Made by a program: the position numbers and the translations under genes
Assembly: GCA_963847625.1 (NCBI GenBank)
Contig: CAWKAR010000027.1
Location: forward strand, 96,001 to 160,000
Direction: 5' to 3'
Source of the DNA: a candidate division FCPU426 bacterium
GTDB taxonomy: Bacteria > Oederibacteriota > Muellerivitia > Muellerivitales > Muellerivitaceae
DNA: 64,000 nucleotides
Part shown: piece by piece, positions 1-64,000 of the stretch
How positions within the stretch are numbered: position 1 is the first letter of the stretch
Layout: every line of letters starts with the position of its first letter
Notes under the pieces: generated by a model
What the model was told of the DNA's origin: nothing
The model's input: the letters and a program-made list of their open reading frames with translations, nothing else
Database searches by the model: none

Positions 1-2
1 TG

Positions 3-1802
3 GAACTTCCAACTTCCAAGTCGTTTTCCTTTTTTAAAAATTACAATCCCCTCCATAACATCATTCACTATTACGTGGATTTAAGTTGTTTTTTAGTTTC
101 CAACACTACACCTCTAAATTGGTGGGCCTTGAACCGGCGTAAACGCATGACAAGCTTTTATTCCCTCGAGGTTAAGTATAGAAGCCTCGAGGCGCGAGAT
201 CGTTTTACAGCAAAATGTTTTATGCAGGCCCAATCCCAAAAACGAACGGTATGCGGCGAACGTCTGGGATTCATGGATTTTTTTGTGCCTGTTTTGAACA
301 AAGGAAGTATTCTCGGATTTTTACAAGCCGGTTCTTTTGTTAGAAGTGAAATTACTCCTGAAATTATAGAAAATTGCTGGAAGGAGCTGACCGGAAAGGA
401 AATATCCGTTTCTTTGCCGGAATTTCGTGATTTTGTGAAGGTGCTATTAGAGATTCCGGTTCTGGATGGTACCCTGTTTTTGGCTTTCCAGGAGTCACTT
501 GAAATGTTTGCGCGTCTTTTATCCGATGAGAAGGAAAAAAATTCTATCGGTCAAAGGCTCCAACAACTTCTTTTAACGGTCTTTTCAAAAAAACTTCCAC
601 ATAGTTACTGGATGGATTGGGCTTTAGGGAGGCCTACAGCGGAATCCGTCCCGCCTTGGGACCTCAGGGTGGTGCAATGGGATTGGATACGAAATGAAAT
701 CGGCATTACTAGAATTCCCACGACCGTATTAACCGTCATCCCCCAACGCCTAGGCGGCCAGTCGCTGGGTTGGACTGCAGAGATGCTCCGAATTTACCGA
801 TTTCAACGGCAGTGTTTTTATTTCGCCCAAACCTTACCACAAACTGTCGGTGGAAAATTGGAAGATTACGGTGCGGTTTTTGTAACCTCGGTTGGTCCAC
901 AACGTTCTCGACTTGCCCAGCGCCAACAGGTGAGAAATATCGCAATGAAAATCAGGGATTTTGCCGTAAGGGAATTAGGCGGGCCGGTCCTGATGGGAAT
1001 TGGTGAAACTGTTTCTCCGGGAGAGCACTTGGACCTATCTTATCGTCAGGCGGTTTTGGCCCTTCACCTGGCAAGACGATCGGACAAGACGATTATATTT
1101 TTTGAAGGCGAAAAAAAAGATACTTCAACCGGGGATTTTTCCGAGTTGCGGCGCATATTGGCGGAACTAAATGAGGCATTTGCCTCGGGACCTTTTCCGG
1201 ACCTAGAAGTTATAAAGGACCGTTTTTTGAAACAAGTAATCAATATTTCATTTCAGAACCCCCAAGAAATACGATGGCATTTCCAGTATGCCTTAGATCG
1301 TTTGGCAGAAACGTTGCAACGCCGTATGGAATACGGTAAAAAAGAAGCGGAATTACTTTGGGAAAACCTGAATAAAATGTTGGAAGATTCCGCGACCATC
1401 CAGGAGATGATCCTGGCTTTTCAAGAGATTCTTTCCAAGTTGGAACGGCAAATCGACAAGACCTCATCCATCCAAACAGAATTTTCCATCGAGAAAGTCC
1501 GGGATTTCCTGACACACCATCTTAAAGAATCTTTGAGGATCTCCCGTTTGGCGGAAATGGCAGGGGTTTCCCCTTCCACTTTTAGCCGCCGATTTAAAAA
1601 GTTAACCGGTTTGGGTTTGGAAGCTTATCTTCAAAATCTGCGCCTTGAAGAAGCAAAACGTCTTCTCAAGGTTACCCGCCTTCCGGTTGTGCGCATCGGA
1701 AAGGATTGCGGATTTAAGTCCAATCCCTATTTCTTCCAGTTGTTTCGAAGGAAAAATGGGTGTCCACCTCAGGCTTATCGAAGGAAAATGCAGAATTATT
1801 GA
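3..1802 (+). CDS. AraC-family transcriptional regulator with large N-terminal (PocR-like) sensory region; 5'-truncated by window edge
   Basis: C-terminal double HTH (LAEMAGVSPSTFSRRFKKLTG...RLEEAKRLL...CGFKSNPYFFQLFRR); the frame is open from position 3. Confidence 0.85.
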   Translation, partial: ELPTSKSFSFFKNYNPLHNIIHYYVDLSCFLVSNTTPLNWWALNRRKRMTSFYSLEVKYRSLEARDRFTAKCFMQAQSQKRTVCGERLGFMDFFVPVLNKGSILGFLQAGSFVRSEITPEIIENCWKELTGKEISVSLPEFRDFVKVLLEIPVLDGTLFLAFQESLEMFARLLSDEKEKNSIGQRLQQLLLTVFSKKLPHSYWMDWALGRPTAESVPPWDLRVVQWDWIRNEIGITRIPTTVLTVIPQRLGGQSLGWTAEMLRIYRFQRQCFYFAQTLPQTVGGKLEDYGAVFVTSVGPQRSRLAQRQQVRNIAMKIRDFAVRELGGPVLMGIGETVSPGEHLDLSYRQAVLALHLARRSDKTIIFFEGEKKDTSTGDFSELRRILAELNEAFASGPFPDLEVIKDRFLKQVINISFQNPQEIRWHFQYALDRLAETLQRRMEYGKKEAELLWENLNKMLEDSATIQEMILAFQEILSKLERQIDKTSSIQTEFSIEKVRDFLTHHLKESLRISRLAEMAGVSPSTFSRRFKKLTGLGLEAYLQNLRLEEAKRLLKVTRLPVVRIGKDCGFKSNPYFFQLFRRKNGCPPQAYRRKMQNY

Positions 1803-1983
1803 GGGAAAAGAGCCATTTATAGCGATTATTAGACTGAAATAAAAAATAATGCTATTGATGTTAAAACAATATAACGTTGTTTACGGGAAAGCCAAGAGTT
1901 GCTTTAATCGAGGTAAAATTTACTAAGGTTTTGAAGAACCTTCGAAAAAAACGAATGTTTGAACTTGATGAGAGGAAATTCCG

Positions 1984-4900
1984 GTGACTCGGAAATCGAT
2001 ATTTTTTTTAGCGGTTAGTTTATTTGGAAGCGCTTCCAGTATTTTAGCTGGAACCGCCACTATTGATTCAACAACGACCAACCAATTTATCCGCGGATTT
2101 GGCGCTTCCAGCGCTTGGCATACCAGCGCCTATACCACGGCTCAGGCGACCATATTTTGGGATGACACCACCATGAACGGAAGCAGCCCGGCGGGTATCG
2201 GGCTTTCCATGCTCCGCTGCCGCATCCCACCGGACGGATCAACCGGTGAAATAGCTGTGATGACGCAGGCCAAGGGCTTGGGTTGCACCCAAATATGGGC
2301 CACCGAGTGGTCCGCTCCCGCCTCCATGAAAGACAATGACAACTTGGACAACGGCGGGGCCCTTCTTACCGGCAGTTACGCCGCTTACGCTCAATACCTG
2401 CTCAATTACGCCAAGACGTGCGAAAGCAACGGCATTACCCTGATGTGCATTTCCCCCCAAAACGAACCGGATATGGATGTGAGTTATGAATCCGGCACTT
2501 GGACAGGCCAGCAATTCCACGATTTCGTCGCGCAGAGCATGGGGCCGACTTTTGTTGGCAACGCAACAAAAATTATGATTACCGAGACTTCCAAGAATGC
2601 CCTTTTGACTGCGGGTTGTGGCGTGACGGGGGATGCCACTTGCTCCCTGAGCGACGCCGCCGCGGCCACCTATATTTCCTACATCGGCACCCATCTTTAT
2701 GGTTCCGGGCCCATGTCTTTTACCCAACTCCAACAAAATCCCCCCTCGGGATGGACGCGGGAATATTGGGAAACCGAAATGATGGAATACAACAGCGGCG
2801 CAGCCTCCGACGATACGATGACGGACGGTTTGATACAAGCAGGATTGATCCACAAATCCTTGGCGGATTCCGGCATGAACGCCTATCATTTTTGGTGGTT
2901 AGTTTGTGAAAACAGCAATACCAACCAGGGCCTCATCGACTACGATGGCACGACCGTGCCCAAGAGGACTTGGTGCATGGGCAATTGGAGCAGATTTGTC
3001 CGCCCTGGGTACTATCGGATGGGTGCCACCGAGGTGCCCACTTCTGGTGTCACAGTATCCGCCTATAAAAACAATTCCAGTACCTCACCGGCCACTGTCG
3101 TCATAGTGGCTATCAATGGAAGTACCGCGGCAGTGCCACAAACCTTTACCTTTAACGGTGTTACCGTCACTTCCGTCACCCCTTGGTTGACCGATTCCAG
3201 TAACAACCTAACCCAGCAGACAGCGGTGGCAGTATCGGGAAACAGCTTTTCCTACTCCTTGCCGGCATCCAGCGTTTGTTCTTTCGTTGGTGCCACGTCA
3301 TCTGCCGGTTCACCGGTTCCCACGAATACTTTCACTTGGACCCCTACCCGTACCAACACGCCCACTCCTACAGCCACGACAGTACCACCCAAAATCACCT
3401 TAACCAAAACCACGGGTGGACCCACCTCCAATTATTCGGATAATGGGCCCATCACGATGTTCCTGAATGTTTGCAACGGGTCGGGGTCGGTAACGGCCAA
3501 TTCGGTCACGGTTACGGACAGCATTACGAATCCCTTGGGGTGGTCTTTCGAAGGGCCCGGGTATAGTCAATGGACCGTGACGGTGTCGGGGGCGGCGGTG
3601 ACAATCAATCCTACAAGTACAGCCTATCCGAACCTGAGCTGGGTGGTAAGCAACCTGCCAGGGGGCGCCTGCGTGCCAGTCACCTTCATCGTGGGTTCCT
3701 ATAGCGTCAACTCGAGCGATTATTGCAATGTTGTCACCGACGCGGGGATAGCTAATTGGTCAGGCGGGGGCCCGGTGACCAGCAACAGCATTTCCATTTC
3801 GGTCGTATGCACCACCGGGAGCACCGCGACCAACACTCCCACGAGGACCTTAACTCCAACCCCCACTAATACTTCGACGAATACCCGGACAAACACCGTA
3901 ACAGGCACGCCTACCTCCACCCCGACCCGGACGAATTCGCCGACCATTACGTTCACGACTGTACCCACAAATACCCCGACCAACACGGCCACGAATACGG
4001 CGACAGCCACCTCCACTGCGACCCGGACGAACTCTCCGACCAATACATTCACGACTCTTCCCACGAACACTTCAACCAATACTCCCACACTAACCCCAAC
4101 CCGGACGAACACGGCGACCAATACGTTCACGGCTGTACCCACGAATACCCCAACCAACACGGCCACGAGTACGGCGACAGCCACTCCCACCCCAACCCGA
4201 ACGAACTCACCGACCAGCACACTTACAAATACGCCGACGAATACGCCCACGAATACGGCGACCGTCACACCCACCGCAACGAGGACAAATTCGCCTACTA
4301 ATACAGTCACTCCCACGTCGACAAACACATCCGTGAATACGGCCACCTCCACATTCACCCCAACCAGAACGAACACACCCACCAGCACACTTACAAATAC
4401 GCCGACGAATACGCCCACGAATACGGCGACCGTCACACCCATCGCAACGAGGACAAATTCGCCCACTAATACAGTCACTCCTACGTCGACGAACACGTCC
4501 GTGAATACCGCCACGAATACGGCGACCTCCACATCAACCCCGACCAGAACGAACACACCCACCAGCACACTTACAAATACGCCGACGAATACGCCCACGA
4601 ATACGGCGACCGTCACACCCACCGCAACGAGGACAAATTCGCCTACTAATACAGTCACCCCTACGTCGACGAATACGTCCGTGAACACGCCAACGAACAC
4701 CTCTACGGCCACGAATACGGCGACCTCCACGTCAACCCCGACCAGGACGAATTCACCGACTGTTACGATCACTCCTACGTCGACGAACACGTCCATTTAC
4801 ACGTCAACGAACACCAATACGCCCACGAATACCTCTACTTCCACATCAACCCCAACCAGAACGAACACACCCACCAGCACACTTACAAATACGCCGACGA

Positions 4901-7900
4901 ATACGCCCACGAATACGGCGACCTCCTCATCAACCCCGACCAGAACGAATTCGCCGACCGTTACGGTCACGAGTACGTCGACGAATACGTCCATTTACAC
5001 GTCAACGAACACCTCTACGGCCACGAATACGGCGACCTCCACGTCAACCCCGACCAGGACGAACACACCCACCAGCACACTTACAAATACGCCGACGAAT
5101 ACGCCCACGAATACGGCGACCTCCTCATCAACCCCGACCAGAACGAATTCGCCGACCGTTACGATCACAAGTACGCCGACGAATACGTCCATTTACACGT
5201 CAACGAACACCAATACGCCAACGAATACGGCGACCTCCACAGCAACCCCGACCAGGACGAATTCCCCTACTAATACGACCACGCCTACGTCGACAAATAC
5301 GCCCACGAACACGGCGACCCTCACATCCACCCCAACCAGGACGAACACGCCGACCGTTACGATCACAAGCACGTCGACGAATACGTCCATTTACACGTCA
5401 ACGAACACCAATACGCCCACGAATACGGCGACCTCCACATCAACTCCGACCAGAACGAATTCGCCGACCGTTACGGTCACGAGTACGTCGACGAATACGT
5501 CCATTTACACGTCAACGAATACCAATACGCCCACGAATACGGCGACTCTCACACCAACCCCGACCAGAACGAACACGCCGACCGTTACGGTCACGAGTAC
5601 GTCGACGAATACGTCCATTTACACGTCAACGAATACCAATACGCCCACGAACACGGCGACGAGCACTTCCACCAGCACACGGACGAACACGCTCACCAGC
5701 ACGGCCACGAATACGCCGACAAATACACCCACGAATACGACGACCGCGACGAATACCCTAACCCGGACATCCACGCCCACGCTGACGAATACTCCCACGA
5801 ACACACCGACGAATACGCCCACAAATACGCCGACGAATACTTTAACCAGCACCCGGACGCCCACGCCGACGAATACACCTACGCCGACGATAACGTTCAC
5901 GGCGACCGATACCAGCACAGGGACTCAGTCGCCCACGCCCACTGCGACTAATACGCCCACGGTCACCCATACGCCTACAAACACTAATACTCTAACCCAG
6001 ACGAACACACCGACGCGGACCTCTACATCCACAGCCACACCCACGCCAACGAGTACATCCACGAATACTCCTACGAACACCCCGACGCGGACATTCACGT
6101 CCACAGCCACAAATACGCCGACGAATACGTCTGTTAACACGGCCACGGCCACACCCACGCCAACGAATACGTCCGTTAACACATCCACAAACACACCGAC
6201 GAGCACGTTGACGCGGACCTCCACGCCCACAGCCACACCCACGCTGACGAATACGCCCGTTAACACGCTTACTAACACCTCTACACCCACGCTGACGTAC
6301 ACGCCCACGAACACGCCGACGAATACGTCCACGAACACACCCACGAACACTCCGACACGGACCTCCACAGCCACAAACACGCCGACGAATACGCCCACGA
6401 ACACGCCGACGAATACTTTAACCAGCACCAGGACGAATACGCCGACGAATACACCTACGCCGACGATAACGTCCACGGCGACCGATACCAGCACAGGGAC
6501 TCAGTCGCCCACGCCCACGGTGACCAATACGCCCACGGTCACTAATACGCCGACCCATACCGCGACACCCACACTGACGAGTACGGCTACCTCTACGCCG
6601 ACACTGACGGTGACGCTCACATCGACACGGACGCCGACATCCACGTCTACAAACACACCGACCAACACGGCAACGAATACGCCAACGTCGACCGGAACAA
6701 GCACAGCAACGAGGACGCCGACTTCCACATCCACATCGACTCCGACGATAACGCTGACGTCGACCCCGACAGTGACAATTACGCCGACGAACACGCCGAC
6801 GCGGACCTCCACGTCCACAGCCACAAACATGCCGACGAATACACCCACCAATACGCCGACGAATACTTTAACCAGCACCAGGACTCCCACGCCGACGAAT
6901 ACACCTACGCCGACGGTAACGTCCACGGCGACCGATACCAGCACAGGGACTCAGTCGCCCACGCCCACGGCGACTAATACGCCCACGGTCACCAATACAC
7001 CGACCTATACAGCGACATCCACGGCGACGAGTACGCCCACGGTCACCAATACGCCGACCCGCACACCTACCAACACGCCCACGCCCACAAACACCAATAC
7101 CCCGACCCCGACTTACACCTCCACGCCGACGCCCACCCCAACGCCGACTAACACAGCTACTTCCACCCCGACGCCCACGAGCACGTCCACGAATGTTCCC
7201 ACGAATACGTTTACTCCGACATCCACCCCCACTCCGACTGTCACGTCAACCCCGACTCCAACACCTGTGACCTTGCAAGTTTCGCAGGGTACTTCACCCC
7301 CTCCAAATACGAGCCAGGTACCCGGGGCATCGGCTGTGACGGTGCAACAGGTTCTAGTGTCAAATCCAAGCAACAACCCGGTGACACTCACCAGCCTCGT
7401 TTTGACGGATACGAGTACGTCGGGGAATCCTTCCACGGACATCACATCGGTGACGGTGTATGAGAATGGGGTGTCGGTTACCAGCGCGACGTTTAGCGGG
7501 CCATCGGTGACGCTCAATTTGAACAATACTGTTGTGCCGGGGAATGGGAGTGTAACATTCGAGATTGCGGCCGCGATTTCAACCACGGCCATTGGGACAG
7601 ACACGGACTCATTCAGCGTAACGGGTATAACCGGGACCAACGGGCAGTCCACCCATTCCAACGGGTTACCAGTCCAAGGGGCGGTGGTTACGATCGAGGC
7701 TCCAACCGCGACGGCGACGTCCACATATACGAGGACATCCTCCCCCACGGCGACTCCGGTTGGGAAAAATGGAGTGGTTGTATATCCAAATCCGGTGAGC
7801 GGCCCGGGTCCGGTGACGATCCAGGTTAATTTGACCCAAAAGGAATCGCTTGTTCGGGTGGAGATCTTCACGCTGGCTTTCCGGAAGGTAAATGAGATTG

Positions 7901-8046
7901 ATCTGACCCAAGTGCCGGCGGGGATTACCAGTGTGACCATCCCCCTGAAGGACAAGGAAGGAATCCCCCTGGCCAACGGCCTCTACTACATAATTGTCCA
8001 AACGCCCCAGGGCCGCCTCGTTGCGAAACTCCTCGTTTTGCGTTGA
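1984..8046 (+). CDS. Secreted GH30-family glycoside hydrolase (xylanase-like) with Ig-like domains, giant Thr/Pro linker and C-terminal sorting-like domain
   Basis: Signal peptide; [29 protein letters not shown] (acid/base), WETE (nucleophile), [13 protein letters not shown]-terminal YPNP...LANGLYY...KLLVLR. Confidence 0.85.
3810..7270 (+). repeat. Coding Thr/Pro/Asn/Ser-rich hierarchical tandem repeat (TNTPT)
   Basis: CCATTTACACGTCAACGAA recurs at spacings of 198,198,198,114,114 nt; the [13 protein letters not shown] block occurs three times. Confidence 0.9.
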
Positions 8047-8316
8047 GATATTTCTACTGCTTTCGGTTTGTTGCCGGGATCCCTCCTGAAAATCAAAAAT
8101 TCACTGGTATAATTCATCCTAAATTTCGGATGAGTATTTGGTTTCAACGAATAGGGCAAAGAAATTCAAAATAAGGGTGAAATGTCTTTTAATTCCTTTC
8201 TTAAACTGGTTTTTTATTGTTTTGTTTGAAAAGCCGAAGGACATCCGTTGTGGTAAGCTATTGCCTTCAAATAGCATATTAATTTGATATATCTTTTTTA
8301 AGAGGGAGTACCAATC

Positions 8317-9177
8317 ATGAAAAAAGCACTCATGCTTTCGCCCTTATGGTTTGTGGCCGCACTCGCTTGGGGCGCCCTGACACCCGTGCAAATCCAGGAG
8401 GTTACACAGGAATGGGTCAACCAGCACAACTCAAAACTTACTTTAAAAATCGATAACTTTACTCAGGGCACCAAGGCGCACCGTCATGCCTTGTCCCTCA
8501 TTTCTCTCCGAAGGCCGTCCTGTCCGATGAAACAAATTTCAATAAAGCGGGCGGAAGGTCTCGCTATTCCATCTGAAAAAGATTTCTCAAACGGGCTTTC
8601 AGTGGGTTTGTCAGCCCTTTACAGTGTTCAAGGCGGCGGGGCTTCCTTTCTCATCGCCGATTACACGGACGAATACGACGATGTACTATCCTCCTCGGAT
8701 ATCTATTTAAAGATCGGTCTCCAGTATCATCTACTTTTCCAGGGGAAGGGATACCGGGCCAGCGCCAGGATCATCGGTCTAGGAAAAGATTCCCCGGTTT
8801 TCATGGAAGTCGACGAATACGGCGGAGGCAGCCAATGTATGAAGACCCTTTACCGGTTGAAACCCGACTCGATCAAGGCAATGCCCCAAGACATTTACGA
8901 CCACGTGTTGAATCTGGATCCGAATGATTATGTCGAAAAGGTTCTGCAGCTCAATGTCTTGCTGGAGGGTTTCACGCTTTATCAGGATGTGGACCATGAC
9001 GGCTCATTGGAAATTCTCAATGGCACCCGGGTTGATTATCCGGGAGATTTGAAAACCAAGCTTAAAACCACTTACGGCCTGACCGATAACGACCTGGGAT
9101 GCCTTTCCCTGAAGACCATTTCGGTATACAAGTGGGATGGTTCCAAATTCACGGACCTCGGGGATTATTATTTTTGA
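8317..9177 (+). CDS. Secreted hypothetical protein
   Basis: GGGAG RBS, signal peptide, one DxDxDG motif. Confidence 0.6.
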   Translation: MKKALMLSPLWFVAALAWGALTPVQIQEVTQEWVNQHNSKLTLKIDNFTQGTKAHRHALSLISLRRPSCPMKQISIKRAEGLAIPSEKDFSNGLSVGLSALYSVQGGGASFLIADYTDEYDDVLSSSDIYLKIGLQYHLLFQGKGYRASARIIGLGKDSPVFMEVDEYGGGSQCMKTLYRLKPDSIKAMPQDIYDHVLNLDPNDYVEKVLQLNVLLEGFTLYQDVDHDGSLEILNGTRVDYPGDLKTKLKTTYGLTDNDLGCLSLKTISVYKWDGSKFTDLGDYYF

Positions 9178-9198
9178 GGAGCAGGTTGACGCCCTGTT

Positions 9199-10683
9199 TT
9201 GTTTTTTTCTCTCAATCGCATGATAAAAACTGTTGAAATGAGTTTTTCCACGGAAGCAAGCGGCGCCGTTCCATCCCCCTTCCACCGTATTAAGCGGTGC
9301 GCATTAATCACTTTCATTTTCCTCACCCCCGCCATTCTTCAAGCCTATCAGATTCTTTTTTATTACAACGGGTTGGACAAACCCGGTTCCGCCGTTCTCC
9401 AATGCGCCGATCTACTTCGGAAAGCCGGGAATCAAGTAACAGTAATCGACGTGGGCGGGGTTAACCGAAACCCCAAGATTGATTCTTGGGGCCCCCCTTA
9501 TGACCAGGTTTGGGACATGCGGTTTGTAGAAAGTGACAAAACAACATGCGGCAAGGGATCACCTGTCGAAGCGGATTATTTCGATAAAAGATGGCGCGTC
9601 AAGGCCGAGGATTACCTGAGCCGTTGCGGACGGCTATTTATCGCGGGGGAACATTATCAGTTGGCCGATCGCAATGAGGGCTTATACCGATTTCTCAAGG
9701 AAATTCAGGCGGTCAAGAGGGGTTACGACGATTGCCCTCCCTCGCGCAATGGAAACAGCTCCACGGATTTGGAGGCTTTTTACCCCGTTCGAGGCGATTT
9801 GGGACCTGTTTCCTTTTTTGGCGCCTATGTGGGCGGTATTCCCGTGGCTTTACTGAATGGAACGAGCTTCGTGGACACCCAGGTTGGTTGGCAGGATGAC
9901 GATGGGGTGGAAAGATCGGTTGTATCCGGGTGGGAAGGCGATCAACTGAAAGGAGCGGTCCACTCACCTCCTTGCGCCAGGGGAAAACTATTCATGGTCT
10001 GGGACGCCTCCATGTGGACCCTTGAGGCGTTGCCGGCGGTAGCCGGGAGTGATAAGAGGAACTCGCCGATTTGGAACGAGTCATCCTGGTTTTCCTGGAA
10101 TTCAAAGAAGAATAAAACAACCGTTCGGGATATCAAAAAGGCCAAAGAGGCCACGGAAAAATTCTTTACAGCCGCCGCCCATTGGCTGGGAAGCGGGAAA
10201 TGCCCCTGCGAAGCACCCGCGGAAATGTCTGCTTCCGATGAAACGGCAAGTAAGGAGCGTATGCCTTTGGCCTTGAAGCAGGGGATCACACGCAATCAGG
10301 GGCCTAATACAATAGTTGGGAATATACTCCAACCGTTAAGACATAATTCAACCCCCCCGGGGATACAGACCACTTTTCAAAAGCCAACCGCTTCCCCTGC
10401 TGCGCCTCAAACCATTGTCTTCAACACACCACCCGTTTACATTTATATGAGATTCAAAGACGGGCCCGGCGAATACAAATTGGATATTTTCGATTCCCGG
10501 GGAAATCACGTACGGGTTTTGTTCGACCAAACCATTAATCAACAAACGGAGGAATGGGCCAGTTGGAATGGCGTAAATGAAACGGGTCAACTCATGCCGC
10601 AAGGGAATTACACCGCCGTTTTCACAAAGGATGGGCGTGCCTTAAGGAAAATCACCCTTATTTGGGTGTTGCCAGGCCGGTAA
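9199..10683 (+). CDS. Secreted hypothetical protein with C-terminal FlgD/Ig-like domain (start uncertain)
   Basis: C-terminal LDIFDSRGNHVRVL...WNGVNETGQLMPQGNY motif. Confidence 0.6.
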   Translation: MFFSLNRMIKTVEMSFSTEASGAVPSPFHRIKRCALITFIFLTPAILQAYQILFYYNGLDKPGSAVLQCADLLRKAGNQVTVIDVGGVNRNPKIDSWGPPYDQVWDMRFVESDKTTCGKGSPVEADYFDKRWRVKAEDYLSRCGRLFIAGEHYQLADRNEGLYRFLKEIQAVKRGYDDCPPSRNGNSSTDLEAFYPVRGDLGPVSFFGAYVGGIPVALLNGTSFVDTQVGWQDDDGVERSVVSGWEGDQLKGAVHSPPCARGKLFMVWDASMWTLEALPAVAGSDKRNSPIWNESSWFSWNSKKNKTTVRDIKKAKEATEKFFTAAAHWLGSGKCPCEAPAEMSASDETASKERMPLALKQGITRNQGPNTIVGNILQPLRHNSTPPGIQTTFQKPTASPAAPQTIVFNTPPVYIYMRFKDGPGEYKLDIFDSRGNHVRVLFDQTINQQTEEWASWNGVNETGQLMPQGNYTAVFTKDGRALRKITLIWVLPGR

Positions 10684-10894
10684 GCTGTTGAATCAAAAAG
10701 GTGAATTTAGGGGAAGAATTTTAAAATGATTGATGTTATGAAATTCCTCCTTTTTATCGTTTCCAATCGTTTAACCCAATAAAACAATTACCCACTAGCC
10801 TCGTTTTTAAGAAACTTTCAACCTATAATAAACTTCGTTTCTTAGGGTTGATGAGATCCGGCTGAAATCGGATGGCTTCATTAAAGGCAGAATC

Positions 10895-11959
10895 ATGGCA
10901 ACCTTTTCTTCTGTAAAAAGACGCGCTTCCTCCCTCAAGGTCACCCTCTTTTTTTCCCTATTCCTCATCATGTGGTCAGTGCTCGCGGGACGGTTGGTTT
11001 GGTTTCGAACCCGTGATTTCAAGATTTCGCTGATCGTTTTCGGAGTTTCCGCGGCGGTTTTGGGTACCGGGTGGTTTTTACTGCAATGGCAATCCAGGGT
11101 GACCTGGTTATGCCGCCTGCAGATGATTTTACACAAGGCAGGGGCCCTTCCCAGCGACTATCGTTTCATCGACGACGCCATGCCTTGGAATGTCAATAAA
11201 AAAACGCAGGATGTGGTCAATATCGCCGAGCAGGTAGTGCAGGAAAACATCAAAAGCCTTGCCGCCAACCGGCACGCCTTGGACAAGTACCTGGGGTCCC
11301 AGGCTTCCCGCCACGCCATCCAAGGAGCAGGTACCGGCTTCGGCGGGCAGATGCAGTCGGTTTTCATCCTTTTCTCGGATATCCGCGGCTTCACCCAAAT
11401 GACCGAGCTTTTGACATCGCAGGAAACCATGCGGGTGTTGAACCAGATTTTTTCAGCCCTGGCGATGGCGGTCGAGCACCAGGGCGGGGAAATCAATAAA
11501 TTCATCGGGGACGCCATCCTGGTTTATTTCCACAGATCCCCGGAAAACGAGCGGAAGGAAGCCGAAAAAGTCGTCCGGGCCGCCCTGGAAATGCAGGAAA
11601 AATTTAGGGTGGTCACCACCAACAACAACGATTTGAAAGCCAGAAACGTGAGTATCGGGCTTGGAATCGGCATTGTGGCCGGGCAGGCCATCATGGGCAA
11701 CCTCGGCTCGCGCAACCGCATGGAATTCACCTTGATCGGGAACTCGGTCAACCTGGCTTCCCGCCTTTGCAGCATCGCGCCCCAGGATGAAATCCTCGTG
11801 GACGAGGAACTGGCCATGCTGGTCAACGACAAGTTCCATATCGAGTCAAGGCTTCCGGTGCAATTGAAGGGCAAGAAGGAAAAGACCACTCCCTATTGCA
11901 TCTTGGGCGATTTGACCAATAGGGATGACATCCGGATGGCCTCTGAATATCAGATCTAA
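10895..11959 (+). CDS. Membrane-anchored class III adenylate/guanylate cyclase
   Basis: Two TM segments; FSDIRGFT, KFIGDAIL, IGNSVNLASRL motifs. Confidence 0.9.
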   Translation: MATFSSVKRRASSLKVTLFFSLFLIMWSVLAGRLVWFRTRDFKISLIVFGVSAAVLGTGWFLLQWQSRVTWLCRLQMILHKAGALPSDYRFIDDAMPWNVNKKTQDVVNIAEQVVQENIKSLAANRHALDKYLGSQASRHAIQGAGTGFGGQMQSVFILFSDIRGFTQMTELLTSQETMRVLNQIFSALAMAVEHQGGEINKFIGDAILVYFHRSPENERKEAEKVVRAALEMQEKFRVVTTNNNDLKARNVSIGLGIGIVAGQAIMGNLGSRNRMEFTLIGNSVNLASRLCSIAPQDEILVDEELAMLVNDKFHIESRLPVQLKGKKEKTTPYCILGDLTNRDDIRMASEYQI

Positions 11960-12107
11960 CCCGGTTTTTCAGAAGTGTATTGCGCGGTTCCAGGAATAAT
12001 CATACCCCCTTGATTTCCAAGTCCATCCGTTACTACCATTCCTTTCAGGTAATCATTCCTAACACCTATTGCCGAGATAGGGTTCCGGCATATCAAAAAG
12101 GGGAGCC

Positions 12108-12599
12108 ATGACAGTTTATGATTACAAGGCCAAGGCCATCGATGGAAGGGAACAATCCCTGGAAGAGTATAAGGGAAAAGTGCTTCTGGTCGTAAATGTG
12201 GCCAGCCGTTGCGGATTTACCCCCCAATATAAGGGCCTGGAGAATCTTTACAGGAAATTCAAGGACCGGGGTTTCGAGGTTCTGGGCTTCCCCTGCAACC
12301 AGTTCGGCGCCCAGGAGCCGGGCAACGAGGAGGAGATCAAGAGTTTTTGCGACCTCAACTTCGGGGTCACTTTTCTCCTCTTTTCCAAGATCGACGTGAA
12401 CGGCGATAACGCCCATCCCCTATATAAATTCCTCGCGGACTCCCAACCGGGCATCCTGGGCACCAAGGCCATCAAATGGAACTTCACGAAATTCCTCATC
12501 GACCGCGATGGAAACCCGGTGAAACGGTTCGCCCCCGCGGACAAACCCGAGTCCCTCGAAAAAGACATCGAGGGTTTATTGATCCGGGACGGCCTGTGA
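12108..12599 (+). CDS. Glutathione peroxidase family protein (Cys type)
   Basis: NVASRCGFT, FPCNQF, WNFTKFL motifs. Confidence 0.95.
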   Translation: MTVYDYKAKAIDGREQSLEEYKGKVLLVVNVASRCGFTPQYKGLENLYRKFKDRGFEVLGFPCNQFGAQEPGNEEEIKSFCDLNFGVTFLLFSKIDVNGDNAHPLYKFLADSQPGILGTKAIKWNFTKFLIDRDGNPVKRFAPADKPESLEKDIEGLLIRDGL

Positions 12600-12823
12600 A
12601 AGTGGAAGCCATCCGGCGTGTTTTTCGTTACCGCCCCGCATAAAATTCCCGTTCGCTTTAAAACCCAAAACCACATACGGCTGTGATAGCGCTGAAATTT
12701 TGTGAGAAGTTCTAAATCGCAAAATTCGATCAATAACGTATTAATCTACAAAATTGTCCAAAAAATTTTTTGATTTTAAGATTCTCCGAATACTTTTCCC
12801 GTTTTTCCCGACACTTTCAAAAC

Positions 12824-12839
12824 TGGCATAAGCCTTGCT
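12824..12839 (+). promoter_or_regulatory. Sigma54 (-24/-12) promoter
   Basis: TGGCATAAGCCTTGCT with exact GG-N10-GC spacing, upstream of porin-PII. Confidence 0.75.
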
Positions 12840-12927
12840 TTATTTTTTGGAAAATTCATGGATAGTCCCGGATTTCCGAGGAAAGAGGGAATTGGTTGAG
12901 GAGGTTTTTATTTTTAAGGAGGACGAA

Positions 12928-14067
12928 ATGAGAAGGTTGACCAAGCGGTTCAGTTTCCTAGCCTCGTTCGTTTTCGCGGGTACGCTGTCGCCGGTATTGG
13001 CACAAACGGCAATCACGCCATCCCCGACGCCCGCGGGCCCTACAGTCACGGTGGACGGCTTGGTGGATGCTTATTACAACTACAATTTCACCAATTCGGC
13101 GCACTCGTTGAACGGCCATGGGAACGGGCCCCTCTACTCCTTCAACCAAGCGGATAACTCCTATACCTTGGGGTTGGCCGAGGCTTCCTTGACGGCAACC
13201 CAGGGAACAGGCAGCGCCCATTTGACTTTGGCCTATGGGGAGACGGCGAGTCTCCTGGGCCAAGCCGCCACCGTGCTGGGCGGGGCCCCCGCGCCCGATC
13301 ATTTCTTCGTGGAGCAGGCTTACGTTTCCTATACGGCGGGCCTGTGGACGTTCAATATCGGGAAATTCGTCACTTGGATGAGTAATGAAGTGATCGAAAG
13401 CAAAAGCAACTGGAACTACAGCCGCTCCTTGCTTTACTACTATACCGGCATTTTCCACACGGGATTGAGCCTTGGATACGCCCCTTCCACGGTCTTTAGC
13501 GTCACCGGCTATGCGGTCAATGGCTGGAACAACGATTCCGCCGACAACATCGCGGGGGAAAAGACATATGGGTTACAGGCGTCCATCAAGCCGGATGCCG
13601 CTTGGAGCTTCGTTTTGAACGGCAGCGCCGGGCCCAACCCTTTTTCCGCCACGGATGGAAGCACGAACCTATTGGGGGAGGCCATCCTATCCTGCAACGC
13701 GACGGATAAGTTGTCCTTTGCCCTGGACTCTGAATACGACAGCCAGGCCCTGGCCCAGAAGGGCGCGATCGGAATTTTGGGCGTCGCCCTCTATGGCCGC
13801 TACCAGATTCAAGGCGACTGGGCCGCCGCCCTGCGGTTGGAAGAGTTGAGCGACGACCATGGCGGATCTCCGGCGGTCAGCTCGGAGGTTCGAGAAGCCA
13901 CTTTGACCCTCGAGCATAACCTGACCCCCAATACGCTATTGAGGTTGGAAGGCCGTTATGACTATGCTTTGGCCGGGGGTGCGATCCTGCCGGCCGGGTC
14001 CGGGCCCTATGCCGCCGGCGATCCCGACCAGCTTACGGGCACGTTTTCAACTGTGTTCAGCTTCTAG
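12928..14067 (+). CDS. Outer-membrane beta-barrel porin (DUF1597/BBP2-like, often amt-linked)
   Basis: AAGGAGG RBS, signal peptide, VDAYYNYNF, EVIES..NWNYSRS, C-terminal Phe. Confidence 0.75.
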   Translation: MRRLTKRFSFLASFVFAGTLSPVLAQTAITPSPTPAGPTVTVDGLVDAYYNYNFTNSAHSLNGHGNGPLYSFNQADNSYTLGLAEASLTATQGTGSAHLTLAYGETASLLGQAATVLGGAPAPDHFFVEQAYVSYTAGLWTFNIGKFVTWMSNEVIESKSNWNYSRSLLYYYTGIFHTGLSLGYAPSTVFSVTGYAVNGWNNDSADNIAGEKTYGLQASIKPDAAWSFVLNGSAGPNPFSATDGSTNLLGEAILSCNATDKLSFALDSEYDSQALAQKGAIGILGVALYGRYQIQGDWAAALRLEELSDDHGGSPAVSSEVREATLTLEHNLTPNTLLRLEGRYDYALAGGAILPAGSGPYAAGDPDQLTGTFSTVFSF

Positions 14068-14082
14068 GTTTTGGAGGGGGCC

Positions 14083-14445
14083 ATGATTAAAATCGAAGCC
14101 ATTATCCGCCCGGAAAAATTGGACGAGGTCCAGCGCAGGCTCCGGAGAATCGGTTATCCCGGCATGATGGTCACCGAAATGGAGGGACATGGCCGCCAGA
14201 AAGGCCTCCATTCAGGCTGGCCTGAGAGCCTGAGGGTGAATTTTTTGCCGAAAACCAAGATCGAGATCGTCGTCGGGAAAAAGCACGAAAAGAAAGTCGT
14301 GACGGCCATCATCGGAGGGGCCCGTACCGGGGAAATGGGGGACGGCAAGATCTTCCTGCTGGATGTCCGGGACGCCATCCGCATCCGCACCGGGGAGCGG
14401 GGAACGAAGGCCATTTCAATGCAAGAAAAACGCGTGAAGAAATAA
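14083..14445 (+). CDS. P-II nitrogen regulator (divergent T-loop)
   Basis: KIEAIIRP, GHGRQKG, LPKTKIEIVV, RTGEMGDGKIF, IRIRTGE. Confidence 0.9.
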   Translation: MIKIEAIIRPEKLDEVQRRLRRIGYPGMMVTEMEGHGRQKGLHSGWPESLRVNFLPKTKIEIVVGKKHEKKVVTAIIGGARTGEMGDGKIFLLDVRDAIRIRTGERGTKAISMQEKRVKK

Positions 14446-14549
14446 AGAATAAGGTTTAACTGGGAATTGGTTTTATAAATCCTTGGAAAGGTTTCTTTTT
14501 ATGGGGTGGTTTAGTACCATAAAGTTTCCACCCCTTATTGGAGGTAATC

Positions 14550-15002
14550 ATGGCTGAAACCTATCCGACCCCCTACGTCTTTGTTTATGACGTATTCCTC
14601 AAAGACGCCGTCAAGCACGTCAAAGTCGCCCCCTACATCAAGACCTGGGCGCGCGCCGAGATGCCCGGCAAGCTTTACCAGCTTCCCACGGGGCTTCCCA
14701 TCGTCGTGGAGGAGCCGGGCGGGACGGTTTACGGGGAAGTGATGACCTTCGAGAGAATGGACGAGGTGATGAAAATCATGGATGCCCAGGAGGGTTACCG
14801 GCCCGAGGCTCCGGCCATGAGCCGCCTGATCCGCGAGGTGAGGGAAGTGACGGTTTCCCCCTCGGGTGAAAAGGTGCAGGCCCTGGTTTACCTATTCCCC
14901 AAGGGAAAGTTCAACGCGAAGGATATGTTCGCGGTCCACGCCCATGGCGGGGACTGGCGGAAATTCGTCATGATGCCCCGGTTCGACGGGTACCAACATT
15001 AA
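14550..15002 (+). CDS. Gamma-glutamylcyclotransferase/AIG2-like protein
   Basis: VFVY, GKLY, VYGEV, MDAQEGY, ALVY, GDW pattern. Confidence 0.65.
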   Translation: MAETYPTPYVFVYDVFLKDAVKHVKVAPYIKTWARAEMPGKLYQLPTGLPIVVEEPGGTVYGEVMTFERMDEVMKIMDAQEGYRPEAPAMSRLIREVREVTVSPSGEKVQALVYLFPKGKFNAKDMFAVHAHGGDWRKFVMMPRFDGYQH

Positions 15003-15230
15003 AAAGATGCTTTAATCGTTTCGAAAAATAGTTTTGTCCCGCCTTTTCTTCCATTCTTACCAACCTGAAACGATTTTACGAAAGTTCGGTTGAAGTACCC
15101 TGGTATCCTAAAGAAACTTATAAATTAAATTTTAGTAAAAATATTTTTCCCCTCTTGCTATCAAAGCTTTAACCATCGTATATTTCTTGCACAATAAAAA
15201 TTTGCGCTGATGGCAAAGGGGAGGCCAGTC

Positions 15231-16502
15231 ATGCAAAACGAATTGTTATCCGGTTTTACGGCGGATTCACAAACGGCCAGGTCGTTCCAAATCCTGGCTG
15301 GGGAAAACGCCGCGGCTTTCTTCGATCCGCTTTTTTTGGTCCAAAAACAGGGGATTATCGGCCTGGAAGCGGTCTACCGGACCCTGGACCCCAGGCGCCT
15401 GGAGATGATCGATTCCAGCGACTTGTTTCTCAGCATGGGCGACCGGAATTTCCAGGCAAAGCTGGACTTGGACCGCCTCTTCCGCCGCAAGGGGTTGGAG
15501 GGCTTCAGCGCTTTCCAGTCCAAGAACCCCCGCCTGCTTCTTTTCCTGGATATCGAGCCCTCCATCCTGGAGGAAGGCACCGTGGGTTCCGGTTACCTCC
15601 TCCAGCAAGTCAAAGAGTTGGGGTTGGACCCCCAGCAGGTAGTGGTGCAAATCCCCCTTTCCCAAAACTTGGACCCGAAACTCGTCCAGAGGTTCGTCCT
15701 GCTCCAACGGGAACATCAATTCCTGGTTTCCCTCAAGGACATCGAAGATGGTTCCTTGCACCAGGAATACCTGCTCCGTTTCAACCCCGATCTCGTGAAG
15801 CTGGAAGAGGGTTTGGTGCGGGGCTTGGCCCGCAATTCCGGAATACGGGCGAAATTCATGGAAGCGGTAAGGCTGGCGCACGAATTGAGGATTGTCGTCG
15901 TGGCGGGTGGGCTGGACAACGAAGAGGACGCGCTGGCGGCCTTAGAGTTGGGTGCAGACCTGCTCCAGGGAAAATATTTCACCCGGAGGGATAAGAGCGG
16001 CTCCGATTCCACCCTGGGCCTGAAGGCCCGGATTTCTTTCCTGGCCCACCGCTTCCGCCGCCGCTTGGAGGCGAAAGCCAACCAAACCTGGGGGTTGAAA
16101 AACCGCTGCAAGCAAATCGCTGATTTCATCTTCACGAGGCTCCAGGACGTCCCGGCCTCAGCCATGGAGAAGGAATTCCAGCTGGTCTTGGGCGAATATC
16201 CCGCCCTGGAGTGCCTATACATGCTGGACAGCGGAGGCATCCAGGTCAGCGAGACCGTCTGCAGCCCGTACCACATCCCGGAACGCAAGAGGTTCCTTTT
16301 CCAACCAGCCCCCAAGGGCACCGACCACTCGCTGGAGGAGCATTTCTACGCTCTTTCCGACACCCGGCCCAGCAACGTGACCGAACCCTATCTTTCCATG
16401 AACTCCGGCCACCTTTGCGTGACTATTTCCAAGATGTTCCTGGACCCGGCCCTCGGCGGGGTTTACCACCTCTGCGCGGACTTGAACCTGTCAAAGATTT
16501 AA
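15231..16502 (+). CDS. Degenerate EAL-domain protein with YkuI-like C-terminal domain
   Basis: GLEAVYR, PDLVKL, DLLQGKYF; C-terminal YMLDSGGIQVS...TEPYLSMNSGHLCVT. Confidence 0.75.
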   Translation: MQNELLSGFTADSQTARSFQILAGENAAAFFDPLFLVQKQGIIGLEAVYRTLDPRRLEMIDSSDLFLSMGDRNFQAKLDLDRLFRRKGLEGFSAFQSKNPRLLLFLDIEPSILEEGTVGSGYLLQQVKELGLDPQQVVVQIPLSQNLDPKLVQRFVLLQREHQFLVSLKDIEDGSLHQEYLLRFNPDLVKLEEGLVRGLARNSGIRAKFMEAVRLAHELRIVVVAGGLDNEEDALAALELGADLLQGKYFTRRDKSGSDSTLGLKARISFLAHRFRRRLEAKANQTWGLKNRCKQIADFIFTRLQDVPASAMEKEFQLVLGEYPALECLYMLDSGGIQVSETVCSPYHIPERKRFLFQPAPKGTDHSLEEHFYALSDTRPSNVTEPYLSMNSGHLCVTISKMFLDPALGGVYHLCADLNLSKI

Positions 16503-16692
16503 GAGGGTTTCGACAGGAATACGAAATTCGGGGTCAGACCCTGGTTTGCCTTTTTCATTGGAAAACAGCCGCTTTCTTACAAACGGACCCACGTTGGAAT
16601 GCAACTATTGCGGGATCAAAGACGTCCAAATAACAGTATCGGGCGTTCCTCGAAGGGGAGCCGGATGAAGTAAATTTTAAATGGAGGGTTTC

Positions 16693-17004
16693 ATGATCTT
16701 GAAAAGTCATTTGCGGAAATTAGCGTTGGGGGTGGGAATACTCGGCTTGCTGGCCATGCCGATGACGTTGAGAGCTGCCGGCTTTGACCTGACCGTCAAT
16801 ATTGGGGTGGATGACCAGGCCCATTATGATTTTAAAGCCGGGGCGAGAAGCCACCACCCCATGATTTGGAAAGCCGCCCATCAACTGCAGGCGGCGAAGC
16901 ACACGCTATGGAAGGCGGCCACCGATTTCAACGGCCATAAGGCGGACGCGATCCAGGCCATTAACGCGGCCTTAGACCAATTGCGGATTTGCGAATCCAA
17001 ATAA
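16693..17004 (+). CDS. Small secreted helical protein
   Basis: GGAGG RBS, signal peptide, DFNGHKADAIQAI motif. Confidence 0.6.
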   Translation: MILKSHLRKLALGVGILGLLAMPMTLRAAGFDLTVNIGVDDQAHYDFKAGARSHHPMIWKAAHQLQAAKHTLWKAATDFNGHKADAIQAINAALDQLRICESK

Positions 17005-17019
17005 CTAATTTAAAATCTC

Positions 17020-17051
17020 AAAAAGCCGCTGGAAATTCCGGCGGCTTTTTT
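17020..17051. terminator. Bidirectional intrinsic terminator
   Basis: AAAAAGCCGCTGGAAATTCCGGCGGCTTTTTT between convergent genes. Confidence 0.85.
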
Positions 17052-17119
17052 ATTTTTGCCGCTGGAGCCCGAACGCCCGCATTACCCCCGTTTTGCGGGC
17101 CGGTCAAATTAATATGAGT

Positions 17120-17653
17120 TTATTTTTTCCCCGAGCGCAAACGGATGGTTTTTCCGTCCACCCTGAAAACACCCCAGCCTTGATGGTGGATCGTTTTCGG
17201 GTTTTTCCTGGAGGGATCGACCCATGCCTTGACGACCTCAAGAACAAAGAAATTGTATTTGTCCGCCATACTCCCGTCGACGAGCTTGCATTCAAGGTTC
17301 GCGTAGCATTCATCGATGATCGGCGCCTTAAGGAAAGAGGCGGGCGACTGGGAAAGGCGGAATTTCTTGAACTTGTCGGCACGGCGCCCGGAGGTGTTCC
17401 CGCAGCCCACCACCTTCGCCGCCATCTCCACCGTCGGTATGTTGATGACGCATTCCCCGGTCGCTTTCAACAGCCCAAAAGTATGGTTCCGGCTGCTGAT
17501 CACGCAGCCGACCAGGGGCGGTACGAATTCGATCATGGTATGCCATGACAGGGTCATGATATTCGGACGGCCGTCCAGGGCTGTCGTGACCAGCACGACA
17601 GGCCCAGGCTCAAGAAGGCCATAGACCCGCGATAAAGGAAATGACTTTTTCAT
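17120..17653 (-). CDS. Flavin reductase-like family protein
   Basis: LLEPGPVVLVTT, NIMTLSW, ECVINIP, CGNTSGR..DKF, APIIDECYANLEC. Confidence 0.85.
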   Translation of the reverse strand: MKKSFPLSRVYGLLEPGPVVLVTTALDGRPNIMTLSWHTMIEFVPPLVGCVISSRNHTFGLLKATGECVINIPTVEMAAKVVGCGNTSGRRADKFKKFRLSQSPASFLKAPIIDECYANLECKLVDGSMADKYNFFVLEVVKAWVDPSRKNPKTIHHQGWGVFRVDGKTIRLRSGKK

Positions 17654-17809
17654 CCGGAAACCCTTCTTCATGTACACGGGAAATTCGGGGCCAGGATAAT
17701 ATTCAACACTTAAAGCAATTCCGCGTGAAACCCCATCATATCCCGATATTCGTTCCCACGATAAAGCTTTGGGTGTCCAGGTTCACCCGGCTCGATAAAC
17801 GTACCCATC

Positions 17810-18892
17810 TTACTTAGAGGGTTTTTTCGCCTTTGATTTGTTTGAAAGGGTGGAAACCCATGTGGAGGCCAATTGCTCGAGGGTGAAATTTTTGGCCCAT
17901 TTGAAACCGCTTTCGATTTCATTCTTGGAAAAATGGGCCTCCAAGGATTCCAACAGGGACGCCATGCGGTCCTTGGTTTGCCGGCGGCAGGTGGGGTGGG
18001 AGATGGCGATCATTAAAAGCCCGATGGCCTTGCTGTCCTCGCCCCGGCCCTTCAACAGGCGGGCCAGGCTGGTCAGGACGTCGGTCAAGAGCGGCTTGCA
18101 TTGGGTGGGGATCACCAGCCGGGCGGCCTCTAGGAAATATTGTTCCGCCGTCGCGTAATCATTCTGCTCGCAAGCGATCTCGGTTAAATGGGTGAGGGCC
18201 GCCACTTCCCCCAAAACGTCCTTCAGGAATTTGAATATTTTCAGGGCCCCCAGGAATCCCTCGCGCGCCGGCATAAAATGTCCTCGAAAAAGCTCAACGG
18301 CCGCCAGGTGGTACCCGTTCCAAGCCTCGCCTTCCGGGCTTTCCCCCAGTTCCCGCGCCATGGCATACGCATCTCGATGGCATTTTTCCGCATCCTGGTC
18401 CCGGCCTTGGGCCAAGTTGAGATTGCCCATCAGGTCCATCACCCAGGCCTGGCCCGGCACATCCTTTTTCTCCTGGAAGCTCCGGTAGGCTTCCAACAAA
18501 AGTTTCTTGGCGCCCGGATAGTCCCCCTGGGCCCAGGCCACGTTGCCCAAAAAGGCCTTGCAGCGCGCGGCGCCAAGGCGGTCATTCAATTGGGAGAAGA
18601 GGCCCAGGCTTTCCCGGTAGGTTTCCCGGGCGCGGTCATAATCTCCCATGAGTTCCACCGCCCTTGCCAACTTCAGGAGGCAAAGGGCGGTCCCGGGGAT
18701 ATCCGAGGCCGACTGATAACTTTTCAAGGCCATCTCTAAATAGGCCCGGGAAGGGCCCAGTTGGGCTGCGGCGAGGCAGGCTTCACCCCGTTTATATTGG
18801 GTGTCCCCTTTGCTATTCAGGCCCCGAACGGCCTTTTTAGGTTTTTGGCTCGATTTACGCAACAACAGCCTCCCATTAATCCAGGAGATCAA
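17810..18892 (-). CDS. Tetratricopeptide-repeat protein
   Basis: Repeated A...LG.......GDY..A helical motifs. Confidence 0.75.
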   Translation of the reverse strand: MISWINGRLLLRKSSQKPKKAVRGLNSKGDTQYKRGEACLAAAQLGPSRAYLEMALKSYQSASDIPGTALCLLKLARAVELMGDYDRARETYRESLGLFSQLNDRLGAARCKAFLGNVAWAQGDYPGAKKLLLEAYRSFQEKKDVPGQAWVMDLMGNLNLAQGRDQDAEKCHRDAYAMARELGESPEGEAWNGYHLAAVELFRGHFMPAREGFLGALKIFKFLKDVLGEVAALTHLTEIACEQNDYATAEQYFLEAARLVIPTQCKPLLTDVLTSLARLLKGRGEDSKAIGLLMIAISHPTCRRQTKDRMASLLESLEAHFSKNEIESGFKWAKNFTLEQLASTWVSTLSNKSKAKKPSK

Positions 18893-19254
18893 CCGAATTT
18901 CCCGAAATGGTTCTTCCTGAATACTCCTTCGGAAACCGTATTACATAAATTATATCACTCCCCAGTTTTGTATCTGGTTTCCTCCGGAAACCGGGGTCAA
19001 AAAATCATCACTGAAGGGACATAAACAAATAAATTCACCACAGGGACCCAGGGACACAACAAGGCAAGGCCAAAAAATAACAGGGGTTTAAGGATAAAAT
19101 GCCATCGCTGAAGGGACACGAACAAAATCCGGTTCACCACATGCCGGCCTTCTTTTATACATTTAAAGAGGGGATGGATTTGCCGTTCCAGGGGGTATCA
19201 ATATGTATTTTTATAAAGATTTATGGAATTCCATGGAATGTTAGAATGTCGGTT

Positions 19255-19329
19255 ATGACAGCCCCAAAAGAAATCCCCGGCCTTGTTGAACAGTTCAAAC
19301 GCAACCCGGGAGAATACAAATCCGGCAAG
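19255..19329 (+). pseudogene. N-terminal remnant of an Eco57I/type IIG-like restriction-modification gene
   Basis: MTAPKEIPGLVEQFKRNPGEYKSGK resembles the start of such enzymes, then similarity stops; TGnTAGAAT lies 7 nt upstream of the ATG. Confidence 0.4.
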
Positions 19330-20581
19330 AATTCTTTTTCAGTAATGCTGTTTCCGGGGGTTGATTCCTAATGTCCGCGAGGGGTTTCCTGAAAAGACTC
19401 AAGAACGGAGAATGACATGGGCCCAATTTTTCCTTGTTTATTCCGCGGCAATTATTTTCAAAGGTTGATCAAGTTTTCCGTCGAGACTAATTTTTTCGCG
19501 TGGTTTCTTCTGGGGTATTTCATTTCATTTTTTTTCTATTTCATACGCCCCATTTTCTTGAATCCTTTCCACTTTATGCAAATTTACCAATACGTTCCTG
19601 TCCAAAAACCCATCGGCATGGATTTGCGCTTGACTCTCCAGGACGGCCAAACCTTGTTCATGTCCGGAAAATATTCCGCAGCGCCATTTCCCCCGCTCGC
19701 TTTCCTGTTGTTTTCACCCCTTCTCATTTTGGATTTTTTCAACGCCTATAAACTCGTGGCCGCCATCACTCTCTTAGGATACCTTTACGCGACCATACTC
19801 TTCCCGATGCAGGTATCAAGCGTGAAAAAACCAACGGCTTTATCGGCATTTATCCTCGCCACGGGTTTATGCTTATACGGTTTACATTTCGAGCTGGAGA
19901 GGGGGCAATTCAACGTAATAGCCTTCTTTTTTTGTTTCATGGCCATTTGGATATTCCACCAATTCCCCAAATACAGGAAATGGGCGTATTTCTTTTTTTC
20001 GTTATCCGTTCAGATAAAGCTTTCCCCACTTATCTTACTTCCGATGTTTATACGAAACAGGGAGGGTTTGCGTTCCAATGCCGTGAGGCTTTTCAAACTT
20101 GTCCTGGCGAACATCAGCCTTTTTTTTATAATGGGCCCGACCGTCTTTGTTAATTTCATAAACAAGTTGAGAAATCAGATTTCATACCCGTATTTATGGG
20201 ACGGTGACCATTCGATCAAGTCGTATGTAGCCCGTATTTCCGAAAAAGCGAATGAAGGCGCCAATTCCGTTATGATGACCCGGTTTTGGGGAATGAAAAT
20301 TGATTCCTCGTACATCGAATTTATATTGACCGCGTTTGTCCTCGGGTGCATCGCGTTCATCGCGTGGCGCGCGTATCGGGAGAAATCAAACGGTATGAAC
20401 CATCATTTATTGCTCGCCTGCACCCTAGCCGCCTTTCTTCTCCCTTCGGCCAGCGAGGATTACAAGCTTCCGATACTCGCCGGGCCCATCATCCTGGTCT
20501 TTCAGAAATATTTTTCCCTTAAAAAAATGAACCATCGCGCGTTTCTAATGATTAGTTTTCTCGTGCTCTTATTTTCATATG

Positions 20582-21636
20582 GCCGAATTCACGGAGTAAG
20601 TGCAACACTTCGCCGGAAGACTTCCGCCGGAGTTTTAAAGCCCAAACATTTCCTGGGTCTGTTATTGAGCCATCTTTCTATGGCCCTGAATTTTTTGAAG
20701 GACACTTTAGCAAGATCAGTCTTTTTAGGCAAATGGCGGCGGACAAGACCGATAGTATTTTCCACAGTACCTTTTTCCCAACTGTGGAAAGGGGCGCAGA
20801 AAAAGGATTTTGTACCAAGCACGTGGTTGGTTTCCAAGTGGTTGGTGTTTTCGGTTCCGTTGTCATAGGTCAGACTCAAGCGGGCGTCTTGAGGGAAGCG
20901 GCATAAAGCGCGGTTGAGGCTATGACTCATTTGGCGAGCGGTCTTTCGTTTGAGCTTTCCCAACTTGGAAAAACGGCTTTGACGCTCGACGAGAGCCCGC
21001 ATAGCCACTTTACTCTGACGAGAGACCATGGTGTCGGTTTCCCAATGGCCGAATTGCTTGCGTTGATTGGCGATCTCGGAGCGCTTATCGATGGAAACAC
21101 GGCCTGGGATATGGTTTTTGGCGTGCTTACGGCTGTGGCCAAATGAGAATCGTCGCCGGTGGTGTCGAACTAGGCAAGGAATCAGCTCAGTGGCTTCAGC
21201 GTAAACCCACTGATAGATAGCTTCAGGACCAATGGTTTGCTTAGGCCGTAGGTGACCTAATCGACCTGAAATGAGTTCTGGAGACCAGCCTCGTTTCAAT
21301 TGACGACGGACGTAGGCACGAATTCGTTTTGTTTTCAGGCGTAAACGGCGTGCTCGTTGTTGGTTGCGGTCAACATACCGTTGATGGGCTCGATGAGAAA
21401 GATAATAACCAGAACGGATAGGGGGAGCATTGCGCTTGAGTTCCCTGGAGAGGGTGGAAGGAGACCTCTTCAAGGCGCGTGAAATTGCTCGAAGGCTAAG
21501 ACCCTTTCCTTTCAAGACGGATAAATGATCTCTTTCTTCAACGCTTAAATGCTTGTATTTCTTTTTCATAGCCGCATATCCTATTCATGCGGCCTTCTTC
21601 AGACACTAAGTGTTGCACTTACTTATGGAACTCGGG
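20582..21636 (-). mobile_element. IS30-family insertion sequence
   Basis: Imperfect TIRs GCCGAATTC..AGTAAGTGCAACACTT / CCCGAGTTC..AGTAAGTGCAACACTT; 3-bp TSD ATG. Confidence 0.92.
20589..21569 (-). CDS. IS30-family transposase
   Basis: HTH LSRELKRN, GHWETDT, TYDNGTE, SWEKGTVEN, NNRPRKCLGFKTP. Confidence 0.95.
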   Translation of the reverse strand: MKKKYKHLSVEERDHLSVLKGKGLSLRAISRALKRSPSTLSRELKRNAPPIRSGYYLSHRAHQRYVDRNQQRARRLRLKTKRIRAYVRRQLKRGWSPELISGRLGHLRPKQTIGPEAIYQWVYAEATELIPCLVRHHRRRFSFGHSRKHAKNHIPGRVSIDKRSEIANQRKQFGHWETDTMVSRQSKVAMRALVERQSRFSKLGKLKRKTARQMSHSLNRALCRFPQDARLSLTYDNGTENTNHLETNHVLGTKSFFCAPFHSWEKGTVENTIGLVRRHLPKKTDLAKVSFKKFRAIERWLNNRPRKCLGFKTPAEVFRRSVALTP

Positions 21637-21914
21637 ATGCGTATTCCTCGACCCTTTTCTCATTTACCAACAAACCCTATCTCGTGCGCAGTAATTTTCC
21701 AGCATTGATGGTCATGCTGGCTGTTACCACCGCTTTATACCTTGTCCCTAACATCAAAGACTCCTATGCCGAAAGTGTATAATGACTGATATGGGCGGCA
21801 TAGTAAGATTCGGGTTTTGGCGCGAGATATTGAGGTGGGCCTAAAATGTAATATGTTAGGCTAGGCCCTTTTGTTTTTCTAAGTGACGAATGATAGCTTG
21901 ACCCAATTTTTTCA

Positions 21915-22225
21915 GGGTTCCCGAGTTCCGGAGGTTCCCGGGTTCCGGAGTTCCCGGGCCTGTCCCGAAGGGCTCACCACAGGCTCTGTCGAAGGATTCC
22001 CGCAGTTCGTCTGGCTTACCGCTCTTACCGGCTTACCGGGCTTACCGACTTACCGCCCTTACCAGTTTACTGGCTTACCGCCTGGCTTACTGACTTACCG
22101 GCTTACCGCCCTTACCGACTTACTGGCTTACCGCCTTACCGGGCTTACCGCTCTTACCACGAACCCAGTGCAGAAAGCCCGGAACCCAGTGCTGGGGGCC
22201 GCGAACCCAGTTCCAAGAGCTGGGT
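21915..22225. repeat. Degenerate short tandem repeats (GTTCCCG, CTTACCG/CTTACTG, GAACCCAGT)
   Basis: Many 7-9-bp CTTACC(G) units at about 22013-22158. Confidence 0.8.
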
Positions 22226-22230
22226 AACCT

Positions 22231-22660
22231 GGGATAACCCAGCGGCATAGGAGATAATCCAGCGGCATTCGAGGGATAACCCAGCGGCATAGGAGATAAT
22301 CCAGCGGCATTCGAGGGTTAACCCAGCGGCATAGGAGATAATCCAGCGGCATTTGAGGGTTAACCCAGCGGCATGGGGGGATAACCCAGCGGCATGGGAG
22401 ATAATCCAGCGGCATTAGGGGGATAACCCAGCGGCATGGGAGATAATCCAGCGGCATTAGGGGATAACCCGGCGGCATGGGAGATAATCCAGCGGCATTT
22501 AGGGGATAACCCAGCGGCATGGGAGATAATCCAGCGGCATTCGAGGGTTAACCCAGCGGCATAGGGGGATAATCCAGCGGCATTAGGGGGATAACCCAGC
22601 GGCATGGGCCGGAGGTCCGTAGGCACAGGCCGGTAATCCTGTAGGCACAGGCCGGGGGTC
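22231..22660. repeat. 20-22-bp tandem repeat array (core (A/T)TAAYCCAGCGGCAT, 18 copies)
   Basis: Alternating AACCC/AATCC variants give a ~42-bp higher-order period; followed by two copies of GTAGGCACAGGCCGG. Confidence 0.9.
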
Positions 22661-22869
22661 CTGGAAAGCCTGCTGATGTTCCCGTTTTCATAGGCCAACC
22701 AAGTCATGTAAAAATGGGGTTTCAAATCCCCGGGCAACAGGCCCCTTTTCCAAAGGGAGGCCAAAACCCTCAGGCCCAATAGATGGTTACGCCCCGACCG
22801 GGCCGCTTTTAGGATCCTCGGATCGCTGGGCATATTTTGCCGTCTTGTTTTATGGGTTTTAGGTTTCAT
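22360..22869 (-). pseudogene. Possible small DNA-binding protein gene whose 3' end runs into the repeat array
   Basis: GAGG RBS; ENGNISRLSR resembles the start of a Fis-type HTH, followed by repeat-derived sequence. Confidence 0.3.
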
Positions 22870-23077
22870 AAATCACGCCTCATTTTTTCTTTTTAAAACC
22901 CCCTTGATGAGGGTAAGGGTATTCACGGGTTATTCCAAGCGAAAATCCGGGGTTGGGCGCCAAGCGCCCCATGGCTGTTTTATCCCGGTGGTCTCTTTCC
23001 GCGAACATATGTGATAGACTAAAAAAAATCACGAATTTTTCGGGGGTTCACCCATTAAAAATCTCTCGTTTTTTTTC

Positions 23078-25105
23078 ATGTCCTTTCTAGCTTCCGCCGT
23101 TCTTTTGGGGCAAACGATCGGGTTCACGGTTGATCCCACGCAAAACAACAGCCCCATTTCCCCCTATAGTTACGGTTCCAACAGCCCCGTCCCCCTGGTG
23201 AATAATATTCCCCTCTACCGCCAGGGCGGCAACCGGCTAACGGCCTATAACTGGGAAAACAACGCCTCCAACGCGGGCATGGATTACGGCCCCAACCACG
23301 AGGACTGGTACCTGCTCGCCGTCATGGGGCTCCCGCAAAACGGCGGCCAAATGCCCGCCACGGTCTTAACCGATTTTATCCTGGGCAATAACGCCGTCAC
23401 GGCCGCTTCCCTGGTCACCCTGCAAATGGCGGGTTACGTCTCGGCCGACGGCGACTGCAACTGCGACGTGACCGTCACCGGGGCGGCGGACGCCAGCGGA
23501 ACCTATTGGAAGGCGGTGAGTTTTTCCGGAGGCCCCACATCGGGGGCCCCGGTCACCACCGACCACGTTGTCTACATGGACGAGGAAATGTATTACCTTT
23601 TGGGCGCCGTGGGGGGGGCCTCCTCGGGCGGGGCCAAGCTTTACGACCTGGATAATGAGCCGGGCCTTTGGAAAAGCACCCATCCCCTGGTGCATCCGGC
23701 CCAGGCCGCCTGCACCGAAGTGGCCGGGAAAGGGGCCAGCCTGGCCGCGGTGATCACTTCCATCGATCCCAACGCCCAAGTCATGGGGCCTGTTTGTTAT
23801 GGCTGGCAGGAATACGTGAACAACCAAAGCGCGCCGGACGTTAATCCCACCTTGAATAGCTACGCTAGCAACGCCAATAAAGTCGCCTACCTGGATTACT
23901 ACCTGGCCGCGATGAGCTCCGCGTCGAGCGCCGCGGGCCGGAGGCTTTTGCATTACCTGGACCTGCACTGGTACCCGGAAGCCACGGGTTTGGATGGAAC
24001 CAACGCCGTGCGCATCACCAATGACGACGTCAGCCAGGGGGTGGCCATCGCCCGCATGCAGGCGCCCCGGTCCCTTTGGGACCCCAGTTACGTTGAATCC
24101 AGCTGGATTACCGCCAATTCCCTCGGCGGCAAGCCGATCACCCTCATCCCCCGGCTCCAGGCGGCGGTGGCCCAATACTATCCAGGCACCCAGCTTTCCA
24201 TATCGGAGTACCAGTACGGGTCCGGCGAGGATATTTCGGGCGGGATCGCCCAGGCGGACGCGCTGGGTATCTTCGGTAAATACGGCGTGGCGGGCTGCCG
24301 GTGGGACGACGGCACGAGCGACCTTTATGTGGCGGCCGCCTACAACCTGTACTTGAATTACGATGGGAAGGGTTCCCGGTTCGGGGATACGTCCATCCTG
24401 GCCGGCTCCTCCGGCGCCAACGCGGTATCCTTGACTTCCGTTTATGCCGCCAAGGACAGCGCCCATCCCAACCGGATCAACGTCATTCTTTTGAACAAGG
24501 ACTACGGCGCCAATCACGCGGCGGCGGTGACCCTGAATAACCTCGGCATGACCCAAATTTCATCCATCACGTCCTACCGTTTCGACTCAACCGCCTCGAC
24601 CGCCTACAACCCGGCCGCGCCCGCCTTTACCGCCGGCACTTTTTCGGACACCCTCCCGTTCCGCTCGGCCACCCTTTACGAGATTATCCTGGCCCAGGCC
24701 CCCACCGCCACGCCAACCAACAGCCCCACGCCTTGCACGGACGGTTCGGGGAACACCTGCACTTTTACCCCCACCCCCACGGCCACGGACACCCCCACCC
24801 CCACCGCCACTCCCAACCCCAATAACGACATCGCCTGGCCAAACCCCTGGAACGGGAGCGCCCCCCTGGCCTTTTACCACACGCTGAACCAGGCGGCGGA
24901 TTCGGTGCGCCTAAAACTTTACACCGTGGCGTTCCGAAAAGTTTACGAGAACGACCATTTGGCGGCTACGGCGGGCCAGCACCTTTACACCCTGGGATGG
25001 AACCAACTCGGCAACATCGCCAACGGGCTTTACTACCTGGTGGTGGAGGAAGTCAGGGGCGGGCGGGAAACCCACAAGGTCATGAAGCTTTTGATCCTCC
25101 GTTGA
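23078..25105 (+). CDS. Secreted GH44 endoglucanase/xyloglucanase with T/P linker and C-terminal sorting-like domain
   Basis: RQGGNRLTAYNWENNASNAG, LDNEPGLW, LDLHWYPE, RSLWDPSY.E.SWI, ISEY, QADALGIFG. Confidence 0.92.
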   Translation: MSFLASAVLLGQTIGFTVDPTQNNSPISPYSYGSNSPVPLVNNIPLYRQGGNRLTAYNWENNASNAGMDYGPNHEDWYLLAVMGLPQNGGQMPATVLTDFILGNNAVTAASLVTLQMAGYVSADGDCNCDVTVTGAADASGTYWKAVSFSGGPTSGAPVTTDHVVYMDEEMYYLLGAVGGASSGGAKLYDLDNEPGLWKSTHPLVHPAQAACTEVAGKGASLAAVITSIDPNAQVMGPVCYGWQEYVNNQSAPDVNPTLNSYASNANKVAYLDYYLAAMSSASSAAGRRLLHYLDLHWYPEATGLDGTNAVRITNDDVSQGVAIARMQAPRSLWDPSYVESSWITANSLGGKPITLIPRLQAAVAQYYPGTQLSISEYQYGSGEDISGGIAQADALGIFGKYGVAGCRWDDGTSDLYVAAAYNLYLNYDGKGSRFGDTSILAGSSGANAVSLTSVYAAKDSAHPNRINVILLNKDYGANHAAAVTLNNLGMTQISSITSYRFDSTASTAYNPAAPAFTAGTFSDTLPFRSATLYEIILAQAPTATPTNSPTPCTDGSGNTCTFTPTPTATDTPTPTATPNPNNDIAWPNPWNGSAPLAFYHTLNQAADSVRLKLYTVAFRKVYENDHLAATAGQHLYTLGWNQLGNIANGLYYLVVEEVRGGRETHKVMKLLILR

Positions 25106-25234
25106 AGGCTCCGGTTTTAATCCCCCTGGCCTTTTTCTGTGATCCCATGCCGGTTTAATTACCGGCAGGTAAAGGGTGCCACCCATTGCGCCCAGGGGCG
25201 GAAACATAAGTGCGTCCCCAGGGCAACCGTTCCA

Positions 25235-25337
25235 ATTTCCGGGTTTTTAAATGGATTACTTTCGATTATTCCAAAGAGCTAAAATAAAGCCGTATTAATA
25301 GTTTCGATAGAGGGCGGTTCGAATCCCATTCGGCCAG
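25235..25337 (+). repeat. 103-bp direct repeat copy 1 (promoter-like stretch, tRNA-like T-arm, GGCCAG core)
   Basis: Four mismatches to 27339-27441. Confidence 0.9.
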
Positions 25338-25355
25338 GGTTCAAAGGAAAATTTT

Positions 25356-26378
25356 ATGCGAACAAAATTAATTATTTTTCTATTAATTATACTATTTAAT
25401 AATTCGGCAGAAGCATTGGCCTGGTTAGTACCCTTATTGAACAAGAATGAAAAACTGTCGGAAAAATTTTTTATTTATAAACCCTTTTTTGATATCAAAA
25501 AAATTTCTATTAATTGTATTGAAAATGACGATATTTTGGATTTATTGGAGGAAGTAAAGGGTGTGAGTACGAATAGTTACAAGTCAATAAACGATTTAGA
25601 AAAGTTAGGATTTAAACTAAATATAGTTATAAGCCACTATGACAAAGAATGGTTAAAAGAAGCTTATGGAAATGAGTTTTTACAAAATCATTATGGGAAT
25701 AATTGGTTAGAAAAAAGTGATGATGATTTACCAGTTACAGAGGTTCACTATTTAAATGAAATTGTAATGGATGATTACAAAAGATTTGTTCTAGTTTGTT
25801 CGGGCGAAACATATTTATATTTAATAGATACTCAATCAAAACCGATTAAGACTTGGCTTCTTGATGAAAATTGCACATGTCCAAATAAAATCGATAAGGT
25901 TCTTAAACGAAATGAAGAAAGTTTTAGATTTATTTACCGAGAATTTCCTGGCAATGGCCGTTTGGCAGGCGCTCCAAGGGTAGAGGTGAAAGACATAGAT
26001 TTTAATAAAAAAATACTGGCTCAAATAAAAGGCAATTATTTAGAGGATATTAATAAGGACGGAAATCCAGAAGTCATAATTTCCAATGAACTTGATTTCA
26101 ATATTAATTGGTATTGGATATTTAGATATGAAAACGGGGAATGGGTTGAGAGTAGTAATAGATATCCAGAATATTACAAAAGCGCCGTTAAAAATATTTT
26201 GGAAGAACAATATGAAAGTACAAAAAAAACATATATTGAATTGAAAAATAACTCTCATTCAAAATCAGTTTCTAGTCTTGAATACCGGATGAAAGAATTA
26301 TTCGCTTTAATTGAAATTGCCAAATTTGGCGGAATTTCTGAGTATTTAAAGAAATTTCATGCAGGGGAGACGTTTTAA
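25356..26378 (+). CDS. AT-rich secreted hypothetical protein (cassette 1)
   Basis: Signal peptide; DINKDGNPE motif; base composition differs from flanks. Confidence 0.7.
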   Translation: MRTKLIIFLLIILFNNSAEALAWLVPLLNKNEKLSEKFFIYKPFFDIKKISINCIENDDILDLLEEVKGVSTNSYKSINDLEKLGFKLNIVISHYDKEWLKEAYGNEFLQNHYGNNWLEKSDDDLPVTEVHYLNEIVMDDYKRFVLVCSGETYLYLIDTQSKPIKTWLLDENCTCPNKIDKVLKRNEESFRFIYREFPGNGRLAGAPRVEVKDIDFNKKILAQIKGNYLEDINKDGNPEVIISNELDFNINWYWIFRYENGEWVESSNRYPEYYKSAVKNILEEQYESTKKTYIELKNNSHSKSVSSLEYRMKELFALIEIAKFGGISEYLKKFHAGETF

Positions 26379-26463
26379 TAGTTGGAAAAAGGGAATTCAG
26401 GGGGAACTTTAGGGGAACCCTTCGAGGGCCTCAGGGCAAGCTTTTCGGGAGTAAACGGGGAAA

Positions 26464-26601
26464 GTAGAGCCCCTCACACCGCAGCGAGTGGCAGGGCTTC
26501 GAGAGCCTCAGGGCAGGCTATTAAAGAGTGGGAAAGCCCTGTATTAGTTGAGTTCTAAATGCATCCATGAAGGGCAGCCAATAAAACCTAGTCTCCCTTT
26601 C
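26464..26601 (+). repeat. Cassette right-end repeat copy 1, core GGGCAG, CCA and partial terminator
   Basis: Matches 28249-28362 and 31670-31741. Confidence 0.85.
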
Positions 26602-26706
26602 GCTCACGGGAAATGTGATCTATCGGGCCATGTGGTTGATGCTCTCATGATGGCACTGCCACACGCTGCGGTGCGTGGGGCCGTGGGGTTATAAAAAACG
26701 GAGCAA

Positions 26707-26991
26707 TCAAGAATGGTGGGGGATCCGGCCGTCGGCGACCTTGTGAAGCACGCTGGCGATGAAGGTTTGGTAGGGCATGCCCTCCTCCATGGCCTTGAGT
26801 TGAATGGCCTTCAGGTCGTATTCGGACAGGCGAATGTTGATGCGGCGGTTTTTCTTGAGGGTTTCCCGCGCGTAAGCCTCGTATTTTTTCCTCTCGCCCG
26901 GCAGGTTTTTAACGCTTTTGAACTTGCCCGCCTCATAGGAGCCCAGAAGGTCCTGTTCTTCCCAGGTTAACTTATCTTTCACGGGTTTCAC
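26707..26991 (-). CDS. CopG/BrnA-like antitoxin
   Basis: RRINIRLSEYDLKAIQLKAMEEGMPYQTFIASVLH RHH motif; overlaps the toxin gene. Confidence 0.85.
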   Translation of the reverse strand: MKPVKDKLTWEEQDLLGSYEAGKFKSVKNLPGERKKYEAYARETLKKNRRINIRLSEYDLKAIQLKAMEEGMPYQTFIASVLHKVADGRIPHHS

Positions 26992-27262
26992 CTCTTTTCA
27001 AGTATTTCTGCGCTGCTTTCCGGCTCGGGATGACCGTGATCAACCTGATGCCGTCCCCTTTTTCCTCGAAGGGAACCAAAAAGACATACTCAAAAGCTTT
27101 TACCACCATGACTTTTTGCCCTGGATATTTGCTTGGATTGGGATGGACGAGGACGTCCAACAAACCCCCGGATTGAACGCTCCAAAGAATGGCTTCGAAA
27201 GAGATGTTCCTTTCCCGGATGAGCTTTTCGTTTTTCAGGGGATCCCAGCTGAAAAAGGGCAT
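26972..27262 (-). CDS. BrnT-like toxin
   Basis: FSWDPLKNEKLIRERNISFE, HPNPSKYPGQ, LITVIPSRKA. Confidence 0.8.
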   Translation of the reverse strand: MPFFSWDPLKNEKLIRERNISFEAILWSVQSGGLLDVLVHPNPSKYPGQKVMVVKAFEYVFLVPFEEKGDGIRLITVIPSRKAAQKYLKRGETRER

Positions 27263-27338
27263 GAACCAATAATAGCCTAATGTGTGCCTTTTGGCAACAG
27301 GGCCTAAGCTTGAATGGCCCGTGCAAAAAAGGGGTCGG

Positions 27339-27441
27339 ATTTCCGGGTTTTTAAATGGAATACTTTCGATTATTCCAAAGAGCTAAAATAAAGCCATATT
27401 AATAGTTTCGATAGAGGGTGGTTCGAATCCCATCCGGCCAG
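27339..27441 (+). repeat. 103-bp direct repeat copy 2
   Basis: Offset of 2104 nt from copy 1; ends GGTTCGAATCCCATCCGGCCAG. Confidence 0.9.
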
Positions 27442-27515
27442 AGTTCTAGCTGTCCGCCAAGGGGAGGGAAAGAAAGAAAATTCTGATTTTTTTGGATGAT
27501 TTTGGAGAATCAAAT

Positions 27516-28163
27516 ATGCAAAAAAACCACCTGAATATTATTTATATGATTGTAGGATTCTTTTTGGTTCTGGCCGTTGCTTCTTTTATTTCGCGCGACA
27601 ATAAAAATAGGTTTTCCCCCCAAATTGATAATATGCCTGAAAGCACCCCAGATATTTTCGGGGTCAATTTTGATAAACGCTACGGTTTACCGGATGGTGT
27701 TGGCCTTAGTGCGCTTTCACCTGAATTAGCAGATGATGTACCTTCCTCTGAACCATTAACAATGGTGACCCTAAAAAACGGGAAGGCTGCTTTAGCAGAC
27801 AAAGAGGGGAAAATCGTCTTAAAAACCAATTACGATTGGATTGGAAAATTCCATGACGGCTTGGCATTGGTGAAGATAGAAGGTGATGAGGATTATGGTG
27901 GCCCCCATCCAAATTCTTGGGGATATATCAACGTGAAAGGTAAAGTCGTTATCCCTTTTCAATTTAATCAAGCATATCCTTTTTCAGAAGGCTTGGCGCC
28001 AATTCAGGATAAACATGGTAGGTATGGTTTTACTGATATACACGGAAAAATGGTTATTCAACCACAATATGACGATTTCATGGAATTCTCAGATGGTCAG
28101 AACCAGGTTAAGCTAAATAAAGTTTGGATATGGATAAACAAAAAAGGTGAAAGAATCCAATAA
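27516..28163 (+). CDS. WG (KWG)-repeat membrane-anchored protein (cassette 2)
   Basis: FHDGLALV, WGYINVKGKVVIP, FSEGLAP, YGFTDIHGKMVI repeats. Confidence 0.85.
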   Translation: MQKNHLNIIYMIVGFFLVLAVASFISRDNKNRFSPQIDNMPESTPDIFGVNFDKRYGLPDGVGLSALSPELADDVPSSEPLTMVTLKNGKAALADKEGKIVLKTNYDWIGKFHDGLALVKIEGDEDYGGPHPNSWGYINVKGKVVIPFQFNQAYPFSEGLAPIQDKHGRYGFTDIHGKMVIQPQYDDFMEFSDGQNQVKLNKVWIWINKKGERIQ

Positions 28164-28248
28164 TAATTAAATCAATGATTGATTTTTGATTTGGCCATGA
28201 TGTGGAGCCATTTCAAAAGTGGGAAAAGGGGAATTTGGGGGAACTTTC

Positions 28249-28377
28249 GTGGAGCCCCTCGCACCGCAGCGAGTGGCAGGGCTTCGAGAGCCTCAGGGCA
28301 GGCTATTAAAGAATGGGAAACCTCTATATTAGTTGAGTTCTAAATGTGTCCATGAAGGCCAGGGCTCTAGCTGTCCA
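28249..28377 (+). repeat. Cassette right-end, GGCCAG core and cassette left-end (tandem junction)
   Basis: AGTTCTAAATGTGTCCATGAA-GGCCAG-GGCTCTAGCTGTCC. Confidence 0.85.
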
Positions 28378-28446
28378 CTATGGGGACCCGGAGTGGACAA
28401 GGTGGAAGAAATGCAAAAAGCAATGGCCAAAAGGGAGTGACAATAA

Positions 28447-28701
28447 ATGAGTGTTCAACTCCGAATAAAAAATAAAAAAAAATCCTTTCATCAATGGTTT
28501 TTAGCCGGCTTTATAATTACCCCGGCATGGGGATTTTTTGTTCATAAAATAGCCAATTTTTATTTAGATGATCTCCCAAAAGGTGGTTTCCAGAGGGCTA
28601 AAGAACTCGGAATAGAAATCGCAATCTGGGGTCCATTTGCAGTTTGGTTAGTCCTCTTCTTCATACATCGTAAAAATAAACTACCTAAAAATGGTGGTTA
28701 A
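28447..28701 (+). CDS. Small two-TM hypothetical protein (cassette 3)
   Basis: GGGAG RBS; two hydrophobic segments. Confidence 0.55.
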   Translation: MSVQLRIKNKKKSFHQWFLAGFIITPAWGFFVHKIANFYLDDLPKGGFQRAKELGIEIAIWGPFAVWLVLFFIHRKNKLPKNGG

Positions 28702-29769
28702 TTAGTTTGTTGGTTATTGGTTGTCCATTCCGGGGAGGCATTTCATAACAGAAGAAATTTGAAAAAAAGATAAGAGATTTTGACTTCTCCTTAAGTTTAT
28801 AAATGCTTTTAAGTAATTACGCAAATAAAGGCCGGAAATGGGAATTTTCTTTTTATTTCTTTTCGTATTAATGATTACCCTTTTACCTGTTGTCGGCGCT
28901 TTTTTGTCTATTTCTTGCAAGAAAAAATTATTTATCATTTTGGGTTATGTATTAACCGCGATTATTTTTGGTGGTCTTATTAAGTTGTTAGGGGGTATTT
29001 CAGACAAGGCCGGAATAGTTCTTTCGTTTGGTTTCATCTTATTAATTTTTTACGGGTTTTATTTAAAAGAGAAATATAAAAAATTTAAGTATTTAGGCAT
29101 TTTATTGATTGTCTTGAGTTGGATCATTGGGTCTTTCAATATCATTGGCATTGTTATATTTACTCCCGAAAATCCAAATATATTAAATTTGGCCAATAAA
29201 CCCACGGTCGGAACAATTAAAGTAAAAAACATTAACCCATTTTTTAAATCATATCCCCCCGAAAAAAGAGAATTATTAGAAAAATATTTATCCCGAAGTA
29301 AAGATTGGCAATTAACCCGGTTGGGATCAATGAACCCACTTGGCGGGGCTTTGGTTGCTTTAAAACGTGTTTCTGGAAACCCGATGAATTTAGATGTTCT
29401 GGATAATTTTGGATATACGTTTAGAACAGGCTTGAGAGATGGTGAACCTTTCGAAGAAAAAACAATGGTTTGCTTTGAGCCGATAAATTTTAACGATTCA
29501 TGGCGAAAGGATGGATTTGTAAATAATTGTTATGATTCGATTTTTAAAATTAACCAATACACTGGATTCAAGGGGGAAGAGTACGAATATTTCATTTTAA
29601 AGTTTAATAATTTTTCCTTTGAGGCTTTTGAGCGGGGAAGTGGTATAGGATATATTCAATCCGCATTGGATAATTTTAAAGAAATCTTAGAAAAAGTATC
29701 AAAAGTTTCTAATATAAACGATAAAGAAATAGAAAATTCTTTAATATCTGATGAATCAATAAAAATTTT

Positions 29770-31091
29770 CACTAGTGTCCGGTTAACGATCTTCCAAAAA
29801 CTCTAAAAGCCTTTGCCTGTAATCTGTTCCATGCCTAAACGACCTTTTTCGATTTGAACTGAATCGTCCTGCCTCACCATCCTTTCATCCAAGAAAGGGT
29901 GGTTCCTTATGAATGCCGGACGTACTGTTTTTGCTCAGTTGATGGACTTCTTTCCCCGCCATGAGTTTCAGAAATGCGTTGATCGCTACCACGGCAACCG
30001 TAGGATCCGCAGCTTCTCCTGTCTCGATCAATTCCTCTGCATGGTTTTCGCCCAGCTTACCTACCGGGAAGGTCTCCGCGACATTGAAGCCTGTCTGGGT
30101 TCCTTCAAAAACAAACTTTACCACGTAGGTATCCGTGGACGGGTCGCCAGGGCTACACTGGCTGACGCCAACCAAAAGCGAGATTGGCGTATCTACGCCG
30201 ACTTCGCCCAAGTCCTGATCAAAACCGCCCAATCCCTTTACACCAATGACGATTTTAGCGTGGACTTGAACCAAGCCGCCTATGCCTTGGACTCCACCAT
30301 CATCGACCTATGCCTATCGCTCTTTCCTTGGGCGCGCTTTCGGTCCACGAAATCAGGCGTCAAACTACACACCCTTCTCAACCTCAGAAGCAACATTCCC
30401 GCTTTTGCCTGTGTTTCCAACGCTTCCGTGCATGACGTACATTTGCTGGACATCCTACCCTTGGAACCAGGCTCCTTCTACATGCTCGACCGTGGCTACA
30501 CGGATTTCAGCAGATTGAACCGCCTCATCGAAAACCTTTCCTTCTTTGTCATACGTGCCAAGTCCAATTTTAACTTCTATCGGCGATATTCCGCCCCTGT
30601 GAATTTATCTCTGGGCCTTCGGTTCGACCAGACTGTCGTCTTGGCCGATCCGAATAAGTTCAAGGAATATCCTCATCCCCTACGCCGCATCGGCTTCGTT
30701 GACCCCATCACCCGTAAGCGCTTGGTTTTTCTTACCAATAACTTCGTCTTACCAGCTTTGACCATCTGTCAACTCTACAAATCTAGATGGCAAGTCGAAC
30801 TCTTCTTCAAGTGGATCAAACAGCATCTTCGCATCAAAGCTTTCTTTGGCACATCATCCAATGCCGTCAAAACCCAAATTTGGATCGCTATTTGCGTGTA
30901 TGTCTTAGTCGCCATCGTCAAGAAAAAACTCGGCCTTCAATTAAGCCTTTACACAATCCTACAGATTTTGAGCGTCACCCTTTTTGAGAAAACCCCTATA
31001 CTACAAGCGTTTTCAGACGACGCCTGCATTTCAGAAAACACCAACACTGAAAACCAATTGTCTTTACTGCGTTTTTAACCGGACACTTGTG
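29770..31091 (+). mobile_element. IS4-family insertion sequence
   Basis: TIRs CACTAGTGTCCGGTTAA / CACAAGTGTCCGGTTAA; 9-bp TSD AAAAATTTT. Confidence 0.95.
29909..31078 (+). CDS. IS4-family transposase (DUF4372 N-terminus)
   Basis: FAQLTYREGLRDIE, LDSTII, DRGY, YKSRWQVELFFKWIKQHL. Confidence 0.95.
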   Translation: MNAGRTVFAQLMDFFPRHEFQKCVDRYHGNRRIRSFSCLDQFLCMVFAQLTYREGLRDIEACLGSFKNKLYHVGIRGRVARATLADANQKRDWRIYADFAQVLIKTAQSLYTNDDFSVDLNQAAYALDSTIIDLCLSLFPWARFRSTKSGVKLHTLLNLRSNIPAFACVSNASVHDVHLLDILPLEPGSFYMLDRGYTDFSRLNRLIENLSFFVIRAKSNFNFYRRYSAPVNLSLGLRFDQTVVLADPNKFKEYPHPLRRIGFVDPITRKRLVFLTNNFVLPALTICQLYKSRWQVELFFKWIKQHLRIKAFFGTSSNAVKTQIWIAICVYVLVAIVKKKLGLQLSLYTILQILSVTLFEKTPILQAFSDDACISENTNTENQLSLLRF

Positions 31092-31669
31092 AAAAATTTT
31101 AAATAAACCTACCATCAAAATAATTCAGGCATTCCCTCCGGGAAGATTTATTGTTTCAGGTTATATAAATCCTGGGAAAGAAGGCTACATAAAATTACGA
31201 GTTACTAATTCTACCGACGGAAAACCCGCTGAAATTTCTAGTCGTAGCGACTTTGGAATTAGGATCGAATATGTCGGATGGTCAAAGAATATAAATGAAA
31301 AATATTATTATGAAACCGGCATCGAAATAAAAAACTATAAACAACCTTTAATGTTTAACGTAATGTTTTTTCCAACAGATGGAACGGCTGAAACGTCACT
31401 TGTTCAGATGAAATATACATTTGACCAAAAAAATATGACTTGGACCAAGAAAAAAATAATGCAGAAATATTAAAAAAATAAGGCGACATATCAATGGTTA
31501 ATTCAAAGCAAGTTTGTATAGAGTTGGGAAAATTTCCTTGATATATAACCTTCTTATTTGCCACTAATGGTGGGTTGCTCTTAATTTTATTTAGCAAATT
31601 CTAGGTGAAATGTTCGCAAACCCTTGAATCCGGAGAGCCGCCTTTAAAAGTGGAATGGGGAAACTATGC

Positions 31670-31720
31670 GGGAAACCCCTGTATTAGAAAAGTTCTAAAT
31701 GTGTCCATGAAGGCCAGCCA
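31670..31720 (+). repeat. Cassette right-end repeat copy 3 with GGCCAG-CCA
   Basis: GGGAAACCCCTGTATTAGAAAAGTTCTAAATGTGTCCATGAAGGCCAGCCA. Confidence 0.85.
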
Positions 31721-31722
31721 CT

Positions 31723-31759
31723 AAAACCTAGTCTCCCTTTCAGGGAGCTGGTTTTTTTT
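31723..31759 (+). terminator. Intrinsic terminator closing the + strand cassette array
   Basis: AAAACCTAGTCTCCCTTTCAGGGAGCTGGTTTTTTTT. Confidence 0.7.
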
Positions 31760-31768
31760 ATTTGAAGT

Positions 31769-31979
31769 CACACCTGTCCAAAATAGGCTTTTGCCACGGA
31801 TGCATGGGATACATGGGATTTAAAAAACATAAGTTTAAAGCCTTTTTTTATGTTCTATCCGAGTGCATCCCCTGAATCCGTGGCAAAGGACTTGGTTTTG
31901 CTTAACGCCTTTTAGAATTAAAAACTTCTGATTTAATTTATCTTTGTTCCCTGGTTTTTGTTTAATTTGGACGGCAATG
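31769..31979. mobile_element. Non-autonomous MITE-like element
   Basis: Flanking ATTTGAAGT direct repeat; imperfect TIRs ending GTCCAAA; internal TTTGCCACGGAT/ATCCGTGGCAAA inverted repeat. Confidence 0.65.
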
Positions 31980-32118
31980 ATTTGAAGTCAAGGATTTGAA
32001 CCTGGGGTACACAATTTGACCTGGTCGCCTACTGGCAGGTACCGGGTCTGGCATATGCGATGCCGCCTACTGGCAGGTTTCGGAACCCTCCCGCGATTGC
32101 GGTTTAGCGGGAGTGCTT

Positions 32119-32173
32119 TTTGGGGAGAGAAGCGTTTCTTGAACAAGGAACAGTGAAAGGAAACCCGGTCTTC
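32119..32173 (-). repeat. Second repeat family, copy A (right arm only)
   Basis: TTGGGGAGAGAAGCGTT....GAACA...CCGGTCTTC aligns without gaps to 34899-34952. Confidence 0.75.
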
Positions 32174-32242
32174 GCTTGATTAATCTTAAAAAGGAATGGG
32201 AATCCTAACCCGAATAACCACCAGGCTTACTTTAGGCGCCGG

Positions 32243-33103
32243 TTAAAGGTGGATGACGTTGAACTGCCAAGTTATCGGAAGAGTTGATTTAGGCACGACA
32301 ACCGCCACGATATCCCCCGGGTTGACAAGCGCATAACACACCACTTGAGGGATCACATCCTGGATGGAAACCGTCACTTGGCTGTTGGTTTCGCAGACAT
32401 TATAAAAACTCACGTGGTCCAAGCATCCCTGGTATTCCACCGCGATGATCATTTGGGTGCTGAAATCCACCGGCGACGGCGGAGGGTTGGCACAGTTGTA
32501 GAAATTTTGCCAATCGGCCTGGCTTTGAATGAGAAAAACCGAATTCCCCAAACTGCCGGAAAAGGCGGTCACGGGGGTTGCGCCCGTTCCCGGCCCCCAA
32601 CAGTATGGGTTTGGGGTAGGGGTAATGCCGGGTGTAAGGCTGATGGTAAACACTTGCGGCCCGGTATTCGGCAAAGTGATGTAAGTAAAGGTACAGCCGG
32701 CCGAAGGGGTGGGCGTGCCGGGAACGACCGTGACCGGGACCGTCGGTATGGCTGTCACGACCGTGATCGGAATGGTCGCGACCCAAGTGGGGGGCGGAAC
32801 GGTAACCACCGTTGAAGTGATTGTCGGCGTGGGATACACAGGCGGAACGGGGCTCATCGTGATGGGAACCGTCGGTAAGGCTGTCACGACAGTGATCGGA
32901 ATGGTCGCGACCCAAGTGGGTGGCGGAACGGTAATCCCCGTGGGCGAGATCGTCGGGGTGGCTACCAGGCCGGTAACAGGGGCTGAATTAATGGTGGTGG
33001 GAGTCGGTGTCGGGGCAAGGGCGGGACTGAGGGGCACGGTTCTCTCACAAGCCACAGCGGCTATTAATATTAGAAGAGATGCTGACAAGACGCATCGTTT
33101 CAT
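32243..33103 (-). CDS. Lipoprotein with Pro/Thr linker and C-terminal PrcB-like domain
   Basis: Lipobox AVAC; duplicated PPPTWVATIPITVVTA; PVDFSTQMIIAV motif. Confidence 0.6.
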   Translation of the reverse strand: MKRCVLSASLLILIAAVACERTVPLSPALAPTPTPTTINSAPVTGLVATPTISPTGITVPPPTWVATIPITVVTALPTVPITMSPVPPVYPTPTITSTVVTVPPPTWVATIPITVVTAIPTVPVTVVPGTPTPSAGCTFTYITLPNTGPQVFTISLTPGITPTPNPYCWGPGTGATPVTAFSGSLGNSVFLIQSQADWQNFYNCANPPPSPVDFSTQMIIAVEYQGCLDHVSFYNVCETNSQVTVSIQDVIPQVVCYALVNPGDIVAVVVPKSTLPITWQFNVIHL

Positions 33104-33233
33104 GGTTCGCTCCAAGTAAATGGTTTGGCTTGTTTCAAAGCGCTCAACCGCCTGATTGTTTCTGCATCAAGTATACCGCTCTCCTACCGCTTCCTCCATC
33201 CAACAAATGACCACACGGCAAGCCAATCGGAAA

Positions 33234-34550
33234 TTAGCTGTTAGAAAGGGGGTCGTTCACCCTTCCCATGAACAGGACCGTGTTCGTGGTGTTCTCGACG
33301 AGCATGAAAATGAAGGGATGGTCGACGATGAAGGGTGTGATCATTTGCACGGATACGGCCGTGCACATCTGGCAGGTTATCACCACACCGGTCGCCGCCG
33401 CGGCGGTGGTGCCCGTTTCGTTCACATCGACGTAGGCCTTGTGGACGACATCCGAAATGTACAAATCCGTCTTTGCATCGATGCCCGAAAAATCGGCCCC
33501 GGGGCCGGGAATGGGCAACGTAAAGGCCAGGGGCATCCCCATTTGCGACAAGGTGTTGGTCAGGTCATAACTAGTTCGAAAAGAGAATTTCGGCAGGGAT
33601 AGGGCCACTTGGTACGGGAACGCGGGAGCGACCATGTTCGGGGAGTTGGACGCGAGCCAGGAATTAATATTGTTCCCGCTCAAAGCGCTCTCCAAAGCCG
33701 CCATACCCCCCAGCGGGGGGAGGAAAATATACATGGAAGCTTCGCTGTTGGTGTAGGGGACCGCGAGAACACTGGCCGCCCCGTTATAGCTCCCGACCGC
33801 GGCGTTAAAGGTCAGGTTCATCATGCTGACCGGTTCCGTGCTTCCAGACGCGAGGTTGAATGTCTGTTGGACGGTGTTCGTCACCGGGAACTGGTATTGC
33901 CAACTGCCCTTGAAATAAATCGCGTTGGTCAGGACCAGCTTTGTTTCCGGGGTGATATTGGACTGGCTCAGGAGGTTCGGGATATATCCCGCCGTCTCCT
34001 GTGATACGGCCCCGTTGATCGTCTGCAGGGCCCCCGAGGGGTTCCCCCGGAAATCCACGTCCGTGACCCCCGCGTCATAGTAGGTTTGGCAGGTATTGAT
34101 ATAGGAAGCCAGGACCGGGAAATTCTGCTGGATCCACAGGTTATCGGCCGTGTCGAGGGTGTAATGCTTGTTCGGGCTGTTGATTTCGCCGATCAACTGC
34201 TGGAAATCCTGCAGGCGGGCGGCCGTGTTGCTGTTCAGGTTCAAGACGTTGCGCATTTGGACGGCGGTGTTGCCTTTCGCGCCTTCCTGGGCCATGGCCA
34301 TGGCCGTGATGATGCTGAAGGGCGAGAAGAAAATGTTCCCGGACTGGGACTGGTAAAAATTGTAAAGGTTGGAGGAAAGGCAGTTGTTCGCCTGGGAGGC
34401 CGTGCAGGTGGTGGCCATGGCGGCAATCGGCGGGCCGGAAACCGGGGTGAGTCCCGCCGTGGGGAGATTCCGGCTGCAACCCCCGTAAAGAAGAAGGGCG
34501 GATGCCGCCAGGGCCAGGACCCCATAAATCCGGTTTTGTTTTCTCATCAT
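33234..34550 (-). CDS. Serpin family lipoprotein
   Basis: NIFFSPFSI, LTNAIYFKGSW, LPKF, hinge ETGTTAAAATG, FIVDHPFIFML...LFMGRVNDP. Confidence 0.95.
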   Translation of the reverse strand: MMRKQNRIYGVLALAASALLLYGGCSRNLPTAGLTPVSGPPIAAMATTCTASQANNCLSSNLYNFYQSQSGNIFFSPFSIITAMAMAQEGAKGNTAVQMRNVLNLNSNTAARLQDFQQLIGEINSPNKHYTLDTADNLWIQQNFPVLASYINTCQTYYDAGVTDVDFRGNPSGALQTINGAVSQETAGYIPNLLSQSNITPETKLVLTNAIYFKGSWQYQFPVTNTVQQTFNLASGSTEPVSMMNLTFNAAVGSYNGAASVLAVPYTNSEASMYIFLPPLGGMAALESALSGNNINSWLASNSPNMVAPAFPYQVALSLPKFSFRTSYDLTNTLSQMGMPLAFTLPIPGPGADFSGIDAKTDLYISDVVHKAYVDVNETGTTAAAATGVVITCQMCTAVSVQMITPFIVDHPFIFMLVENTTNTVLFMGRVNDPLSNS

Positions 34551-34870
34551 TCAAGCCTCCATAAAAAGGGTTTAAGACAGGGGACAAAATATGCGCAATT
34601 GGTATATGCAAAAAGCATACCACTTGTTTGTAAATTTCATTAAGGCGGGCATTTCCGAAGGAAACGGTTCGTTTAACATTAATAGATTGTCCCAATTTTC
34701 CACTTCTAAAGACGGAACACTTCTTTTGCCGATTTACACACGAGAACAAAATGTTCGGCTGGGTTTAACCCTAAACAGTCAAAATAACCCCAATAAATTC
34801 AAAAACCTGACAACTTAAATTTTTTTAAGACCGGGAAATGGATGGTCCCCCCGAAATGACTTCCCTTGAA

Positions 34871-34952
34871 TCCCAAACTTATTTTTGGATGGAATGCATT
34901 GGGGAGGGAAGCGTTGGATGAACACGAAATGGCGGAAGGGTAACCGGTCTTC
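34871..34952 (-). repeat. Second repeat family, copy B (right and left arms)
   Basis: TGGAATGCATTGGGGAGGGAAGCGTT...GAACA. Confidence 0.8.
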
Positions 34953-34999
34953 AGACAAGTAAACCCAAATCAGGTTTCATAGGCGGCATCCTTTTCCTT

Positions 35000-37363
35000 T
35001 TAAAATTCCACCTCCAGCCCCAGGAAAGGCAGGAGGGGAAGCTGGTAGATGGCTTGGCGCTGGGTGTAATCGGCGTTATAGCCGTAGGTCAGGATGTTTT
35101 GCTGGTTGGTGGCGTTCCATATCTCCAAATAAACCCTCCAACTCCAAGTGGGGTAAACCGCTTGATAGGACGTCGAGAGGTCCAATTGCTGGTAGTCCGG
35201 AAAACGCACCGAATCCTCCGCCCCGGAGATCGCCCTGTAAACCCCGGGCTTCACCAGGTAGGACCCCATGATGGGCGTGTAGGGAACTCCTGTGGAGTAG
35301 CGCCACTTGAGACCCGTGTCCCACCGGGAAGTGAGATGATAGCCGGCCACCACCGTGGCGATCTGGGGCTGGTCGAAGGTATAGGGATGCAGGGCCAGGC
35401 CGGAGGCGTCCCTGCGCTGGGAATCGCTCAAGGAATAGGAGACCCAGCCGAATAAACCGCCCTCGGGGTAATGGCGCAGGAACACCTCCAACCCCCGGGA
35501 GTAACCCGACCCGTCGTTGTTGTAGTGGTGGAACTGGTCCACTTCCATGATTTGGGAAAGGGCCTTGTGGTAACCCTCCAGGCGGAAGAAAAGGCCGCTC
35601 CCGAGTTTTTGCTCCAGGCCCACGACCACGGCTTGGGCCAATTCCGGCTCCAACGCCGGGTTCCCGAAATTCGGGGACTGGTAAAGACCCAGGAAAGGCA
35701 ATTGGTAATAATCCCCGTAGGACGCTTTGAGGGTGGTCCGCTCGGATAAAGCGTAGGCCTCGGAAAGCCGCAGGCTCGTCTGGGATTCTTGGCTGAAGGA
35801 CTGGTAATCCCAACGGCCCCCCACCGAGACCTCTAATTTCTTGTCGAGGGACTTGAACTTCTGGTCAAGATAGAGGGCCGAGTTGTCCGAAACCGCCGTG
35901 TAGGTCCCCTTGGCGAAGGGGGAGGTCTGGGGAAAAACGAAGGGGTTCAGGTCGTCCTGGGCTGGCAACAGGTTCATGTAGATGTCGCTGGTCGTGAGGC
36001 TGTGGTCGTATTTCCAACCCGCCGATAACCGGGTATCCCCATCGAAGTCGTGGAACCATTCCAGCCGGTTCGCGAAATCCTCCGACTTCATTTCCAGGTG
36101 GTAATTCAATTGCATATCCACGCCGAGGGAGAAAAGCGTGTGGTAAGCCGTGTCCAAAAGGGAGTCCTCCTCCCCCAACTGGTTCCGGTAACGGACGCCC
36201 TGGCTGTCGAAGGCGTTATGGTAGGTGAATTGGCCCGTCAGCACGTTGGAATCAGGTTCCAGGCTGAAGCCGTCCTGGAAGTTCACCGCCACGTTGTCCC
36301 CGCTTCCGAGGACCTCGAAATCCCAATGGGTTCCGGGGGACTCGTCGTAAACGGCCTTCCCCTGGTAATCGTAAAAGGACGGCACCGCCGTGAAATCACT
36401 GAGAAGCCCGCTGAACAATTCCAGGTAACTGCGGCGTCCCGAGGCCACCAGGGAAGTTTCCGGGAAGAGGGGCCCTTCCAGGCCCGCTTCCGAATACAGC
36501 GGCGTGATCTCAAACCGGCCGCCCCAACGGTCCTGCCGGGGGTCCCTTTGGGAGACGTCGATCACCCCCCCGTAGTCATCCCCGTATTGGGGGCCGTATC
36601 CCCCCGTGTAAAAATCGACGGACTTCACCAGGTCGGAATTCAGGATGGATAGGAGCCCCCCGAAATGGACGGGATAGGCCACGGGGATCCCGTCCACGAG
36701 CGTGAGGTTGTCCAGGGGGCCCGCGCCCCTCACTAGAGGGGCCGCCCAGAAGTCGCTGGCTTGGGCCATTCCCGGGAAGGATTGGATCGCCCGCAGGACG
36801 TCCCCGGCCGTTCCCGGGACGGAGGTTAGCTCCTGTTTGGAGATGCTTTCCGAGCTGACCTGGGTCCGGGGGACCCGGGGGGCCGTCACCAGCACCTCGG
36901 GCAGGGTGAATTTATCGGGCTCCAGGAAAAAATCCCGCTGGGCGTCCTGGCAAAGGTCCACTCGGGAAAGGGTGACGGGGATGAAACCGGCCGCGGCGGC
37001 GATGACCCGGTAAATGCCGTCCGGCGCCTCCACCCGGAATCCCCCGTTGGAGTCCGGATTGGCGGATAGGGGCCCAAACGTGGGTTCGGAAACGGCGGAT
37101 TCCGCCCCGCCGGTATCGCCTTCGGCTTCCAGGACCAACCGCGCCTGCGGGAGGGGGGCCTGAGAACTCTTATCCAGGATATTTCCGGAAAGAACCGCGG
37201 GAAAAACGGGGGATAGAAAAGGCCCGGCTCCAGAAAGTAGCAGGAGAAAGAAAAACCGGGTAACGATCCGTTTTTTCCAGGAGCCGGTGGGGAAATGAAA
37301 GAAAGGCGGTTCTCCCCGGCCGGAACGCGTTGGTAGGATAAAAAAGAACAATACAAACCCCAT
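35000..37363 (-). CDS. TonB-dependent receptor (start uncertain)
   Basis: Plug motifs GDVLRAIQSFPG, VRGAGPLDN, VDGIP, GGYGPQYG...GGVID; C-terminal Phe. Confidence 0.9.
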   Translation of the reverse strand: MGFVLFFFILPTRSGRGEPPFFHFPTGSWKKRIVTRFFFLLLLSGAGPFLSPVFPAVLSGNILDKSSQAPLPQARLVLEAEGDTGGAESAVSEPTFGPLSANPDSNGGFRVEAPDGIYRVIAAAAGFIPVTLSRVDLCQDAQRDFFLEPDKFTLPEVLVTAPRVPRTQVSSESISKQELTSVPGTAGDVLRAIQSFPGMAQASDFWAAPLVRGAGPLDNLTLVDGIPVAYPVHFGGLLSILNSDLVKSVDFYTGGYGPQYGDDYGGVIDVSQRDPRQDRWGGRFEITPLYSEAGLEGPLFPETSLVASGRRSYLELFSGLLSDFTAVPSFYDYQGKAVYDESPGTHWDFEVLGSGDNVAVNFQDGFSLEPDSNVLTGQFTYHNAFDSQGVRYRNQLGEEDSLLDTAYHTLFSLGVDMQLNYHLEMKSEDFANRLEWFHDFDGDTRLSAGWKYDHSLTTSDIYMNLLPAQDDLNPFVFPQTSPFAKGTYTAVSDNSALYLDQKFKSLDKKLEVSVGGRWDYQSFSQESQTSLRLSEAYALSERTTLKASYGDYYQLPFLGLYQSPNFGNPALEPELAQAVVVGLEQKLGSGLFFRLEGYHKALSQIMEVDQFHHYNNDGSGYSRGLEVFLRHYPEGGLFGWVSYSLSDSQRRDASGLALHPYTFDQPQIATVVAGYHLTSRWDTGLKWRYSTGVPYTPIMGSYLVKPGVYRAISGAEDSVRFPDYQQLDLSTSYQAVYPTWSWRVYLEIWNATNQQNILTYGYNADYTQRQAIYQLPLLPFLGLEVEF

Positions 37364-37397
37364 GGAATAAGATTTCTGCGTTTTAGGAACCTTCCGT

Positions 37398-38456
37398 TTA
37401 TTTTTGTTGGATCAACCGGACCGACCCATTCCAAGTATCCGTAACGTAAACATTGCCCGAGGAATCCACCGCGACGCCGAAGGGTTGGTTGAAGGTCGCG
37501 GCGGTGCCGGGGCCGTTGGTATCGCCTGTGACCCCCGCCGACCCCGCCAAGGTCGAAACCGTTCCACTGGGGGTGATTTTCCGGATCAAGTTGTTTCCCT
37601 GGTCCGCAACGTAAACATTTCCGGAAGAGTCCACCGCAACCCCAGTGGGCCCATTAAAAGATGCGGAGGCAACATTTCCATTGGTATGTCCGGATATCCC
37701 CGCCCCTGCCAGGGTCGAAACCATACCACCCGGGGTGATTTTACGGATGAGGCTGTTATAGGTATCCGCGACATAAACATTACCCTGCGGGTCGACCGCG
37801 ATCCCATTGGGCCATGTAAAAGACGCGGCGGTCCCGGCCCCGTTGGTACCGCAACATGGCCCCCCTCCCGCCAGGGTCGAAACCACGCCCCCAGGCGTGA
37901 TTTCCCGGATTAGACTGTTAAACGTGTCCGCGACGTAAAGGTTTCCGGATGAATCGACCGCTACTCCATTGGGCCAATAGAACGACGCGGCGGTCGCCGG
38001 GCCATTGGCCGCTCCAATCACACCGGTTTGGCCCGCTACGGTTGACACCGAGCCCCCGGCCAGTATTTCCCGGATCAAATCGTTGCCACGGTCCGCGACG
38101 TAAATATTTCTAAGGGGATCAACAGCGATTCCCATGGGCATCAAAAATGTCGCGGCGGTCGCCGGACCGTTGGCGGCTCCACCCTCCCCTGTCCCCGCGA
38201 CCGATGTGGATGCGCCCCAGGGGGAAATTTTCCAGATTTTTCTCCCGTAAGCATCCGAGACGTAAATATAACCGGACGAATCAACCGCGATTCCAGCAGG
38301 ATAATCACATACATCCGATAGGGTTGTCACCAAGACATGATCGAAATAAGGGTTGGGGGAATAGGGGCTGGTGGTATTGCCACAGCCGGTCGGGAAAACA
38401 GCCAAAAGCGGGAGAAGGATTAAAAAGAGACCAAGTAAATATAACGTTCGGCCCAT
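37398..38456 (-). CDS. NHL-repeat beta-propeller lipoprotein
   Basis: Repeated F..P.GVAVD..GN.YVAD..N..IRKITP.G.VSTLAG. Confidence 0.9.
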   Translation of the reverse strand: MGRTLYLLGLFLILLPLLAVFPTGCGNTTSPYSPNPYFDHVLVTTLSDVCDYPAGIAVDSSGYIYVSDAYGRKIWKISPWGASTSVAGTGEGGAANGPATAATFLMPMGIAVDPLRNIYVADRGNDLIREILAGGSVSTVAGQTGVIGAANGPATAASFYWPNGVAVDSSGNLYVADTFNSLIREITPGGVVSTLAGGGPCCGTNGAGTAASFTWPNGIAVDPQGNVYVADTYNSLIRKITPGGMVSTLAGAGISGHTNGNVASASFNGPTGVAVDSSGNVYVADQGNNLIRKITPSGTVSTLAGSAGVTGDTNGPGTAATFNQPFGVAVDSSGNVYVTDTWNGSVRLIQQK

Positions 38457-38579
38457 TGGAACCTCAAAAAATCATGACATCCAAGACGTTCCTATAGATT
38501 ATCCCTTCAGATAGCCTCGGGCAACTTTTAAAGGATTCCAAGCTTAAAAGCCTGAAAACTCCTCACTCCTAACTTTTAA

Positions 38580-38660
38580 TTCCTAACTTGTTTTCTTGTT
38601 GGAATGCATTGGGGAGAGAAGCGTTGAGTGAACATGGAATGGCGGTAGGTCATTCCGGCA
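38580..38660 (-). repeat. Second repeat family, copy C (right and left arms)
   Basis: TGGAATGCATTGGGGAGAGAAGCGTT...GAACA. Confidence 0.8.
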
Positions 38661-38703
38661 TATCGTAAATAAACTTTACGCCCAACTCTCATGCCCCTAT
38701 GGA

Positions 38704-39792
38704 TTATGGCGAGTGCCATACGTCGTTTAAGGGGGTGGAGTTCGAATAGAGGCCGGCCATGACCCACATTTTCCCGTTAAAAGCCAAACTGGTGTGGGCG
38801 TACCGGCCGGGAAAATCCGCCCTCGAAGTCATTTGGCTCCAATGGGCGCCGTCAGTCGAGGTCCAAACGTCGCTGAGGTAAGGCGCGAGACCGGTATTCC
38901 CGCCGATCACCCAGAGGGCCCCGTCGTAAACCACGCATGACTGGCCGTAACGCTTCTGGAAATCCGCCGCGTCCGTGGCTTCCGTCCAGGCGGTGCAGTC
39001 GGAAGAGGTCCAAACATCGTCAAAAACCGCGGCGTTGCTTCCCCCGGTATGCAGGCCGCCGATCACCCAGATCGAGCCGTTATAAACGACACCGCTGAAA
39101 ATATCCCGGGACTGGAAAGACGAGGCCAAGGTGACGGGCGACCAATGGGCGCCGTCAGTGGAGGTCCAAATGTCGTTCAGCTCGCCGCCCCCCATCCTGG
39201 AAAAACCTCCCATGAGGTACATGGCGTTATTGAACACCACGCAAGACATGGCGGCCCTCGGGCTGAAAGCCGCCCCCGCCGTGGCCTGGGTCCATTGGCT
39301 GCCGTTGGTCGAGGACCAAACGTCGTTCTTGAACGAAGCGGCAAAACCGCCGATGACCCACATTTTCCCAGCGTAAACCACGGAGGCCTGGGAATACCTC
39401 GGGGTAAAGTCCGCCCGGTCCGTGACTTGCTTCCAGGTACTGCCGTCCGTGGAGGACCAGACATCGTTCAGGAAACCGTGGCCGGTGTTTCCCCCGATAA
39501 TCCACATGGCACCGTCATAAACGACCCCGGACTGGAAATACCTGGCGGTGAAAACCGAGGACGAGGCGGCCCGGGTCCAATCCTCCCCGGGAACGGGCGT
39601 TAGGAAGGGAATGCGCAGATTTTTCCGGTAAAAGAAACCCGCGAGGACGGCCAATAATAATGCGCAGAGCAAAAACGACGGCCTTAATTTCACAAGTATT
39701 CCGGGCGCGGGGGTCCGTTTAAACCGAGGTTTCCCGGACGTACGCCTGCCGCTTTTCCGCCCGGCGGCCTTGATGCCCATTGGTTTTTCCAC
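38704..39792 (-). CDS. Membrane-anchored Kelch-like beta-propeller protein
   Basis: Six repeats of F..R.....VVY.G.MWVIGG......NDVWSS.DG..W. Confidence 0.8.
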   Translation of the reverse strand: MEKPMGIKAAGRKSGRRTSGKPRFKRTPAPGILVKLRPSFLLCALLLAVLAGFFYRKNLRIPFLTPVPGEDWTRAASSSVFTARYFQSGVVYDGAMWIIGGNTGHGFLNDVWSSTDGSTWKQVTDRADFTPRYSQASVVYAGKMWVIGGFAASFKNDVWSSTNGSQWTQATAGAAFSPRAAMSCVVFNNAMYLMGGFSRMGGGELNDIWTSTDGAHWSPVTLASSFQSRDIFSGVVYNGSIWVIGGLHTGGSNAAVFDDVWTSSDCTAWTEATDAADFQKRYGQSCVVYDGALWVIGGNTGLAPYLSDVWTSTDGAHWSQMTSRADFPGRYAHTSLAFNGKMWVMAGLYSNSTPLNDVWHSP

Positions 39793-39916
39793 GAAACACC
39801 GCCCCTTTTTGCTGGCAGATCACGAACCCATCATTGGAAATTGGGAAATATTTGAAGCTTAAAACAATCCCGCGTTAAACCCTATCTTATCCATTGAAAC
39901 GCATTACAGACCATCT

Positions 39917-40633
39917 TCAGTAATTGACTGAGGCCACGTTGTTCATCAGCACGCAGGAGGAAGACTGGCAGCCGGGGAACGCCCCTTTATTGAGTTGAAC
40001 GACGTGAAAATTCACTACGTCGTTTCCGCTCCCCGGTGTTTCATTTCCAGAAAACACGCTGTTGGCCAGCACGTAAGGGTTGGTGGGAATCGGCGGGCCG
40101 ATGATTGTCATGGGCTGGGCCGAACCATTGGCGACTTCCACGTAATTATAGTTTCCCACCCCGGCGGCCCAGGAACAAGTGACCCCCGCCGTCCCCGAGG
40201 AGGGCTGGAGAAGGGGATTCCCGGCGATGGCCGTGACCGAGGAGGTATAGATCTTGCCGCCGATGTCGACATTGAAAGTGTAAGTATCGCCCGCGGTATA
40301 AGTGACTGAATTGGTGTACAAACCGCCGGTGATATTGGGCGCCCCCGACTGGGTGATGGCGCCGGTGGGGATGATACCCAGCAAAGTCAGGGGGATGGAA
40401 TTGCTGTTGTCCACGAGAGTGACGGACGTATTGGCTGTTCCCGTCGTTCCGGTACTGTCGGAAACGAGGACGGTCACGATATTAAGGCTGCCGTTTTCGC
40501 CCAGGTTAGCCACGATAATAGGCTCCTTGCTGCTGGCGGGGGTGGCCGGATTGTTGTTCGAACTGCAAGCTTGGAAAAGAACCACCGATACAACTGGAAA
40601 GAAGAAATACCACAAACTTTTTTTCAACCGCAT
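39917..40633 (-). CDS. Hypothetical lipoprotein
   Basis: GGAGG RBS; lipobox FQAC. Confidence 0.65.
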   Translation of the reverse strand: MRLKKSLWYFFFPVVSVVLFQACSSNNNPATPASSKEPIIVANLGENGSLNIVTVLVSDSTGTTGTANTSVTLVDNSNSIPLTLLGIIPTGAITQSGAPNITGGLYTNSVTYTAGDTYTFNVDIGGKIYTSSVTAIAGNPLLQPSSGTAGVTCSWAAGVGNYNYVEVANGSAQPMTIIGPPIPTNPYVLANSVFSGNETPGSGNDVVNFHVVQLNKGAFPGCQSSSCVLMNNVASVNY

Positions 40634-40740
40634 AAAAAACCTCCCTCGAAATTTTGGTTTCCAAGACAACCTGCGACAACCCACGGAGCTTAAAACTTTC
40701 CTGCTTTAAAACCCATATTATCTCTTAAATCTCGTTCCAA

Positions 40741-40905
40741 CTACCGGCATGGGGGGCTTCCGCCTGCCGGCAGAACCGGGACGCCTACTGGCATAAAGCT
40801 GGTTTCCTGGCGGCATGTGCCGGATTTTCTGGTAAACGGGGCCCGCATTTCTGGTAAACAGAACCGGGATTTCTGGTAAACAGGGGCGGTTACCTGGTAA
40901 ACGGA
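40741..40905. repeat. ~21-bp-period degenerate repeats (CGCCTRCYGGCA; CTGGTAAAC x4)
   Basis: Visible directly; CGCCTACTGGCA also occurs at 32026 and 32064. Confidence 0.7.
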
Positions 40906-40955
40906 GCCCATGATTTTACGAACCGCGTTTTGACAAGGTCCTATATTATGATGTT

Positions 40956-41636
40956 ATGACCAAAATGAAATATTCAGAAATAACCATCGAAAAGCATCGT
41001 TGCCTGGTCTTGGGCCCGCCGGCCCTGCCGCCCGGGGCGCCGGTTGTCCTCACCCTCCACGGACTGGGAACCAACGCCGACGACCTAGCCCCCCTCTGCG
41101 GGGAACTCGGTTTTTCCAAGTGTCGTTATGTCCTGCCAGACGCGCCCCTCTTGTTGCCGGGTTACCCGCCGGGATCCTTCGCCTGGTACGACTTCATGAA
41201 CCATAATCGCGAGGAGATCGAAGCCAGCCGGGATTACCTATACAAGGTCCTGGACCATTTTTGCAAAGATCCTTCCCGGGAAAAGGAGGCGCCCCCTCTT
41301 ATCCCTCTGGGTTTCTCCCAGGGCGGAGTCATGGCGCTGGAGGTGGGATTGAATTACAAGGGAAAGGTCGCGGCTATCGTCTCCATGAGCGGATACATGC
41401 CTAATCCTGAAGCCACCCTGGCGAAACCTGTCGCGCCCCGGGAGACCCCCCTTTTACTCGTACATGGGACCCAAGACCCGGTGGTCCCAGTGGAGGGAAC
41501 CCGTGTGGCGGTGGAAGCCTTGAAACTGGCGGGGTATCATCCGGTGTTTAAAGAATTCCCCATGCCGCATACCATCACGGAAGAATCGTTGGATGAAGTT
41601 CGAGAGTTTCTCGGTAGGGTTATTCTTGAAAAATAA
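40956..41636 (+). CDS. Phospholipase/carboxylesterase (alpha/beta hydrolase)
   Basis: LHGLG, GFSQGG, HGTQDPVV, MPH. Confidence 0.9.
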   Translation: MTKMKYSEITIEKHRCLVLGPPALPPGAPVVLTLHGLGTNADDLAPLCGELGFSKCRYVLPDAPLLLPGYPPGSFAWYDFMNHNREEIEASRDYLYKVLDHFCKDPSREKEAPPLIPLGFSQGGVMALEVGLNYKGKVAAIVSMSGYMPNPEATLAKPVAPRETPLLLVHGTQDPVVPVEGTRVAVEALKLAGYHPVFKEFPMPHTITEESLDEVREFLGRVILEK

Positions 41637-41706
41637 CCAATAGATTTGTAACTTATATCCCTCCTGTTGCTTCACCTTACTTGAAGAAAAATTGAAGGAG
41701 TCCTTT

Positions 41707-42609
41707 ATGGCTTGGTTCCGACGGATCGCGTTGTTTTTGCTGGTCAACTTCCTGGTCATGGTCACCCTCTCCATCACCATGAACCTTTTAGGAATCGGCC
41801 CCTACCTCACGGCCCGGGGAATTGATTACACTTCCTTGATGGTTTTCTGCGTGTTTTGGGGTTTTGGGGGAGCTTTCATTTCCCTGATGCTTTCCAAGAC
41901 CATGGTGAAGTGGAGCATGGGGGTGAAGATCATCCCTCCCGAGAATCCCTCCGGCCCCGAGCAGGAATGGCTCCTTAAAACGGTCCATAAACTGGCCCAA
42001 GAGGCAGGGTTGAAATCCATGCCCGAAGTCGGGATGTACGAAAGCCCGGACCCCAACGCCTTCGCCACGGGTTTCGGCAGGGAAAGTTCCCTGGTATGCG
42101 TTTCCACCGGGTTGTTCCAGCACATGGGAAAAGACGAGATGGAGGGAGTCCTGGGCCATGAGTTGACCCACGTGACCAACGGCGACATGGTCACCATGAC
42201 CCTCCTGCAGGGCGTCATCAACGCATTCGTGATGTTCCTGGCCCGTGTCATCGCTTTCGTGGTCGCCAGGGACAGGCGGAGCAGTTATATGACCCGCTAC
42301 TTCCTGACGATGGCGCTGGAAATCGTCTTGAGCCTGTTCGGCATGATAGTCGTCATGGCTTTTTCCCGCTGGCGGGAATACCGCGCCGACGCGGGCGGGG
42401 CCAGGCTGGCGGGCCGTTACAAGATGATCAACGCCCTTCGGGCCCTGCAACGGGCACAGGAGCATTTAATCCCGACCCAGGAACCCAAGTCCGTGCAGGC
42501 TTTCAAGATATCCAGCCGGGACGGCTGGATGTTCCTCTTTGCCAGCCATCCTCCACTGGAAAAGCGCATCGAACGCCTGGAAAACACCTCGGACGTCGTG
42601 GGTGCTTAA
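41707..42609 (+). CDS. htpX: Zinc metalloprotease HtpX
   Basis: NAFATG, HELTHVTNGDMVTMTLLQG, FSRWREYRAD, SHPPLEKRI. Confidence 0.95.
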   Translation: MAWFRRIALFLLVNFLVMVTLSITMNLLGIGPYLTARGIDYTSLMVFCVFWGFGGAFISLMLSKTMVKWSMGVKIIPPENPSGPEQEWLLKTVHKLAQEAGLKSMPEVGMYESPDPNAFATGFGRESSLVCVSTGLFQHMGKDEMEGVLGHELTHVTNGDMVTMTLLQGVINAFVMFLARVIAFVVARDRRSSYMTRYFLTMALEIVLSLFGMIVVMAFSRWREYRADAGGARLAGRYKMINALRALQRAQEHLIPTQEPKSVQAFKISSRDGWMFLFASHPPLEKRIERLENTSDVVGA

Positions 42610-42649
42610 TAGTAGAACTTCAAAGGCGGTCTTGAAATAAGACTCCGCT

Positions 42650-43753
42650 TCAAGGCCAATTGACAGGGAAATGGATCGGGTGAAAAAGGGAACCGGCTTT
42701 TTGGTACCGCTCCGCTAAGGGCCTGGCCTGCCCGTCCTTTAAAGCTTCCACGTGAAGTTTTTCCCATAAGAAATCGCTCTTTTCCACAATAGCTTTGGCT
42801 TGTTTCCAATAGAACCGGCCCTTGGATTTACGATCTCTCATCCATTCAACTTCCGCAAATCCCAATAGCGTATAAATCCTGCCCCTGGTATCCCCGGTTT
42901 TTTTAAAAAGATCGTCTGCCGTGCGAAAAGCACTGAGGGATTGAGCGTAACTCTTCATCATTTTATAGGTGGTGCCGATGGACCAGAGCGTGTAAGCGTA
43001 GCTCACCCGGTCCCCGATGGTTGCGTACAACTTTTCAGCTTTGCGGTAAAAGGGAAGGGCCTTTCGAAACCGGCCCGCCATGCGTTCCACGTTGCCCAGC
43101 CCGCAATAGGAATAAGCCGTTCCAAAGGTATCACCCCTTTGCCGCATTCGGCGGTTGGCCTCGCGGTAATATTTTCCCGACTCCCCGTACCGGCCCAGCA
43201 TCCGGAAAATTCCCCCCAAGGCGCAACAGACGTAGGAAACGCCTTCGCTGTTTCCCCGGGCCTTGAACATCTTGAGGGCTTTTTGAAGTTCTTGGAGGCC
43301 CTCTTTCATATCCCCGGAGATCCTCAGGGTTCCGCCCAAGGCCCAATGGGTAAAGGCTTCTCCCTCCTTGTCCTTTTGCTTTTGGTACTTGGACAGGGCG
43401 TCCCGGAGATCCCGCAAAGCTTGACGGGGCCGGCCCACCGCACGGGCGGCCAGGGCCCCTCCCACCTGGGCGTCCAAGGCCGAATCAAGGTCCCGATTTT
43501 GGAATATCATCCGGGCTTGACGATAGTGGCCGAGTGCTTCCTGGAAATATCCTTGAATCCGCTCCACATCCGCTAAACCTTTCCAGGCCGCGGCTTTGTC
43601 GAGGAGTTCCGTCGAGTTGTTTTTTAAAATCCGTAAATAATGACGGCGGGCAAGGATAAAAAGGGATTCTCCACGGGCTTTCTCAGCGAGTTGAAAGAGA
43701 AAATCGGTATTTTTTGTAGTTGTCATTGTTTTCATGGCCACAAAGTATCCCAT
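42650..43753 (-). CDS. Tetratricopeptide-repeat protein
   Basis: Repeated AY....LG...R..G helical motifs. Confidence 0.75.
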   Translation of the reverse strand: MGYFVAMKTMTTTKNTDFLFQLAEKARGESLFILARRHYLRILKNNSTELLDKAAAWKGLADVERIQGYFQEALGHYRQARMIFQNRDLDSALDAQVGGALAARAVGRPRQALRDLRDALSKYQKQKDKEGEAFTHWALGGTLRISGDMKEGLQELQKALKMFKARGNSEGVSYVCCALGGIFRMLGRYGESGKYYREANRRMRQRGDTFGTAYSYCGLGNVERMAGRFRKALPFYRKAEKLYATIGDRVSYAYTLWSIGTTYKMMKSYAQSLSAFRTADDLFKKTGDTRGRIYTLLGFAEVEWMRDRKSKGRFYWKQAKAIVEKSDFLWEKLHVEALKDGQARPLAERYQKAGSLFHPIHFPVNWP

Positions 43754-43863
43754 TTTTAGTGGAAGTTTTAAATTTTGCTTTGGGTTTTAAAACAAAGAAG
43801 TTACTAACCATACAAATTAGGTAATAAACGTATTTGGGTAGTGGGTCAGTTTGAAATAGGTGC

Positions 43864-43892
43864 TTGACCGGTCATCAATCTAGGTTTATCCT
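43864..43892 (+). promoter_or_regulatory. Sigma70 promoter, probably leaderless, overlapped by a palindrome
   Basis: TTGACC-N17-TATCCT, ATG 6 nt downstream. Confidence 0.6.
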
Positions 43893-43898
43893 TGATTT

Positions 43899-44135
43899 AT
43901 GAAAAAACAAAAAGATGAAAACGAAATAGCTTTTAACATCGTTCAAAAAGCTACTCAAAGCGAATCAACTCCCAGCAAAGATTTAATCAGTAAGATTATG
44001 ACTGAAATGGGACGTAAAGGCGGTTTAAAGGGCGGCAAGGCTAGGGCTGAAAAACTATCGTCCTATCAAAAAACTGAAATAGCTCGTAAAGCCGCAAAAG
44101 CACGTTGGAATAAAAACCCTAAAAAACCACAATAG
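43899..44135 (+). CDS. Small basic KGG-motif protein associated with the transposon
   Basis: MGRKGGLKGGKARAEKLS...IARKAAKARW. Confidence 0.75.
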   Translation: MKKQKDENEIAFNIVQKATQSESTPSKDLISKIMTEMGRKGGLKGGKARAEKLSSYQKTEIARKAAKARWNKNPKKPQ

Positions 44136-44435
44136 GTGGATATCCTTGAGATATCATATGGATATCCACTTTCCATATTGGAAACAGGGTTATGTTATGC
44201 CAATAACATCATTTAATGTCACATGTCATGTAATATAATGCGGTAAATAGAAAAATTTACTTCCCGCCTCAAAATCTCTTAAAAAACAGCCATTTATAAG
44301 CAAAAATATCGAAAAAATTCTTTTGACAATACTATCCCTAGTGGTATATAAACCAAAATAGGTTGTTTTAAAGGAGAAAAAACGATGAGAAGAGGTGAAA
44401 CCGCCGGTTTTTAGAGTACGGCGGGAACATAAATG

Positions 44436-44580
44436 AAAAAAGGGAAAGCGCTCTAGTTTGACCGCCAGGACGCTTTCCCTTACTCACTACTTTTTGGTGG
44501 GGTGTCTGCAACGATGAGGCGGATTGTTTATCCGAGATTCGTTTAGGCTAAGGGTAAAACCCTCAACCCCACCACCACTT
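44436..44580 (-). ncRNA. Candidate structured ncRNA inside the transposon (strand uncertain)
   Basis: Minus-strand TTGACA-N17-TATTAG promoter, 9-bp closing stem with internal hairpins, terminator with T-run. Confidence 0.5.
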
Positions 44581-44660
44581 ATAGACCTAATAACCCATTG
44601 ATCTGTTCGTGTCAACTCTTTTTTAAAAACCGATTAATTTTAAAGGATAAATATTAGTTT

Positions 44661-44693
44661 ATGCTTGACCGGTTATGCATGAAGTGATATGCT
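44661..44693 (+). promoter_or_regulatory. Transposase promoter with palindromic operator
   Basis: ATGCTTGACCGGTTATGCAT; TTGACC-N17-TATGCT. Confidence 0.6.
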
Positions 44694-44711
44694 TTAATCG
44701 AGGTGAAGAAA

Positions 44712-45563
44712 ATGAATAAACTCAATCAAGAAAAACAAGCGCAGGTTATTCAAGCTCTCGTTGAGGGTTGTTCTATCCGTTCAACGTCACGTATGACCGG
44801 CGTTGCCAAGGGAACGATCTTAAAACTATTGGCTGATGTTGGAAAGGCTTGTGAAAAATTTCACAACGAAAATGTCAAAGGCATTTATGCTCAACGGGTT
44901 CAATGTGATGAAATTTGGGCTTTCTGTTATGCCAAGGATAAAAATCTTCCTGCCCAATATAGGACTACTGAAGGAATGGGAAGCGTTTGGACTTTTACGG
45001 CAATTGAAGCCGATTCAAAACTTTGTATCAACTGGAAAGTAGGACATAGAGACGTTGAAACGGCTTTAGCATTTATGAAAGATTTAAAAAGCCGTTGTAA
45101 GGCTAGGATTCAATTAACAACGGATGCATGGCAAAAATTTTATAATGCGGTTTTTTATTCTTTTGGACAAAACGTGGATTATGCCATGTTACAAAAAGAA
45201 TATTTAGGTCAAGACCCTAAAATTCCAGGTGGCCGATATAGTCCGCCAACGGTAACAGGTTTAAAGAAAACAATCATCAATGGGAAACCAAACGAGGATT
45301 ATATTTCTACAAGTTTTGTAGAACGCCAAAATTTAAATATGCGAATGAGTATGAGGCGGTTTACTCGCTTAACAAATGCCTTTAGTAAGAAATATGAAAA
45401 CCTAAAATTTTCCATTGCTCTTCATTTTTTTTATTATAACTTTTGTCGGATTCATCAATCGTTACGGACAACACCAGCAATGGAAGCGGGACTTACAAAT
45501 CGAGTGTGGGAAATAAAAGATTTATTGTTGTTGATTGAAAACCAAAAATATTTAGTAGCTTAA
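44712..45563 (+). CDS. IS1-like DDE transposase
   Basis: HTH LVEGCSIRSTSRMTGV; QCDEIW, LTTDA, TSFVERQNLNMRMSMRRFTRLTNAFSKK. Confidence 0.85.
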   Translation: MNKLNQEKQAQVIQALVEGCSIRSTSRMTGVAKGTILKLLADVGKACEKFHNENVKGIYAQRVQCDEIWAFCYAKDKNLPAQYRTTEGMGSVWTFTAIEADSKLCINWKVGHRDVETALAFMKDLKSRCKARIQLTTDAWQKFYNAVFYSFGQNVDYAMLQKEYLGQDPKIPGGRYSPPTVTGLKKTIINGKPNEDYISTSFVERQNLNMRMSMRRFTRLTNAFSKKYENLKFSIALHFFYYNFCRIHQSLRTTPAMEAGLTNRVWEIKDLLLLIENQKYLVA

Positions 45564-45564
45564 T

Positions 45565-45983
45565 TTATATTCTCACCCCTTTTCCCAAATAACTAGCCAA
45601 AACATCTTTAATAATTTGGACTTCATCGGGGTCGGTTATAAAAGGATGTTCCAGCCCATTTAATAAATCACTAACTGTCGATGCCCTTAATTTTCCCCTG
45701 TAATATTCGTCCCCTTTTTTATTTGTCTATCAAAGAGTGAAATTATTTCCCCAAAATATAAAAAACTATCATACTCTAAAAAAGGATATTCTCTTTTTTT
45801 CACATCGACATTATCGGGAGAACCAAAATCATCGGTATTGATTAGAAGAAATCTAGCTTGACCCAAAGAAATACAATATTTTGGTTTATCTTCCGAGGTT
45901 TCTTTTAGTTCTTCTTTTTTACAGGGGATTTTATAAATATGGCCAATTGGAATTTGAGAAAGCCATATTTTTTCATTTTGCAT
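45565..45983 (-). pseudogene. Putative toxin partner of the Panacea antitoxin (PemK-like guess), split by a -1 frameshift
   Basis: KPKYCI, YPFLEYDSF; the -1 frame after A-AAA-AAG continues KKGDEYYRGKLR...VRI* to 45565. Confidence 0.5.
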
Positions 45984-46571
45984 TTAATGATCTTTAATAA
46001 ATGAAACTAATTCCTTTGAGAGTTTTGAGTGGGGCACATCTTTAAAATCAATAATTTGAGTTTCTAACAAATCCTCAAAATACATATTTCCCCTTTTTCC
46101 ATGCTCTCTATTCTTCCAGCGATCTTTATATATTTCGTCGTGAGTGTTTTCAATTATTTGTTTATTATAAAGTTTATCTACTTTTTCAAATGCCCAATTA
46201 AGGGCGAGTTTATCGCTTTCAGATAATTTTGTTATAGGTTTGTTTTCAATTAAATGAATATCTTTTGCGCCGATTTTTTTAATTGTAGACTGATTAATTC
46301 CTACACCTTTTAAGAAATCCAAATATTCTTTATCGCTTTTTAAAAAATTATACAATTCGGAATTAACAGGTCCAAATTCCATTGCATAATATGTCCCCCC
46401 GAAAATTGGACGGCCATAATTTAATAAATGATATTTATCGGCATAATAAACAGTTTTAATTAACCGAAACATTTCATTTGGATTCTTTTTTTCCAAAAGA
46501 AGCGTAAGAGCATCAATTAATTTAAATGGGTTGTGTTTGAAATTTAAACGGGAGGTTTGGCGATCTGCCAT
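45984..46571 (-). CDS. Panacea (DUF4065/SocA-like) antitoxin
   Basis: LIKTVYYADKYHLLNYGRPI, YYAMEFGPV, LSESD, TH. Confidence 0.85.
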   Translation of the reverse strand: MADRQTSRLNFKHNPFKLIDALTLLLEKKNPNEMFRLIKTVYYADKYHLLNYGRPIFGGTYYAMEFGPVNSELYNFLKSDKEYLDFLKGVGINQSTIKKIGAKDIHLIENKPITKLSESDKLALNWAFEKVDKLYNKQIIENTHDEIYKDRWKNREHGKRGNMYFEDLLETQIIDFKDVPHSKLSKELVSFIKDH

Positions 46572-46683
46572 GCCTTTTTTAATACAATTGTCTTTGGCGT
46601 TTGGGGCGAAAAATCCGAACCATCTAAAGAGTTTGTTTCTCATATACTAGTGACCTTCCCCCAATGTTTGATCCAAATTTAAG

Positions 46684-47514
46684 TTAGTTAAGGCCCAACT
46701 TTTCGGCCTTTGCTTCCATTGGGGTTTTTCCCCCCAAACTGCTGTGCGGTCTCTGCCAGTTATACACCTGCCTCCACCAATCCACGACTACCTGGGCCTC
46801 CGCTTTTGAAAGAAAAATTTCTTGGTTCAGGCACTCATCCCTAAACTTTCCGTTGAAACTTTCGATGAATCCATTCTGCCATGGACTCCCTGGTTCGATA
46901 TATAGCACCTCTACGCCCTTCTCCTCAAGCCAGTTCCTCAGTTCTTTCGCCACGAACTCTGGCCCGTTGTCCACCCGCAGGCACTTTGGTGTCCCGTACT
47001 CCGTCATCAACTCGTCCAGCGTCTCCAGCACGTCCCGGCTTCTCATTCGCTTCTCCGCCCGGATCTCCAAGCATTCCCTAAATCCTTCATCCAACACCGT
47101 CAAAAACTTCACCTTTCCCCCGAACCATGTCAGGTCATGCACGAAGTCCATCGTCCACACCTCGTTGGAACCCAAAGCCGGGTGGGGCCTTCTCCATTCC
47201 GTCGGAACCCTCTTCTTCCTGGGTCTCCTGCGCGGTAATTGAAGCCCTGCTACCTGGTAGAGCCTCTCCACCCGCTTGTGATTCACATCAAGGCCTCTGC
47301 GTTCCAACATCCACAACATCCGAGGGCTTCCGAAACGTCGGTTTCTTTGCGCTAACTTAACCATTTCCTGCAGGATCACCTGGTTCAACGGATCTTCTGG
47401 CTGGGCCTCATATCGAAAACTCGATCGATTTACCCCAAGAACATCACAGGCTCGTCTTTCCGGTACTTCCTGAGCCTTCAGGGCTTCCACCATGCCTTTT
47501 TGCTCCTCGATCAA
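46684..47514 (-). CDS. IS3 transposase OrfB
   Basis: WTMDF, DNGPEF, PGSPWQNGFIESFNGKFRDECL, RPHSSLG. Confidence 0.93.
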   Translation of the reverse strand: MIEEQKGMVEALKAQEVPERRACDVLGVNRSSFRYEAQPEDPLNQVILQEMVKLAQRNRRFGSPRMLWMLERRGLDVNHKRVERLYQVAGLQLPRRRPRKKRVPTEWRRPHPALGSNEVWTMDFVHDLTWFGGKVKFLTVLDEGFRECLEIRAEKRMRSRDVLETLDELMTEYGTPKCLRVDNGPEFVAKELRNWLEEKGVEVLYIEPGSPWQNGFIESFNGKFRDECLNQEIFLSKAEAQVVVDWWRQVYNWQRPHSSLGGKTPMEAKAEKLGLN

Positions 47515-47779
47515 TACCCCTTTTTTTTATGTGCTCTTGGAGAACCTGAATAGCCAGGGCCTGATCACCCGCTAACTGCTTGAGTTTCCGGTTTTCTTCT
47601 TCCAGCTGTTTGATGCGGTGGACTTCGGAAACTCCAAGGCTTCCGTACATGCGTTTCCAGCGGTAGTAAGTCTGCTCGGAAATGCCATGCTTTCGGAGAA
47701 CTTCCTCAACGGCGGGAGCTTTCTCCGCCTCGCGGAGAATAGCCACTATCTGCTCAGATAAAAACCGTTTCTTTGCCAT
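47444..47779 (-). CDS. IS3 transposase OrfA (3' end affected by an A-run indel)
   Basis: EQIVAILREAE, HGISEQTYYRWK, QLEEENRKLKQL. Confidence 0.88.
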   Translation of the reverse strand: MAKKRFLSEQIVAILREAEKAPAVEEVLRKHGISEQTYYRWKRMYGSLGVSEVHRIKQLEEENRKLKQLAGDQALAIQVLQEHIKKRGIDRGAKRHGGSPEGSGSTGKTSL

Positions 47780-48010
47780 CTTTCCCCTCCCGATCTATAA
47801 TCCAAAACTAACATATTTTTGGATCAGTTTTCGGGGGAAAGGTCACTAGAGTAAACGGAAACTATACTAAAAAGTCAAGTATCCCCAAAAACTACATATT
47901 TGTCCTGATAATTCAAACTGACCCACTACCCGTATTTGTACTATTCTACATATTTGAATTCAAAATTTTGTTCAACCTTCTAATTCCCCTTAAATTTCAA
48001 TGTTTTCAAT

Positions 48011-48026
48011 TGGCATGAAACTCGCT
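48011..48026 (+). promoter_or_regulatory. Sigma54 (-24/-12) promoter
   Basis: TGGCATGAAACTCGCT, GG-N10-GC, upstream of amtB. Confidence 0.7.
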
Positions 48027-48099
48027 TAATCAAAAAGAGCATCGGTGGGGTCCCTGGGGAAAGGGGCATAGCCAATTTTCAATCAAGGAGCGGGGAGAA

Positions 48100-49422
48100 A
48101 TGAAATTTCTTCGAAGTCTTTTTCTGCTTTTGCGGGGGAAGCCGGCTGTATTGGCCATTGCGGTTTTTTCCATTCAATCCCTGGTTCCGGCTTGGGCCCA
48201 GCAGGCGGCACCGGCGGCGCCGGCCATCAGCGCGGGTGATACGGCCTGGGTGCTGGCCTCCTCCGCTTTGGTCCTGTTGATGACGCCGGGCCTGGCCTTT
48301 TTCTACGGCGGAATGGTGCGCCGCAAGAACGTCATGGCCACCATCATGCAGAGCTTTTTCATGGTGGCCCTCATCAGCATCCAATGGGTCGTCTGGGGCT
48401 ATTCCCTGGCCTTCAGCCCGGGAAACAACTATATCGGCGGTTTGAGCTGGCTTTTCCTCGACAACATGCCGGCGGTCAACCCGGCCGCGCCGACCATTCC
48501 CCACTACGCGTTCATGATATTCCAGGCCATGTTCGCCATTATTACGCCGGCCCTGATTTGCGGGGCTTACGCGGAGCGGGTGAAGTTCAAGGGTTTCGTG
48601 GCCTTCTCCCTTCTTTGGGCCACGTTCGTATACGACCCCATCGCCCACTGGGTGTGGGGCGGCGGGTATTTCAAGGACGCCCTGGATTTCGCCGGCGGAA
48701 CGGTTGTGCACATGTCCTCCGGCTACTCCGCCCTGACCCTGGCGCTTCTTTTAGGGACCCGGAAGAACTATGGCAGGGAACCGATGGTCCCGCATAACCT
48801 GACCCTGGTCCTATTGGGGGCGAGCCTGCTGTGGTTCGGTTGGTTCGGCTTCAACGCCGGATCGGCGGGCGCGGCCAACGCCCTGGCTTGTAACGCGTTC
48901 GTCACCACGAATTCGGCTACCGCCATGGCCGCCATCACCTGGTGCGTCATCGAGCTTTTCCACCGCGGAAAGGCCACCTCGCTTGGCGCGGCCTCGGGCG
49001 CGGTGGCGGGCTTGGTCGCCATCACCCCGGCCTGCGGTTTCGTGGATTTGAAAGCATCATTGGTCATCGGCATGATCGTGAGCCTGCTCTGCTATTCCGC
49101 CATCCAGGTCAAAGTGAAAATGGGTTATGACGATTCCCTGGACGCCTTCGGGGTGCACGGGGTCGGGGGAACCTGGGGCGCGCTGGCCACCGGATTGTTC
49201 GCCCTCAAGGCCATCAACGGCACAGATGGGCTTTTCGCGGGAAACCCGGCGCAATTCCTCATCCAAATCAAGGTCGTGGCGTCCACGATCGTTTACGCGG
49301 TGGCCCTGACCACCCTCATTTACTTCGTCGTGGAGAAAACCATCGGCCTGCGGGTATCGCCGAAGGATGAGGAACTGGGTTTGGACCTTTCCCAGCATGG
49401 GGAGGAAGGTTACAACATCTAG
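48100..49422 (+). CDS. amtB: Ammonium transporter
   Basis: GDTAW, MTPGLAFFYGG, DFAGGTVVH, WFGWFGFNAGS, DDSLDAFGVHG. Confidence 0.97.
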   Translation: MKFLRSLFLLLRGKPAVLAIAVFSIQSLVPAWAQQAAPAAPAISAGDTAWVLASSALVLLMTPGLAFFYGGMVRRKNVMATIMQSFFMVALISIQWVVWGYSLAFSPGNNYIGGLSWLFLDNMPAVNPAAPTIPHYAFMIFQAMFAIITPALICGAYAERVKFKGFVAFSLLWATFVYDPIAHWVWGGGYFKDALDFAGGTVVHMSSGYSALTLALLLGTRKNYGREPMVPHNLTLVLLGASLLWFGWFGFNAGSAGAANALACNAFVTTNSATAMAAITWCVIELFHRGKATSLGAASGAVAGLVAITPACGFVDLKASLVIGMIVSLLCYSAIQVKVKMGYDDSLDAFGVHGVGGTWGALATGLFALKAINGTDGLFAGNPAQFLIQIKVVASTIVYAVALTTLIYFVVEKTIGLRVSPKDEELGLDLSQHGEEGYNI

Positions 49423-49525
49423 GAACTTCTGTTAAAAAAGAATTTCACCACATGCTGTTTTTTAAAAAGCTTTTGTAAGCCTGGAATTTTTCAAATACGG
49501 TGGAACCGTGAGGGGGGTAATAAAG

Positions 49526-49861
49526 ATGAAAAAAATAGAGGCGGTCATCAGGCCAAGCGCTTTGCGGTCGGTTTTGGATGGTTTGAAGATAGTGGGTTAT
49601 CCCGGGGTGACGGTGTTCGAGGTCCAGGGACACGGCAAACAAAAGGGAATCACCGAATCCTACCGGGGGCAGAGCGTGGAAGGACTGCTTCCCAAGATAG
49701 TGGTGACGGCGGTGGTCCACGACAAGCAGGTGGGAAAAGTCACGGGAACCATCCTCAAAGCCACCCGGACGGGGGAGATCGGCGACGGAAAGATCTTCGT
49801 CTCGCCGGTCGCGGATGCCATCCGGATCCGGACGGGGGAAAAAGGGGATAAGGCCCTCTAG
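49526..49861 (+). CDS. glnK: P-II nitrogen regulator
   Basis: PII motifs; downstream of amtB. Confidence 0.9.
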   Translation: MKKIEAVIRPSALRSVLDGLKIVGYPGVTVFEVQGHGKQKGITESYRGQSVEGLLPKIVVTAVVHDKQVGKVTGTILKATRTGEIGDGKIFVSPVADAIRIRTGEKGDKAL

Positions 49862-49867
49862 AACCCT

Positions 49868-52120
49868 TCAATTGTTCCGAGGGGCTGGGGCTCTTTCTGG
49901 GTTTTTTGCCAAACTTTGCCAGTACTTTGAAAAAGGATAAAGCCTGACCGTTTCGGCCAACGACCGGCTGGCTTCAAGACGGTCGCCCCGGCGTGCGGCT
50001 TCCACAAATGATATAGCCGGAGTGGAAAGAAACAAAAAAGGATCAACCGCGGATAAATCCCTTTTCAATTTCAGTTCCGGCCTGATCTGGTAAACCGCCA
50101 AACCGTCCTTTGAATACAGGATGTCCAAGCCCGATGAAAAATATTCGTCAAAAAGCCGCCATTGGCTTGAGGTCAAATTATAGTTTGGATATTGCGAATT
50201 CATGCCGATGCCGCCGGGAACATTGACGACAATATGGGTGAATCCGGCTTCCCGGATTTTTAATTGAACTTCGTTCAAATCTTTGGCATGGCTGAAAAGG
50301 GAGGCTAGAAAAGGCGTTTCGTATCCCAAATCCAAATAAAAGGAGCGTGAATAATAGGCCCCGCGTCCATCACCCGCGATTAACACCTTTGAATCCACCG
50401 GCAACTCGTCCGAGACAAACCGGCAGGCCGGATAATAAGAATCAGCCATGACCCGGCTTAGATATTCATCGTGGGATTCCCTTCCGGCCCAGACGTCCCA
50501 TCCCGAATAATAAATCGCGCTCATCCCGGTTAAATAGGGAAAACAAAGTAAAGCCGAGAGAGAGGCAATGGAAAAAGCCGCCCTTGTCAACCAAGGGTTT
50601 TCAACCCGGCATAAAACGGCGGAACCCAGAATATAAATGAATAGGATTTCCGGAAGGTGGAATTTCAATATGCTTGATACGGCCAAATCGGCAAAGCCCA
50701 ACAGCAAAGCCGTCCAGACAGCCCACCGCCATTCAGCCTTTCTGAACCGGATTAAAAACAGCGCTGGAACCATCACCAACAACAGGGGCCCGGCAAATCC
50801 AAAGAGGCTTGGTTTGGACATCAACAAAGTCCAAGGTAATTTCCACTTGCTTCCAAGTTCCGCACTAAAACCGGAGGCCTCAAGTATCCATTGGGAAGCC
50901 TGCTGTGAAATTTGTCGTCCCCCGATCCAATGGCCAAAATAGGGATAAAAGGGATTGGCGGTATAGGTCCAGTTTTTAAACAGCCAGATCCCGGGAATTC
51001 CTAAAAGTAATAATACAAGCCCAAGGAAGAGGTGTTTTTTCTCACATATTGTTTCCCGATTTTTTTGAAAAAAAAGATAAACCAATAATCCGATGATCAC
51101 TCCCAAAACAGATATATATTTAATCGCCAACGTCATTCCGCCGCACAAACCCGTCAGCCATAACAAAGGTTTTAATTTATCAGGCTGATTTTCAGTGGAA
51201 AGGCGATATAAGCCATGAAAGTAGTGAATGAAAAATAACGTCAAAAGCCCCTCGATTTGGGAGGTCCAAGAAACCAGGTTCAAGAGCGGCAAAGTCAGGG
51301 TTAAGCCAAAGGCAAGCCATCCCGCATTTTGTCCACCCGCTTTTCGGGCCCAACCCCCGGCCGCAAGCGCGCAGACGCCTAAAACCATTACGTTTAACAA
51401 TTTGGCCGCTTCGGAGCCCTGGATTAAAAAACCCGTAAAGAAAAACAATTCACCACCATAGGGAAAACCCGAAAGGGGCTGGGACGGGAAGTCCGCCACC
51501 CCATGCATCCTCAACCAGTAGTTTGGTGTACCCAAGTGATAAACCAAACCGTCCACATGAACTTCGGGTAAAAAACCGTGCAAAAAAGAAAAACCAAAAT
51601 AGATCAAGGAGATGATGCAAAGAAAAATAGGTAATTTATCTTTCGGCAATGGGATTATGAATATGCCTGACGACGGCTTTTTTTTAAGAAAAGCCGCCAG
51701 CAGGATTAATAAGAAAACCGATTTCAAGAAAGATTCGAACCATAAATGAACTAACCCGAGTCCCAGCCATAAAAACGAAAGCGCTAAAACGCCCAGCGAA
51801 AATTCCGCCGAAAAATCCAGCCAGGAGTCCTCCAATTCAATCTGGAGCCATTCCCGGAATTTCCGCCCTATAAAAACCGTCAACCAGCTGATGGCCAAAG
51901 CGGTGAAAAAAATCCAAACGGAACGCCCCCCGTTTTTAAACCCTTGTGAAAAAGAAAAGGTATGCCCCGAATGACTGCTAAAAGCCGACCTTAATAGCCC
52001 TGGAAAGTCCGCCGGAAAGGGAAAATAGCGGTAAAAAACAAAAACAGTCCAGGCCAAAAGGACAAGAGCGATGGACCCGTTTATTTTTTTATTCGAAAAA
52101 ACAAAAGAAGAATTTTCCAA
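49868..52120 (-). CDS. Polytopic membrane protein, probable GT-C glycosyltransferase
   Basis: Many TMs; DGLVYHL..P, KY, KNW..TANPFYP motifs. Confidence 0.6.
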   Translation of the reverse strand: MENSSFVFSNKKINGSIALVLLAWTVFVFYRYFPFPADFPGLLRSAFSSHSGHTFSFSQGFKNGGRSVWIFFTALAISWLTVFIGRKFREWLQIELEDSWLDFSAEFSLGVLALSFLWLGLGLVHLWFESFLKSVFLLILLAAFLKKKPSSGIFIIPLPKDKLPIFLCIISLIYFGFSFLHGFLPEVHVDGLVYHLGTPNYWLRMHGVADFPSQPLSGFPYGGELFFFTGFLIQGSEAAKLLNVMVLGVCALAAGGWARKAGGQNAGWLAFGLTLTLPLLNLVSWTSQIEGLLTLFFIHYFHGLYRLSTENQPDKLKPLLWLTGLCGGMTLAIKYISVLGVIIGLLVYLFFQKNRETICEKKHLFLGLVLLLLGIPGIWLFKNWTYTANPFYPYFGHWIGGRQISQQASQWILEASGFSAELGSKWKLPWTLLMSKPSLFGFAGPLLLVMVPALFLIRFRKAEWRWAVWTALLLGFADLAVSSILKFHLPEILFIYILGSAVLCRVENPWLTRAAFSIASLSALLCFPYLTGMSAIYYSGWDVWAGRESHDEYLSRVMADSYYPACRFVSDELPVDSKVLIAGDGRGAYYSRSFYLDLGYETPFLASLFSHAKDLNEVQLKIREAGFTHIVVNVPGGIGMNSQYPNYNLTSSQWRLFDEYFSSGLDILYSKDGLAVYQIRPELKLKRDLSAVDPFLFLSTPAISFVEAARRGDRLEASRSLAETVRLYPFSKYWQSLAKNPERAPAPRNN

Positions 52121-52512
52121 CGTTTAATCCTTAGTCAAATATAAAATTCACAAACACCCTACCATAAGGCCTTCTTGAATAGAGATTGAGCATCAACTGC
52201 CAATTTTGTTAAAAGCCGGGATCCGGAGACCCCGGGTTTTTTGCGAAAATGAGGAAAAATAAATGTGACAAGAACAAATTTGCCCTTGAAAAATAGAAAA
52301 GAGTAAAAAAATTGGAATGACTTTGCCTCAAAAAGCCGGAAAAAGAAAAATTTATGAGAATTCCGCCCAATTATAACAAATGTCGTTTTTTCGTCTTGAA
52401 GAATAATTTTTCGGGGCTCCTTTCACTTTTGAATAGTGTCAAGGAACTTGATTGGTTATTCTCTTTTTGTTTTGGGCAGGTTTCGACCAACTATTTTTTG
52501 GGAGAGAGAAAA

Positions 52513-53841
52513 ATGAACTATTTCAGGTTTTTATCCCCAATATTCAAACGAATTTCCGTTTGCCTTGGCGCGGGGGCGGTTTTCTTTATCAATGGGACCG
52601 GAGCTTTCGCTCAAGCGAATAGCCCGGCACCCAGCGCCATTAATTCGGGTGACACGGCCTGGGTCCTGGCCTCCGCGGCCCTGGTCATGCTGATGACGCC
52701 CGGCTTGGGGCTTTTTTACGGCGGAATGGTGCGCCGGAAAAACGTCCTGGCGACCATCATGCAAAGTTTTTTCCTGGTGGCCCTGATCGGTGTCCAGTGG
52801 GTGGTTTGGGGTTATTCATTGGCATTCAGCCCCGGGAACAACTTTGTGGGTGGGCTTTCTTGGACCATGCTTAATGGTATCGGAGCGGTCAATCCTAGCG
52901 CACCGACCATCCCCCACTACGCCTTCATCCTGTTCCAGGCCATGTTCGCCATCATCACTCCTGCCCTTATCACGGGGGCCTTCGCGGAAAGGGTCAAGTT
53001 CAGCGGATTCATCCTCTTCTCTCTCCTTTGGGCCACATTCATATACGACCCCATCGCGCACTGGGTTTGGGGCGGGGGCTATTGGGCCCAAAAGGGAGGA
53101 CTCGATTTCGCTGGGGGAGCTGTCGTGCATATCAGCGCCGGTTTCTCAGCGCTTGCGATGGCTCTTCTAGCCAGCAAACGGAAGGGTTACGGGACGGTCC
53201 TCATGGTGCCCCATAACATGACCATGGTGTTGACCGGGGCGGGCCTCCTTTGGTTCGGCTGGTTCGGGTTCAACTCGGGTTCGGCTCTGGGGGCCAACAC
53301 CCAAGCTTGCACGGCCTTCCTAGCCACCAACACTGCGGGCGCCGTCGCCACACTGGTTTGGTGCTTGATTGAGACCATTCACCGCAGAAAGCCCACCGCG
53401 TTCGGAGCCGCCTCCGGAGCCATCGCGGGCCTGGCCGCGGTGACTCCCGCCGCGGGTTACGTGGATATGAGTGGAGCCCTTTGCATCGGAGCCCTGGCGA
53501 GCCTGCTTTGTTATGGGGCCATCCTGTTCAAGATGAAATTGGGTTATGACGACTCCCTGGACGCCTTTGGCATCCATGGCGTGGGAGGTTTTTGGGGGGT
53601 CCTGGCCCTGGGTCTTTGGGCCAATCCCCTCATCGGCGGCAAGGCCGGGTATTTATACGGGAACGCCGGCCAATTCACCATCCAGTTTCTCATGGCGGTA
53701 TCCACCGCTTTGTATTCCTTTATCGGCACGGTTATACTGTTCCAGCTGGTGGAAAAGACAATCGGATTTCGGGCCAGCGAGAGGGAACAAGACCTCGGCC
53801 TCGACCTATCCCAACATGGTGAGGAAGGCTATAACAGTTAA
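52513..53841 (+). CDS. amtB: Ammonium transporter (second paralog)
   Basis: Same Amt motifs, twin His retained. Confidence 0.97.
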   Translation: MNYFRFLSPIFKRISVCLGAGAVFFINGTGAFAQANSPAPSAINSGDTAWVLASAALVMLMTPGLGLFYGGMVRRKNVLATIMQSFFLVALIGVQWVVWGYSLAFSPGNNFVGGLSWTMLNGIGAVNPSAPTIPHYAFILFQAMFAIITPALITGAFAERVKFSGFILFSLLWATFIYDPIAHWVWGGGYWAQKGGLDFAGGAVVHISAGFSALAMALLASKRKGYGTVLMVPHNMTMVLTGAGLLWFGWFGFNSGSALGANTQACTAFLATNTAGAVATLVWCLIETIHRRKPTAFGAASGAIAGLAAVTPAAGYVDMSGALCIGALASLLCYGAILFKMKLGYDDSLDAFGIHGVGGFWGVLALGLWANPLIGGKAGYLYGNAGQFTIQFLMAVSTALYSFIGTVILFQLVEKTIGFRASEREQDLGLDLSQHGEEGYNS

Positions 53842-54072
53842 GATTGTTAAAAAATATTACCTCGAAGTTTTTCCGGCTGCCAAGGCCCGGATTTGCCCGG
53901 GGCCTAGCCGTGTACTTGGGCGGGGTCCCATTCCCCACCCAAGTGGCGGCCTGAAAGCACTGCCCTTCGCTGCGGTGCGAAGGGCGTCCCTTGACATCCT
54001 GATCACAGGGGAAGCGGGAAACGACAGGGTTTTGATAAAAGGCTTAACCTACAGACAAAAAGGGGGATCCAC

Positions 54073-54408
54073 ATGAAACGAATCGAAGCCATTATCCGTC
54101 CCGGCGCGCTGAGGGCGGTCATGGACGGCCTGAAAGCCGTTGGTTATTCGGGCTTAACCGTCACGGACGTTCACGGCCACGGCAAACAAAGGGGCGTGAC
54201 CGAGCATTACCGCGGGCAAAGCGTGGAAGGCCTTCTTCCCAAACTGCTGGTCACCACGGTGGTGAAGGACAAGGAAGTCCAGAAAGTCGTGAAGATCATC
54301 ATGACCACCACCCAAACCGGCGAGATCGGGGATGGAAAGATATTCATTTCACCCGTGGCCAACGTGATCCGCATCCGAACCGGTGAAAAGGGCGAAAAGG
54401 CCCTTTAA
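54073..54408 (+). CDS. glnK: P-II nitrogen regulator (second amt-linked copy)
   Basis: PII motifs; close paralog of 49526-49861. Confidence 0.9.
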   Translation: MKRIEAIIRPGALRAVMDGLKAVGYSGLTVTDVHGHGKQRGVTEHYRGQSVEGLLPKLLVTTVVKDKEVQKVVKIIMTTTQTGEIGDGKIFISPVANVIRIRTGEKGEKAL

Positions 54409-55002
54409 TGGTGGTTTTCAAAAAGTCCTGTTGGAATCGCGGGCAGGGGAAACACCCCATGGCGGATTGTTCCAAGGTAGCCGGAACCTCAAGATCGATA
54501 TAAATGGGTTTTATGACGTTGATATTTCCCGTGGTGAGCCTGTTCTCGGAATTTTGCACAAAAAATTCAAATAATGGTTGACTACGATCCGGATAGAATG
54601 GATCGGATACAGCAATTTCTATTTAAATCTTGCAAAAGGTCGTTATGTATTTTTGGTGTAATTCCGCCCAGATTCGCGATAAAGCAGTCAGGGAAATCGC
54701 GACTTCTCCTTTTTTCTTAAAAGCATTATTGAAAGAGTGGCATGAGCTGAAATGATTTATGGGCAGATTCTCTTAAATCGTTATAAGAATTTTGACATGA
54801 CTGATAGAAATTTTTTCTTTTAGCTTCCTATAAATGTATTCCCTATGGAATTTCCTAGTTCTTCATTTTAGAATGCTCTGTCAAAAAGTTAACGCTTAGA
54901 ATGATTAAAATATCTAAGTTTAAACCATCATATTGATCACTGGGACGCGCGATTCCCAGCCAACTTATCAATCCGGGTTTTAACCAAGTGAGGAGTCACA
55001 GG

Positions 55003-56019
55003 GTGGCGACTATAAAAGACGTGGCGAAAAAAGCCGGTGTAACGATTGGAACCGTTTCCAGGGTTTTAAACAACAAAAAATGGGTTAGCGACGATTGCAA
55101 GGAAAAAGTTTTAGCGGCCATCAACGACCTCCATTACAAACCCCAGGCACACGCGAGGCGGCTTCGCCAGAAAGGGTCCCGTATTTTGGGGGTTATCGCC
55201 CCCCATCATACGGCCTTGTTCAGCAGTCCCTTCTTCACCAACATCATGGAGGGGATCGAGGAAGTGGCGGCCGAGCACCAATACCGGCTCTTGTTACACC
55301 CTTTGAACGAGACAGCCCGGGCGCAGGTTTCCTACCGGATCCTCCTGGGGGACGGAAGCGTGGACGGCATGTTCGTCCTGAATTCCTGGTCCAACGACGC
55401 TTCCATCCGGGAACTGATCGAAGCCAATGTCCCATTCGTCCTCATCAACGGAAAGATCACGGGCAAGGAAGAGCTGCCCTACGTGGGCTTGAACAACCGG
55501 TGCGGCGTTTTCAAGGCCATCGCCTATTTGAAAGACCTGGGCCATGAAAGAATCGGCATGATCAACGGAAAAATGACCACGACCAACGCCTTGGAACGCT
55601 TCCAGGCCTTTCAGGAAGCCCTAGCCGAGAACAAGATGGATTTCGAGAGGGATTGGATCGGCGACGGGGATTTCGAGGAAGAGGGAGGGTTCAAAGCCTG
55701 CCTGCAGATCATGAAATCCATCCGTAAACCCAGCGCCATCCTTTGCGCCAACGACCTCATGGCCATGGGGGCCATCCGAGCTTTGAAATCAATGGGCCTG
55801 ATGGTTCCCTCGAACATTTCCATCGTGGGGTTTGACGATATGGAGAAGGCGACGTATAACGAACCCGCCCTGACCACCGTTTCCTATTCCCCTTTTGAGA
55901 TGGGGAAAAAGGCGGCCCAGAAGATGTTCCAGTTGGTCGCCGGGGAAAAGCTCTCGGAAATAACCACCTTCCTGGAATCCAAGCTGATCGAGAGGGATTC
56001 CACCCGGAAGATTAATTAG
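55003..56019 (+). CDS. LacI-family transcriptional regulator
   Basis: TIKDVAKKAGVTIGTVSRVLN; NDLMAMG; SIVGFDD; PALTTV. Confidence 0.95.
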   Translation: MATIKDVAKKAGVTIGTVSRVLNNKKWVSDDCKEKVLAAINDLHYKPQAHARRLRQKGSRILGVIAPHHTALFSSPFFTNIMEGIEEVAAEHQYRLLLHPLNETARAQVSYRILLGDGSVDGMFVLNSWSNDASIRELIEANVPFVLINGKITGKEELPYVGLNNRCGVFKAIAYLKDLGHERIGMINGKMTTTNALERFQAFQEALAENKMDFERDWIGDGDFEEEGGFKACLQIMKSIRKPSAILCANDLMAMGAIRALKSMGLMVPSNISIVGFDDMEKATYNEPALTTVSYSPFEMGKKAAQKMFQLVAGEKLSEITTFLESKLIERDSTRKIN

Positions 56020-56045
56020 CTTAAATAGGGTTTAATCATTGTTTT

Positions 56046-56070
56046 AAAAAGCCCCCTTGAGGGGTTTTTT
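56046..56070 (+). terminator. Intrinsic terminator
   Basis: AAAAAGCCCCCTTGAGGGGTTTTTT. Confidence 0.6.
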
Positions 56071-56119
56071 AATTTCCCCAGAAAAACCTAACATAAGAAT
56101 CCATGGGGTCGAAAAAAGC

Positions 56120-57907
56120 ATGAAGGAAATCCGGTACTTCCTAACTTTATTAACTTTTCTATTGGGGACAGTGGGTTGGGCCCAAGATCTCAATTCGCTT
56201 TCTTCCAATAGTTCCCAAGTTGTCTCGGCCGAGGGGTTTCCTTCCTTGAAACCGGTTCACTCAGGAGAATCTTTCAAGTTGGCGGTGAAACTTGTCATTC
56301 GAGAAGGATGGCATGTGAACGCCCACAACGGGCTTCCCGAATTTTTCATTCCCGCCGAACTTTCCTTCGGATCGGGGATGCCCGCATCCCTCCTTTCTCC
56401 CGTACTCTATCCCCTCGGTGTTCCAAAGGCATTAGGAGGAATCGACAAGCCTTTTCCGGTTTACGAAAAGGAAGCGGTGTTTTACGCTGAAATCAGATTA
56501 AACGAGGGGATAAAACCCGGAACCCTCGTAATACCACTCCAACTGCAAGTCCAGGCTTGCAATGACCGCGTCTGCCTGGCTCCCGCCACCCTACCAGTGA
56601 AGGTATCCCTGGAAATTGCGGGACTCAACCAGCCGGTGGCTCCATACCATCCGGAACTTTTCAAAACGGTTCCAGAATCAACCGAATTCATTTCCGAGAA
56701 CATCATCGCCAAGTTCCTGAGGGAAAAGGGCATCTTCCTGACTTTCATCCTTATTTTCCTGGGGGGTCTGGCCTTGAACCTGACCCCTTGCGTTTATCCC
56801 ATGATCCCCATCACGGTTTCCTATTTTGGAAGCCAGAAAACGGAAAGCGCACCGGTCATCCTGGCCCGAGCCCTGGCCTATGTTATTGGGATTTCGGTGA
56901 CCTATTCCTCCCTGGGGGTGACGGCCGCCATGACCGGAAAGATCCTGGGTTCCACCCTGCAATCCCCCTGGGTGCTCTTAGGCATCTCCATTCTGCTGGT
57001 GACTTTGTCCCTTTCCATGTTCGGGCTTTACGAGATCCAGGCCCCGTCCTGGCTTTTAAACAAAGTGGCGGCGGGGAACAGCCAGGGCTGGATCGGGGCC
57101 TTGGTCATGGGCCTGGTTTTTGGCATCGTGGCCGCCCCCTGCGTGGACCCCTTTTCCATCGGCCTGCTGACTTATGTGGCCGCCAAGGCCAACCCCTACT
57201 TGGGTTTCCTCATGTTCTTCACGCTTTCCCTGGGGCTGGGGTTCCCTTACCTTTGGCTGGGATTCTTTTCCAATGAAATCCAACGGCTTCCCAAGTCGGG
57301 GATGTGGATGATTTGGGTCAAGAAGGTGTTCGGGATGGTACTTTTGGGAATGCCGCTTTATTTCCTCCATTCTTTGTTCCCGGGGGATTTCAGCCGTTAC
57401 GCAGTGCCGGCCTACCTGGCCCTGGCGGGGATTTTGCTGGGGTGGGTCTTTTCAGGCATCGGGGTCACTGGAGGGTTCAAGAAATTCCAGCGTTCCTTCG
57501 GAATGGCCCTCATCCTTTTCGGGATTTTCATTTATAAGGCCTGGCCACAGCCGATCGAACTGCCTTTTCAAAATTACGATTTAAGCTTGGTGCAAGAGGC
57601 CCAAAAGCAAAACAAGCAGGTTTTCATCGATTTCTCGGCTACCTGGTGCCTTCCCTGCAAGGAACTGGAGGTGAGGATATTTTCCGATCCCAAGATCCAC
57701 GAGGCGTTCCGATCCTGGGTCCTGTTGGAAGCGGACATGAGCCAATATTCCTCGGGGCCCGTGGAGGAATTAAAAAAGGATTACCACATCCTGGGGGTAC
57801 CCACGTTGATATTCCTCGGAGCAGATGGGAAGGAAAGGTCGGGACTGCGGACAGTCGGATTTATTCCTGTTTCCGAACTCCTGGAAAAAATCAATCAGGT
57901 CAAATAA
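56120..57907 (+). CDS. dsbD: Protein-disulfide reductase DsbD family
   Basis: QACNDRVC, LTPCVYPMIP, AAPC, WCLPC thioredoxin domain. Confidence 0.9.
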   Translation: MKEIRYFLTLLTFLLGTVGWAQDLNSLSSNSSQVVSAEGFPSLKPVHSGESFKLAVKLVIREGWHVNAHNGLPEFFIPAELSFGSGMPASLLSPVLYPLGVPKALGGIDKPFPVYEKEAVFYAEIRLNEGIKPGTLVIPLQLQVQACNDRVCLAPATLPVKVSLEIAGLNQPVAPYHPELFKTVPESTEFISENIIAKFLREKGIFLTFILIFLGGLALNLTPCVYPMIPITVSYFGSQKTESAPVILARALAYVIGISVTYSSLGVTAAMTGKILGSTLQSPWVLLGISILLVTLSLSMFGLYEIQAPSWLLNKVAAGNSQGWIGALVMGLVFGIVAAPCVDPFSIGLLTYVAAKANPYLGFLMFFTLSLGLGFPYLWLGFFSNEIQRLPKSGMWMIWVKKVFGMVLLGMPLYFLHSLFPGDFSRYAVPAYLALAGILLGWVFSGIGVTGGFKKFQRSFGMALILFGIFIYKAWPQPIELPFQNYDLSLVQEAQKQNKQVFIDFSATWCLPCKELEVRIFSDPKIHEAFRSWVLLEADMSQYSSGPVEELKKDYHILGVPTLIFLGADGKERSGLRTVGFIPVSELLEKINQVK

Positions 57908-57969
57908 CAGCTTGCCAAAAAAAATCTAAAAATCAAACGTAGAGAAATAATGCAGGTTATTGGAGAAGC

Positions 57970-58167
57970 TTAATCTTCCTCAACCAAGGCGAATTCACGG
58001 TGGTGGGAAAAACAGGAAGGGCATTTCTCGGGAAGACCGGTTTTGCGGTGGACCAACTGACCGCAGGTGAAACAACGCCATAAAAGCTCCCGCGAATCCG
58101 AGTTCGCGTCGTAGAGATAGTTGTGGAGGATTTTGATTTTAGATTCAAACTTTAAAGTGGTGGACAT
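57970..58167 (-). CDS. Small rubredoxin/zinc-ribbon protein
   Basis: WRCFTCG...PEKCPSC. Confidence 0.6.
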   Translation of the reverse strand: MSTTLKFESKIKILHNYLYDANSDSRELLWRCFTCGQLVHRKTGLPEKCPSCFSHHREFALVEED

Positions 58168-58277
58168 ATAACACCCCCTCATTCAACCGCGAATATTATT
58201 TTACTTTCAAAAGGGAATGATGGGAAATTTTGGAATGTTAAATGAGGTTAAAAGGTTAACTTTTTATAATATCAAAC

Positions 58278-59330
58278 GCTGAATTCAACCAGTAAGTGCA
58301 ACACCTTGACTAAAGACCTGCTCCGGCGTTTTGAAACGAAGGCACTTGCGAGGACGATGGTTTAGGATCCGTTCCACGCGTCGTACATTCGCTGGGGTTA
58401 TAGTAGCAAAATCCGTTTTCTTGGGATAGAAGCGACGAACAAGACCTGCAGTATTTTCAACACAACCTTTCTCCCAACTGTGGAAGGGCAAACAAAAGAA
58501 TGAACGAGTGCCTGAAACACGATTCACCTGGAGATGTTCGACGTTTTCGGAGCCATTGTCGTATGTGATGGTACGGCGGAGGCCTTTTGAAATCCGAACC
58601 AACCGACGGTTGATTGCGGCTCTAGTGTGGAAAGCTGATTTTTGAGGTAGCCAAGCCAGTTTCACCAGACGACTTTTGCGCTCGACCATAACCAGAAGTG
58701 AGGGTTTGCTTTTCCGGGAGATGATGGTGTCGGCCTCCCAGTGCCCGAATTGCTGTCTTGTTTCAACGATAGCTGGTCGTTGGGTAATGGGAGTACGTTG
58801 AGGAATATGGCTTTTGCGATGTTTTTGAGTGTGCCAACGTCGCAAACGTTTTCGATGGGCCCGGGCTAGATGAGGAATGAGGTTTCGAGCTTCGCAGTAG
58901 ATGAATTGATAGATGGCTTCATGGGAAACGGAAAGTTTTGGTTTCTCCCGGCGAAGAAAACCGGCAATTTGCTCGGGCGAGAGTCCACGAGGTATTTCTC
59001 GCAGTACTAAACGGCGAATCTCAGGATTTTTAAGCCTTAAATGAGTACGTGAAAGACGGTTTCGGTGTTCTGCACGCATGTGAGCTCTGGCGGGCAGGTA
59101 GCGGCAAGATCGTATAGGAGGGGGCGTTGCGCTTCAGTTCTCGGGAAATGCTGGATACATCACGGCCCAGACGGCGTGCGATTTCCCGAAGGGAGAGGCC
59201 TTCAGCATTCCAAACTGAAATTTCTTCACGTTCGGCTAACGACAGATGCTTGTAGGATGATTTCATAGCACTTAGGATAACCCCCGGGTTCTGCCGGGTC
59301 TAAGTGTTGCACTTCGTTATTGAACTGGGG
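58278..59330 (-). mobile_element. IS30-family insertion sequence (second, diverged from the first)
   Basis: TIRs sharing AAGTGCAACAC; 3-bp TSD AAC. Confidence 0.9.
58285..59266 (-). pseudogene. IS30 transposase with a frameshift in a C-run
   Basis: Removing one base at 59120-59124 restores RNAPPIRS, as in the first copy. Confidence 0.85.
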
Positions 59331-59420
59331 AACGCATATATCTAACGGGTTTTAGGTTAAAACAAAAAATGGTTGTATGACAAAGTATAAGGAAATAAAA
59401 AGGCTGACCGGGATCTTAAA

Positions 59421-60779
59421 TCATTTCCCGAGTTTTCGTAGAGTCTCAAAGGAATAGATGCCCGTCCCATGCCCGTCGGACCATTGGAAGTGGAGCGCGT
59501 AACGGCCTACCGGATCCACTCCCGCGATATAGACGCTGGGATCAATAGATTCGATATTCACCATCCGCTTTCCGGTCACTTCGTTCACGCAAGAAGCGCA
59601 GGGGCACATACTGCGCAGATATCGGTTTGGATAGCGAAGGACCTTCCCGTCATCCCACTTGATGACCGTGACCTTTTCATCCTGTGTGTCCACCTCCCGG
59701 GGCCGGTTGGAGACCCTGCTTGTTTTGTCGTTGATGATGGAAAGCTGGGAGGCCATCTGCCGGGCGATCTGGCCATAGGCCTTGGCCGAGAGGGAATCGG
59801 GATGGGAAGCCACGGTAGGAACGCCGGAATCCCCGTCTTCGGCTACCAGCGCCTCTAGGGGCACCTCACCCAGGAAGGGAACGGCCAATTCACCGGCCAT
59901 TTTCCCGCCCCCGCCCTTCTTGAAAATTTCGGTGATTTTCCCGCAATGCCCGCACACGAAACCGCTCATGTTTTCCACGATTCCGATAATGGGAACCTGG
60001 ACCTGCTGGAACATCCGGAGTCCCTTTTGAGTGATGACCCTGGCCACATCCTGGGGGGTCGTTACGAGAACAGCCCCCGACAGGGGAACGGACTGGGTCA
60101 GGGTCAGTTGGACATCGCCCGTTCCCGGGGGGAGGTCTATTAATAAGTAGTCTAAAGCACCCCATTCCACCCCTGCCAGGAATTGCCGGACCAGCTTGCT
60201 GGCCATGGGGCCGCGCCATATGAGGGCCGTGTCGCTCTCCTCCTGTAGCATGCCCACTGACATGAATTTGATGCCGTGTTTCTCGAAGGGGATCATTTTC
60301 TTGGAAAGGGGGTCCGTTTCGGGCTGGTGGCCCAATACCCCCAGCATTCGAGGAATGGAAGGCCCGTAGACATCCGCGTCCATCAACCCCACCAGCGCGC
60401 CGGTTTTAGCCAGGGCCAGGGCCAGGTTGGCGGCCACCGTGCTTTTCCCCACCCCCCCTTTTCCGGATGCCACGGCGATCAGGTTCTTGACGGTCGGCAT
60501 ATTCAGGTTTTTGACACCGGTGGGGGCTTGTTTCACGTTGGAGGTCATCCGGACATCCACTTGGGTGATGCCGGGAATCTTTTTCACTGCTTCCATGGCT
60601 TGGGACTTGAAAAGGTCCTTGACGGGGCAGGCGGGAGTGGTCATTTCGATATTGAAACTGACGTTTCCACCCTCGATTTTCATATTTTTGATGAAACCCA
60701 AGGTAACAATGTCCTGGTACAGGTCGGGATCCTTGATACCCCGAAGGGCGTTTAAGATGTCCTGTTCGGAAACACCCAT
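59421..60779 (-). CDS. mrp: Mrp/ApbC Fe-S carrier ATPase with N-terminal DUF59 and C-terminal DUF971
   Basis: TTPACP, GKGGVGKST, DLPPGTGD, CGHC, CPCASC...WSDGHGTGIYSF. Confidence 0.9.
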   Translation of the reverse strand: MGVSEQDILNALRGIKDPDLYQDIVTLGFIKNMKIEGGNVSFNIEMTTPACPVKDLFKSQAMEAVKKIPGITQVDVRMTSNVKQAPTGVKNLNMPTVKNLIAVASGKGGVGKSTVAANLALALAKTGALVGLMDADVYGPSIPRMLGVLGHQPETDPLSKKMIPFEKHGIKFMSVGMLQEESDTALIWRGPMASKLVRQFLAGVEWGALDYLLIDLPPGTGDVQLTLTQSVPLSGAVLVTTPQDVARVITQKGLRMFQQVQVPIIGIVENMSGFVCGHCGKITEIFKKGGGGKMAGELAVPFLGEVPLEALVAEDGDSGVPTVASHPDSLSAKAYGQIARQMASQLSIINDKTSRVSNRPREVDTQDEKVTVIKWDDGKVLRYPNRYLRSMCPCASCVNEVTGKRMVNIESIDPSVYIAGVDPVGRYALHFQWSDGHGTGIYSFETLRKLGK

Positions 60780-61155
60780 ACCTTTCTCCTTTTGATCCGA
60801 AAATCGATGGCTTATGGCTGAAATTACCAGGGTTTATCCAAGTTCATCTTGTTACATGCTGTATTAAGAAGAAGATTAAGAAATTAACATCGGTCCTGGG
60901 TCTGAAAAATGCAAGCCGGACTTTGCATTTATTTGGAGATCACTATTCCATCCCTCTCACTTCAGGTGAAAGGTCTGCGATTTTTAAAAGAACGACATTC
61001 TGCCATTCACGGAACCCAGAGAAAAGTTCAATTTTCCCGTGAAAACTAGTAAAATAATGATTGTCCCGCGTAAATTTACTTCCGGTTTTTTATTTGTTTT
61101 TTGATCCCTTTTCCCTTCTCTGAAGGGAAAGAATCTTCCAGAGACGAAGGATTCC

Positions 61156-63654
61156 ATGAAAGCCATCATTATGGCGGGTGGATTCGGAACCCGCATGCGA
61201 CCCCTGACTATCAACCTACCCAAACCCATGATCCCCATGGTGAACCGTCCCATCATGGAAATCATCTTGGATCTTCTCAAGAAACACTCCCTGACCGACG
61301 TGGTCGGCGTTATTTTTTACCAGCCCGAGATCATCACCGAGTATTTCCGCGACGGCGCCGAATTCGGCGTGCAGATGTTATATAAGTCAGCCGAGAGCGA
61401 CCTGGGTACCGCAGGCTCGGTGAAATCTTGCCAATCCCTGATCGAAGACAAGTTCATCGTCATCTCCGGAGACGTGCTCACCGATTTCAACCTTACCGAG
61501 GCCATCCGCTTCCACGAGAAAAAAAAAGCCAAGGCCACCATGGTCCTAACGCGGGTTGAAAACCCGCTGGCTTTCGGCGTGGTCATCACCGACAAAGACG
61601 GGAAAATCCAGAGATTCCTCGAGAAGCCGACCTGGGGGGAGGTTTTCTCCGACACGGTTAACACTGGCATTTATATCCTGGAGCCGGAAGTCCTGGACAT
61701 GATTCCCGCCAACGAGGAATACGATTTCTCCAAGAATCTTTTTCCCCAAATGCTCGAGAAAGGCATACCCCTCTACGGCTATATCGCCGAGGGTTATTGG
61801 GCCGACATCGGCAATTTGGACCAGTACCGCCTGGCCCACCAGGATATTTTCGCCGGTAAGGTGGATGTCCGCATCAAGGGATCACGCTTGAACAAAATCG
61901 GCAAGGAGATCTGGGCGGGCGAGAAGACCCATATCGACCCCACGGCCCAGTTCACGGGAACGGTGGTTGTTGGCGAGAACTGCAATATTGGCAAACACGC
62001 CAAGCTCACCAACTCTGTCCTGGGAGACGGATGCCAGGTGGAGGAAGGCGCGGTCCTTACCAACGCCATCTTATGGCGGAACGTTTCCATTGGCGCCGAA
62101 GCCCAAGTGCGGGAATGCGTGGTGGCTTCAGGGACTGATGTGCGGGAAAAGGCCAACATCTTCGAAGGGGCCATCGTCTCGGATAACTGTACCATCGGAC
62201 GTGACGCCGTCGTCAAGGCGGGTGTCAAGGTTTGGCCTAACAAGGTTGTGGAGGACGGTGGCCGGCTTTCCACCTCCTTGGTTTGGGGTGACAAGTGGGC
62301 GCGTTCCATCTTCGGACAGTACGGCGTCACGGGCATGGCCGGCATCGACATCACGCCCGAGTTCGCCAGCAAGATGGGGGCGGCCTACGGCGTGTCCCTG
62401 CCCAAGGGTTCCACGATTCTCACCTCCCGCGACATCCACAAAACCAGCCGCATGATCAACCGCGCCCTTATTTCGGGCATCCTTTCCTCGGGTGTCAACG
62501 TGCACGACCTACAGGAAATGCCCATCTCAGTTGCCCGGTACGCCGTCCCAAAACTATCCGACGCAGGTGGACTCCACACCCGCAAGAGCCCCTTCGACAA
62601 ACAGTTCATTGACATCAAGTTCTTCGACGGACGCGGGATGGCCCTTTCCTCGGGCAAGGAAAAGGGGATCGAAAACCTCTTCTACCGGGAAGACTTCCGC
62701 CGGGCCACCATGGAGGAGACGGGGGAGTTGATGTTCCCGCACCGGATGCTCGAGTTCTACCACCAGGGATTCCTGGACGCGTTGGACTTGAAATCCATCC
62801 TGGACTACAAGCCAAAAGTCGTCATTGATTACGCTTTCTCAGCGGCGGCGCCGATCTTCCCACTCCTGCTGGGAAAGTTAGGATGCGAGGTGGTGGCCTT
62901 GAACGCCTACATGGACGAGACCAAACTTACCAAGACCCCGGAGCAATTCCAGGCATCCCTCAAGCAGATGTCCGACATCGTCCCGACCCTCCACGCTAAT
63001 TTCGGGGTTTTGTTCGATTCCGGCGCCGAGAAGATTTTTGTCGTTGACGAGAAGGGCCACCTGTTAGGGGGGACGGAACTCCTGGCAGTTTTCTCTCTTT
63101 TCGCGTACCACACCCACAAGGGAGCCAAGACAGTTGTTCCCGTCAATAGTTCCCAGATACTGGAAGATTTGGCAAAGGCCAACGGCGGAACGGTGGTCCA
63201 TACGCGCACGACCTATTTCTCACTCATGGAAGCGGCCACCCAGAAAGACGTGGTGCTGGTGGGAGAATCGGACGGTGGCTTCATTTTTCCGCGATTTGCC
63301 CCCTTCATGGACGCCATGATGTCCACCGCCAAGCTGATGGAATTCATCGCCTTGGAAGGCAAACCCATTTCCCATTACCTGAAGGAGATCCCGAAAAAAG
63401 TCGAGATCAGCCAGACGGTCCATTGTTCCTGGGAGTTGAAGGGAAGCATCATGCGCCAGCTTATTGAGGATACGGCGAACGAGAAACGGGAGCTCATCGA
63501 CGGGGTGAAGATCAACCGCAACGGATCCTCGGTCATGATTTTGCCCGACGCCGACATGGCCCTTTTTCACGTCTCGGCCGAAGCTGAAAACGAGAAAAAA
63601 GCCCAGGAGTTGGTAACGGCCTACGTAGAGAAGATCAAGAAGTGGCAGAGCTGA
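61156..63654 (+). CDS. Mannose-1-phosphate guanylyltransferase / phosphomannomutase fusion
   Basis: MAGGFGTRMRPLT...PKP, FLEKP, hexapeptide repeats, C-terminal phosphohexomutase domains. Confidence 0.88.
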   Translation: MKAIIMAGGFGTRMRPLTINLPKPMIPMVNRPIMEIILDLLKKHSLTDVVGVIFYQPEIITEYFRDGAEFGVQMLYKSAESDLGTAGSVKSCQSLIEDKFIVISGDVLTDFNLTEAIRFHEKKKAKATMVLTRVENPLAFGVVITDKDGKIQRFLEKPTWGEVFSDTVNTGIYILEPEVLDMIPANEEYDFSKNLFPQMLEKGIPLYGYIAEGYWADIGNLDQYRLAHQDIFAGKVDVRIKGSRLNKIGKEIWAGEKTHIDPTAQFTGTVVVGENCNIGKHAKLTNSVLGDGCQVEEGAVLTNAILWRNVSIGAEAQVRECVVASGTDVREKANIFEGAIVSDNCTIGRDAVVKAGVKVWPNKVVEDGGRLSTSLVWGDKWARSIFGQYGVTGMAGIDITPEFASKMGAAYGVSLPKGSTILTSRDIHKTSRMINRALISGILSSGVNVHDLQEMPISVARYAVPKLSDAGGLHTRKSPFDKQFIDIKFFDGRGMALSSGKEKGIENLFYREDFRRATMEETGELMFPHRMLEFYHQGFLDALDLKSILDYKPKVVIDYAFSAAAPIFPLLLGKLGCEVVALNAYMDETKLTKTPEQFQASLKQMSDIVPTLHANFGVLFDSGAEKIFVVDEKGHLLGGTELLAVFSLFAYHTHKGAKTVVPVNSSQILEDLAKANGGTVVHTRTTYFSLMEAATQKDVVLVGESDGGFIFPRFAPFMDAMMSTAKLMEFIALEGKPISHYLKEIPKKVEISQTVHCSWELKGSIMRQLIEDTANEKRELIDGVKINRNGSSVMILPDADMALFHVSAEAENEKKAQELVTAYVEKIKKWQS

Positions 63655-63719
63655 AAAGCAGGACCGATGGATGATTCGATCGGGCGATAATTCGCCCTAA
63701 TTTTCGAAGAAAGCCAAGT

Positions 63720-64000
63720 GTGAACAAATATCTCCAGAAGTTGCTTCCGCTTTACCAGAAACTTGGCGTGAACATCCTGCCAACCGGTTTCGAGGTACCG
63801 GTCCCATCGTTAGCTGAGTTAGAACACCATGATTGGGAGAAAAAGTCCGCGCTTCCAGGGTTGGTTTTTTCCGAAAAAAAACAGCTCCGGCTCATGGGGG
63901 ATTTCACTAAGGCTTATTTCAAAGAGTTTCGGCGGTTTCCCCAAGTAGTTTCCGAAGAATCAGAAATTTTTTACATACAAAATCCAGCTTTTGGCCCGGT
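63720..64000 (+). CDS. 5' part of a probable class I SAM methyltransferase (runs off the window)
   Basis: Open frame to the window end; PVPSL...SALPG...FYIQNPAFGP pattern. Confidence 0.45.
   Translation, partial: MNKYLQKLLPLYQKLGVNILPTGFEVPVPSLAELEHHDWEKKSALPGLVFSEKKQLRLMGDFTKAYFKEFRRFPQVVSEESEIFYIQNPAFGP

Follow-up and report, generated by a model that had tools for sequence, protein, structure and literature searches.

Recombinase-less gene cassette units in an uncultured bacterial order, probably built by serine-type recombination in two layers

Capture of gene cassettes is known from tyrosine recombinase chemistry, in integrons and in dif modules. The attC sites of integrons carry R'' and R' core motifs and form a long imperfect hairpin, and group II introns reportedly lie within them (the IIC-attC introns). 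The pdif modules of Acinetobacter plasmids are small gene modules with short, double-stranded, dif-like sites that are served in trans by the host XerC/D, and SCC/SCCmec elements are large, occupy one chromosomal site, use full-length enzymes and form no single-gene cassette arrays. According to the part of PMC4889954 drawn on here, half of CALINs lie in genomes without intI. In the Dehalococcoides ssrA islands (DsiB), as far as the excerpts of PMC3146451 describe them, the 3' end of the serine recombinase gene overlaps the att site, and multi-gene islands with a ~540-aa enzyme accrete in tandem with cis-mobilizable neighbours at one locus, some without an integration module. Large serine recombinases (LSRs) of phages (Listeria LI/A118, phiC31 and Bxb1) combine catalytic and recombinase domains, have a central crossover dinucleotide and need asymmetric attP and attB sites of ~50 and ~40 bp, a zinc ribbon, a coiled coil and a directionality factor (PMC3783163 and PMC5499577, in the sections available to us).

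We analysed a window, meaning the whole 64-kb stretch of DNA, and estimate a probability of roughly 0.68 that its part between 25235 and 31760 is a stack of recombinase-less units built by serine-type recombination in two layers, with a short enzyme as the likely shuffler. Like integrons and CALINs, the wider system has arrays of co-oriented, mostly one-gene cassettes whose order changes, presumed circular excision, many toxin-antitoxin and unknown genes, a recombinase gene at the array end, many arrays without a recombinase and group II introns that sit within its sites. Unlike integrons, it apparently uses a serine enzyme, with no IntI in the 31 family genomes (TIGR02249 above cut-off in 0/31); its sites, judged by their consensus, are perfect-type palindromes of 30 bp that lack the attC core motifs; and its recombinase gene converges on the cassette genes, where that of integrons diverges. 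A search for a cassette promoter in the site showed no enrichment of a -10 box 15-19 nt behind its TGGACA. A recombinase gene that overlaps its own att site and recombinase-less satellites both occur here, as in the ssrA islands, but in place of multi-gene islands at one locus we found 15 clusters in one genome, away from tRNA genes, units of 0.1-3 kb, symmetric sites and a 276-aa enzyme. SCC/SCCmec elements (CcrAB/CcrC) share the LSR-driven stacking, some without recombinase genes (in part from the same excerpts of PMC3146451), and differ from the single-gene arrays at many sites seen here. Phage LSRs share the catalytic and recombinase domains with the short enzyme, which lacks the other two and is associated with sites of 14+2+14. 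The pdif modules are likewise small, bounded by short sites and served by a recombinase in trans, although the GA and CA sites differ from the dif-like palindrome of this lineage. Searches of the openly accessible literature returned no description of the short enzyme, the symmetric sites or the lineage's system. The parts of the locus are as follows.

25235..25336, + strand: J1 left arm, a repeated arm ending in a tRNA-Gln-like 3' copy; putative crossover CA at 25335-25336
25337..26574, +: unit 1 (1238 bp, 33% GC), with a truncated left end, one cargo gene, a GA half-site and a P arm
25356..26378, +: 340-aa cargo gene of unit 1, with a hydrophobic N-terminus
26367-26368, +: degenerate GA half-site in unit 1
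26575..26600, +: J2; CA 26575-26576, core GGGCAG, and 24 bases of a tRNA-Gln(CUG)-like terminator
26707..27262, - strand: toxin-antitoxin pair (BrnT-like toxin and CopG-type antitoxin) within the 862-bp J2-J3 unit
27339..27440, +: left arm of J3, matching that of J1 at 96% identity; CA 27439-27440
27441..28359, +: unit 2 (919 bp), with a 23-bp CA-to-GA adapter, GA 27464-27465, a cargo gene, a GA half-site at 28205-28206 and a P arm
27492..28163, +: gene for a 223-aa WG-repeat protein (PF14903, E=7e-29)
28360..28361, +: J4, the CA where unit 2 meets unit 3, with a P arm abutting an adapter
28371..28400, +: complete symmetric 30-bp GA site (14+2+14), GA 28385-28386, 27.5 bits
28387..28736, +: GA cassette of 350 bp, ending at the GA site 28735-28736 (20.4 bits)
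28447-28701, +: 84-aa membrane-type gene in the 350-bp cassette
28737..31636, +: GA cassette with a membrane-protein gene (start 28838) split by IS4; the open frame resumes at 31102-31473
29770..31092, +: IS4-family element with a 9-bp target duplication; transposase 29909-31078
31635-31636, +: degenerate GA half-site at the end of the IS4-split cassette
31637..31716, +: P arm of unit 3 and J5; CA 31715-31716; antisense WLAFMDTFRTFLIQGFPA-stop, an LSR tail
31717..31760, +: GCCA followed by a hairpin and a T run, resembling the terminator that follows tRNA-Gln(CUG)

The CA junctions J1 to J5

An earlier note on this DNA had described five junctions around a common 6-bp core and had read them as tyrosine-recombinase sites. 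We recovered J1-J5 at the same coordinates and with the same arms, but their core varies: in J2 it is GGGCAG, and across this genome and its relatives the arms have GGC or GGG followed by CA, CG, TA or GA. Among the CA arms, the bases on both sides of the CA vary; the crossover of J1-J5 probably lies at or next to this CA. J1 and J3 have left arms identical at 98 of 102 bases, and over the first 24 bases of their right arms J2 and J5 match at 23. The P-arm motif occurs three times in the window against none in 30 shuffles made in 2-base blocks. The whole genome has six copies and 4 of 40 relatives have the motif too, while the reversed pattern gave no match. The 'B' arm, rather than being ordinary host sequence, carries a copied tRNA-Gln-like 3' end on an arm that is mobile and repeated; the J1 left-arm family has 17 nhmmer matches in the genome, of which tRNA-Asn itself is one. 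ARAGORN, used to look for a tRNA or other RNA gene at J1 and J3, reported no RNA gene in the window, and a comparison of the window with Rfam returned just six weak matches, none reaching gathering scores.

Read antisense, the arms encode C-terminal tails of serine integrases. The frame in the J1 arm (LAEWDSNR...) resembles the tail of an LSR (WLPVLDSNR...) in G001, a genome of the same genus, and the tail in the P arm of unit 3, WLAFMDTFRTFLIQGFPA, is comparable with EIWLAFLNTVRT, the tail of a full LSR in L257. Left-over arms would encode LSR tails because the crossover falls inside the recombinase's own 3' end. In G001, an intact tRNA-Gln(CUG) is followed by a full LSR (resolvase, recombinase and zinc ribbon; 97.8% identical to G000 C39) and, 10 kb on, by the same empty unit, the P arm and the tRNA terminator, an arrangement that ties the P arm by sequence to a full LSR element lying in trans to the window. 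The P arm also lies 86 bp behind intact tRNA-Gln genes in G011 and G009, and twice in tandem in G011 C67. By these marks J1-J5 are attachment arms of LSRs targeting tRNA-Gln, not tyrosine-recombinase sites with a 6-bp core, and taken by themselves the five CA junctions are a variant of LSR island stacking. These tails do not support the tyrosine reading, and a comparison of six genomes found no tyrosine recombinase beside a 3' copy of tRNA-Asn or at the end of an array. Other parts of the earlier note stood. No recombinase of the tyrosine or serine class was found in the 64-kb window, in line with its report of no integrase; recombinases tied to the arms exist outside, as its model of att-type units moved in trans supposes; and the P arm does recur in relatives, with a serine LSR in place of the tyrosine recombinase that had been expected beside it.

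In the mechanism that we propose, LSR elements would insert at the last bases of tRNA-Gln, at or next to CA, to give the first layer (J1-J5), and a minimal ~150-bp satellite would keep the LSR arms together with a GA-centred site 23 bp inside its left end. An empty ~150-bp unit lies elsewhere in the genome (C27:262692-262843), and unit 2 is this unit opened at its GA site. The cargo is AT-rich and co-oriented, as had been described (33%, 40% and 39% GC in the three units versus 52% in the genome). Its assignment to the envelope has Pfam support for the WG-repeat protein; the other three cargo genes have no significant Pfam family (for the 340-aa gene, FG-GAP at E=0.033). The second site holds more than the two cassettes counted before: the earlier note had seen the CA layer and missed the IS4 element, the toxin-antitoxin unit and six GA-centred sites or half-sites (26367, 27464, 28205, 28385, 28735 and 31635). 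The BrnT-like toxin scores under the Pfam cut-off, and homologues of the pair in G001 and G011 (the antitoxin alone in G002) lie in other contexts, without these arms. Three identical copies of the IS4-family element are present in the genome; the one here disrupts the last cargo gene.

GA-centred sites and their cassettes

The symmetric 30-bp GA-site family was found in 29 of the 99 genomes of the phylum, all in the host's order. Across 500 unique sites from 14 genomes, conservation runs from -14 to +14 only and is mirror-symmetric about GA; positions +5 to +14 lay outside the search matrix. Beyond position 14 the information is at most 0.31 bits on either side, with no outer zinc-ribbon motif. 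The 15 clusters of sites in G000, six of them on tRNA-bearing contigs and each of these at least 14.7 kb from the tRNA, do not show the stacking at one fixed gene end of SCC and ssrA elements. Neighbouring sites lie on the same strand in 37 cases versus 2, and 27 of 79 sites in G000 are singletons. No GA site was found beside intact tRNA-Asn in four of four relatives, and viral contigs gave no exact match. We propose that the GA sites derive from a tRNA-Asn type and turned symmetric; in the second layer of the mechanism, such sites would have become the 30-bp bounds of single-gene cassettes in order-wide arrays, and the units of the window would be CA-type carriers loaded with GA-type cassettes. 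The CA and GA channels are probably separate.

The largest gene is co-oriented in 331 of 355 cassettes, 215 of which hold a single gene (median length 821 bp), and in 236 of 344 the stop codon is no more than 50 nt from the crossover. Such arrays with 30-bp palindromic sites bear out the earlier description of an integron-like system without attC, and cassette content does differ among relatives, the comparison that had been suggested. Homology between shared cassettes begins and ends at GA sites, and both neighbours differ in all 66 homologous full-length pairs. Four pairs are 99-100% identical; three of these are cross-genus, and two of the three include a genome without a detected short gene (G022 and G073). 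Near-identical pairs differ at -3 on the left and at +1 to +3 on the right, which points to a crossover in GG-GA, and two insertions of one identical cassette have three wholly different bases to the right of GA. Against this model, the arm expected to travel with the cassette has a difference at -4 or -5 in two near-identical pairs, and concordance across all 66 pairs is only weakly polar. On the whole, these comparisons point firmly to cassette shuffling, presumably through circular intermediates. Contigs of four sequencing runs, covering mainly IS4 and dispersed repeats, yielded no credible circle or empty site, and no public run covered half of the stretch; a joint of 28235 to 31658 in these contigs most likely represents a further member of the arm family. 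A search for an orthologous empty locus led to GH44 homologues in G001 and G018 followed by other DNA, synteny being lost.

A short serine recombinase and competing explanations

At array ends, tail-on and convergent with the cassette genes, lies a gene for a short serine recombinase. Its 19 clusters, all of 275-283 aa, have Resolvase and Recombinase domains only; all stop before the zinc ribbon, the coiled coil is likewise absent, and they form one clade (support 100/100). The catalytic motifs YVRVSS and KTDRLYRN are invariant, and dN/dS is 0.08-0.16 in 7 of 10 pairs (three are saturated), indicating purifying selection. All 12 gene ends examined adjoin a GA site (10 full, one half and one cut by a contig end), four of them being near-copies in G072 and thus not independent, whereas none of 78 other relatives in 80 metagenome loci has a GA site nearby. 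Adjacency to the sites and conservation, as read from these sequences, make the 275-283-aa protein the likely shuffling enzyme. In the excerpts available to us, the zinc ribbon of LI integrase reads half-site positions 16-24 (PMC3783163), and LI integrase without its coiled coil is promiscuous and inefficient, most of all in intermolecular integration (PMC5499577, whose variants remove the coiled coil, loss of the whole zinc ribbon being outside its set). A 14-bp half-site and free shuffling agree with loss of both parts; the inefficiency speaks against the short enzyme as the shuffler. Keeping its catalytic and recombinase domains, the short enzyme would catalyse cassette movement, most probably by excision and insertion at any pair of GA sites and with direction only loosely controlled. 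Its fold model best matches serine integrase complexes (pLDDT 69, pTM 0.43), a middling model that adds little to the Pfam result. The CA arms in the window keep an outer motif, GTTCTAAA, of the kind expected for an LSR of full length, and for this reason J1-J5 may not be substrates of the short enzyme.

The uncultured order thus stores hundreds of swappable one-gene cassettes in integron fashion, apparently with a shortened enzyme. At odds only a little better than even, the GA-site system and its enzyme would be a 'serine integron', in which integrons evolved a second time from a tRNA-Asn LSR that lost its direction-control half, and tRNA-Gln satellites ferry cassettes between genomes through an orthogonal channel. 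If so, the integron design arose twice, and such systems would escape attC-based tools, so that counts of the cassette reservoirs of uncultured lineages may be too low. In the 276-aa enzyme nature would have supplied a serine recombinase that is compact and bidirectional. It would also offer a natural test of serine integrases without zinc ribbon or coiled coil, bearing on directionality and on compact genome-engineering tools; the analysis names both this enzyme, which can be tested, and a 30-bp site.

A doubtful alternative is that recombination is entirely the work of full-length LSRs for tRNA-Asn and tRNA-Gln that arrive on passing elements, and that the short protein is a partner, a site-binding regulator (CcrA/DsiA-like or an array-stabilising guard) or a frequent cassette. 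A full LSR element does have arms matching the CA arms of the window, such LSRs are present in G000, G001, G021, G025 and others (G001 has GA sites and full-length LSRs only), and the sections of PMC3146451 at hand describe a second, smaller serine recombinase in SCC and ssrA islands. The whole short gene was found in only 5 of 32 genomes of the order, with pieces in two more, and most site-rich genomes lack it. Of 31 family genomes, 19 gave no resolvase-family gene, among them the site-rich G006, G011, G016, G022 and G023 (98, 99, 89, 90 and 89% complete). Against this, full LSRs are equally patchy, none of the 78 other relatives lies near a GA site, and the GA sites are symmetric and lack the outer motif, unlike attP/attB. 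The short protein also combines invariant catalytic motifs with a DNA-binding recombinase domain, which DsiA reportedly lacks (same excerpts of PMC3146451).

The earlier model, in which a tyrosine recombinase works in trans on an overlap of 6-8 bp, is improbable. Of the 18 PF00589 matches in G000, 16 frames were read, most being tRNA-targeting, part of a three-gene cluster or Xer-like. One candidate is a single-copy Xer-like gene (G000 C60:99799-100836) whose range equals that of the sites (31/32 genomes in the order versus 0/67 outside), which is present where serine recombinases were not found, and for which the GA site can be drawn as 11+8+11. That shared range counts as one evolutionary event, however, and in all six genomes inspected the gene has just upstream its own palindrome, ATAA-N6-TTAT, which we take to be dif and which is unlike the GA and CA sites. 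Insertions of one cassette do not have the right half of the supposed spacer in common, and the arms encode LSR tails. The ~370-aa integrases fit no better, the tRNA copies downstream of them beginning near the anticodon. The Xer-like candidate scores 76-84 bits against TIGR02249 (cut-off 265), and in the six genomes compared the tyrosine recombinase nearest to an array lies 6 kb away, in G002. IS110 enzymes were also rejected as shufflers, being found in two of five genomes but not in the site-rich G002 and G022.

Least probable of all is that the sites are inert scars or REP-like repeats and that homologous recombination or transposition reorders the cassettes. Small palindromic repeats and IS elements do abound in the genome, and about a third of the G000 sites are the singletons counted above, but 30 bp is short for homologous recombination, cassette homology stops at the sites, neighbouring sites share a strand, and cassettes 99-100% identical occur in different genera with new neighbours on both sides.

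Two layers of sites in the window and its relatives

All five junctions of the window (J1 to J5) claimed in the earlier note are present on inspection of the sequence, and the window is integrase-less as that note held, with recombinases of both classes absent; tRNA genes are absent as well. The P-arm motif occurs three times in the window and not once in 30 shuffles. Beyond the window, a search counted it six times in the whole genome (G000) and detected it in 4 of the 40 relatives, while the reversed pattern gave no match. The 6-bp core proved variable, reading GGC or GGG followed by CA, CG, TA or GA, and the P' arm consists of 23 bp running directly into a symmetric site centred on GA. We refer to CA sites (the arms of J1 to J5) and to GA sites (symmetric 30-bp sites that bound the cassettes). 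The stretches between J3 and J4 (unit 2) and between J4 and J5 (unit 3) each match an empty unit of about 150 bp (C27:262692-262843), opened at its GA site and loaded with one cassette in unit 2 and two in unit 3. What had escaped notice were six GA-centred sites or half-sites within the units, an IS4 element and, between J2 and J3, a toxin-antitoxin pair. Other repeated elements in the window are listed below.

Repeated elements of the window (window positions unless a contig is named)
20589-21569: transposase gene (HTH_38 and rve domains), presumably IS30-like; near-identical copies at several arrays of the genome
21880-22870: intergenic tracts of scrambled short repeats (CTTACCG and GCCTACTGGCAG types); also at G000 C27:252700-253700
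26466-26520, 26650-26685 and 28254-28305: small palindromic repeats of the GCACCGCAGCG type, also at many places in the genome; P arms contain them, and at 16 of 541 sites one follows GA immediately
31770-31990: dispersed palindromic repeat of the GCCACGGATGCATGGGAT type; the genome contains dozens of copies, as does G001, a relative of the same genus

The B and B' arms are copies of the 3' end of tRNA-Gln and of the terminator behind tRNA-Gln(CUG). Two related genomes, G011 and G009, have intact tRNA-Gln genes with the P arm 86 bp behind them, as a tandem pair on G011 C67; in a third, G015, P arms space units of about 800 bp. G001 carries a full large serine recombinase (LSR) after an intact tRNA-Gln(CUG), 97.8% identical to the LSR of G000 C39; 10 kb beyond it, the same empty unit of about 150 bp as in G000 is present, together with a P arm and the terminator of the tRNA. 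These LSR genes read in antisense into the end of the tRNA. In its antisense reading the J5 arm encodes WLAFMDTFRT, which resembles EIWLAFLNTVRT, the tail of the full LSR in locus L257, and the J1/J3 arm encodes LAEWDSNR, which resembles WLPVLDSNR of a G001 LSR. The latter likeness argues that the J1/J3 (B) arm, too, is probably mobile and not host DNA. We infer that J1 to J5 cross over at CA. The CA arms of the window retain an outer motif, and a full LSR may therefore be their enzyme.

Elements at tRNA genes and copies in G000
C39:118623-129629: elements nested at tRNA-Gln(UUG), the tRNA 3' end displaced by a tyrosine-integrase element; the full LSR gene (128106-129629) ends at the displaced 3' end, and its far arm was not found
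C57:7756-9700: LSR of the tRNA-Asn type, broken by a stop at 8241, next to iteron-like repeats and a tRNA-Asn 3' copy; G001 has a 602-aa relative that is intact and shows the same layout
C28 (behind tRNA-Gln(CUG)), C4 (behind tRNA-Asn and tRNA-Ser), C27:262890-263010 and others: element of about 110 bp with inverted, tRNA T-loop-like ends, found after many tRNA genes and att sites

GA sites and their cassettes

A site matrix trained on G000 gave 100 matches at 16 bits or more in that genome and 2 when the genome was reversed. Raising the threshold to 17 bits and removing mirror matches left 79 sites, in 15 clusters and 27 singletons, and neighbouring sites lay on the same strand in 37 cases versus 2. 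The GA-centred site is similar to the 3' end of tRNA-Asn; none was found at four intact tRNA-Asn loci of relatives, and the six clusters on tRNA-bearing contigs of G000 lie at least 14.7 kb from any tRNA. Of 99 genomes of the phylum, 29 contain the full site: 28 of the 31 in the family, the single sister-family genome and none of the other 67. Matches reach 111 in a genome, palindromes being counted on both strands. In an alignment of 500 unique sites drawn from 14 genomes, the conserved stretch spans -14 to +14, with mirror symmetry about GA; positions +5 to +14 lay outside the search matrix. Arrays were taken where pattern searches matched, and whole-genome counts are for G000 only, in which many arrays end at contig breaks (positions noted: C13:73711 and C61:36769).

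Between these sites we found 361 unique segments, 355 of them at least 200 bp long with a gene of at least 60 aa. In these 355 cassettes (median 821 bp) the largest gene is co-oriented in 331 and is the only gene in 215, and for 236 of 344 the stop codon is no more than 50 nt away from the crossover. Among 80 cassette proteins drawn at random from 434 in four genomes, 39 had no Pfam match and 10 were toxin-antitoxin parts; others included GH12, GH43 and immunity-like proteins. Full-length homologous cassettes had different neighbours on both sides in all 66 pairs. Identity reached 99-100% in four pairs, of which three link different genera. Neither circles nor empty sites were seen, and no public run contained this strain. 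We put the probability that this is a real cassette system at about 0.95.

An identical 416-bp cassette in G000 and the related genome G072 is followed, right of GA, by GGC in one and CCC in the other, and a second near-identical pair differs on the left at -3; together these differences would place the crossover in GG-GA. Two pairs also show a difference at position -4 or -5, although identity would be expected there under the model, and concordance across the 66 pairs is only weakly polar.

The candidate recombinase

No integron integrase above the cut-off was found in the 31 family genomes. An order-specific, single-copy Xer-like recombinase (G000 C60:99799-100836, minus strand; loci L050-L054) has the same order-wide range as the sites, but it has its own dif-like palindrome, ATAA-N6-TTAT, immediately upstream, which we take to be its target. 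Conserved inverted motifs flank the gene on both sides, and it may be a dimer resolvase that acts as a single enzyme, like XerS. Pairs of XerC/D-like genes occur patchily in the family, sometimes in several copies. G000 also has a set of eight tyrosine integrases, paralogues of about 355-385 aa with 52-75% identity and one of them broken, on C3, C4, C16, C30, C36, C52, C56 and C60, each adjoining a tRNA gene or a tRNA 3' copy. A tRNA-Phe 3' copy follows the C60 integrase; ARAGORN found no tRNA-Phe gene in the assembly, probably because of an assembly gap.

A short serine recombinase is the better candidate. In G000 it is a 276-aa protein (C61:35485-36315) with resolvase and recombinase domains, no zinc ribbon and, by motif, S20 as the predicted catalytic serine; 10 bp separate the end of its gene from the final site of an array. 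A search confined to proteins of 152-485 aa recovered 19 clusters, 275-283 aa long and 68-96% identical, above a gap down to 61% or less; all 19 terminate before the zinc ribbon and form one clade (100/100). In 7 of 10 pairs dN/dS is 0.08-0.16, the other three being saturated. The end of the gene adjoins a GA site in all 12 cases examined, including four near-copies in G072 (10 full sites, one half-site and one truncated where the contig stops). Of 565 metagenome loci, the best 80 include two of the short clade, both counted in the 12; the other 78 have no site, and the nearest full-length relative of the short enzyme in this set, L210 (62%), reads into tRNA-Asn. Counting against this candidate, the whole short gene was recovered from 5 of the order's 32 genomes, and 19 of the 31 family genomes, several of them site-rich, have no resolvase-family match. 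Serine chemistry is very likely for the system, and the short enzyme is a fairly probable shuffler of the cassettes.

In the Listeria LI integrase, the zinc ribbon recognises attP half-site positions 16-24 (PMC3783163), and without its coiled coil the enzyme becomes promiscuous but inefficient (PMC5499577). An enzyme lacking both parts would read the inner half-site only and treat symmetric sites alike, which fits the appearance of the GA sites. The asymmetric GA would set orientation, in keeping with the co-oriented arrays. Differing central dinucleotides are established to prevent exchange by serine integrases, and the unlike dinucleotides of CA and GA sites would keep the two layers separate.

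Relation to known systems

The system acts like an integron without being one, and the literature listings searched gave no published description of such a system. By analogy only, the patchy short enzyme recalls CALINs, half of which are in genomes without intI (PMC4889954). The ssrA islands of Dehalococcoides have parts in common with it: dsiB overlaps its own att site, and the integration module is absent from 15; they differ in being large islands at a single locus (PMC3146451). A further parallel with integrons, their IIC-attC introns, is offered by group II intron-like elements that begin within the right arm of 4 of 541 GA sites, at +5 in three and +12 in one.

Starts of group II intron-like elements inside right arms of GA sites
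G000 C55:3043, minus strand
L059 (G001), two sites
L064:8543 (related genome G002)

The G002 copy carries a 436-aa frame, and reverse transcriptase/maturase genes occur in G072 cassettes.
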